A DNA stretch of 64,000 nt from Eledone cirrhosa (Eukaryota): NCBI GenBank assembly GCA_964016885.1, contig OZ024746.1:47802001-47866000 (forward strand), read 5' to 3'. This document shows positions 1 to 64,000 of this stretch, piece by piece. Both the position numbers and the translations under genes were made by a program. Every line of letters starts with the position of its first letter. Within the stretch, counting starts at the first letter, position 1. The notes under the pieces were generated by a model, which was not told the DNA's origin, searched no databases, and saw only the letters and a program-made list of their open reading frames with translations.

Positions 1-886
1 AATTGAACTCTGCCTCCACGACCCTTCCAGGAATAAGCACCTATGAGCTTAGTTGGTCTCGCTTGGGGATCCAGTCGGATGATTTGGAGATATTTGCTTC
101 TGACTCTTGTGCTTGAGGACTCTGCCCCTATGATACTCCCATGAATAAGGGAGTAAAGAAGAAGAAGAATAAGAAGAAGAAGACACAAGTCCAACACATT
201 TGGGGGTGGTTGAACTTAGACTGTAAAGAACTGCAACTAAATGCCGTAAATCCCCTGGTCCGACGCTCTAATAATTTTGCCAATCCACCTCTAGAACAGT
301 CGAGCTAATGGATGTTATGTAACCATTGTACCCGTAGCCTACCTCTGGGTCTCCTGTCGGTTGGTTTTGAAGATAGCGAGTTTCACTTTTACACCTACTT
401 CCCTTCTAATTACCGAATGCTGAAGTTGGCACATTACTACACAAGCTCTTGAAATTCATGCACTTAATTAATCACTCTTGAACATGTCCCGAGATACTTC
501 TACTTCTCCAGCTGCTTCAGTGTAACTCCATTCACGTGTAGAGTGCACTACGTAGGTTTCCATGGGCGGACAAGTGTCTCAGTCTTTGTGACACTGATTT
601 TCATTTCTATCGCGCAACACTCGGAAGTAAACCTATCAAGTGCATGTCTGAATGTCTGAGATTATTTATATATATATATATATATCGATATATGGTTGAC
701 GGCTGAGAGAAAGGAATACTATATAATATTAACTATATATATATATATATATATATATCAAGCCTTAATATCTCTTCGTTGTACAGTGTCGCTTTGTTAT
801 TTTTGTTTATATATATAACAGGCTGAATGAGTTGGGATGTATAACCCAACGAAACTTAAGTTACCCGTATATGTCACTGTTGTAAC

Positions 887-977
<91 letters not shown>

Positions 978-1714
978 TGAGCGACCACGTAGAGGCTCCC
1001 TTATTGGCTCGTGTTCTTAGTGTTCAAGTGTTTATTATATCGGTTGATAGTGCTGTTGATGATGATGCTAATTTATATTGGGATTGGTATTGTCTGGCCG
1101 ATGGTATACAACCACTGGCATGCACCAGTCAGCCAGCTTGTCCTTTCTCATTTGAGATAGTGGGGTGTGATTTTAAGTAAACTTGTCTGCATATTTCTAA
1201 CATGTCAAATAAGCACATTGCGACTATCACCCCCCGTAGTCATTGTTGTTCTTGATATTTTGCTATGTAACATTAACCTTTTTATACCAACCTACTCGAG
1301 ACCTTTTATAGTTATATGATATATAAATGCTGATGTTTTGAATTGTTTATTGTTTTTATTTTGAAACCTTCTGTCACAATTTTATATAAACACTTTATGT
1401 TTGACATATACCATTAAGCCGTCCGTTATCGATCCACTGTGAAATTAAGCTTGAGTTTGCCGTTGTTGGCTTATCTAGCATGATTGCAGCTCTATGTGTT
1501 CTATGCCGCAAAACATTTTGGCTGACGCTATACTGATACTGACAACTGACCGCCCTAAACTCTATCTTAATGAAAAGGTCATTTATTTAACAAAATCCTT
1601 CAAAATGTGTGACTATTTACAAAATTAAGAGAAAACCAGGAGGTATTATTCAATTAAAATATGATCACAGAAAGTTTAAATCATTGTCAACTTGTATTCT
1701 GTTTTCTATCCAAG

Positions 1715-1937
1715 GCATTGGTCTATCAATCTTCGTGATTTCCACCTATGTAGCTTTCTACTACAATACGATTATAGCATGGTCGGTTTATTACCTGTTT
1801 TCATCATTTAACGCCGAAGTACCTTGGCTAAGTTGTAATAACACCTGGAACACTGATAATTGTACGACATTCGAACAACGACGGAACCAATCATTACCAG
1901 CGAATATGTCCACTGCTTCAGCACAAGAATTCTTTGA
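1715..1937 (+). CDS. SLC6A4: SERT-like SLC6 transporter, first exon in window (TM3 + EL2); gene is 5'-truncated by the window edge
   Basis: AAG acceptor, GTAAGT donor at 1938; (G)IGLSIFVISTYVAFYYNTIIAWSVYYLFSSFNAEVPWLSCNNTWNTDNC...SAQEFFE matches SLC6 TM3 YYNTI motif, EL2 Cys pair and N-glycosylation sequons. Confidence 0.93.
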
Positions 1938-2529
1938 GTAAGTATGAATAATTTTCAGGTAATATGAATATTCTTTCACTGGTATGATATTTAAATTCAT
2001 TACTTAAATATATAAAATAACAATTGGCATACTTAAAATACAATACTTGAAAAATAGTCGAGTAATCCAAAGACACCAAGTAACCATTATGTTGACCCAT
2101 TCCAACTGTTGATTTTGTTTCATTGATTACCGTTGATGTCATTTAACCCTAGGTTATTCCTAATCTAGGAAAAGTATGATCAAGGGGCCTATCCCGCCTT
2201 ATTATCAATTATATATTTAACATTTCTGAGGCGATCAGAGTATGATTTGAGGGAGATTTGACTCCTATATCACTTCATAGTGTGTATAGAATTTGAGCGA
2301 AAATATATTTTTCTTGAAACAAAGTTTCAGTTTCTCAACCAATGATCACTAGTCTCCTAGAATATTTTACAATCAAAAGTTTTTCGAATCTAATATCCCC
2401 ATTGATGAAAAAATTGATCTTTATATATGTTTGGTTGAGGAAACCGGAGAGTGTGATATATTACATCGCTGATTCAGCAGCCTAGAGTTCCCATACTTGA
2501 AGCGCTAATCAAACTTAATAAATGCTTTA

Positions 2530-2714
<185 letters not shown>

Positions 2715-2716
2715 TG

Positions 2717-2749
<33 letters not shown>

Positions 2750-2751
<2 letters not shown>

Positions 2752-2845
2752 ACTAAAAAGTCACACTCGTTCAGCGCATCGGTAGGGGTTCTCCTACATG
2801 AATATAAAGTAGTGGCCGTACTCGAAAACGAGTTGGCAGCCACCA

Positions 2846-2876
<31 letters not shown>

Positions 2877-3011
2877 GTATATGTGTATGTATGTGTATAT
2901 ATATATATGTATATATGTATGTGTATGTATATATATGTATGTATGTATGTGTATATATGTATATGTGTGTATGTATGTGTATGTGTATGTATGTATGTAT
3001 GTATGTATATG

Positions 3012-3042
<31 letters not shown>

Positions 3043-3725
3043 GTATATATATATATATATGTATATATGTGTGTATGTATGTATGTATATATGTATGTGT
3101 ATATATGTGTATATATGTCAAGTCACCAGTTGGTGCTACTGGTAACATGTATCCCAGTACAACCTGTTTCATGGTCGGGTCGTTGACGACTAAACTGGCA
3201 ACCCCACCAAGGTTTCTTGGTGAGGAGGGTGACTTTGGACATCCTGCAGGACTAAAAACAAAACCTGTCAAAGGGCAAAGGAGCTATTAAGAGTCAATGG
3301 CCATCCAAAATCACCGGGAGAGATGACCCCTTAGCCTTTGTCAAGGCAGAATTCTAGGAGAAGGAAAACTCTGATATAATACCTGCAACCCTGATGGTAT
3401 CCAATGATGTTGACTTGTTCTTCTTTTTGGTAAATATCATCTTGGTTAAGAGAGTGGGACTGGCTTTGTGCAGTGCCTTTGCTCACTATAAAAGCTTCAC
3501 GGCACAGGCATTGCTTTATATCTGGAGATCTCTCTGCACTTGTCGTCACATGGTACCAAAGGCAAAGCACTATGTGTCAATAATTGTCACAAGTGTAGTG
3601 TTTGTACCAGAGTTTTCAAGTCGCTGGCTGGACTAAAAAGTCACACTCGTTCAGCGCATCGGTAGGGGTTCTCCTACATGAATATAAAGTAGTGGCCGTA
3701 CTCGAAAACGAGTTGGCAGCCACCA

Positions 3726-3761
<36 letters not shown>

Positions 3762-3879
3762 TGTATGTGTATGTGTGTATATATGTATGTATGTGTATAT
3801 ATATATATGTATATGTGTATGTGTATGTATATATATGTATGTATGTATGTGTATATATGTATATGTGTGTATGTATGTG

Positions 3880-3911
<32 letters not shown>

Positions 3912-4610
3912 TATGTATATGTATGTATTTATGTATGTGTATATATATATATATGTATATGTGTATGTATGTATGTATATATGTATGTGTATATATGTGT
4001 ATATATGTCAAGTCACCAGTTGGTGCTACTGGTAACATGTATCCCAGTACAACCTGTTTCATGGTCGGGTCGTTGGCGACTAAACTGGCAACCCCACCAA
4101 GGTTTCTTGGTGAGGAGGGTGACTTTGGACATCCTGCAGGACTAAAAACAAAACCTGTCAAAGGGCAAAGGAGCTATTAAGAGTCAATGGCCATCCAAAA
4201 TCACCGGGAGAGATGACCCCTTAGCCTTTGTCAAGGCAGAATTCTAGGAGAAGGAAAACTCTGATATAATACCTGCAACCCTGATGGTATCCAATGATGT
4301 TGACTTGTTCTTCTTTTTGGTAAATATCATCTTGGTTAAGAGAGTGGGACTGGCTTTGTGCAGTGCCTTTGCTCACTATAAAAGCTTCACGGCACAGGCA
4401 TTGCTTTATATCTGGAGATCTCTCTGCACTTGTCGTCATATGGTACCATGGGCCCAGCACTATGTGTCAATAATTGTCACAGGTGTAGTGTTTGTACCAG
4501 AGTTTTCAAGTCGCTGGCTGGACTAAAAAGTCACTCGTTCAGCGCATCGGTAGGGGTTCTCCTACATGGATATAAAGTAGTGGCCGTACTCGAAAACAAG
4601 TTGGCAGCCA

Positions 4611-4614
<4 letters not shown>
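2750..4614. repeat. Tandem duplication, about 2.1 copies of an 880-890 bp unit containing a (TA/TG) microsatellite
   Basis: GGACTAAAAAGTCAC.. restarts at 2750, 3630 and 4520; near-identical paired ORFs in the track. Confidence 0.92.
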
Positions 4615-4642
<28 letters not shown>

Positions 4643-4646
<4 letters not shown>

Positions 4647-4810
4647 ATAATAATAAATTTGAAGACTAAAATCCAAAGAGAGCTCGATAAGGATAAATAT
4701 ATATCAAATATATAAGAACCGTAGAGCAAATATTTATTAAAATAACAGATTAAAGTTTAAGCAAAGAATCGCTGCTTTCACACTTAACGGGATCTTCTGA
4801 AACTAACAAA
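4643..4810 (-). mobile_element. Penelope-type terminal repeat family with variant-core hammerhead-like motif (other copies near 27331, 28500, 28770, 38092, 38647)
   Basis: AGTAATAATAATAAA(T/A)TTGAAGACTAAAATCCAAAGAG.. recurs next to (TA)n; minus strand 4804-4754 reads AGTTT CAGAAGA stemII GAAA GCAG..TTGC TT AAACT. Confidence 0.6.
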
Positions 4811-5862
4811 GTCAATCTGTAAACGCAGAACTGGATATTTCAAAAAACGTTGCAACCGGAGGAAGACAGGAAGACGATACTTTGGTTCGTGGAAACGTTC
4901 GCTGGCGAAGAATGGGAAAAAAAACGAATATAATACGTCATTAATAGGAGCGGTGAAAAACAATTACGTGCAAAGACAGAACCACGTTTATGGTATAAAA
5001 GAGGTCGTAGACTAATGTTCTCTTTGGTGGTGCATAGAGACGTTCTCTGGCAATGAACGAAAAAAACGAAGATAATACGTCATATGAGGAGCGTGGAGAA
5101 GAATAGCACGCAAAGACAAAACCACGTAAATGGTATAGCAGAAGTCGTAGACTAAAATTCTAAATAGGAGACCGAATGAATCTCCGCTACAGAGTTAAGA
5201 ACAAAGTAAATAAATACAATACAGAAGTAATAGAAATAAATAAATACATGCACGCAAACAAATACGTACGTACACAAGCATACGCAAAAACTTACTATAG
5301 GTATACAAAACCACGCACATATAAATATGTGTGTGTGTGTATGCGTGTATACAAATAAATAAATAATTATATAAACGTATATAAATAAATAAATACTTAT
5401 ATAACAAGCGCACACACATACCTACATGTAAATACACGAATATTCGGAGACGTAAGTCAACCAAAACATGAAGTACACAATACACACACCCTACATACGT
5501 ACGAACCTGCATACTCACACAGACGCAAAACTCCTGTATACACATAGCCAAACCATATGTACCAGAATATATAAAATTATACGCCATAACAATCAAATAT
5601 ACGTACGAGAAGGTATACGTACCTTCACAAAACATACGGGTAATATATACTTACCTATGCAAATAAGTAAAGGTATAAACAAAACATATACTTAGCTCCC
5701 ACATCAAGACGTAAAATATCCACGTATAGATCGTACTATCCGTTAGGGTATAACGTGGGGCTGTAATACAGGAAAGTTTTGTGCAATTTATGTTTACAAG
5801 CCGAAATTGCCTCAGATGTTTTGTTTAAGATGTGGTCTGTGGCGTAGAGTATTTCCAGGGCC

Positions 5863-5951
5863 TACGCTCTGCTCACATATAATGACTGCTCATTCACTTA
5901 AGGTTTGAACATTTTAAGTACACTGATATTCTAAATTGCATATCAATAAAT

Positions 5952-6047
<96 letters not shown>

Positions 6048-6136
6048 ATTTATTGATATGCAATTTAGAATATCAGTGTACTTAAAATGTTCAAACCTTA
6101 AGTGAATGAGCAGTCATTATATGTGAGCAGAGCGTA
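5863..6136. repeat. Near-perfect inverted repeat (about 100-bp arms) centred on (TA)n
   Basis: TACGCTCTGCTCACATAT..TCAATAAATACACAC is the reverse complement of GTGTGTATTTATTGA..ATATGTGAGCAGAGCGTA. Confidence 0.9.
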
Positions 6137-6565
6137 AGACTTATTTTATATATATACACATATATTTCTACATCTTTGAATATATTTTAGAAGTTTTGTT
6201 AGCACCACTAAATTAATAAGTAAATAAATATTTCAATATCATATCACGTGTCACCAGTCACGTGTCTTGTCGTGTACAGAGTTGTCAGATCAAAAATATT
6301 CTTCACAACTAAATATTTTTGAAAATTGATTACATTCGTCTTCGTTTCGTGACGCACATTGGGTGATTATCGGTGACACACTAAAGCGTCACGACTCATA
6401 ATCACGAAATATTTGACCTAGATGTTTATTCAATGATCAGGCTGTTCGGTTGATTGAACAAATGGAATTCTGTGACCATATGTAGTGCTTTTGAGCGGCC
6501 ATCCGGCCGTATAGAAATAGTAGGTAAATGTTTTTGAAATCACAGTCTTAAAAAAAGAGAAAGTG

Positions 6566-6900
6566 AAGGCACATGGCTTAACGGTTATAATGTTGGGCTC
6601 ACAATCATGAGGTTATGAGTTCGATTCCTGGACCTGGCGCTGAGTTGTGTCCTTGCGCAGGATATTTTATTTCACATTACTCTAGTTCACTCTGCTGGAA
6701 AAAAATGAGTTATGACGTCGCTGGTACCAATATGTATTGGCCTTCGCCTTTCTATTGGACAACATTTGTAGCATAGAGTGGGGGAGTCTAATATACATGA
6801 GCGACTGCAGGTCTTTTCATAAAACACATCTTATCTGGAATTGTGCCTCGGAGGCGGGAATCTTGGTGCAAGCCCATGGTCATTCTTGATCGAAGGAGGC
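6566..6900 (+). mobile_element. tRNA-derived SINE, second family (related copies about 7894-7950 and 9125-9440)
   Basis: A-box TGGCTTAACGG, B-box GAGTTCGATTCC, then TGTGTCCTTG-type central domain. Confidence 0.6.
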
Positions 6901-7664
6901 TAACAACGATAAAGGAGGGCATATTGGATATTCTAGCTAATAATGATGTTTCTACTTTTGGCACAAGACCAGCAGTTACTCCAGTGTATTACTGGTGCTT
7001 TTATTTACATCGACCCCGTAAGGATGAAAGGCAAAGCTAACTTCCGCGAGATTTGAACTCAGAACGTAAAGGGACATAACTCTATGCTGAAAAGCATGGT
7101 GTCTGACGCTCTATCTCGATACTGCCAATCCTAATAATATATACAAAGTAACGTAATAGACACTGGTAAAGATACCTTTAATCAGTAGTCTACTTGACCT
7201 GAGTTGATCTTCAGTTAAACACCAACTGCAACAGTAGCTCTAATACTAATTCAGCAAATGATATGGATCAACCATTTCTTCTTATACCTGTGTGTACGTG
7301 CATATGTGTGTATGTCTGCGCATGTGTGTAAGTGCATGTGTGTGTTCATTTGTGTATGTGTGCATGTGTGTGTGCGCATGTTTGTGTGCCTTTGTGTGTG
7401 TATGTGTGTATGTGTGTGCGTATATGAGTACGTATGTGTGTGTGTGTGTGCATGTGTGTTTGTATGTGTGTGCATTTGTGTGTGTATGTGTGCATTTATG
7501 TATGTATTTGTGTGTATTTGTGTGTGTATGTGTGTGCCTATATGTCGTGTATGTGTGTGTGTATGTGTGCGTGTGTGTAAGATAAAAAAAAGACTTTATG
7601 GATATCTATATCTTCCGTATTGCCATAAAAACACTTTCATTTTATATGTAATTGTTCATTACAG

Positions 7665-7803
7665 ATATAATATTCTGGAACTACAGTATTCTAAAGGTAT
7701 CGACGATGTTGGTGGAGTGAAGTGGAAGATGTGTTTATGTCTGGTGGGAGTTTTTAGTATTGTCTACTTTAGTTTATGGAAAGGAATCAAAAGCTCTGGC
7801 AAA
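7665..7803 (+). CDS. SLC6A4: SERT-like exon 2 in window (EL2 end, TM4)
   Basis: CAG acceptor, GTAAGT donor, phase matches previous exon; [46 protein letters not shown]. Confidence 0.95.
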
Positions 7804-10800
7804 GTAAGTATTTTTCTTACGTTTTCTTACATATATATATATATTAATTACTTCTCACTGTACCAATAAGTATCTTTTATCTAATACATTGTGAAGGCGT
7901 GTGGCTCAGTGGTTAGGGTATTCAGATCACAAGGTCGTGAGTTCGATTATGTCAATCCATCGTTATTTCAAATTCGAGTAAAAGGCCAACAGATTTAGGG
8001 GAGGGGTAAGTTGATTAAACCAACACCTGTATTTTATCGAACTCAGAAGGATGAAAAATAAAGTTGACCTCTGCATGTTTTGAATAGAAAACGTAAAGTG
8101 CCAGAATATATGACGCAAAGCATTTCTTCCGACGCTCTCACGATTCCACAATATAAAAAAAAAATGTTTCGTTTCTGTAGATGAAATTAATAGTTTCTAC
8201 TTTTGGCGTAAGGCCAACATTTACCCCAGTTCATTACTGGTGCTTTATTTTATCGACCCCGTAACGATGACATGCAAAGGTAACTTCGGCAGGATTTGAA
8301 CTTAGATCCTCTACCGATACTGACAATCCACCGAAATTAATAGCCAGAAAAAATGTATAACTATGAAGTAATAATGGTTTCTTATATAGGCACAAGGCCA
8401 GCAATTTTCGGGGGAGGGGGGGGGGGGGCAGTCGATTAAATCGACCCCTGTGCGTGACTGGTACTTTATTTTATCGACCCCGTAAGGATGAAAGGCAAAG
8501 TTAACCTTGGGGGAATGTGATCTCAGAACGCAAAGGGCCCTAAAGCATGGTGTCCGACCCTCTACCGATACTGCCAATCCACCCTAATAATGATAGTCAA
8601 ATGTGACATACCCTTGGAGATATCAAATAACGTTTAAAGTTGTTTTTTTTGTGTTGTTTTATTGTTGGTGTTTCAGTTGGCATGCAACTGTAATTTAAAG
8701 GTAAGTTACTTCTTTTGGTGAACCAATCTGATAAGCCGGCTTTCATTTCCGGTTATAGCTACTTCACTTCCTTGAATTTAGTAATGTCCTTGGGAAAGTT
8801 ATAAATGATAAAATATCCAATTTTCTCTCATCTAAACATATAAAGCTTCATATCGACGTCAGTAAACTATATAACTTATAGTAACATCAGTGCTAGTATA
8901 CTTGATATGTTACGCCATTTAGTTTTTATTAATTGAAATTAAAACATTAATGGCGGGAATAAATCATTATCTAAAACACTAACTCGGGTTTAAAATGGTA
9001 GGAGAGACAATAAAAAAAATTTAATTAAAAAAATTAAATGTAGAATTTAGTTGGGAGTGAATTTGATCTCTCGAAGTATAGTGACTACTGCAGACATGTT
9101 TATGTATAATTTACAACTGACTAAGAAGGTACGTGACTCAGTGGTTAGGGTATTCCGCTCACGGTCGATAGGTTGATTCCCCATGGCGCGTTCTGTCCTT
9201 GAGCAAGATAATTTATTTCCCGTTGCTCCAGTCCATCCAGCTACCAAAAATGAGTTGTACCTGTAATTTGGAGGGCCAGACTTGTGATATTCTGTGTCAA
9301 GCTGAATCTGAGAACTACGGTAAGGGTACGTGTGTCCATGGAATACTCAGCCACTTACATGGTAATTTCATGAACAGGATGTTTCGTTGATCGTATCAAC
9401 TGGAATACTCATCGTCGAAACCGACAGTGTGCCAGTAAGAATGAATTTGAAATAAGGTTTCATGTGAAGCTCCATGCTGAATGAGATTACGTTATTAAAT
9501 TACACTGCTTTTGATTCTCTATACAAATTCATGTCATTGACTCTGCATTTACTTTCATAATTATATATGTCGGTAAGAAAATATACCAAATATTGTTAAT
9601 ATAGTTGAATCTTATACCGCTTTCCGGTAACCATTGATCTTGTGTTTATTATGAAAAAGAACATGTATGCATTTGTGATTGAAACATCGCTATACTGGTC
9701 TTCTTGTCTTTTTCCGGTCGCTATCAGGTCTACGAACGTCCTCTGGTTACGTCCTGGACAAGCGTTTAATGGTTGCTGTTCTTTTAAATTTTTCTTGGGG
9801 AATACAAAGGTGGTTGTAAGCAAGGTCGTCCTACTTACCTCTAGATTGAGTGTGTAAACAACTGGTACAGCCGCAAACTGTTTTATCCAACGCCAATCAT
9901 CCACATCAACTGGTACTATATTTATCGACCCCAGAAGGATAAAAGGCAATGGTAACCTCGGTAGGATTTGGAATCAGAAATCAAAGAGGCGGAATAGATA
10001 CAGTAATTCATTTTGACTAAGGCTTTAACAATTCCACTTAACCTATCGCCCTAAAGTGGTACATAATTTCATCAAACCCCAAAGCATAAAAATAAAAGTT
10101 GAATTCGGCAGGGTTTGAACTCAGAACATAGAGAACCGAAAGAAATACCGCAAGACATTTTATCAAATGTCTCAGCATTCTCTCAATTCGACTGTTTGGC
10201 TCAGGTCATACAAACCTAACTGTATGAACTTTATTAAATTAATTTTACGCATATAGATCATCACTGGTTTACTGGCACTCTAATTTGTGTTTGTGTGTGT
10301 GAGAGCTTGATTTGTTGCTCATATCAAAATATATCTCCATGCACGTTAGCGGACTTCCTTCTCATTACTAGTAAACCGGAAAATATCATCAAAACCCAGA
10401 AGTCACAGAATTGCTGTGGAATTTCCTCTGAAAGTACTTTACTAATTGTACGTGGGAAATTTATCAAAATATTTCTAAATGCTGATTATGTGGTTTTATC
10501 GTTCTTGGTCCTGAGTACCAAATGTTACGACAGTTGTTCAGTTGTCTGATATTGTTGTTATTGTGGTATATTACATTGTCTTGGTAGAGTATACCTATGA
10601 ATAAAGACATGCTAGCCGTGACCATTACCTTTTTATTGAACACAGTTATTCTAGGGAAAAAATCCTGTGTTTTTATTTTAAGCAGTTAGGGTGTGATTTA
10701 AGAAAATAATTAGCTGTTATTTCGATAGGCCGTACGAGGCTACCTGGCTGACTCGTTTCTCTTCAAGTTGATAGTACTTGTAGTCATATGTTACTCTGTT

Positions 10801-11047
10801 ATTTGACATAATTAGGTAATAAAATAAAACCTAGACCTATTGTCTCTCTACCCCCACCCTTCTATCGCCACCACAATGGTTTCTGGTCTTCAGAGCTAGC
10901 TGGTCTTAAGCCACTTTCATTAAGGTCCTCCACACTAACCTGTCTCTCTTCACTTCAATACTCATGCCTGGTGCATCCTCCGCAGAACATCAACTCTCTG
11001 GAACTCAATTTCTTCCCTAAACAGTGTAAATGGAACATTAATGACAT

Positions 11048-12386
<1,339 letters not shown>

Positions 12387-12580
12387 AACGAAGGAAATGT
12401 GGTGAGGAACCAGGTGGACCATAACGCACCAAAGTACTCAATACTTATGGTAGTAGAGTGGGTAATAGGAACAAGTAAGACCCCGACGGCTGAGCTCAAG
12501 CCGCTTCGACGGCTAATTCTGTACAGAATTAGCCGTCGAAACGGCTTGAGCTCAGCCGTCGGGGTCTTACTTGTTCCTAT
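12387..12580 (-). mobile_element. Fold-back element family A: 116-nt hairpin (12465-12580) plus one-sided tail, in (TA)n
   Basis: ATAGGAACAAGTAAGACCCCGACGGC..GCCGTCGGGGTCTTACTTGTTCCTAT; homologues at 30491-30595, 49377-49669, 61927-62110. Confidence 0.85.
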
Positions 12581-12590
12581 ATATATATAT

Positions 12591-12707
<117 letters not shown>

Positions 12708-13390
12708 TATATGTATATATATATATATGTAGATGTATATATATATATATATAAATATTAATACAATAACAGAGATAGTTTAAAGCTAATCTCTGACTGG
12801 TAACCATCTCACTCAACAAACATTAGGTTATATTTTAATATAAACCCAATTTAAGTGTTTGGGGTGCTAACAATATGTATTATGTGGAAAAGCCAGTTGT
12901 ATTATTTTATGAGATATAATTAAAGTTAAAATATATCTCTCATTCCAAACAATTGTTTCATTATAAGTTTTCTACAAATTCGGAGAATATTTCCAGTTTA
13001 TGCAGAAGCCTAATATACATTCATGTAAGAATATATTTAGGTGGGCGTTTATAAATCATCAGTGGAAGCCCATTAAACTTTGATATAAGAAAAACATTTC
13101 TTACCACAGTTAAAAATCGTGTCTGTTAAGTTGCTCCTTCCCGCATCGAATGACCGGCAAATTTGAAATTTCAGCAGTTTTTGACTGAGGAAGTATTATA
13201 GCGTCACTAAGCGGGAAGGGGAGAGAACTACGATCCACGAAAGGAGGAAAAAAATAATATACACGCGGGTTAATCAGTTTTTTCGAAAACATTATCAATC
13301 CAACGTGTTAAGAACTCAATCTTCAGGTTCATAATGTGTGGTGACAGTCAAGTTTGCAATTTTCAACTGTGAAAATCACAGTTGAAAATT

Positions 13391-13555
<165 letters not shown>

Positions 13556-13568
13556 GTAGATGTATATA

Positions 13569-13651
<83 letters not shown>

Positions 13652-13660
13652 ATATATGTA

Positions 13661-13724
<64 letters not shown>

Positions 13725-13741
13725 TATATATTTATATATAT

Positions 13742-13791
<50 letters not shown>

Positions 13792-13805
13792 ATATATGTA
13801 GATGT

Positions 13806-13837
<32 letters not shown>

Positions 13838-13845
13838 GTAGATGT

Positions 13846-13877
<32 letters not shown>

Positions 13878-13880
13878 GTA

Positions 13881-13996
<116 letters not shown>

Positions 13997-14026
13997 GATG
14001 TATATATATATATATATATATATATA

Positions 14027-15642
14027 ATGTAGGAGGTGAGTTTTATTGTAGTACAATAAAGCAATGCAGATATCGGAAATACAAACTTAAAAGAACTAAC
14101 ACTGCTCTCTCAGAACTCATATGGTCCTTAAAAGACAAAAACATTAAATATAACATCTTTTGGAAAAAGATTTATTCTGCATCCTCGTACTTGAACAGCT
14201 CTCTATCTAAAATCTGTAATCTCTGCCTAAATGAAAAATTTACCATTATCTCTAACCTAGAATCCATAATAAATAGACGCTCGGATTTGTTTTCCATCTG
14301 CCTGCATAAATTCCATAGAACTTTTCACAAAGTATACAGTTAATATTCAATTCTTTATCAATTTAGAATCTTTTCTCAAAGGCACATATACATACACCTC
14401 TTTAAAATATACCCATCTACCTTACTTTAAAGGGCATTATACACTCTATAATACTCGTTTACTCATTACCCTCATCCTATCTTCTCGTAAAACAATAACA
14501 TTTGTTTTTGACATTTTGAATATTCATCCGCAATCATTATTATTTTTTTCCCTCTATCATAAATCTTTTTAATCTCAATTTCATCCTTAATTTATTATTA
14601 TATATATTTTTTTTAATATATACTCATATATTCTTTAAAATATACCCATCTACCTTACTTTAAAGGGCATTATACACTCTATAATACCCGTTTACTCATC
14701 ACCCTCATTCTATCTCCTCGTAAAACAATAACATTTGTTTTTGACATTTTGAGTATTCATCCGCAATCATTATTATTTTTTCTCTCTATCATAAATCTTT
14801 TTAATCTCAATTTCATCCTTAATTTATTATTATTTTTTTCTCCCCATCAACGAACTCATTATTAATACATATGAATTCAATATACAAACTTTAACTTCAC
14901 ATTATTTTTCTCAAATCCTTCTACACATAAACTTTTTCTCTTTGCTAATTTTAAAATTCCTACATTTCTTCTTTTGACGTTAGAATATTCACCCACAATT
15001 ATTATTTTTTTCTCTCTATCTCCATACATAATTTCCCTTCGTTAATTTTCAAATTCCTTTAATTTATACATTATCTTCCAACGGTTCCCAACCTCTCTAT
15101 ATTAAAACATTATATCTTTTTCTCAGTTATAAAAACTATCTCTTTCTCTCTATCACCCATCTCTCCCTTTCCACCTTCACTCTCATCTCCTCCCCTTTTT
15201 TTCATCCTTTCCCCCCCCCCCTCCCTAAATATAATATATTTTTTCCTCGCACATATCCTCCCTTCGTTAATTTTCAAAATTTTTAATTTATACAGTATCT
15301 TCCAACGGTTTTCAACCCCTCTATATAAAATATATCTCCTCTCAGTTATAAAAACTATCTCTTTCTCTCTATCACCCATCTCTCCCTCTCATCTCCTTCC
15401 CTTTTCATCCTTTTCTCTCCCCCCCTCTCTAAATAAAATATTTTTCCCAATATCACACATCAATCTAAAACCACTTTTCATATGTTGATTTAAAACTGCA
15501 CTATCAACAAGTGTTTTTTTAGCCTTCATATCATGTTCTCCTGTTTTATCTGATGAAAACACAAATATTATTGTTTGATGATGTTTGTTTTTGAAATGCG
15601 CATAATAAAATATATTGAACTCCTTTAACCATCTTTTGATCT

Positions 15643-15645
<3 letters not shown>
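14027..15645 (+). mobile_element. 5'-truncated Penelope-like retroelement: endonuclease C-terminus, repetitive 3' UTR, terminal hammerhead
   Basis: [35 protein letters not shown] resembles PLE GIY-YIG C-termini; about 230-bp tandem duplication (14401/14633); hammerhead at the end; (TA)n on both sides. Confidence 0.8.
15542..15612 (+). ncRNA. Type I minimal hammerhead ribozyme
   Basis: Stem I TGTTTTAT/ATAAAATA, CTGATGA, 14-bp stem II with G-U pairs, GAAA, palindromic ATGCGCAT stem III, predicted cut after A15604. Confidence 0.8.
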
Positions 15646-15687
<42 letters not shown>

Positions 15688-15763
15688 GATGTATATAAAT
15701 ATATATATATTTATATATATATATAGATGTATATATATATAAATATATATATATATGTAGATG

Positions 15764-15800
<37 letters not shown>

Positions 15801-15808
15801 GTAGATGT

Positions 15809-15856
<48 letters not shown>

Positions 15857-15964
15857 ATATATATATGTAGATGTATATATATATATAAATATATATATAT
15901 ATTTATATATATGTATATATATATGTAGATGTATATATATATATATATATATATGTAGATGTAT

Positions 15965-16020
<56 letters not shown>

Positions 16021-16579
16021 TAAACAGAAAAGAAAATGCTGACAAATTGTTCCCAGTGAAAAATAGTTTAATTAGGAATAAGTAAAAATTAGTGATAGTA
16101 TTGGTTAGTATTCAGTTTTGGTTTTAAGTTTTACCGGTTGCGCATTTCTAATGCTTTTCAAATAATTTTGAGATAGAGCGCCCGTGATGTTTGCTCTAAT
16201 CTGATAAATTTTGGAAATTTTACCTGTTTTATGTGAAAAAAGTAGCTCCAGATGTATTAAAATAAGTTTCGCGCTAATTCGTGTTGCAAAAATTCTTGTG
16301 GTCAAAACAATTTTGATTGGTCGGTAGAGGTCATGTGAATGTTAAAAATTGATTTTGCGCCAAATGTAGGTTTGTGTCGGCTGATTGAGAAGTCACTGAA
16401 AAATAAGTCTTTCAAAACAAATATGTGTGTGTGTGTGTGTGTAGTAGTAGTAGTAAAGAGGTTCGTTGTTGTGATAATGGTCAGCAGGGATGTGTGTGCG
16501 AACCGCAGCCTGTTGACAGTTCAAATGCCTATTAAGACAAGTGTGTGTGTTTGTGCGTGTGTGTGTGTGTGTATGTGTA

Positions 16580-16695
<116 letters not shown>

Positions 16696-16765
16696 ATATA
16701 ATATATAGGCTTGGTAAAATTGTAACTATTTCTAACTATTTCTAACTCACTGTACGGTATTTTAG

Positions 16766-16900
16766 GTTGTATGGGTAACGGCCACCTTACCTTATATTGT
16801 TCTATTGGTGCTGCTGGTACGAGGGTGTTCTCTTCCTGGATCTTATGAGGGCATTATTTACTATCTCAAACCCAACTGGAGTATGCTTTTAAAAGCAAAT
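16766..16900 (+). CDS. SLC6A4: SERT-like exon 3 in window (TM5); absent from ORF track
   Basis: TAG acceptor, GTAAGT donor, 135 bp phase 0-0; [45 protein letters not shown]. Confidence 0.95.
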
Positions 16901-17725
16901 GTAAGTATTGCGCCTTCTTGTTTCTTCCTGTTTGCTGCTTATCACATTTTGTCATCCCGGATCCAGTAGATCTATAATAGTTTCTAATTTTGGCATAAGG
17001 CCAGCAATTTGGAAAGGGGGTAAAGTCCATTATTCTGACCCAGTATTTGACTAGTACTGTATTTTATCGATCTCGGAAGGATAGAAGGCAAAGTTGACCT
17101 CAGTGGGATTTGAAATCAGAACGTAATGAGCTATGAAAAATACTGCTAAGCATTTGTCTGACGCTCCAATGACTAACTTCGTCAATCTACAAGGGAAGTC
17201 TCGCACCAACGCATTAAAAACAATTTAGTATACATGTACATTGTATTGTATTAATAACGAAAATTATATAGAAATAACAAAAGTTTAATTTACATCATCC
17301 TATGATCTGTGATTTTAAGGAACTGATTGAGTCCAATAGTTGACATTTTGGCACGACAGATCATGCTGTTGGTGCATGACTTACGTATAATAAACCTTGT
17401 ATAATAAAAGCATTGCTGCAAATCTATTATGAAAATCATTTGAACTCAGAAAATAAAGAACGAGAACAAATACCACGATGTCATTTTATCCGACGTCCTA
17501 CCAATTCTGCAAATGCGTTACCATTGGATTCATGTACATATTAAAAAAAAATGTTCATGCCTGATTAGGAGGTGAATAGTTCGACAAATTATAATAATAT
17601 TTTTCAACGTCAACTAACAATTATTTTAAACCCAAAGTACTATATATTTCATTCCTAATTTATAGTACTGTATACCTTATTCTAAATATATAGTTCTCTA
17701 TACTTCATTCGTTAAATTATAAGTA

Positions 17726-17936
17726 CGAGGGCTGGCTGAAACGTTCATAGGCTGACTATGAAGGAGTGATGCTAGAGCTGTGAAATCTTGCATTAATTTC
17801 AACTCTTCTTATTAATTAACTGCATTCTTTCTTTCTAGGGACTATGTTAGAAAATAAACCTCATTTGGCCATTCCATGAAGGTGTCATGGTCAGTCTATG
17901 AACCGTTCAGCCTATAAACCTTCCAACAGAACCTCG
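17726..17936. mobile_element. Tc1/mariner-type MITE
   Basis: TA|CGAGGGCTGGCTGAAACGTT..AACCTTCCAACAGAACCTCG|TA imperfect TIRs with TA target duplication. Confidence 0.65.
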
Positions 17937-17976
17937 TATATAAAGTTTGTCTTGATTTTTCTATCTTTATTTCTAG

Positions 17977-18081
<105 letters not shown>

Positions 18082-18214
18082 TAAGTAACCAATTCATTAA
18101 GTAATAATTTTATATTACATATTTTATCTGAGTTTGTGAGTTGAAATGCTCGGCATTTACATCTTTGTTTGCTGCACTTTCCACAACCCATCGAACAAAC
18201 TACAACACCGTCAC

Positions 18215-18247
<33 letters not shown>

Positions 18248-18277
18248 TGTATGTATGTATGTATGTATGTATGTATG

Positions 18278-18378
<101 letters not shown>

Positions 18379-18403
18379 GTATATATATATATATATATAT
18401 ATA

Positions 18404-18440
<37 letters not shown>

Positions 18441-18463
18441 GTATATATATATATATATATATA

Positions 18464-18520
<57 letters not shown>

Positions 18521-18529
<9 letters not shown>

Positions 18530-19357
18530 TAAACAAATAATGAATAAAACAATGAAATAGTTCCTTATATTAAACAAAAAAAGTTCATTATTTAACGATC
18601 GTTTCTAGGATATATATGTGTTAGAATTGGCATGCATATTCAACAGATCTATGTACAAAATTATACAAAATTATACAAACTATCAAGATTAAATATACAT
18701 ACCAACACATATATACGCCGTCTTCAGAAATAATGAAATATATTTATTGATAATAACAACAATTCAAAATTTCAGGTCCGTTTGGGAACAAAATTGACCA
18801 ATGAAAATACAAAAGGTTTTATGCAGTTCGGTGTGTGTATATACATGTAACTACCCTTACACATATTTTACAAAAATGTATGCTCAACATGTATACGCAT
18901 ACCAAAAGGATGGATGCAAATACAAAATTTCAAGGTTAATGTCTCTGTAAGTTTATAATGCACAGATAAGATGCGTATAGACACATAAATATGAAATAAG
19001 TGTATACACATATTCTCATACTCACACATATCCGTACAATCACACACACGCGCGCGTATATGCATAAACATACACATAATTACGAACATACAAACACACA
19101 CACACCCCCACTCACATATATATATGTGGATATAATATCATAAGCACATGGATATTAATTCACTCACATAAACACTGTCACACACATTTAGATCAAGATA
19201 CAGAAATTAGGTGGGAGGGGGGGAGAGGTCAGTATTCAACGGTTTGGGCAGACTGCTTATTATAGATGTATCTATAAACTAAGAAAATAAAAAATAAAAA
19301 ATAAAAATTAAAAAGGAAAGAAAAGAAAAAGAAAAAAGAAAAAAGAAATATATCAAG

Positions 19358-19405
<48 letters not shown>

Positions 19406-19533
19406 AATATATATATATATATATATATACATAAACACATACATACATATACACACATCCACACTTAGAACATACATACACACACATATATAAACATATA
19501 CATATACACACATACACACATATACACACATAC

Positions 19534-19582
<49 letters not shown>

Positions 19583-19881
19583 TACACATATAATCACACA
19601 TACTATATAGACACACATATATATACACACATACACGCACATATACATACACATACATACTTATATACATACAGATATACACATACATACCTATATATAG
19701 ACGCAAATACATACAGATATACATACATACATACACACAAATACTTACGCATCCATATATCGGTATATACATACAAACACCACTACACTCTCACACAACT
19801 CAGACATACAAAGAAAAAGGTATATACCTATATACATATACATATACAAATAGAAATACATATACATATATATATATATAT

Positions 19882-19920
<39 letters not shown>

Positions 19921-20108
19921 CACATATACACACATATACATACATACACATACATACATGTACACACACATACATATACATACATACACACATACATACA
20001 TATATAGTCATACACACACATACACCTACACGAACATACACATACACATATATAAAGATATATACACACACACACACACATACACACACACACATATATA
20101 TAAAATAA

Positions 20109-20149
<41 letters not shown>

Positions 20150-20476
20150 CATATACATACACACATACATAGACATATATGTACATACATACACATACAT
20201 ACATACATACACACACATATATACATATATATACACACATAGACACATACATATATACACACACAACATACATACACACACATATATACTCATACATAGA
20301 ATTAGATATATATTCATACATACATACGCACTTACATATACTCATATATACAAATACATACGCATCCATATATGCGTATATACATACAAACACCACTACA
20401 CCCTCACACAACTCAGACATACAAAGAAAAAGGCATATACATATACATATATACACGCATTAATAGAGATATATAT

Positions 20477-20513
<37 letters not shown>

Positions 20514-20735
20514 CACTTATATATATATACATCCACACACACATACAACCATAAACACACATACAAAACATACAAACACACACATACACATATATATACA
20601 CATACATATATATACACACACACACAAAAAACAGACATACATATATATATTTTTTTACACATATATATACACATATATATACATATACACACCCTCACAT
20701 ATACACACATACACATAAGTTATATTATAATAATA

Positions 20736-20792
<57 letters not shown>

Positions 20793-21041
20793 CGAATATA
20801 GACATATATACACACATAGATATATATATATATATATATACATATACACACACACACACATACACTCACATATATATGTGCGCACACGTACATATATACA
20901 CATACACACATATACACGTAAACACATACATGTGCATACATGCACACACACACATATACCCACATAGATACGAAGATAGACATATAAATAGAGAGACATA
21001 CATATATATACACACACATATATACATACATACATACACAC

Positions 21042-21086
<45 letters not shown>

Positions 21087-21916
21087 CACACATACACGCC
21101 CACACACATATACACATATACACATATATATACATACACACATACACATACACATATATATACACATGCATATATACACATATATATATACATACACACA
21201 TATATATACACACAATCTTACATTCTTATTAGCATGCGCATATATGTATTTTTATATTCAGATATAAATACCCAAACATATATACACCTACCTACATATA
21301 TATTCATACATACACGCTTATAAACACAGATGATAATAGTATGGGGGAAAGGGGGGGGGGGGGTTGGAGAAGGGGATTATAGTAAATATATGTTTCAAGA
21401 AACATAGAATATTATCTGTATCTGGATCCAATGTATGTTTTTACATAGTTTCAGTGTTAGGAAATACAAGAAATAAGGCAAAATTTATGCATTTCAAAAT
21501 AAATAAGTATACCATTAATTATATGTTAACTAAACTAAAGATAGTTAACATATTGATTTCTAAGGTGTAAATTAGTTAGGTTTATAATATTTGAAGCAGA
21601 ATTTTGAAGTTAAATAGTAGTAGAGTATTAATTATAGTATAACTAAATTAAAGTTAATAACGTTATGGTATCAATATTAGGAAATGAATTTAGTAATAGG
21701 GAAAAAACAAATAAAGTATTACATCGGTAGTAGAATATAAATTATAGGTTAACTAAATTAAAAATTATATATTAATTTCTATATTATATGTTAATTAGGT
21801 ATATAATAAATAAAACAGATATTGTATTTTATCAATAGCAGAATATAATTATATGCAAATAGAAATCAAAATTAATACATATACATATACATATACATAC
21901 ACATATATATATACAT

Positions 21917-21955
<39 letters not shown>

Positions 21956-22199
21956 TACATACACATACATATACATACATACATATACATATTTTTTCAA
22001 AAATTGCAAAGAATATATTAACTAGGTATATATCAAAAACACATCCCATTCTATGATTACATGACATTCTGCAATCCGTCTGTATAAGGATACTAATTTT
22101 AAGCCGATTAAATTAAATTTTTAGGTTGACTAAATTTAAAACCAAATTATAAATATATTTCTAAAATGTATATTATGTGTGTATATATGTCTATATTCG

Positions 22200-22246
<47 letters not shown>

Positions 22247-22468
22247 TATTATTATAATATAACTTATGTGTATGTGTGTATATGTGAGGGTGTGTATATG
22301 TATATATATGTGTATATATATGTGTAAAAAAATATATATATGTATGTCTGTTTTTTGTGTGTGTGTGTATATATATGTATGTGTATATATATGTGTATGT
22401 GTGTGTTTGTATGTTTTGTATGTGTGTTTATGGTTGTATGTGTGTGTGGATGTATATATATATAAGTG

Positions 22469-22499
<31 letters not shown>

Positions 22500-22830
22500 G
22501 TGTATATATATCTCTATTAATGCGTGTATATATGTATATGTATATGCCTTTTTCTTTGTATGTCTGAGTTGTGTGAGGGTGTAGTGGTGTTTGTATGTAT
22601 ATACGCATATATGGATGCGTATGTATTTGTATATATGAGTATATGTAAGTGCGTATGTATGTATGAATATATATCTAATTCTATGTATGAGTATATATGT
22701 GTGTGTATGTATGTTGTGTGTGTATATATGTATGTGTCTATGTGTGTATATATATGTATATATGTGTGTGTATGTATGTATGTATGTGTATGTATGTACA
22801 TATATGTCTATGTATGTGTGTATGTATATG

Positions 22831-22875
<45 letters not shown>

Positions 22876-23067
22876 TTATTTTATATATATGTGTGTGTGT
22901 GTATGTGTGTGTGTGTGTATATATATCTTTATATATGTGTATGTGTATGTTCGTGTAGGTGTATGTGTGTGTATGACTATATATGTATGTATGTATGTGT
23001 GTATGTATGTATATGTATGTGTGTGTACATGTATGTATGTGTATGTATGTATATGTGTGTATATGTG

Positions 23068-23104
<37 letters not shown>

Positions 23105-23411
23105 ATATATATATATATATATATGTATATGTATTTCTATTTGTATATGTATATGTATATAGGTATATACCTTTTTCTTTGTATGTCTGAGTTGTGTGAG
23201 AGTGTAGTGGTGTTTGTATGTATATACCGATATATGGATGCGTAAGTATTTGTGTGTATGTATGTATGTATGTATATCTGTATGTATTTGCGTCTATATA
23301 TAGGTATGTATGTGTATATCTGTATGTATATAAGTATGTATGTGTATGTATATGTGCGTGTATGTGTGTATATATATGTGTGTCTATATAGTATGTGTGA
23401 TTATATGTGTA

Positions 23412-23458
<47 letters not shown>

Positions 23459-23572
23459 GTATGTGTGTATATGTGTGTATGTGTGTATATGTATATGTTT
23501 ATATATGTTCTAAGTGTGGATGTGTGTATATGTATGTATGTGTTTATGTATATATATATATATATATATATT

Positions 23573-23609
<37 letters not shown>

Positions 23610-24585
23610 TTTCTTGATATATTTCTTTTTTCTTTTTTCTTTTTCTTTTCTTTCCTTTTTAATTTTTATTTTTTATTTTTTATTTTCTTAGTTTATAGAT
23701 ACATCTATAATAAGCAGTCTGCCCAAACCGTTGAATACTGACCTCTCCCCCCCTCCCACCTAATTTCTGTATCTTGATCTAAATGTGTGTGACAGTGTTT
23801 ATGTGAGTGAATTAATATCCATGTGCTTATGATATTATATCCACATATATATATGTGAGTGGGGGTGTGTGTGTGTTTGTATGTTCGTAATTATGTGTAT
23901 GTTTATGCATATACGCGCGCGTGTGTGTGATTGTACGGATATGTGTGAGTATGAGAATATGTGTATACACTTATTTCATATTTATGTGTCTATACGCATC
24001 TTATCTGTGCATTATAAACTTACAGAGACATTAACCTTGAAATTTTGTATTTGCATCCATCCTTTTGGTATGCGTATACATGTTGAGCATACATTTTTGT
24101 AAAATATGTGTAAGGGTAGTTACATGTATATACACACACCGAACTGCATAAAACCTTTTGTATTTTCATTGGTCAATTTTGTTCCCAAACGGACCTGAAA
24201 TTTTGAATTGTTGTTATTATCAATAAATATATTTCATTATTTCTGAAGACGGCGTATATATGTGTTGGTATGTATATTTAATCTTGATAGTTTGTATAAT
24301 TTTGTATAATTTTGTACATAGATCTGTTGAATATGCATGCCAATTCTAACACATATATATCCTAGAAACGATCGTTAAATAATGAACTTTTTTTGTTTAA
24401 TATAAGGAACTATTTCATTGTTTTATTCATTATTTGTTTAATATTTTATCTTGACTCTGTATACCGTTTATCTTTCACCGAAAGTGATTTTTCATTACAT
24501 CTCTTCTTTCCATGATATCCGGAATACATTGAGTTCTTCATACGGATTGGACACTACCGTAAACTCTTGGTAGATTTATCTACAT
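18521..24585. mobile_element. Large fold-back element: arms 18521-20818 and 22174-24449, 1.35-kb spacer, one-sided tail 24450-24585
   Basis: Arms are reverse complements except for microsatellite length; mirrored ORFs 18868-19101(-) and 23869-24102(+) are identical. Confidence 0.92.
24233..24386 (+). ncRNA. Type I hammerhead with extended stem II (family D); mirror copy 18584-18737(-), others 37866-38015(+) and 60886-61023(-)
   Basis: Stem I TTCATTATTT/AAATAATGAA, CTGAAGA, about 115-nt stem II region, GAAA, palindromic ACGATCGT, GUU site (GUA in the 60.9-kb copy). Confidence 0.75.
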
Positions 24586-25082
24586 ATATATATATATATA
24601 TATATATATAAACACACACACATACATACATATATATATTTGTGTGTGTGTGTATCAATTATATTTATTATTTATATATCCACGTTTGACATCTTGCACA
24701 TACGATTTAGTCAGCAGTAATGATTTCTAACACAAGCATAGGGCTACATATTTGAATGTCGGCTAAATTTATTATATCTCCTATCTGAATTTTATTGACT
24801 TGGAAAAAAATGAAGGTGATTTGAACTCTGAGACATAAGTAAATAATAGAAATTACTTTATTCGTTGCTGTACTGATTTGTCCGAGCGACTGTCAGTGAA
24901 AATACAGTGCAATGGCCAATATGTCACTACGATAAAACATTGGGCAGAGACACGGTTGACTGAATCCATCAATAATTTATAATTTATGTTTTTTGTTTAA
25001 TAAAAGGAATACGCAGTTCGATGAAATCAAAATAAATGAACGGTAATTTAAAACGAAGTCACTGCTGTGTATTTGTACACAC

Positions 25083-25132
<50 letters not shown>

Positions 25133-26398
25133 TACAGAAGATTATTTGTCACTGATATACAGAAAAATCCCAATGAAAAGACAGCTAAAATTATCTATTC
25201 AGAGAGGTTATACATATAGAATAACTTATACAAAGTTATCCATGGGTAGATTCCTAGTAAACCAACCTAAAATAAGACCTTACTTGGTGGGTTGATCTAC
25301 GCATGCGTGAAATTTTACAACACGATGGATCGATAATTGACGTATTCTGTGAATATTATTTGATACGCCGAGGTTAATTTTGCCTTTCATCCTTACGGGG
25401 TCGATAAAATAAAGCACCAGTAATGCACTGATTAATTGCTGGCCTTGTGCCAAAAGTAGAAACAATTATTTCTTCTCCCCCACCTCCAAAGTTGAATTGG
25501 GTTTTAAAAAAATGTAACCATGTTATTGCAATGAACAAATTAGGTCTTTGGTAATATTATGATGTAAAGATTAAATAAAATTAATTCTTTCCATATTTTG
25601 TTATTTTTAAAGAAATACTAATCCTTTTATTTCTTATTCATATATTTATTCGTTTATTTGTTAAACAAAACAACAAGAAGAGTAATAGCAAAAAAAAAAA
25701 AAAAAAAAAATGAAATAAAATAACAACAAAGATAAGATCAACATTTCAAGAGAAACAAGATATCTTCACCTGCCGGAAAGAGATTTATGAAATTATGTTG
25801 CATTTGTGGAACCACTTTGGTGGTAGAGTTTCGGTAAACGTAAGAAATATGTATAATTTTTCTTTTTCAAACCAAACATAAGAAGCTGACGGGATTTGGT
25901 GTTTCGTTTTGGGTGAAATGGACCGTCGAGGGGTTGTTCCAAGATACAGTTTACCGTAAAAATGTTTCTGAGTTCCTCAGTCAGTGAAATATGGCAATGC
26001 ACTGATTGGAGAAGGCAGAAAACATTATTATGGAATTTTGACGTAAGCCAGCTGGAACTATATATTCAAATACGAAACCCCAAACACCGAAGAAAACAAA
26101 GACACATGACACAGAACATCTCGGAATCGAAGAAGAAATTAAACATCAACAGAATTTGAAAGATAATTTTCTTTTCATTGACAGTCATAAAAGAATTTGA
26201 ATTTCTGTAAATATAATAGAGAGCGAAATTGAAACGGATAAAATATCACTGCAATATTTAATTATTCACTGATATTTATAAAATGAATTAATTCGGAGTA
26301 AGAAAATAATGTATGTCACAAATTTGTGTATAGGTTGATATGTATTGATGTGATAAATGTATTATATTTTTATATTTCAGAACTATATATTGATTACT

Positions 26399-26524
<126 letters not shown>

Positions 26525-26585
26525 TATATATACATATATGAAATAGAAATGGCTTCTACAGGACTAGAACCGTTTCATTCGGGAG

Positions 26586-26670
<85 letters not shown>

Positions 26671-26689
26671 GTTGTATGGTTGCATGAAA

Positions 26690-27310
26690 AATGCGACCCT
26701 AGGCGCTATGCCGGTTGAGCACTCGATGCTCGCGCAGAGCTGAGTATAATACTATAAGGATAAAGAACAAGGATTCAGTTTTGCATCATAACATATTTAA
26801 TAACATTACATATGTTTCACTATCGATCATCTCGAGGCAAGACCTATTATAGATGGAACCTAACTCTGTAATCGAAAGGTCGTCAGGTATGTTTAGTATA
26901 TGAGTGCGTCTCCGATTCTGTGTGTTCAAATCTTCAGCTATTAGCTATCTACAGCACATATTAGCATCATGTTATTTTAGGCCCGTTCATTGGTTCAATT
27001 ATCCCATCATCATCATCAGTCTATCCTCGGATGGCGGCTGTCTATCCTCTGGTCAAGCTGTCGTGGGCGTTCAGGCGTGGGAGGTCGTTGGCCTGATCGG
27101 AGGACAGACAACCGCCACCCGAGGGTAGACTGGTGATGATGGGATAATTGAACCAATGAACGGGCGTAGAATAATATGATATAATATGTGCTGTAGTTAG
27201 CTAATAGCTGAAGATCTATAATATCGAGCTGATCGATAGTGAAACATATGTAATATGTTATTAAATATGTTATGATGCAACACTGAATCCTTATTCCTTA
27301 TCCTTATAAT
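26690..27310. mobile_element. Fold-back element family C with hammerhead motifs (26802-26893 minus; 27208-27258 plus)
   Basis: Inverted arms about 26930-27058 and 27090-27215 plus outer arms; CTGACGA..GAAACATATGTA (minus) and CTGAAGA..GAAACATATGTA (plus). Confidence 0.75.
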
Positions 27311-27496
27311 ATATATATATATATATATATAGTAATAATAATAAAATTGAAGACTAAAATCCAAAGAGGGCTCGATAAGGAAAATATATATCAAATATAT
27401 AAGAACCGTAGAGCAAATATTTATTAAAATAACAGATTAAAGTTTAAGCAAAGAATCGCTGCTTTCACCTTTAACGGGATCTTCTGAAACTAACAA

Positions 27497-27527
<31 letters not shown>

Positions 27528-27562
27528 TGTATGTATGTATGTATGTATATATGTGTATGTAT

Positions 27563-27613
<51 letters not shown>

Positions 27614-27618
27614 TGTGT

Positions 27619-27691
<73 letters not shown>

Positions 27692-27902
27692 CTATTTACT
27701 TTCTGGAGTTTTACAAAATTACTTTTGGTTCATATTTTATTCTCGTCGATGTCAGTTTCCAAAGAGAACAAATATATTCGAAATAAAAGAATTTATTTAA
27801 TTCGACCACACTATATTTGCTTTTATATTTAGTACTTTAATGTATATCGGGTCTACTTAATTAATGTAGCCTTCGGGTTATACACAAAACACACACACAG
27901 AC

Positions 27903-27935
<33 letters not shown>

Positions 27936-28024
27936 TATTTATTTTTGTTTTGTGTATGAATATGAATAAATAATATATCTCAGCCCTCTCGCCGTTTGAG
28001 CATTATTTTCCTTTTTCCTTTTCA

Positions 28025-28103
<79 letters not shown>

Positions 28104-28192
28104 CACAAAATTGTATTATGAAATTGCATATTTTTAGAGTAAATGGATCTCTGTCACTTTCGACGAGCAATAGTCGAAGTTTTCGTCAGCTA

Positions 28193-28450
28193 TCTATCTA
28201 AAACAGAGAATGTCTGTCTGTCTGACTCCCTAAAACTCGAGAACCACCCAACCGATTTTTTCCAACCTTTACACATGTAATACTTATAGTCGTGTGAGTG
28301 TTATGAGCAAAATATATTTTAAATTTTCAATGGCCTAGGGACCGCATTAGGCGCCGGTAACGATCTCTCTCTATCTTTCTTAGTCTGTCTATAACGTAGC
28401 GCCCTTATAATATCTGTCTGTATTTCTGGCTGTCTGCATTACGACATTAT
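28193..28450 (+). mobile_element. Possible non-autonomous Helitron-type fragment
   Basis: TCTATCTAAAA..(TGTC)n..CTCGAGAAC..CAACCGATTTT resembles invertebrate Helitron-derived 5' ends. Confidence 0.35.
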
Positions 28451-28598
28451 GACACTATCCGTGTGTGTATATATATGTATATATAGTGTGTGTACATATA
28501 TATAGTGTGTAACGTTTTTCGAAATATTTACTTCTGCGTTCACAGATTGATTTTTTTAAGATCCCGTTAAGGGTGAAGGCACCAATTCTTCGCTTAAA

Positions 28599-28698
<100 letters not shown>

Positions 28699-29512
28699 TA
28701 TATTTGTGTACAGATATTTTTGCATACACAATAGCAAAATATAAACAAACGTATTTATTTCACGAGGCTTGATAAGGATAAATATGTATCAAATATATAA
28801 GGACCCTAGAGCAAATATTGTTCTCATTGTTGACGAGGCAGAAGGGGATATACACGATTGACTGAAGAAGGGCGAGACTGTGTTAGTAGTACGACCAACG
28901 GCTGCTATCACACCAACAGCAGCAAAAACAACAACAAAAAGGAGAGGGAACGCAATTACATGCTTTTGAAAATTCTTAATGGAAAATTATTTGCCTATTC
29001 ACCCAAGGCGACTTCACTTTTTATTAGGACTTCTGCATCAACTGGTGAACATATGATGAAACTGTTTCAGAAAGGAGGGATAAACAATCTGGGCCGTTCT
29101 GCTAGTATTAACTATTGCGTGACTGTGTACTTAAGTATTCCACGGACGCTTGTACTTTTAACGCAATCGTTTTTATAATATCTGTTTTATTGTTTATAAA
29201 GTGCTTATAATGAAAACATTGAACTAATTAAAGAAATACGTCACTGCACACCTGTAAGATCATGGTTTTATATTTTTTTTATTCGGCTTCTCCCGCAAGG
29301 CATAAAACCATTTCCATTCCGGCTCGCCTCCAAAATTGTTTGCTGAGGCCCTAATGCAAAATATAATTGTTGACAAATGCTGTTCTTTGAACTAATGCCG
29401 TTTCAGTTCTTTTTATAATACTTAAGGTGCATGTTTGGTATTTTCAGCAGCCTTCTTTTGTTTTCTATTTTAATTTAATTTTCATTGATCTGACACCTCC
29501 TTTTATCTACAG

Positions 29513-29637
29513 AGATGCACTTATAACAAGTGCAGTTAACTGTTGCACTAGCTTTTTTGCCGGATTTGCCGTTTTCTCTGTCCTTGGTTACATGGCCCAT
29601 GTGCACAAGAAAAGCGTTGCAGACGTATCACGTGAAG
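29513..29637 (+). CDS. SLC6A4: SERT-like exon 5 in window (TM7)
   Basis: CAG acceptor, GTAAG donor; [41 protein letters not shown] with N368/S372 equivalents. Confidence 0.95.
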
Positions 29638-30460
29638 GTAAGATCTAATTGTGCATTTATAAATGATGAACTTGTTTAGCTCTCACATCAGTACATGTAA
29701 TGTAAACCATTCAAAGTTCTTTTTTCTCTCGTAATCCTGCGTTTTCCATAAATATTATTTATTTAATTCGTAACATTGATTCAAATGGAAAACATTTATA
29801 TGTCGGATTGATCTATATACTCTCTTTTCTTATCTAGTCACCTGCCAGGTAAGTGGAATTTGGGTGAATCTTTGTTGTAAGTTAAAGTCGATCAAGTAAA
29901 AGAATCGTTCTGTGAGGACAAATAAATGAGAGAGCCTCTAGTAGTTATATATCAAAGGAACCGTTTGTATTGTGTGTAGAGTTCTAAGCCAAGAAACTAT
30001 TTTCAGTTGATTAATCTCTTATTTATGGAACAGTTCATCCGATTCATCGCTCCGTGTACCGGAAAACTAAGAAGGGATCGTACTATCTCGCACTTCCCTA
30101 AACGAAATTCCGAATTCTCTTATTAGTGAATCGAAGCATTCTTGTTCCAGTTTGTAAAAGTCTTCTCGAAGGACTTATTCATATGACTTAGCATTTATTT
30201 TCTTATAGAACCTAAAATACGCACAATAACAACAAAAAAGCTGCTCTCTCCCTAAAATCTCGCTAATAAAATTCCTACAAAAATAATTTCGGTATAAATT
30301 CATAATGTTATATTGTTGCTTATTAAGAGAGTTCTGTGTTTCCTGTTTAACTGATCTCGTAGAAATTTAGCGGCTTAATTCAAAACAATCATCAAGTATT
30401 AAAGATCAATTTGGCATTTTAAATGTTATAGTTATAAGTTATATAATACACCTACACACG

Positions 30461-30495
<35 letters not shown>

Positions 30496-30610
30496 AAAAT
30501 AGTCAGGACCCCGACGGTTGAGCTCCGGCCGTTTCGTCGATCTAGCTGTCGAAACGGCCGGAGCTCAGCCGTCGGGGTCCTGACTATTTTCCTATATATA
30601 TATATATATA

Positions 30611-30783
30611 TATAAAGAAAAAAAGATGAAATCGAAAATGCAACTGGAGTCTTATTTTTAAAAATATATATATATTTTTAAAAATAAGACTCCAGTTGTA
30701 TTTTCGATTTCATCTTTTTTTCTTTATACTTTCACTCGTGTAGGACACCTCGGTTATTTTTCATTTTGTAAAAAAAACCTCAC

Positions 30784-30790
<7 letters not shown>
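30611..30790. repeat. About 118-nt palindrome with one-sided tail between (TA)n arrays
   Basis: AAAGAAAAAAAGATGAAATCGAAAAT..ATTTTCGATTTCATCTTTTTTTCTTT. Confidence 0.85.
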
Positions 30791-30872
<82 letters not shown>

Positions 30873-30954
30873 TTTTTCCCGGGTTCAATCGGGGGTAACC
30901 ACAGTAAGTAAGGTACTCAATACATAGCATAGTATAAATATTTAATATAGAAAT

Positions 30955-31005
30955 GGCTTCTACAGGACTAGAACTGTTTCATTCGGAAGAAATCATCAGG
31001 AAGCC
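30955..31005 (-). ncRNA. Compact type I hammerhead (family B); partial copy near 26550, inverted pair at 61651-61775
   Basis: Minus strand GGCTTC CTGATGA TTTC-TTCC-GAAT GAAA CAG-TTCTAGTC-CTG TA GAAGCC: all three stems and a GUA site. Confidence 0.82.
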
Positions 31006-31229
31006 CAGAGTTAAAAAATATTTTTTCGCGCACCCTCTCTAACCGTTCCCTTTCAAATAAACGCGTTACAATGATTGACAAGCGCTACTACATCTCTTTC
31101 CCTCTTTCTCTCCCTCTCATTCGCACACACACACTGTTACTTTCCCCTTTCTAACGAGGCCGATGTTTTACACGAAATATGCAACAGCTTTCATATAACA
31201 TCTTATTTGTCGATATTTTCTTGTTGCAG

Positions 31230-31342
31230 ATGTTGGTTTAATCTTTATTGTCTACCCAGAGGCTATTGCTACACTGAAAGGCTCTGTTTTTTGGGCTATA
31301 ATTTTCTTTGTTATGCTAACTACTCTAGGACTTGATACCACG
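31230..31342 (+). CDS. SLC6A4: SERT-like exon 6 in window (EL4, TM8)
   Basis: CAG acceptor, GTATGT donor; [38 protein letters not shown]. Confidence 0.95.
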
Positions 31343-31502
31343 GTATGTATCAACGCGCAACATGTATTTTCTTTGTATATTTAGAATTATTAAGGTTTAC
31401 TTTACATGCGTTTCTATATTTATATTGAGATATCTATGGATAGAGTTTGCTTGGCTACCCACTTATTTCCGTGAAATCCCTCTTACATTTGAAATCTGAC
31501 AA

Positions 31503-31580
<78 letters not shown>

Positions 31581-32077
31581 ACATTTACACACACATATCT
31601 ATCTATTTATCTCTCTACCACTCTCTCTCTCTATATATATATATACACACACACGTATACACACATATATATATATGTATAAATATATATGTATGTGTGT
31701 GTGTATGTGTATATATATATATATATATGGAACTCCATTACGTTTGATCGCCACCTCTACACTGGAGAGATACAGCTGACGTGGAGTGCTCTTACCTGCT
31801 TAAACCCGTTTATGAACGAGAAGTCAGTACGCTACTCTTATGGATAAACACCACACCAACTAGCAACAATATATATATATATATATCGTATTTCTCGTTC
31901 ATTCAATGTATCCAGCATGCAAAAGAAAGTTATTGTTTATGTATAAATCGTTAAAGATTAAAAAGAACCATTGTATTTTAAGTATTTTTATTTCTCTCTC
32001 GATAAAATGCTGAAAATTATGAGTAAACGTAAACCACTCTTATGACCATAAAAATGATAAATTATTTTCTGTTTCAG

Positions 32078-32206
32078 TTCGGTGGTTTGGAGGCAATATG
32101 TACCGGTATTCTAGATGAATTTCCTAAAGTCAAAAGACACCGAGAGTTGTTTGTTGCCTTCCTTATGTTATATTGTTTGTTAGGTGGCCTTGCAACAACA
32201 ACTTAT
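32078..32206 (+). CDS. SLC6A4: SERT-like exon 7 in window (TM8 end, TM9)
   Basis: CAG acceptor, GTAAGT donor; FGGLEAICTGILDEFPKVKRHRELFVAFLMLYCLLGGLATTTY. Confidence 0.95.
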
Positions 32207-33367
32207 GTAAGTCAAACCTTTTACTATTGTTTATTACTGTTGTTATACATCTTTTTCTTGTTTTTAGTATTGTATATTATTCTATTGTATTATTTATCAT
32301 GTTATTGTCATTACAAAACAATATTATACAATTTTAAATGTTATAAAAGTATCATCTTATTTTTGAACTATTGAAAATATAAGCAAGGAATAGTCTTCTT
32401 CCTTTTTTTTCTTTTCTTCACCCACTTATTCCTGAGAGGGTCGTGGGGACAGAGTCATCAAACACTCCCTCCAGCGGGTCATGTCAGAAGCAACTGTCTC
32501 CAACTGATCCGGCTGGATCCCGAAGCGTGACCAACCAAGCTCATGGATGCTATCCAACCATCTTGCTCAGGGTCTACCCATGGGTCTCCTACCTGTTGGT
32601 TTCTCCTACCTGTTGGGTTGATAAAATAAAGTACCAGTAACGCACTGAGGTCGATATAATCGACTAACCCCTCCTCCAAAATTGTTGGTCTTGTGCCTAA
32701 ACCAGAAACCATTAGGTGTATTTTAAAGATGACCCCAACATCATTTGGGCAATGCAAATAATGTAGCGTTCACGGTGGCGTTGGAGAGAGTAGAGTTTGA
32801 GCTTTTCTAGTCGACCGCAATAGTTAAGGCCCCTGACATGATATCTATCCTTTTTGTGATTCATTTTTGAGGTGCCTCACTTTTCATAATACTTTGTTTC
32901 GTGGGGGAGATCACAGTAGACAACAGTATTCAAGGTGGGACTGGGCAAAAGTAGAAAGGAAAAGGAAAATGGTGTGGATATCTTTCGAGTGGAAATTTCT
33001 GAGAATCTAGGAACACAACCTGCGGTCCATATCAACTTTGTTGTTTATATGAGTAGCCCAGCTTATGATGTCATCGACAATTATTCCCAGGACTCTGATG
33101 TTATTGGATGCCACGAGGGTTTCACCTGAGGGAAGAGAGTATCATAGTTTTAGCGCATCCCCTTTTCCATCCTCGTTCAGCAGCATATTTTTTTTCTCCG
33201 CCCATTGGATAATAGCAAGTAGATCTGATTGAAATCATGTCTGGTCTCTCACTCCATTGATGACATTCTGGAGTTTGGAATCATCTACAAAGATTCCTAT
33301 GTTGCTGTGTTTGATGGATGTCAATAATATATATATCATATATATGTTTATATATATATACATATAT

Positions 33368-33668
33368 TAGTTTTGCGAGGTTTTTGATATGAAATCGTGT
33401 GTCGAAACAAATATTGTTATACTTGGGGAGTGTCATATTTGTGTAATATTGCCAGAATTAATAACAGAACACATTCACTGTTTGGTTGGTTTTCGCCGAT
33501 ATAAAAGACACAGAAGCGAAAACAAACCAAACAGTGAGTGTGTTCTGTTATTAATTCTGGCAATATTATTACACAAATAAAGTACCAGTAATGCACTGGG
33601 GTATTGCTGGCCTTGTGCCTAAAGTAGAAACAATTATTACACAAATATGACCCTCCCCAAGTATAACA

Positions 33669-33672
<4 letters not shown>
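33368..33672. mobile_element. Fold-back remnant related to the ends of the 52.4-53.7 kb Penelope copy, interrupted by a truncated SINE
   Basis: TATTGTTATACTTGGGGAG..CCCTCCCCAAGTATAACAATA termini and shared tail; SINE 3' end at about 33578-33635. Confidence 0.75.
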
Positions 33673-33707
<35 letters not shown>

Positions 33708-33723
33708 GAGAGAAAGAGAGAGA

Positions 33724-33778
<55 letters not shown>

Positions 33779-34246
33779 ACACACACACACATATATATAT
33801 AGGTGTGTGCGTACCTGTGTGTGCCTATGTTTGCGTGTATGTGTGTGCATGTAATCTGAGAAGAACTTTCCTTTGTGTTTCTGAAATGCTGTTACGACTG
33901 AGTATAGGTTGAGCTTCAAGAATATGAATATACTCAAACATATGCATTGAGTACTTTATATCTAGAAACGATATATAATTATACAGACATAATGTATAAT
34001 TCATTATTTTTTCTTCAGTTTTTCATTCTTATCACACTTTACGTTCTTTCGCTGTTGTGTTTACATACAGGGTCTCTGTTTCATTCACTCTAACTCTTTC
34101 TCATTGCCTTTCTCTCCAGTCTACCTCTCTCCACTCTCTCTCAGTCTTTCTCTTTCTCTCTTTCTATATATATATTTCTCTCTCTCCCCCCTCTCTCTCT
34201 CTCAGTCTTTCTCTTTCTCTCTCTATTTTTCTCTCTCGCTCTCTAT

Positions 34247-34330
<84 letters not shown>

Positions 34331-34642
34331 CTTTCCTCCTCTCCTTATCTCTCCCTTTCCTTCAAACAAACATCAACAGAAACTATTTAAATATAATCAG
34401 AAATAATTATTTAACTGCCTTGTTGCTGTATCCTTTATCTTCTTCATATTCTTATTGTTTTGCAACTGTTATATTTCCTGTTATTATTGTTTGGCATCGA
34501 ATAAATAAATGAATAAAGAAATCATTATTATTTGGCATCGATCTAATATTGATGTTGTTTCTGTTGCTGTTGTTTCATTTTCTTATTTTTGTTTTATCTT
34601 TATCTTTATGTTTACCGTTGTCATTTGTTTCACCCTCTCTCT

Positions 34643-34736
<94 letters not shown>

Positions 34737-34844
34737 ATCTTCAGGTTTTATGTATTTATTTTGTTTATTTTTCTATCTCTCCTCTCTCTCCTCTCTCTCC
34801 TCTCTCTCTCATCTCTCTTCTCTTTACTTCTCATCACTTGTTTG

Positions 34845-35540
34845 TTTCTCTCTCTTCTCTCTCTTTCTTTACCTTTCATCGCTTGTGTTTTCTCTCTCAT
34901 CTCTCTTCTCTCTCCTCTCTTTACCTTTCATCGCCTGTGTTTTTCTCTCTCATCTCTCTTCTCTCACCTTTCTTTACCTTTCATCGCTTGTGTTTTCTCT
35001 CTCATCTCTCTTCTCTCTCCTCTCTTTACCTTTCATCGCCTGTGTTTTTCTTTCTCATCTCTCTTCTCTCTCCTCTCTTTACCTTTCATCGCCTGTGTTT
35101 TTCTCTCTCATCTCTCTTCTCTCACCTCTCTTTACCTTTCATCGCCTGTGTTTTTCTCTCTCATCTCTCTTCTCTCTCCTCTCTTTACTTTTCATCGCCT
35201 GTGTTTTTCTCTCTCATCTCTCTTCTCTCACCTCTCTTTACTTTTCATCGCCTGTGTTTTTCTCTCTCATCTCTCTTCTCTCTCCTCTTTTTACCTTTCA
35301 TCGCCTGTGTTTTTCTCTCTCATCTCTCTTCTCTCTCCTCTCTTTACCTTTCATCGCTTGTGTTTTTCTCTCTCATCTCTCTTCTCTCTCCTCTCTTTAC
35401 CTTTCATCGCTTGTGTTTTTCTCTCTCATCTCTCTTCTCTCTCCTCTCTTTACCTTTCATCGCCTGTGTTTTTCTTTCTCATCTCTCTTCTCTCTCCTCT
35501 CTTTACCTTTCATCGCCTGTGTTTTTCTCTCTCATCTCTC
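34845..35540. repeat. 53-bp pyrimidine-rich minisatellite, about 13 copies
   Basis: Unit CTCTCTCATCTCTCTTCTCTCTCCTCTCTTTACCTTTCATCGCCTGTGTTTTT. Confidence 0.93.
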
Positions 35541-36369
35541 TCCCCTCTCTCTCTTCTCTCACTTTTCTCTCCTCACTCTCTTCTCTCTCCTCTCTCTCCT
35601 CTCTCTCCTCTCTCTTCACTCTCTTCTCTACGTTTCATCGCTTGCTTGTATCTCTCTCTCCTCTCTCTTTACGTTTCAGCTTGTTTGTATCTCTCTCTCC
35701 TCTCTCTCTTCTCTCTCTTCTCCCTCCTCTCTCTCCTCTCTCTTCTAGCTCATCTCTTTACGTTTCATCGCTTGTTTGTTTCTGATTTCGTTTTTGTTTG
35801 TGTCTGTTTCTTTGTTTCACATCAATGAGAAAAAAATTACATCGGGCGAAATTGGTTGGATCCAAATACTTCTCCTTCTCGCACATACCTATGTATGTGT
35901 ATGTGATTCCTCTCAGTGTTTCCGTATTTATGTGTATGTATAATATTTGATTGTGTTTTTGTTTTTGTTTGTGTTTTTTCTAGAATACATTTGTGTGTAA
36001 ATGTCTGTAAGTGTGTACGTGTTTGTGTGCGTCTGGCAAATTCATAAATATTCAAAGGAAATTCCATCGGTTTAAACGAAGCAATTTAGTGTCTTGATTC
36101 CGAAGATTACATTGGAATGACCTGATAGATGGCGTCTCGGTCCGAATTTTAATCAGTGAAACGTAAACGGAGACAGCAATGAACGTCAGGAGAGGGAGAA
36201 GGCGCAGCTGAGCATTAAAGTGAAAGTAGCAAAGAAAGAAAAAAGCAGAGTTATTGGAAGTTTATTCGTAATCCTTTAATGACACCAAGATTCCCTCCAA
36301 TTAGTTTAATACATGATAAGATAATGGCAATGGCATGTCATGCATACATACTTGCTTGCTTACCGGTGC

Positions 36370-36419
<50 letters not shown>

Positions 36420-36489
36420 GCGTACATAAAATAATGTATACATATATACATCCATATGCCAGTATGTATTTGCACACGCACGCACACAC

Positions 36490-36583
<94 letters not shown>

Positions 36584-36711
36584 TGTACATCTGTACATAC
36601 GTACACGCCGATGCAAATACGCACGCACATATATATGCTTGTATGTATGTGACTATGTATATTTACATGTATTTATAAAGAGATTGAGAAAGTCGACTTA
36701 ATATAGAGAAA

Positions 36712-37340
36712 GAGAGATCAGAAAAGGAGAATAATAGAGAGAGCGAGATCAGAAAAGGAGAATAATATATAGAGAGAGAGATCAGAAAAGGAGAATAATA
36801 TATAGAGAGAGAGATCAGAAAAGGAGAATAATATATAGAGAGAGAGATCAGAAAAGGAGAATAATATATAGAGAGCGAGATCAGAAAAGGAGAATAATAT
36901 ATATAGAGAGAGATCAGAAAAGGAGAATAATAGAGAGAGAGAGAGATCAGAAAAGGAGAATAATATATAGAGAGAGAGATCAGAAAAGGAGAAAAATAGA
37001 GAGAGAGAGAGATCAGAAAAGGAGAATAATATATAGAGAGAGAGATCAGAAAAGGAGAATAATAGAGAGAGAGAGATCAGAAAAGGAGAATAATATATAG
37101 AGAGAGAGATCAGAAAAGGAGAATAATATATAGAGAGAGAGATCAGAAAAGGAGAATAATATATAGAGAGAGAGATCAGAAAAAGAGAATAATATATAGA
37201 GAGAGAGATCAGAAAAGGAGAATAATAGAGAGATCGAGAGATCAGAAAAGGAGAATAATAGAGAGAGAGAGAGAGAGATCAGAAAAGGTGAATAATATAT
37301 AGAGAGAGAGATCAGAAAAGGAGAATAATATATAGAGAGA
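36712..37340. repeat. About 33-bp purine-rich minisatellite, about 19 copies
   Basis: Unit GATCAGAAAAGGAGAATAATATATAGAGAGAGA. Confidence 0.93.
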
Positions 37341-37773
37341 GCCATCCAAATGGTTCTACACATTTGTTGACGATTCCCCAATTAAAAATATCTTTGTTCT
37401 TACCCTCTATATGTATGTATACATGTATGTATGTATGTACATATGTATGTACGTACGTACGTTTGTATGTATGTATATATGTATGTACATATGTATGTAT
37501 GTACGTACGTACGTTTGTATGTATGTATATATGTATGTATATACATATGTATGTATGTATGTACGTACGTTTGTATGTATGTATATATATGTATGCACGC
37601 ATGTAAGGATGGATAGAAGGAAAGTTGGATGTATGTAAGAATACATGGATATGGGTGTGTGTTTGTTTGTGTGCGCAAATGAGCATATATATGTGTATAC
37701 GTATATATATGTGTGTGTGTGGGGGGGGGTGTATACGTAAATATATATATATGTGTGTGTGTGTGTGTATACG

Positions 37774-37806
<33 letters not shown>

Positions 37807-38187
37807 ATACGTATATATATATATATATGTAGATAAATCTACCAAGAGTTTACGGTAGTGTCCAATTATTTCTGAAGACGGCATATATATGAGTTGGTAT
37901 GTATATTTAATTTTGATAGTTTGTATAATTTTGTATAATTTTGTACATAGATCTGTTAAATATACATGCCAATTCTAACACATATATATCCCAGAAACGA
38001 TCGTTAAATAATGAACTTTTTTTGTTTAATATAAGGAACTGTTTCATTGTTTTATTCATTATTTTTTTAATATTTTATATATATATATATATATTTATTA
38101 AAATAACAGATTAAAGTTTAAGCAAAGAATCGCTTTGGATTTTAGTCTTCAAATTTATTATTACTATATATAGATATATATATATAT

Positions 38188-38335
<148 letters not shown>

Positions 38336-38539
38336 AGAGAGTGAGAAAGAGTAAAAATAGATCGAAGACCATATGCAGTTGTATTTAGGTTTATTTTTAT
38401 CTCGCTAAGGTGTATGGTTTGATAATTTTCATCTTACGAATTCCGATTGCCTAAAATGTGGTTTGCCCGATATTATGATATATATGTAATATATATATAT
38501 TATGTGGTTTGCCCCATATTATGATATATATGTAATATA

Positions 38540-38616
<77 letters not shown>

Positions 38617-38939
38617 GTATATATATATATATATATATATACGTATAGTAATAATAATAAAATTGAAGACTAAAATCCAAAGAGGGCTCGATAAGGATAA
38701 ATATATATCAAATATATAAGAACCGTAGAGCAAATCTGTTATTTTAATAAATATATATACGTATATATATATATATATATATGGACGTGAGTCTACATGT
38801 GAGAACACATATCTAGGAAGCTTCCGATTCCAGAGTCGGGAACGAACATGATTTAATCGTTCCTCGAGCTGATCGGGAGTGAAACATATGTAATTAAATA
38901 TGTATATGATGCAATACTGATTCTTTGTTTCCTATTTAT

Positions 38940-38970
<31 letters not shown>

Positions 38971-39089
38971 TTGTGTGTGAGAGAGTCCCGGGTTCAATCG
39001 GAGGTTGCTTGTTCTATCTATTTGTTTTACTAGTTTTGTTCTTGTGTCTCTGTATGTCTTTATCTTATCCTGAGTTACTAGTTATGATG

Positions 39090-39610
39090 CTATTACACTC
39101 ATTTTTTCTGTTTAGTTTTGGTTGGAGTTCGTTAAAGTTTATCGCTTCTGTAATATGTCGGAACACTGCGCCTGTTTGTGGATATGATTTTTATCTCGAT
39201 GTTCTCTAGTGTGCGCCCATATTCCATTCTGCCATGTTGGTGGAGTACTGATGAATCTTTCCCATCTCGGACTTCTTGCCAGAGTTCGTTTCTCCTATGC
39301 TACAGGCTGTCTCACCTATGTATGTCGCGTTCCTATTTCTACACTGACCCTCCGTACATCTTATGCTATATACTACTTTCCGAGTTTTACAGTTAATTTG
39401 TGGGCTTAATTTGCAGACTATATATTTTTTATCAGTGCAGGCGCTTTTCTCAAAAGGGTTTGTTCTACTAATTAGGGCTTGTATACGAATACGTGTTCTG
39501 TCTACTATATTAATATTTAATTTTAGTTTGTCTAGAGCCTTTCTAAATCTGTAAGCTAATTCGTCTCTGGGGTGCATTGACGAACATTACACTCTGGTAT
39601 TTACTGTTGT
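39090..39610 (-). pseudogene. Frameshifted Penelope-like GIY-YIG endonuclease fragment
   Basis: NCKTRKVVYSIRCTEGQCRNRNATYIGETA; clearly homologous to the 52.7-kb ORF. Confidence 0.85.
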
Positions 39611-40357
39611 CTCCAACCAAAACTAAACAAAAAAAAATATATGTGTAAATATTCACTTACGAATTTAACACAAACCATATACACCCCCCTCCCCCCACAC
39701 ACAAATATATATATATATATGAATTTATTTTACCATCTTAGGCAAACACTCGTGGATTAATCATTACGAAAGTTAAACGTATGCTAGACTACGAAACGGC
39801 GTCTTCCTTAAATCTTAATCCATCTTATTATATTATAATGGTTCGAGAAGAATAACAAGAAGATAAATAAAGATTACATAAACTCATTGTTTCGCTGTTT
39901 AATAAAATATGCTGCACTTTTTTCTAATAGTCACGTACGCAGAATTAATAAGATTTGGGAAAACCTTTGCTGTCAACAACCTAACCTTATCATTCGTTTA
40001 AGATTACCCCCACATCGTTGTTAGTGTTGAATTTCGAGGACAGAACATGCCTAAGTGAAAAAAAGGCTGATGCCTCCCTCCAAACCCCCGAAATAACAAC
40101 AACAACAACAGCAGCAGCACGTTGCCTGCCATACCCCAGGACCGTCGAAACAACAACAATAGCACGTTGCCGGGTGAGGGCTGTCTAATGCAACCGTGAG
40201 GAATATGGACTTAAGTCAAGCTAATGAGGAAACTTACTTGAAATAGCTGGCTAATTTCTCTCATGGATCAGCCGTTTGTCTTAAAATAGGATGGAAGATG
40301 AATTGGAAAAGTATGGTTCTTGATATTCTGTCCGAAATATTCACGAACAATCTACTA

Positions 40358-40420
<63 letters not shown>

Positions 40421-40787
40421 TAAGTTGGTCGAATTAATCATTCAAGTTAAACCTATTATTATTATCCTGTTAGTTTAACTAATTGTCAAGTTTAAAGAAA
40501 TTAGTCGTGTTATTTTAATTGATTAATCGAGTTAATTTGATTATGTTATTTTAATTGATTGACTTGGTTTAATCAATAAATAATGTTAGTTTTATCAATT
40601 AATCATGTTAGTTAAGTTAATTACTGTATATACTCGAATATAAATCGACCCGTATTTTATGTCTGAGAAATGGACAAAAGATCCCAACCCGCACCTATGG
40701 CGCTGTTTTGAAATTCTCATGAGTAGAAAACATATCTAAGAAGTTTTGTTATTTTGATATTTAAAATGCTTTACGTGTCGTTTAGAG

Positions 40788-40996
40788 CCGTGGTTCCTAA
40801 CCTTTTTTTTAGCTCATGGTCCACTTTGAACCCAGAATTTTTCTGCGGCCCATGAAATTATTATAGTGTAAAAAAAAAAATACTTCCAGTTTACAGTATC
40901 TTACATGGCCTAGTAAAAGTTATAAAATTTCTGTGGACCACCTGAAATTTGCCATGGCCCATTTTAGCCAATGTGGCCATAGGTTAGAAAACACTA
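40788..40996. mobile_element. hAT (Charlie-like) MITE
   Basis: CCGTGGTTCCTAACCT..AGGTTAGAAAACACTA with exact 8-bp TSD GTTTAGAG. Confidence 0.8.
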
Positions 40997-42009
40997 GTTT
41001 AGAGTATAATTTTTGTTTCACAAATCCATAACGTAATGGCTTTAGAAGGGAGGGAGAGAGGCAGAGCGAGAAAAGAGGAGTGCGAAAGCGAGAGAAGAGA
41101 AGGAGAGAGAACGAAATAAAACAAAACACTACTGAAAGAAATAGTATAATTACGTAAGTCACAGAGAAAAACTGTTGGCACACATATGTCTATGTATGCA
41201 TGTGCGTGTATGCGTTTATGGTTAGGGGATATTTATGTGCTAAACAATTCAAATAATGGTTTCTTATATAGGCACAAGGCCAGCAATTTTGGGGGAGGGG
41301 AAAGTCGATTAGATCGACCCCAGTGCGTGACTGGTTCTTTATTTTATCGACCCCGTAAGGATGAAAGGCAAAGTTGACTTCGGCGGAATTTGAACTCAGA
41401 TCATGGCCTCCGACGCTCTACTGATACTGCCAATCCACCGCCCTAAACAGTTCAAATAATAAAATGATAAAGGAAATGTAGAAAAACTATTTCATGGTGA
41501 AATAATTACTCCAGATAGTTTAGCACCTTATTTACGTAGAATTTGAAGTTGGTGAAAATCGTCAAAATATTGATCCTTAATATAGCCGCCCACCAATTTA
41601 CCATCGATATTTTTGGTTACATAATTCTTCGGCTTATATTGGAGTATTTACGGTAATCGTGTGGCATCAATTGACTAATTATTCTATATTAACTTACCTT
41701 GTTATTGAATATTCCCCCAAACAAGGTCAGCCTTGCCTGCCATCACCCAGGATCGCCGAAACAAAAAAACAGTTATGCAATTGACTTATCCTCCTCGCAA
41801 AAAGGACTGAAAATGTATCTCATAAAAAATATCGAATGTTTACCAGTTTCATATATAGATACGTATATGTAAAAAAAGGCAAGGAGCCTTAATTCCTGGT
41901 GGAATCGTGGGGGCACCACCCTAGGACATGTCATGTCTTGGGCATTTAAAACTTGGCAGGCCCCTGTCCTCACCAGGCCGGAACACAGTCAATTTCTCCC
42001 AGAGAAATT

Positions 42010-42082
<73 letters not shown>

Positions 42083-42624
42083 TGTGTGTGTGTGTGCGTG
42101 CGTGCGCGCGTGTGTGACAGAGAGAGAGAAAGAATGAGAGTGAGAGAGAGAAGGGGGGATAATCGATCCCAGTACTGGCACATTCGCCGAGGTTAACTTT
42201 GCTTTTCATCCTTACGGGATCGATAACATAAAGTACCAGTAATGCACTGGAATAATGCTGGCCTTGCGACAAAAGTAGAAACAATTATTTATTGACCAGA
42301 AAATGATGAAAATGCGGTTGACATCGGCCGGATTCGGACTCAGGGCAGAAAAAAATAGTGAAGAATTTTTAATCCGACACCTCAAACGATTCTGCTTATC
42401 TACCTCTTTGCTACTAAAAAATATATTTGTATGAGAGAGATAAAAACACACACTACACATACTGATACACACACATACTGACACACACACATACACAACA
42501 CACACTACAGATACACACACGCGCACGCAGAAATAAATATATTCACAAGAGTACAAAAGACTTGCTCTTTTCATACATTTTCCTTTACTAATGCCTTGTT
42601 TCATATCTATTTCCTTTTCTTCAG

Positions 42625-42724
42625 GGTGGCGTATACGTGGTCCAGCTATTAGATACTTATGGCGCCCCAATATCTATATTGTTTGTTGTCTTTCTGGAAT
42701 CCGTAGCAGTTTCTTGGATTTATG
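42625..42724 (+). CDS. SLC6A4: SERT-like exon 8 in window (TM10)
   Basis: Polypyrimidine tract + CAG acceptor, GTGAAT donor; [33 protein letters not shown]. Confidence 0.94.
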
Positions 42725-42747
42725 GTGAATATCTATCTATCTATTTG

Positions 42748-42860
<113 letters not shown>

Positions 42861-42910
42861 TTATCTATAAATCAATATACCTATCTGTCTGCCTGTCTAT
42901 CTCTGATTAT

Positions 42911-42976
<66 letters not shown>

Positions 42977-43473
42977 CAAACCGCCACCCTCCTTCAAAAA
43001 CGAAGGAGAGGCGGTTTTCCTTTGTGTGATAGCTCTGGCGAAAGAGGTTATATGGTGGACGAGGTTAAAAGGGCTGAGGTCAGACACCTTTCTCTCCGGC
43101 CAACAACTGATTCTTTTTTTCAAATACCACTTTGGAAGAAGAATCAGGATGGAGAGAGAGGTGCTGTACCCCAGCAAGTTTTATGAAAGGTGGGTGAAAG
43201 TGGCGAGAATGGCCCGAGTGAATGGGCCTTCTCTCTATATCAGCCTGTAGGTTGAGGAAAAAGAGGATGCTGGCCATTGTGTATCCTGGAGATGAGGGTT
43301 GCACATTTTTTCGGGGGTATGTGTTACCCATATGAAATGTATCCCCTATTGGGGAAAATCGATTAATTTTTAAAATGCATTTGTGATAGTATTTTACACG
43401 TTTTTATTGTATGTAAACTTCCCCCTTTGTATTTGTCCCCTTCTTTTGTGCCCCTGTGGCTAATAAAGAAACA
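42977..43473 (+). mobile_element. 3' end of a Tx1/L1-type LINE inserted in (TATC)n
   Basis: ORF end [18 protein letters not shown] resembles Tx1 ORF2 C-termini; 3' UTR ends CCCCTGTGGCTAATAAAGAAAC; (TATC)n on both sides. Confidence 0.65.
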
Positions 43474-43542
<69 letters not shown>

Positions 43543-43958
43543 GTCTGTGTGTCTATTATATTGAGATTCCCGATCTACGTATCTAGACATAATATAAAGA
43601 AGTAATAGTTAAATTGGAATTTCGTTAGAAACTGTATTGAATTGCTCTTGTTTACTCTAAATGACACCTGTATTAATAATGGTCTTTTTTTTAAGCAGAT
43701 GTCAGTTTTTGTATGAGTAACGTAAAGAAATTTGAGATTGAGATTAAAGTCCAAAATACTGTGTGAGAAAGTATTACAAAAAGAACAGAAGTATGGATAT
43801 TAAACATGTGTAAATTTACAAGCCAACAATACATACCTACATAGACATACATATACATACATATATACATACATACAGACAGACATACGCACATACATAC
43901 ATACATACATACATGCATACATACATACAAACACATAAGCACGTACGTATGTATATAT

Positions 43959-44023
<65 letters not shown>

Positions 44024-44043
44024 CATACATACACATAAGTACG

Positions 44044-44101
<58 letters not shown>

Positions 44102-44922
44102 CATACATACATACATACATACATACATACATACATACGCACTTACATACATATGTATGTAAAAGTAAACAAAACTAACGAGGCAAACAGCACGGTACAA
44201 TGAAGAAAAATATTAGTTAAAAGCTTGAAATAATACGAACATTTTTTCGGACACTAGTCCTTCATAAGAAGATAGAATGAGAAATAAATGATCAAATAGA
44301 AAGGTTTTCAACTAGCAATAAAAAGAGTGAAAAGATAAAGCAATGGCAAGAAAAAAGAAAAGACACACGTGCGTGTTCAGTCAGCCATTTTAGAGAGATG
44401 CTGGTCATTGTGTATCCTTGGCGTCAACTCCCTATCGTGTTTGACCACATATCGCGAGCCCTTCATGTTTCACTTAAAATATGTTCCTCTCTGTCACGGA
44501 TTCTTTCAATGACGAAGACCCCTCACCTAAACATCAATAACACTTCAGCATATGACGCAGTCGCATACGCTGTCAGAGAATTCCAACTGCCCCAGTTCAT
44601 AAAACATTTTCCGTGTGTGCTCACAAATGAGGAAACTATGAAAGTGGTGGTGTTTCATTGCTGCCGAAGCGTAGCATCCAGTGATTGCCTTAACTAAATA
44701 TTCACTGCCTGGTTTCGGATACCTTTCCAATCCAAAACAATAATAACGTCCACTTTGATCGAGAAATCCTACGACCAAAGGTGTTCCGTCATTGACCATT
44801 ACATTATTTCAGGTATACTGTGTGTGTACAGACTATATAATCTGATATATTTTTTCGTTTTGGGAACGTTAATTATTTGTTATTTGTGTGTTTAGTTGGA
44901 TTCAAATTTGTTATGTTAGTTT

Positions 44923-45230
44923 AAACTGCGCTGGTACGGACATGTCCTCAGCTTCCCACCAGGTCATCCTTCCAGGACTTTACTCTCGTTCGACGCAGCA
45001 GCTGCGGGTTGGAATAGGCCCCGTGGCAGGCTTCGCATCGGGTGACTGGTTGTGATTAAGGAAGATCTCCAGAGGCTCGACGTCACCTTGGAGGATGCAG
45101 AAAAGCTGGCACGGGACCGCCAGCGATAGAGGGCACAGGTAGACCTGGTCGGCTCAACGCGCGATGACACCTCTGGAATCGCTGACCTAGGATGATTCCA
45201 GTCCCATCGAGCAAAAACAAGAAGACAGAA
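44923..45230 (+). mobile_element. Degenerate RTE-clade LINE 3' end
   Basis: KLRWYGHVL..WNRPRGRLR..IKEDLQRL..LARDRQR, then short AAG-type tail. Confidence 0.7.
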
Positions 45231-46037
45231 GTTTCAAATTCAGTACCAACGAAAGAAGCGACTATCGTTAACGTAAATTACTATAAATACTTTTAATATG
45301 TGGTAATTAGTAATGAATTTGAACATAAATTACAAAATACGCAATACAAAGCAGTTTTTAATTAGTTGAGTAACAAATAATTTCAATAACGTTAATTACG
45401 AAATACATAATACTTATATTATTTATATGTTATAAACATGTCTTATCGAGGAAACGAGATCGAAGAAAAGGTATTTGAGCACATGTCCCCAAAATAACTT
45501 TGTAAATATGAAACTAACAAACCATGTAAGTTTTCTGGCATAGCTCTATAGTTACATTTGGAAACTCATAATTTTCCTGCCCAATTTTTTATCTTATTTT
45601 AGTGTTGATCTCAACATCCGTTGGATTAACGAAATTCAATGTAGGTAAAATAACTGCACAAGACCAGCAATGTTGGCCTAAGGAGAAAGTCGATTAACTT
45701 AACCCAAGTATTGGACTGGTACCTTAATTTATAGACCTTGGAAGGATGAAAGACAAAGTTGACCTTGGTGGGATTTGAACTAGGAACGTAAGCGGCGAGA
45801 ACAAATACCACACAATATTCTCTTCGTCTAAACAAATACAGATTCCTGAAACTAATGTACTGTAACGTATGGAATCTAACACTGAATTAATGTGTTAATG
45901 ACGACAAAATACCTGTTATTTAAAGTGTAGCAGTCAAGTACTTGGGTCGATATAATCAACTTACCCTCCAAAATTGCTGGCCTTGTGCCAAAATTAAAAA
46001 CCGTTATTAATATTACCATTGATGGCCATCATTGTAG

Positions 46038-46138
46038 GTGTGAACAGATTTAGTGACGATATCGAATCCATGATTGGCACCCGCCCAGGTCTCTTTTGGC
46101 GAGGCTGTTGGGCAGTTGTCAGCCCAGTCTTCTTGTTG
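46038..46138 (+). CDS. SLC6A4: SERT-like exon 9 in window (TM11); absent from ORF track
   Basis: TAG acceptor, GTAAGT donor; [34 protein letters not shown]. Confidence 0.94.
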
Positions 46139-46536
46139 GTAAGTATTTACAATATCATATTTCAACAATTTAAACATGATACCACGAATAACTAATTAGA
46201 TATGCATATATGTTCTTCAGGTTTTATTATTTTATGAATTTTCACCAAATCCTTCATACTTCCTCAGCATAAAGAATGAGTTTACTGACAGTGTAAATAA
46301 CATCACAGAGAGACTTTCTCCTTGAAATATACTCCTTCGATATTCTATGTTGTCAATGACAATATAGTCCTCTTTCTCTGTATTTAACTACAGTGATACG
46401 GGAAGAAAATAGTTTCACAATATCTCTAGCATAAATACAAAAATAAAGAAATATGGAAAACATGATAAATTTGCGATGTTGAAATTGTTTTCAGGAACTA
46501 AAATTTTTTCTTTCTTTCTCACATTCATTTTCATAG

Positions 46537-46704
46537 ATGCTATTTACTTTATCAATAATGAATGACAGTGGCCCAAGATACGGAGATTATGAATACCCAC
46601 CGTGGTCTATTGGGATTGGTTGGGTTATCGTGTGTTCTTCTTTAATATGCATTCCGCTGTATATGATATATAAATTCATCGCATTGGACGGTTCGGTGTG
46701 TGAG
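46537..46704 (+). CDS. SLC6A4: SERT-like exon 10 in window (TM12)
   Basis: TAG acceptor, GTAAGT donor; MLFTLSIMNDSGPRYGDYEYPPWSIGIGWVIVCSSLICIPLYMIYKFIALDGSVCE. Confidence 0.94.
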
Positions 46705-47199
46705 GTAAGTATAACTAACCTATAACCTACACATGAGATTAGTCACATTATTTCAGTTTAAGTGTGGTGATGAGATTAAGAATAATTGCTTCTCAATCAC
46801 CTGGTTCTAGATGTGATCTTCACTTGCACATGTGTTTAGTCCGTCTCTTCTAGCATTGGGGAAATTGTACTCTAGCACGACCCCAGCTCTACCAAGAGCT
46901 TTGTAAGTAAATTTGGGTGGAAGAAAATTTTGGAAAAGAAGCTGCATAGACTCCACACATGTCTAAGCGTAGCACTCTCTGCTCTTCCTTAAATGGGACT
47001 CAACTTTGTTGAAAGCATTCAAGCTATGTGTCCAATCTCAGGAATCAAGAGTTGTGGTTCTTTCTCAATTTTCTTTTCAATTATGGAAGGCTTAGCACAG
47101 GTCACTGGATGTGGCCTTCCGCCTCTGATTACGACTACATCCTGTTGACGTACGAACCGGAAGAAAAGTATACTTCCATAACACTAATAATAATAATAA

Positions 47200-47255
<56 letters not shown>

Positions 47256-47511
47256 GAGAGTAATTAGAATCGAAGTCAGTGTTGCAGCATATGTACAAAC
47301 TTTACTGGTATATTGCAACTGTTTCGATATACTGCAACAGGGTGAAATCAAAATAACAAGACCTGACTCTCCTTCAACATCTCGGCAGATATGTGAGTTC
47401 ATATGTGTAAAGACACATATTAAGGCTAAATAGTGAGTCTTGTTACTCTGGAGTTTCGCCTGCTTCGCATCGGATTATCAGATAAGAATGTTCTTGTCTG
47501 ATGACTCTGTG

Positions 47512-47581
<70 letters not shown>

Positions 47582-47656
47582 CATGTATATGTATGTGTGT
47601 GTTTTCATGTGTCACATATCATGTAATATTCTTTTAAATAATTTTAACTTTTGCAG

Positions 47657-47737
47657 AGACTTAGGAAAATGATTCAACCTTCGGAGGTGCCAAAGCACGT
47701 ACAACGGCAACAAGAGGCTGAACCGATCTTTCTATGA
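47657..47737 (+). CDS. SLC6A4: SERT-like terminal coding exon
   Basis: TTTTGCAG acceptor; RLRKMIQPSEVPKHVQRQQEAEPIFL-TGA; starts with the RI/RL ER-export motif like the human last exon. Confidence 0.88.
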   Translation, partial: RLRKMIQPSEVPKHVQRQQEAEPIFL

Positions 47738-49343
47738 GTGAATGGCAGCATTCCTGTTTCCAAGTAAATTCCTATTTCGGTGACTGTTATCCAAAGCAGA
47801 GGAAAGAGAGTGAATCCCGACTTGAGAAAACAATTAGACATCTGTGTCAAATTAGCACTTGGAGGAGAATTGCTGATATCTTTTCATTTTTTTTTTTTTT
47901 TTTTGGTTTACCGTTCTCCTTTTTCACAATTATGTGACCTAGTCTACGATGAAGACACGGAAAATATCTAATCGGTTCGATCTCTCGACTATTGGGTTTT
48001 CTAACCTCTTACCTTTTGACTAAATATCTGTTTTCGTACTTTATATTATTTCTACGTTTTTCTTTTTTTTTTGTTACGGTTGAGGTGGGGCAAATCACTG
48101 TTGTATGACGGAGATGAAATATTTGCTGTTAGTGACAAAACAAACAAATGTTATCTGTGCTCTGTAACAACCCCTCTCTTTCCATCCCTCCCATCTGTCT
48201 GTTTATTGGTATCTCTCTCTCTCTCTCTCTCTCTTTCTTCCCATCTCTCTCTCCTTTTCTCCACCTCTCTTACATTCAAACTAACTTTACTAGATAATAT
48301 CAGTGGGTTACCATTCTTGCCTTCTAGCCTCGTCATTGCACGAATTAAATTGCCGTTAGAGAGTACATTAGATTAAGACCATACTCTTGTTCTGCTTATT
48401 CTTGGTTTTCTTGTTTTATCTTCTTCATTATTTCATCATTTACTTTACAAACTCCCTTTGTCCATCTTCAAACAGTTTCTTTTAAGATCTGTTTTTTCGT
48501 TTAATTTCTTTATTTATATATTTTTTCTCTATTGTTCCCACTCTTCTCACCTTTTCAAATGTTCACTTTCTTCGAGTATTCATTTGATTCCTTCATTCAA
48601 CTTTATTGTCTTATTTTTCCTCTGTCCTCATAATTTTCGTTGTCTTCCTTTTCCTGTTCATCCCACTGCTTTTTTAAAAATCATTTTTACCACTTTTTAC
48701 TGACCCTCCTAATATATAGTTTCTTTCTTTTAACCACCTTAATTTCATCTTATCACCTTCCTCCACTTTTCACTTATCTATAGCAACTATGTCCACATAA
48801 TTCTCCTTCCACACATTCCCCTGTCTTCCTTCTTCTTCCTTCAGCTTTTTCTTACCCTTCTGCCATCAGCTTAATATCGTTGAATCCCCATTAACTAGGG
48901 GAGAACAATATATTTCAGGGAATATTCTCTATTTTGACGTACCGTTTGATGCGATTGGATTGTTTATTTCGTTCTGCCTACATACATACTTTAGTCCCAT
49001 ACACAAACACACCAATAGATGCATTCTTGACACATAGACATACATACATATACACACATAAAAGCACGCAGACAAATACATTAACTGCAAGTAACCAATC
49101 ATTCATTAAATTAATTGGCAACAACTTGGCAACAACAATTGGCAAGAACCTGAATATACATAAAAAATGATATATATATATATATATATGAATACACACA
49201 CACATACACACATACATACACATATAATATATATACAACCGATCTACTTTTAGAAAAGGTGAGTAGGTACCTGTTTCCATTGAAGCTAAAAATAAACGTG
49301 CGTTAAAACTTTTAACATGTAATTTCAACGTGTGTGTGTAGTT

Positions 49344-49375
<32 letters not shown>

Positions 49376-49664
49376 AACAAAGGAATTGTGGTAAGGAACG
49401 AGATGGACCATAACGCACCAGAGCACTCAATACTTAGGGTAGTAGAGTGGGAAATAGGAAAAAGTATGACCCCGGCGGCAGAGCTCAAGCCGTTCAGACG
49501 GCTATTTCTGGACCCAGAAATAGCCGTCTAAACGGCTTGATCTCTGCCGCCGGGGTCATACTTTTTCCTATATATATAGATATATATAAACTACACACAC
49601 ACACACTATGTCCAGAAATAGCCGTCGAAACGGCTTGAGCTCTGCCGTCGGGGTCATACCTTTT

Positions 49665-49724
<60 letters not shown>

Positions 49725-49738
49725 TACATGTACATATA

Positions 49739-49777
<39 letters not shown>

Positions 49778-49899
49778 ATGTATATACATATATATATATA
49801 TGTATATGTATATACATATATATATATATGTATATGTATATACATATATATATATGTATATGTATATACATATATATATATATATGTATATGTATATAC

Positions 49900-49997
<98 letters not shown>

Positions 49998-50251
49998 GAG
50001 AGACACAGGGAGGGTGAGGAGAAAAAGAGAGATTGCAAGCGAAACATAATGAACTCTGAGCTGAAAGTGCAGTATTTAGGATACACTTGGATATCATCAC
50101 AGCTGATACAGCCAATGTCATGCGGGTTTTCGATTGACGCTGGCACATATAAAATGGTCGAAACACATCCAACAATTTTCAGACGGTGGATAAGTTCGAC
50201 AATAAACATGTCAAAACAATTAGGTATTACACCATACAGAAAGTGAATAAA

Positions 50252-50286
<35 letters not shown>

Positions 50287-50402
50287 ATATTGCATAAACG
50301 CTGTAAACTAATTGATGCCTATATATTTACTGAATGCTGTGGTTTGTTATTAGATAAATTGTTAGCCCAAGCATAAAGAAAGAACAGAAATCGAAACGAT
50401 TG

Positions 50403-50475
<73 letters not shown>

Positions 50476-50639
50476 ATATATATGTATATATATATATAGG
50501 ATACGCTTCGGCGTATCCTATATATATATATACATATAGTAAGCAAAAGTAAATTGTAATGATTCAGTAAACTTTTCATTGGGTTTTTATGTAACATTAC
50601 AAAAGAAGGTAAGGAAATAGTTATCATTGCAGACTGCAT

Positions 50640-50693
<54 letters not shown>

Positions 50694-50701
50694 GCATAAA
50701 G

Positions 50702-50745
<44 letters not shown>

Positions 50746-51030
50746 TTAGAGAGAGAATTTGTAAAGAGTTATGGAAAGTAAGATAAAAGGGGCTGATAAT
50801 CATTCTTTTATTGTTTTACATTTTTGTTAGTATCAGCCATTCGGGGTTGTGGGCATGCTGGAGCATGCTATGAAGGTTATTCGTGGATGACTTATACATG
50901 ACAGGTTATGATGATAATGTTATTTTTTTATGTACAGATATATTTCGTTAAATATTGTTCAGAAACTACGGGATACACGTAACGTAAAATTATAATGATG
51001 ATAATAATAATGATAATGATAATGATGATT

Positions 51031-51068
<38 letters not shown>

Positions 51069-51140
51069 AATAATAACAATAGTAAATTATTTCCGTTTTT
51101 TTATATACACGCATACATATATCTAGACACAAGCACCCAG

Positions 51141-51174
<34 letters not shown>

Positions 51175-51183
51175 ATGTGTGTG

Positions 51184-51236
<53 letters not shown>

Positions 51237-51414
51237 GTATATATATGTATATATATGTGCGTGTGTGAATGTGCATGTATGTATACATGCAATTCCCACA
51301 CATGCGCATATACACATACTTTCACAGAGGTTCGTTAAAAGATCCCTGTGCTACTAGTTATGAAATTGTCATTCTTTAATGTATGTGTGTGTATAAATGT
51401 GTACATGACATTAT

Positions 51415-51489
<75 letters not shown>

Positions 51490-51812
51490 ATATATATATC
51501 ATACAGATTAAGTTGAGTATATGTATATGTATGTATGTCTCCCTCAATAGATACATGCATATATGTGTGTATATATGTATGAGTATGTGTGTATCGGTTT
51601 CTCCGTCTTATCAGTTTTTATGTATATATTAAAGCTTGTATATAATATAAATCCTGAAGTAGTGATATATTTATAGCTGGTTGAATATTTGGTTATATTT
51701 CCATGTACATATATATATATACATCTATTATCAAAATGAGTAAAAAATCACGACTGTATTATTTATATATGTAGATATACATACATTTATATAAATTCAT
51801 ATGTATGATAAA

Positions 51813-51909
<97 letters not shown>

Positions 51910-52529
51910 TTATTTGAAAAAAAGAAGAACAGAGACGAATTTATATATTCCACTTGTTTGTTGTCTTGTGTCACTCTCATTATATACATTTCAAAGGCAT
52001 TAAAATGTCCTTATGTAATAACTATTTAATACGCTGTCGTCAGACACGTTCTGAGAATGTGAACAATGCTTTTGCTTTTGGCTTTTGAAATACCCGCTGT
52101 TGAAGGAATGTTGTTCATTCGCAATATAGTTGACATTGCTTACATTTTCAGCACCTATCCGACGACTACACATTATATGAAATGTATATAACCGGCGTGA
52201 TGTAAGACAATAAAGAGCAGTAGAACATGTAAAATCGTTTCTCTTCTTACTTAATATTGATAATCCGACTGATACCATATACGTAATACATTTGACGTGG
52301 GGTGTTTATGCTTGATTACACCTAAGTTAGTTGATTGCTTGGATCAACCAACACAGATTATTGAAGCAAATATATATATATATATTGTTATACTTTGGGA
52401 GGGTCATGTTGCCAATAAGAAACACACGCACCATGCTTTCACTTCAATTTATTATATATTTATAAATTTATAAATTTATAAATTTCTGGTTGGTTGGTTG
52501 GTTCCACAACCAGATAGTTGTTTATATAT

Positions 52530-52574
52530 AGTCATATTTCTTTCGTCACACACTCTGTGACCTCTTCAGTGACT
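52530..52574 (-). ncRNA. Minimal hammerhead in pLTR (mirror copy 53451-53495 on +)
   Basis: AGTCA CTGAAGA G GTCACA-GAGTG-TGTGAC GAAA GAAA TA TGACT; the plus copy ends GAAC TG (G at the cleavage position). Confidence 0.65.
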
Positions 52575-52658
52575 GGGGATTACTTTCTTTGTTTCTGTGC
52601 CTCTCCTTTGTTCTGTCCTACGCCATTTTGTTTCTGTGTGTGTGTTGTGTGCTCAGTC

Positions 52659-53250
52659 TAGTAACAAGGCTAATAGAATAAACTCATGGTATGATAGCAA
52701 TAAATACCAGAGTGTAATGTTCATCAATACAACCCCTAGAGGTGAATTAGCTTACAAATTTAGAAGGGCCCTAAATAAACATAAACTCAATATTAAGATA
52801 GTAGAAAGACCAGGTACCTCCGTAAAAACACTTATTAGCAAGACATACCCTTTTCAAAGACCCTCATGTATAGATAAGAAATGTATAACCTGTAAAATAA
52901 GCCCCCATATTAACTGTAAAACTAGAAATGTAGTGTATAGCATAAGATGTACTGAAGGACAATGTAGAGACAAAAATATAGTGTACATAGGTGAGACAGC
53001 TCGTAGTGTAGGGGAACGGATAAATGAACACTGGCGAGACCTTCAAGATAATAAACAATCATCTGTACTCTACCAACATGCTAAGATAGAACACAAGGGT
53101 AAATTAGAGAAAATAGAAATAAAAATAGAATCTACACACAGAAAAGACGCAATGTTTAGACAAATTACAGAGGCAATAAACATAAAAGAATTACAACCAA
53201 AATTAAATAGAAAATATGAGTGGAACAGCAACATCACAACTTACAATTAA
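52659..53250 (+). CDS. Penelope-like ORF C-terminus: Cys-rich linker and GIY-YIG endonuclease (5'-truncated, frame intact)
   Basis: CIDKKCITC..NVVYSIRC..YIGETARSVGERINEH..RQITEAINI..PKLN. Confidence 0.88.
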
Positions 53251-54643
53251 GGACAAAATGAAAACACACACACACATAGAACAAACAACCAACCAGTAAC
53301 ATGTAAATAAACAAATAAATAAATGAACATAAACACACACAGACACCCGGATGTGGCGCATGCGCAGACTGAGCACACAACACACACACAGAAACAAAAT
53401 GGCGTAGGACAGAACAAAGGAGAAGCACAGAAACAAAGAAAGGAATCCCCAGTCACTGAAGAGGTCACAGAGTGTGTGACGAAAGAACTGTGACTATATA
53501 TAAACAACTATCTGGTTGTGGAACCAACCAACCAACCAGAAATTTATAAATTTATAAATTTATAAATATATAATAAATTGAAGTGAAAGCAACTGGTGCG
53601 TGTGTTTCTTATTGGCAACATGACCCTCCCAAAGTATAACAATATCTGTTTCAACACACGATTTCAGATAAAGAATCTTGCTAAACAAATTCGGAAACGA
53701 AATATATATATATATATATATATATCAACGGATGGTAGATTAAGGAATTAATGGAATACACTATATATTCTTTTGTTTTTTTAATATTTTAACAGAAATG
53801 AGCACTTTGGTGTGTGGGGTGTGTGCGTGTTTTATGGTTACACTTATAGCAGTGTATTTTTTAAAATTCCAATATCACCCTAAACTGGTCCTTTTCTCGC
53901 GGTCAAATTAGCAAAAATAAATTGTTACAGAAGCGCGAAACAGCATTTTAGATGGTTTTCATAGTTATACAATAAATTTATTGAAAAAAGACTTATAAAA
54001 AAATTGAAACATCAATGTAAGTATGCCGAAAAAAAGAAATAAAAAAATGTAAGCGAAACAAAAAAAAAAAATAATAATAAAAACAGCAAGAAAAAAAAAG
54101 ACCGAAAGTCTATATTGAATATGTTTCTATTGCTTTGAATATTTTTTAATATCTTGAGACAAATATAAAAAAGATATTTAAACAAAAAGTAATTAATGAT
54201 GGGGAAATATTTCGTAAAATATTTTGTAAAAATTTTGTCACATTTGTAAACTTAAAAAGTCGACAGATTTTTCACCATTTTTATTTTTTTTATTTTGTAT
54301 AATTCGTCGATTTTACTTCTTATATAGTATTTGTTATTATATAGTATTGTCTTGTTATTATATTTTTTCTGGTTTTTGAACTTTATAATTTTGATTTTAT
54401 ATTGTTGTATGATTGAAGAGGATCCAAAATAATGCAGGTTTACGTCTTGCCAAAAAGAAGGAAAAACAAAACTTAAAAAAAATATGGACAAATCAAAATG
54501 GCTCCTTGCATTTTCCCACTTGTTACCTTGTCAGTTTAAAAAGTTGTTATACTTACTATTATCAAACACCGGGGTCGATGTAATCGACTGCCCTCCATTT
54601 TGGCCTTGCGCCTATATTAGAAACAATTGTTATTATAATTACA

Positions 54644-54714
<71 letters not shown>

Positions 54715-55378
54715 CATTATTATTATTATTATTATCATTATCACCATCTTCATCATCATCCTCATCGTTTTTATTTCTTCGAAGTCGATAATATAAAAAA
54801 AACAGTCTTTTTTTTTAAAAATCGATTTAATCAATCCACTATTACTCCCCTCCCCACCCCCAACTAAAATTTGTAGCCTTGTGTCTATGTAAAAATCAAT
54901 ATTGTTTTTTATACTTGTCCTCATCGTCATCCTGATCATCATCATTATCATCATCATCATTTTCGTCATTGTCGTCGTCGTGGTTTCGCCAAGGTTTGCT
55001 TTTCATCCTTTCAAGATCGATACAATAAGCACTGGTCTTGTATTAAGGAGGAAATATAATCAATTATACCCTGTCATTGCACCAAAATGTTTGGCCTTAC
55101 GCTTATGTTAAAGAAACTCTTATTATGGATCTTGTTATTGTTGTTGCTGTTGTTGTTTTTTTGTTACCGTCTTTGTTATTGTTATTGTTATTGGTATTGT
55201 TATTTATTATATTGTTTTATTGATTGTTTTTGTTTTTTTTCCTAGATCTATTTTTCTTGTGAAGATAATACTGTTGATATTTCCGAATTTGTAATTGTCT
55301 GACAAGTTAGTGGCCAGATCAGATGGCATTCTTTGTTGAAACAAAACTAAGGCAATTACATCATTGAAGCATAATATA

Positions 55379-55431
<53 letters not shown>

Positions 55432-56221
55432 ACCGTTATATTTACTTTTGTTTTATTTTGTAATTGTATTATATACAATAAAGTTTTAAAAAAGAAAAAA
55501 TATGGTGTCGTACATATACGACCTGGTGTCACGGGTACTATTCCACTGTTGATACTGTTGTTGCTATTTTTTGTCATTGTTTTTGTTATTGTTAATGTTG
55601 TTGTTCTTGCTAGTTTTCATTTGTATTACTAATGGAAAAAAATATTGTTAATATTGTAGCTTACTAATTGCATGAATGTCCAAATCAGTAAATTAGTGAT
55701 GCACAACCGTTTTCACAAAGTGGTCCACAAAATCCCCGAGGAAAACTTTTCGGGTCATCAAATTTTAATTTATATTCAATTGCATTATGTAACGCAGTAG
55801 GTAAAAACAATCGCCACAAGCCCCACACATTGTTCAGTTGGACAATGATCCTAATTATAATTATGTTTTTGTTTGTTCTGTTTTGTAAGCAATTTCGTTT
55901 GTTTGTGGATATTAAGCTTTATAGAAGAATGGCAACACTAGAATATAACAGAGATGGTCTCGATCACTTACAGTATCAAGTCCTACAACTCTATGATCTA
56001 AGCTCAAATTACGTAGGGTTTACATTTGTATGTATTTCTACATGTATATATGTATGTGCATGTGTGTGCGTGCATTTCTATGAGTATTGAGCAATGTATG
56101 GTGAGGAGGGTTCTTTACGGTGGCTTTTCTTTATTTTAGTTGAATCAACTTTTATCCCATAAGCAGAATATTCCAACAAACGTAAGTGCTCTCCACAATC
56201 ATTATTTTTTGGTGGATTTAA

Positions 56222-56606
56222 GGGCGGTGGATTGGCAATATCGGTAGAGGGTCGGACGCCATGCTTTCCAGCATAGTTACGTCCCTTTACGATCTGAGTT
56301 CAAATCTCGCCGAGGTTGACTTTGCCTTTCATCCTTACGGGGTCGATAAAATAAAGTACCAGTAATGTACTGGGTAATTGCTGGCCTTGTGCCTAAAGTA
56401 GAAACAATTATTTTTGGGTGGATTGGCAGTATCGGTAGAGGGTCGGACGCCATGATTTGACGTATAGAGTTACGACCCTTGCCATTTTGAGTTCAAATCC
56501 CGCCGAGGTTAACTTTGCCTTTCATCCTTACGGGGTCGATAAAAATAAAGTACCAGTAATGCACTGGGTAATTGCTGGCCATTGTGCCAATAGTAGAAAC
56601 AATTAT
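56222..56606 (+). mobile_element. Two tandem full-length tRNA-derived SINEs of the dominant family (over 15 other copies or fragments, e.g. 6945, 8372, 16978, 41255, 45655 on minus; 25365, 42186, 58993, 62370 on plus)
   Basis: A-box TGGCAGTATCGG, B-box GTTCAAATC, central GCCTTTCATCCTTACGGGGTCGATAAAATAAAGTACC (Meta/RUDI-like domain), tail AGTAGAAACAATTATT. Confidence 0.85.
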
Positions 56607-57310
56607 TTTTTCCAGTACTCTCCATAGAGATTATTTTCTGGAATAATCTTCACAGAGACTATTTCCTGCAGTATTCTCTACAAGAACTATTTCCTATAGT
56701 TCACACCAAGAGAACTATTTTCTCCAACACTCTCGACCTGAACTATTTTCTGTAATATTCTCCATAAGACTATTTTCTATAAATATATCCACAAGAATTT
56801 CTTTCTGAAATTGTCTCAAAAACTATTTTCTTTAGTACTCTTCGCAGTGAGCAATATGTTGTAATCTCTACAAGAACTATCTTCTGAAAAAGTCTCCAAT
56901 AGAAATATTTCTGGAATAGTTTCTACAAGAACTATTTCTGCAGTAATGTCCATAAAACCTATTCACTGCAGAGATCTCTTCAAGAACTACTTTATGCAGA
57001 AGTTTCAATAAGATCTATATTCTGCAATGGTCTCTACAGGAACTAGTCTTAGTAATATTCTCCACAATCTATTCACTACAGTAATGCACGAATAATTTTC
57101 TGTAATACACCACACAATAACTATTTGCTGCACTCGTGTCAACAAGAACTATTTTCAATAACACTCTTCACAAAAACTTATTCGTAGGGCTATTTTCTAT
57201 AACACTCTTCACAAAAACTTACTCTTTGTAAAACTCTCTACAAGAACTATATTCTGCATTGGTCCTCACAAGAAGTATTTCTGCAATTGTCTTACAATAA
57301 CAACTTTCTG
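56607..57310. repeat. Degenerate about 30-bp tandem repeat, about 22 copies
   Basis: Recurrent AGTATTCTCTACAAGAACTATTTTCTGC-like units. Confidence 0.75.
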
Positions 57311-57968
57311 CACTCCGGATAAAAAGCATACTTTGTAGTCCACTTCTCTTTGTAGTCCACTTCTCCTGGAGCTCCTATTGCAATAGGCTTTACTGTTGTA
57401 ACAATGCCTCAACAACTTGCCACTTACATCTGTAAATATTATTATTGCTACTAATATTATTATTTCTATTAGAAGGATTATAAATGGGAAAGAGACAAAG
57501 AGAAGAGGAGTATTACGAGGTGTTGGTAGAATAACTTGAGTGTCAACAAAATGTCTCGGTTTATTTCGTTATATTTATTTACGTTTCATAATGGATTGGA
57601 AGAATCTTCGTCGACCCTTGCGGTAAATATACTATGAAACAATAATATATTGAAATCGATTACATCGTTATCGCTAGAGAACATAATCTAATGCTAACAG
57701 AAAAATGTTGCTGATGTTTTGTTTATATTATGGATCATATTGATGGGTATGGTCTAATGCGTACTGTGGTAATATTGAGTGATACATTTTCGTGGAATCT
57801 TATATCGGTAGTGAAACTAAAATTCGGTTTGTCACCCAACTTTGTATTACACGGGTGGGTCATACGTGGATAAAAGTACCACGCATCAACATACTTGCCT
57901 TCCAACTCAAATATAATATATATATATAAACACACACACACCATACACACACATACATAAAGATACAT

Positions 57969-58005
<37 letters not shown>

Positions 58006-59434
58006 CTCATATATATATATATTCTTTTACTCTTTTACCTGTTCCAACCATCCCACTGAGGCCATTTGTGTATGTATGTATGTATGTATGTATGTATGTA
58101 TGTGTGTATGTATGTATGTATGTGTGTATGTATGTATGTATAACATTATTTTCAGCAACAAGGATAGGGCCTTTACAGAAGCAGTAGATCACCGGAAAAA
58201 CTTCCTTGTGGTATTAAGTTACGCCCGTTTAAGGTTCTGGGGTCAAATCCCAAATAATGGTAAAAATTGCCGTTCATCCTGCTGAAACCGGTAAAGTAAC
58301 TTTATCTTCCTCTAAATGTATCATTGTCTTCCTATGTTAAAAAAGAAGTTATTTTATAACGTCATTAGTGTTTTACTGTTATGAGTGGTATTATTTCAAT
58401 GACTTATTGTTGTAAATGTTATCCTGTGTTATTCTGGATATTGAAGATATTCAATTACGTATGTGCACACACACACTGGCACTCACACACCCACACACAC
58501 CCACACACACCCCCACACACATATATATATATATAAAATATCTTTATTGATGCCGTTTCATACGATCGTCTCGATGGTGTACAATTTACGAATGTCATAT
58601 TTATATTAACATTTCCTTTGTGGAAAAACTTTTAGCATGTGTCTGGCATGAGTATGGGAACGACGGTCGTTATACTCAGCTTGTTTCGAGCTGATCTATT
58701 TATCGAATGAATCATTTGATGGAAACCACTCACTCTCAACCGTAATAATTCATCTTCAAGTTTCAGCTGTAATTAAGCAGTATAAGTTATTAAAAGGTAT
58801 GTGCTGAAGTCAATCCAAAGATATAATCTTCTGTGACAATGGTAATAGTAAATTCTTTCGTTTACAAACCTTCACATGGTAAGGTCTTCGCCTTTTTTTT
58901 TTTTTTTTTGTACATTTATCTATAACAACCTATTATACACCATTACATGCAGTTACCTACTGTGAACGTTTATCTCTACATACTTATTTTCTATCGGTAG
59001 AGGATCGGACGCCATGCTTTGCAGCATAGAGTTACGTCCCTTTACGGTTTGAGTTCAAATCCCGCTGAGGTTAACTTTACCTCACATCCTTACGGGGTCG
59101 ATAAAATAAAGTAAAGTAATGTACTGGGATACTTGCTGGCCTTGTGCCATAAGTAGAAACAATTATCTATAGATATTTCATACCTCTACCTAAATGTACC
59201 ACATATGTAGATCTACATACAGGTACCTATTTCGTACCTCTGCTTATTGATAGATACACATTTTCTTCCTCATCGTATAATTACTTATTTTACAGTTCCA
59301 CCGATTGGTATATAAAATCAGAAGAGAAATGTTTAGTTATCATTACTCGTGAACTAGTATTGTTGCAGGTAGCCACCTCTCACCAGTTAATACAGAATCT
59401 AAAGATTTCTTACTTATTCTATATAAGTGTAATG

Positions 59435-59773
59435 CAGAGGTTCTCAAAATGGGTGCTACCACCCCGGGGGGCTAAGGGGTGGTGGAGAGGGGGGTAGAGA
59501 TGATTCAATAGGATATTAAATATTAAATGATACATACTATATATAAATATAGTAAAATAAAAAAAATATATTTATTTATACATAGTATATATTATATTAT
59601 TTATTATATATAAATTAACGATTTTATTTATTATATATTATTTACAATTTGCGTGTAGGCAGGTCTCCCTGGAAATAGGGTTAGGGGTTGCTGAGGGTAT
59701 TTCGTGGCCGTGAGGGTGGGGGTGGGGGTGGGACAGGGTCCCAAAAGTTTGAGAATGAACCATTACACCTCTG
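59435..59773. mobile_element. hAT MITE, copy 1 (right TIR disrupted)
   Basis: CAGAGGTTCTCAA left TIR, GTGTAATG target duplication, internal homology to 63009-63338. Confidence 0.8.
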
Positions 59774-60309
59774 TGTAATGGTTCATTCAGTGAGTAAAAC
59801 ATTAGACAACTGTGCTTATCATCTGTTTAGATCCGCCACATACGTTCTGCAGTGTCACTAGGAAAGCGCCCTTTATTCTATATTTCCACTGTTAATGTTA
59901 GCCTGTGTGAATAGGCAACATAATTTCATACCTGCGATAGACTGGCGTCTGTTAGCAGGAGTGAAATTTCATCGGTTCTATACGAAGTAAGAGGAAGTAT
60001 CACTGAAATTTGGGGGTCTACAGAGTGTTTGTTGGTTGATGGGTATTGAAAATAAAGTGAAATCTTATTAAATATTTTCTAGTCGTGGCAGAGAATATCT
60101 TGTTAGTAAACTATATTATTAGACGAATTAATTAAAGTGCCTTACACAAGAACAAAATACAATGTCAAACGACACCGCAAAGTATGCCAGTCTTTTAAGC
60201 TAAAACTGATGTAAAATTGTTGGTGTAAAAAAAAAATATATATATACATGTGTGCGTGTGTGTGTGTGCATGTATATATGTGTATATGTATGTATATTTG
60301 CACACACGT

Positions 60310-60348
<39 letters not shown>

Positions 60349-60452
60349 GATTGTAACTTTCAGTTAGTGTAGGTTCACCTGAGTGAGCACTCAATGCGTA
60401 GTTTCCAATAGTAGGGATATTGGTGTAGTACTAAGCAGAGTGTAATACTTTA

Positions 60453-60563
<111 letters not shown>

Positions 60564-60565
60564 TG

Positions 60566-60655
<90 letters not shown>

Positions 60656-61018
60656 AGGATACCAGGTAACGATACTTTAGTGTTAGCTGGTAACATTGAA
60701 CTTGAAACGTGCCTCGACATTAATAAAATCATTAAAAGTATTATCTTTTGTTGTTACTTGAATTGAGCTTTATCGCATTGGTAATGAATGGGTCTCATAC
60801 ACATATTTATTCATCTCCTATATATATATATAAATTAATAAAAATAATGAATAAAAACAAAGAAACAGTTCCTTATATTAAAAAATTCATCATTTTACGA
60901 TCGTTTCTAGGATATATATGTGTGTGTTGGTATGTATATCATATAGATCTATGTAAAAATTTTACAAACTATCAGAGGGAATATACATACCTACACATAT
61001 ATATGCTGTCTTCAGAAA

Positions 61019-61119
<101 letters not shown>

Positions 61120-61278
61120 ACACACACACACAGACACATATATATATATAGGTATTAGAGGTGCAAATTAATTGCGTCCATAGGCAGTATGCCGATATGA
61201 GTACTCGATGCTCGTGGGGAGAAGAGTATCAATAATAATAATATGTAAGGGAACAAAGAATCATATACATATTTAATT

Positions 61279-61370
61279 ACATATTACATATGTTTCACTG
61301 CCAATCAGCTCGAGGAACTCTCGATTAATCATCGATACTGACTCTGGAATCGGAGGCTCCTCAGATATGT
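61279..61370 (-). ncRNA. Type I hammerhead (family C) inside fold-back element 61150-61505; degenerate copy about 38805-38895(+)
   Basis: Stem I ACATAT/ATATGT, CTGAGGA, imperfect long stem II, GAAA, palindromic ACATATGT, GUA site. Confidence 0.75.
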
Positions 61371-61503
61371 GTTCACATGTAGACTTGCACCTAAGAGTCT
61401 ACACGTGAGCACATATCGATCGTTCCTCGAGCTGATCGACAGTGAAACATATGTAATAGGTAATTAAATATGGATATGATGCGACACTGATTCTTTGTTC
61501 TCT

Positions 61504-61613
<110 letters not shown>

Positions 61614-61615
61614 TA

Positions 61616-61650
<35 letters not shown>

Positions 61651-61657
<7 letters not shown>

Positions 61658-61843
61658 TATAGAAATACCTTCTACAGGAATAGAACTGTTTCATTCGAAG
61701 TCATCAGGAAAGCCGTGATGATATATTTCGAATGAAACAGTTCTAGTCATGTAGAAGCCATTTCTATAGAAAATTTGATGTTTGCACTCTGCTAATGTAT
61801 TGAGTACCTTACTTACTGTGGTTACCCCCGATTGAACCCGGGA

Positions 61844-61847
<4 letters not shown>
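61651..61847. mobile_element. Fold-back element family B: back-to-back hammerhead motifs plus tail
   Basis: Minus CTGATGA..GAAACAG..CTGTA GAAG and plus GTGATGA..GAAACAG..ATGTA GAAGCC; tail is the reverse complement of 30877-30925. Confidence 0.75.
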
Positions 61848-61927
<80 letters not shown>

Positions 61928-62105
61928 ACGAAGGAAATGTGGTAAGGAACCAGGTGGACCATAACGCACCAAAGTACTCAATACTTAGGGTAGTAGAGTG
62001 GGTAAAAGGAACCAGTAAGACCCCGACGGCTGAGCTCAAGCCGTTTCGACGTCCAGAATTAGCCGTCGAAACGGCTTGAGCTCGGCCGTCGGGGTCTTAC
62101 TGGTT

Positions 62106-62142
<37 letters not shown>

Positions 62143-63008
62143 GCACGCGCATATATATATATATACATATGTGTGTGTGTGGAGAGAGAGAGAGAGGGGG
62201 GGGAGAGTGTAGGAGAGAAAGAAAGAATACATTGAAAATGTTTGACTATTGAAACGAACGTTTATAGCATAATAATACAAGCAGCTACTGAATTAGCAAT
62301 TGGAGCAACAATGAAATTAGTTTCTTTAGAAACCATATATAGTTGGAGATAAGGGAATATGGGGTCGGTAGATCGTCGGATAGAATGCTTTGCGGTATCA
62401 ATTTCGGCTCTCTTCTCTCTGAGGTCAAATGCCATCGATGTGAACTTTGCCTTTAATCCATTTGAGGTCAATAAAAAGAGTACCAATTCAGTTCTGGGAT
62501 CGATTCTTCCTCAATATATCTTTCTCACCCCCCCCCCCCTCTCTCTCTCTCACAATCCTTCTCTGGAAGTGCGATGGGCTACGCCAGGCTTAAAATGCCC
62601 AACAAACGCTGTATACCAGGCATGTCAAACATGTGGCCCACGGGCTTTATGCAGCCCTTTACAAGCACACCTGCGGTCCGCACAAAGGTTTTTTACAACG
62701 GAGCATATTTTATCTTCGTAATATAAAATTACAAAAATGTGTTGTAATGTGCACAATTAGTTGTCGTGTGTGGCCCTCAGACAACACATATGTGACCCAT
62801 TCGGCCCTGTTGTGTACCACTGCGATACCCCTATAACTCCACCAGGAGTTACGGGACCATACAATACCATACCACTAGCGGAAAATAGTTTTGATTTCTT
62901 GATTTACTGAATATGTTAATGGGGTCTTTAAACGAATTGTCCGTTAATCCCATATACTTCTAAATGAATTGATGATATATAGTTGGACTGCAGTGTAATA
63001 CATCAGAG

Positions 63009-63338
63009 CAGAGGTTCTCAATGTGGGTGCTACCGCTCCCGGGCGTTAAGAAGGTCCTGGGGCCTAAGGGGGTGGTAGGGGTGTCGGTAGAGATGATATA
63101 ATAGTATATTAAATATCTAATGATGCATATATATAAATATAGTAAAATAAAAAATATATAACATTTATTTATACATAGTAGATATTACATTATTTATTAT
63201 ATATAAATTAACGATTTTATTTATTTTATATTATTTACAATTTTCATGTAGGCAGGTCTCTCTGGAAATATGAGGTGGGGTGTTGCTGATATTACGTGGC
63301 CGTGAGGGGCGGTGACCCAAGACGTTTGAGAACCTCTG
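63009..63338. mobile_element. hAT MITE, copy 2
   Basis: TIRs CAGAGGTTCTCAA/TTGAGAACCTCTG; 8-bp TSD CATCAGAG/CATTAGAG. Confidence 0.88.
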
Positions 63339-64000
63339 CATTAGAGCTTTCGAAAGGTAGTTGTTTCGGGCATGCAATTATAGGTGTGAACAGAGATAAT
63401 ATAATAAGATTTGGGGAGATATTTCGAATATAAATAGTTAACTGACCAGGTAAAGCTTATTTTAGTCGAATTTCTATAATAAATCATATCTAAAAATTTG
63501 CAGAAAATTGAAAGAGATTGAACATATTTCTAGTGGTGTGTTTTAACATTTAAAATAAATTTCGTATTATACGGTAAGATATTTCTTGGTCTATTTTAAC
63601 GGTTGTTAATATTCGTGCAGTTAGTATGTTGTATTACATTTTTCAAGCCATTATTATGAAGAAGTTCATAGTGATGCACGCAATACCCTCAACGATTGTA
63701 GTCTCAAAGACAGTTTCGATATATGTTTGTTGTCGACTATATTGTATGTCGAATTCTTATTTATATAAAATAATCTAGCATTGAGTTTTCCGTAAAGATA
63801 GAATTTCTTTCTTTCTAAATTCAAAGTAATACTAAAAATTTAATGCTGAAGTTCGTGTCAGCGGTAATTCTTAAAGTTATTTCGCTGAAAAGTATTATGA
63901 GGTCTTTCCTAAATTAAAATTACAACACCAACTCTGTATAAGCCTTTTGCTTTATGAAATAGGACTAAAATATAGATTTCACTAATTGCTCATAAGTCAG

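Follow-up and report, generated by a model that had tools for sequence, protein, structure and literature searches.

The window, by which we mean the whole stretch of 64,000 nucleotides analysed here, carries part of an SLC6A4 (serotonin transporter, SERT) gene that encodes threonine at the position of serine 438 in human SERT. With fair confidence, we regard this gene as the octopod ortholog of the mollusc copy Slc6a4-(1), in which Thr438 is older than the split between chitons and shelled molluscs, and whose product likely still mediates Na+/Cl--coupled serotonin uptake but likely binds inhibitors of the citalopram type less strongly than Ser-type SERTs do.

The gene model comprises 11 coding exons within positions 1715-47737, which join into a frame of 469 residues with no internal stop, and canonical splice sites were present throughout (AG acceptors at 11/11 exons and GT donors at 10/10 introns). 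Since no exon motif was found upstream of 1715 in window positions 1-1700, the part of the gene encoding the N-terminus to TM2 probably precedes the window. The codons GAT ACC ACG occupy positions 31334..31342 of the (+) strand and are followed by the donor GTATGT, while the next exon, at 32078, opens with FGGLE. This confirms the description of the codons and of the exon junction in an earlier note on this DNA. The intron at this junction is precisely spliced out in contigs of the runs X9 and X17, which we guess to be RNA of other, related organisms, and it should be noted that such run contigs are unable to show editing or expression level.

Table. Coding exons of the partial SLC6A4 gene, the intron that follows the EL4b-TM8 exon, and the codons around position 438 (human SERT numbering).
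Feature	Position in window	Strand	Remarks
Exon, TM3-EL2	1715..1937	+	first exon in the window
Exon, EL2-TM4	7665..7803	+	
Exon, TM5-EL3	16766..16900	+	
Exon, TM6	17977..18080	+	Q332, F335, S336 and F341 kept
Exon, TM7-EL4a	29513..29637	+	N368, S372; clade-typical Arg at about 399; ends with base 1 of the Asp402 codon
Exon, EL4b-TM8	31230..31342	+	opens with bases 2-3 of the Asp402 codon and Val403; ends with GLDTT
GAT codon	31334..31336	+	Asp437, Na2 ligand, conserved
ACC codon	31337..31339	+	Thr438; Na2 ligand, wall of the central S1 site
ACG codon	31340..31342	+	Thr439, same in human SERT; final codon ahead of the phase-0 donor
Intron, GT..AG	31343..32077	+	735 bases; absent from contigs of two runs
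Exon, TM8 end to TM9	32078..32206	+	FGGLE...
Exon, TM10	42625..42724	+	clade-typical Gln at K490; Asp at E493
Exon, IL5-TM11	46038..46138	+	
Exon, EL6-TM12	46537..46704	+	
Exon, last coding	47657..47737	+	...EPIFL-stop

Several repeats were observed in and around the gene. The intron after the TM6 exon contains an inverted duplication of 2.3 kb with 97% identity (18521-20846 / 22148-24449), which may be real or a feature of the assembly, and the first intron contains an overlapping direct duplication of about 1 kb with 95% identity (2749-4642). Two related repeats on opposite strands (39035-39606 / 52698-53285) are 73% identical and include ORF pieces, which we take to resemble the endonuclease end of Penelope-like retroelements; a Pfam search with the ORF at 39035-39606 gave no match. 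An inverted repeat of 280 bases (52382-52659 / 53366-53645) is located near the 52698-53285 repeat. Rfam returned 0 matches, and no Pfam match was obtained for two intronic ORFs.

The assignment of the ACC codon to position 438 follows from a HMMER alignment in which the GLDTTF motif of the ortholog P0001 (92% identical) sits on GLDSTF of human SERT. This alignment and the placement of the gene in trees bear out the view that a SERT-family gene has Thr at human S438. The protein model of the window shares 93% identity with the O. bimaculoides protein XP_052824425, 92% with the O. sinensis protein and 91% with the Argonauta protein, versus 57% with the second octopus SERT, whose motif is GLDST. 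In a careful tree of 34 rows, for which residue 438 was masked and three NET/DAT-like outgroups were included, the 12 Thr rows formed one clade (support 100/98) with the chiton branching first, and its named members were molluscs only. The Ser-type mollusc copies formed a separate clade (100/99), and the SERTs were split from the NET/DAT-like outgroups at 100/100. A quick tree of 58 rows, 21 of them Thr rows, was concordant (SH-aLRT 99). Placing the window gene and the Ser-type octopus copy P0013 in one group was rejected by the AU test (p = 2.2e-14).

Two mollusc SLC6A4 copies have been described by Edsinger & Dolen (10.1101/301192), copy (1) as a mollusc-only clade with a TM6 that is 95.7% identical to the human one, and copy (2) as more divergent overall with a TM8 that is 91% identical. 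Because the make-up of the Thr clade and the TM6 and TM8 sequences fit the former, we infer that the window gene corresponds to the mollusc-only Slc6a4-(1) as its octopod ortholog; this label was matched by these features and not by accession. Like O. bimaculoides Slc6a4-(1), with XP_052824425 as the point of comparison, it belongs to a mollusc-only clade and has a TM6 nearly identical to that of human SERT. It is, however, the ortholog from another octopod, and the main text of Edsinger & Dolen (10.1101/301192) is silent on residue 438 and EL4.

Searches with protein sequences and models agree with a transporter of this family. The ortholog protein P0130 from O. bimaculoides, taken in place of the joined protein of the window, scored 654 bits against PF00209 (cut-off 27), and its AF2 model (pLDDT 87.4) has the 12-TM LeuT fold. 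It superimposes on human SERT with 1.6-1.9 A rmsd (1.6 A for 6vrh), and its TM-score versus SERT, NET and DAT is about 0.85, NET entries coming first by E-value. For full-length P0001, the best PDB sequence match was human SERT with 735 bits versus 715 for NET. PDB searches with the EL4b-TM8 exon alone, as well as the fold search, placed NET first or level with SERT. Exon-only and fold searches do not discriminate among monoamine transporters, and as the full-length search and the tree put the gene in SERT, the exon-only ranking is uninformative. Moreover, the SERT-type TM8 residues T439, F440 and L443 are present in the window (TTFGGL).

The second mollusc SERT paralog, of the Slc6a4-(2) type (P0013, P0137, P0024, P0068 and P0052), also belongs to the SERT clade and is found in the same taxa, for example Liolophura, Haliotis, Dreissena and Octopus. 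Unlike the Thr clade, it combines Ser438 with GPGL in all sampled sequences (20/20). The N-terminus before the first conserved Trp measures 19-41 residues in Thr-type copies and is mostly long in Ser-type copies, and a hydrophobic C-terminal tail of the form P-x-aromatic-L is present in most Thr-type copies, the tail of the Ser-type copies being varied. These terminal contrasts suggest that trafficking or regulation may differ between the two types. The second octopus paralog (P0013, P0137, P0138) has QICFS in TM6 versus human QIFFS. Residues 333-336 are stated to be 100% identical in both octopus copies (10.1101/301192), and the gene models or the numbering may therefore differ.

We examined 184 database homologues, which represent the best matches of each search and include isoforms and near-duplicates, and found Thr at position 438 in 32, Ser in 149 and no coverage in 3. 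The 25 of the 32 Thr438 carriers that have a species name are all molluscs, namely a chiton (Liolophura), gastropods (Patella, Lottia, Haliotis, Gigantopelta, Littorina, Babylonia, Aplysia, Lymnaea, Bulinus), bivalves (Solemya, Mizuhopecten, Mytilus, Tegillarca, Dreissena, Mya, Ruditapes) and, among the cephalopods, octopods. The brachiopod, nemertean, annelid, flatworm, arthropod and deuterostome SERTs of the set have Ser438. This distribution is consistent with a replacement of Ser438 by Thr before the chiton/shelled-mollusc split. Close to this position in TM8, Thr is found at human I432 (MLTTLGLD, window 31319-31321) only in the window, the octopod proteins and the P0002 cluster of the cephalopod branch; as far as the 32 Thr rows tell, this is a cephalopod-specific change near residue 438.

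The Na2 site of human SERT is formed by G94, V97, L434, D437 and S438 (PMC5942844), which supports the earlier note's description of S438 as a Na2 ligand. The same site also binds K+, and the S438A mutant is without K+ sensitivity (PMC11067047). The Na2, Na1 and Cl ligands G94, V97, L434, D437, A96, N101, S336, N368, Y121, Q332 and S372 are kept in every covered row of the 32 Thr rows, and so are R104, Y176, F335, F341, T439 and L443 in the first alignment. Within the window, S336, N368, Q332, S372, L434 and D437 are kept and S438 is replaced by Thr, and the TM1/TM2 ligands are kept in the orthologs. The window does not include TM1; in the Thr clade, every homologue that covers D98 keeps it, P0001 among them. 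Because D98, Y176, F341 and T439 are kept together with the remaining Na1, Na2 and Cl ligands, Na/Cl-coupled 5-HT uptake by the Thr-type mollusc SERT is very probable. No transport or binding measurements on the Thr-type mollusc paralog, 5-HT uptake assays included, were found in the literature searched.

Human SERT with the engineered S438T mutation provides the closest pharmacological comparison. This mutant transports 5-HT with a similar or slightly higher KM, and its affinity for S-citalopram is 625-fold down, a loss the earlier note had put forward and which is documented in PMC8379219 (the figure legend and the primers read S438T, one sentence reads S438A). Human SERT and its S438T mutant have the same fold as the Thr-clade proteins and share with them D98, Y176, F335, F341, D437, T439, L443 and the Na1 and Cl ligands. 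They differ in that Thr438 is native in the window gene and that the ortholog P0001 has D402, V403 and Q490 as well as the S1/S2 differences F95, S169, V172, T494 and S556. It is also background knowledge that S438T lowers tricyclic affinity. The steric reading, which reportedly goes back to Andersen et al. 2009, places the extra methyl group of S438T against the dimethylamine of the drug. In the mollusc protein, the Thr hydroxyl would retain Na2 coordination and the extra methyl of Thr438 would crowd the amine-binding corner of S1, as in the engineered mutant. By analogy, Thr438 probably does contribute to lower affinity for citalopram-type drugs, although its contribution may be masked or altered because the background differs at F95, S169, V172, T494 and S556.

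The alternative that survives best, which we nonetheless consider unlikely, is that the gene is the same ancient paralog but that Thr438 is near neutral, inhibitor sensitivity being set by other residues and Thr being a clade marker. Ser/Thr exchange is indeed common among amino-acid SLC6 transporters, and in a pairwise mapping Thr was found at 438 in 28 of the 107 representatives without the mapped D98 aspartate. The GlyT2 (SLC6A5) ortholog P0161, for example, has GLDTMF with D437 kept, a natural GLDT at Na2 as in the Thr clade; GlyT2, however, carries amino acids, is only a distant relative and has Gly at the D98 position. By contrast, Thr was found in 0 of the 43 D98-bearing representatives and in no named non-mollusc SERT. 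Thr438 therefore appears compatible with the SLC6 fold, yet special to the mollusc clade among monoamine transporters. Other S1 differences exist in the clade, and the potency of vilazodone is not lowered by S438T but unchanged or increased (PMC8379219, PMC12627810), and both points favour this alternative. Against near neutrality speak the absence of reversion within the Thr clade (32/32) and the identity of the direct S1 neighbours D98, Y176, F335, F341 and T439 to those of human SERT.

Besides Thr438, the favoured reading of an ancient SERT paralog with weakened citalopram-type binding has to accommodate a second set of changes, in EL4 and the vestibule. The EL4 segment, split over 29631-29637 and 31230-31234, reads RE-DVGL, the EL4b-TM8 exon thus contributing to DVGL where GPGL or GPSL is usual. 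When 24 Thr-clade rows were compared with 104 Ser rows (P0015, P0028 and P0071, which are non-SERT or corrupt, being omitted), D402 was found in 23/24 Thr-clade rows versus Gly402 in 103/104 Ser rows. V403, R399 and Q490 were each present in 23/24 Thr-clade rows, I406 in 24/24 versus 1/104 Ser rows, and I486 in 21/24, the window having Val486. The chiton keeps GPGL together with T438, and T438 therefore precedes the EL4 change on the tree, a conclusion that rests on one chiton sequence. In the Thr-type copy of shelled molluscs and cephalopods, G402D/P403V is fixed, and this later change of R399/D402/V403, together with Q490, would give the conchiferan copy an extracellular vestibule of different shape.

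Mutagenesis has mapped G402, P403, A486, V489 and K490 to the vestibular allosteric site (PMC7325972), and Gly at 402 is stated there for all monoamine transporters; Asp at 402 is nonetheless seen in 4/43 of our D98-bearing representatives, a count from a pairwise mapping that is gap-sensitive. Human G402H shows no detectable 5-HT uptake and no allosteric S-citalopram binding (PMC7325972, citing Plenge 2012), and L406E and A486E have lowered uptake and allosteric potency (PMC7083837). As G402H abolishes uptake, the D402/V403 change in EL4 is arguably more unusual than S438T, and function of a D402 protein requires compensation.

These data also bear on an improbable alternative, namely that the function has shifted to another amine substrate, or that gating or ion coupling has changed, T438 and D402/V403 being parts of the shift. 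The clade-diagnostic changes are indeed concentrated at Na2 and the vestibule (399, 402, 403, 406, 486, 490), S438 serves K+ antiport in human SERT (PMC11067047), and the loss of uptake in G402H would fit such a shift. On the other hand, T439, F440 and L443 are SERT-like and not DAT/NET-like, the gene nests inside SERT in the tree, and Asp402 is shared with the four other monoamine-type representatives. The expression of the two mussel genes can be read both ways: in mussel larvae, the SERT-like genes are found in non-overlapping sets of cells, but all of these cells are tph-positive, and OAT and iDAT are encoded by separate genes in bivalves (10.64898/2026.08.17.745212). Since both genes are expressed in tph cells, two working serotonin transporters fit these observations.

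The Aplysia protein P0019, which is named 'serotonin transporter', is of the Thr type and has an Ile in TM10 at the position mapped to hNET L469 (numbering inferred). This Ile of 'aSERT' was noted when aSERT was proposed as a chi-conotoxin target (PMC11568388), and the target is therefore probably the Thr-type paralog.

The suggestion of the earlier note that the gene is a divergent, cephalopod-specific SERT paralog has next to no probability left. The window is octopod-like by homology and the Thr at I432 is confined to the cephalopod branch, but alignment with mollusc SLC6A4 paralogs, while upholding Thr438, did not uphold its restriction to cephalopods: it is shared by chiton, gastropod and bivalve orthologs (Liolophura, Patella, Haliotis, Aplysia, Lymnaea, Solemya, Mytilus, Mizuhopecten, Dreissena, Ruditapes and others), so that Thr is fixed from chiton to cephalopods. 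Furthermore, the long branch in the trees belongs to the Ser-type octopus copy and not to the window gene. The spread of Thr438 across molluscs and both trees thus refute a cephalopod-specific divergent copy. Equally untenable is a sequencing error, a rare allele or RNA editing that restores Ser, for although ACC is one base off the Ser codons TCC and AGC and the direct read support is a single contig (run X1, spanning 31169-31492 at depth 3 with 0 differences, and possibly from the assembly's own sample), error is ruled out by this match and, more decisively, by the presence of GLDTT in the O. sinensis, O. bimaculoides and Argonauta proteins (3/3), such conservation of Thr438 in all close orthologs also refuting the allele and editing variants, A-to-I editing of ACC gives Ala and not Ser by the genetic code, and editing of cephalopod SLC6A4 is reported to be negligible (10.1101/714394, where the paralog is not specified).

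Neither the gene nor its fold nor the mollusc duplication is new, and Thr438 is an ancient, clade-wide variant of a known transporter. The surprise is limited, because the gene and its duplication are published and natural S1 differences are common in invertebrate SERTs, an example being Met172, which is present in most arthropod SERT rows of our homologue alignment. We found no comment on a mollusc Thr438 or Asp402 in the searched literature, including the available portions of PMC8913902 and PMC12737102; this literature covers few subscription papers and excludes the alignment figures and supplements of Edsinger & Dolen and the earlier Mytilus SERT paper.

A more far-reaching idea, which we put forward tentatively and would rate below even chances, is that all sampled molluscs possess a SERT copy natively substituted at both positions at which citalopram action has been disabled in the laboratory, with S438T throughout the clade and a charged residue replacing G402 in conchiferans. 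Such a copy would be functional but largely insensitive to citalopram-type and tricyclic drugs, and would operate beside the Ser-type copy in different serotonergic cells. If this is true, the mollusc copy shows that SERT can cycle without the EL4 glycine that is thought to be required. The native D402/V403 loop offers a natural test of the role of EL4 in gating. Aquatic pollution with SSRIs is common, mollusc neurobiology uses these drugs routinely, and extrapolation from human SERT presumes that their target is conserved. Should one mollusc SERT resist some antidepressants, effects on snails, mussels and octopuses would depend on the drug and on the paralog expressed in each cell. Such a dependence may be relevant to the mixed results covered by the review PMC12737102 and to the interpretation of the octopus MDMA study.
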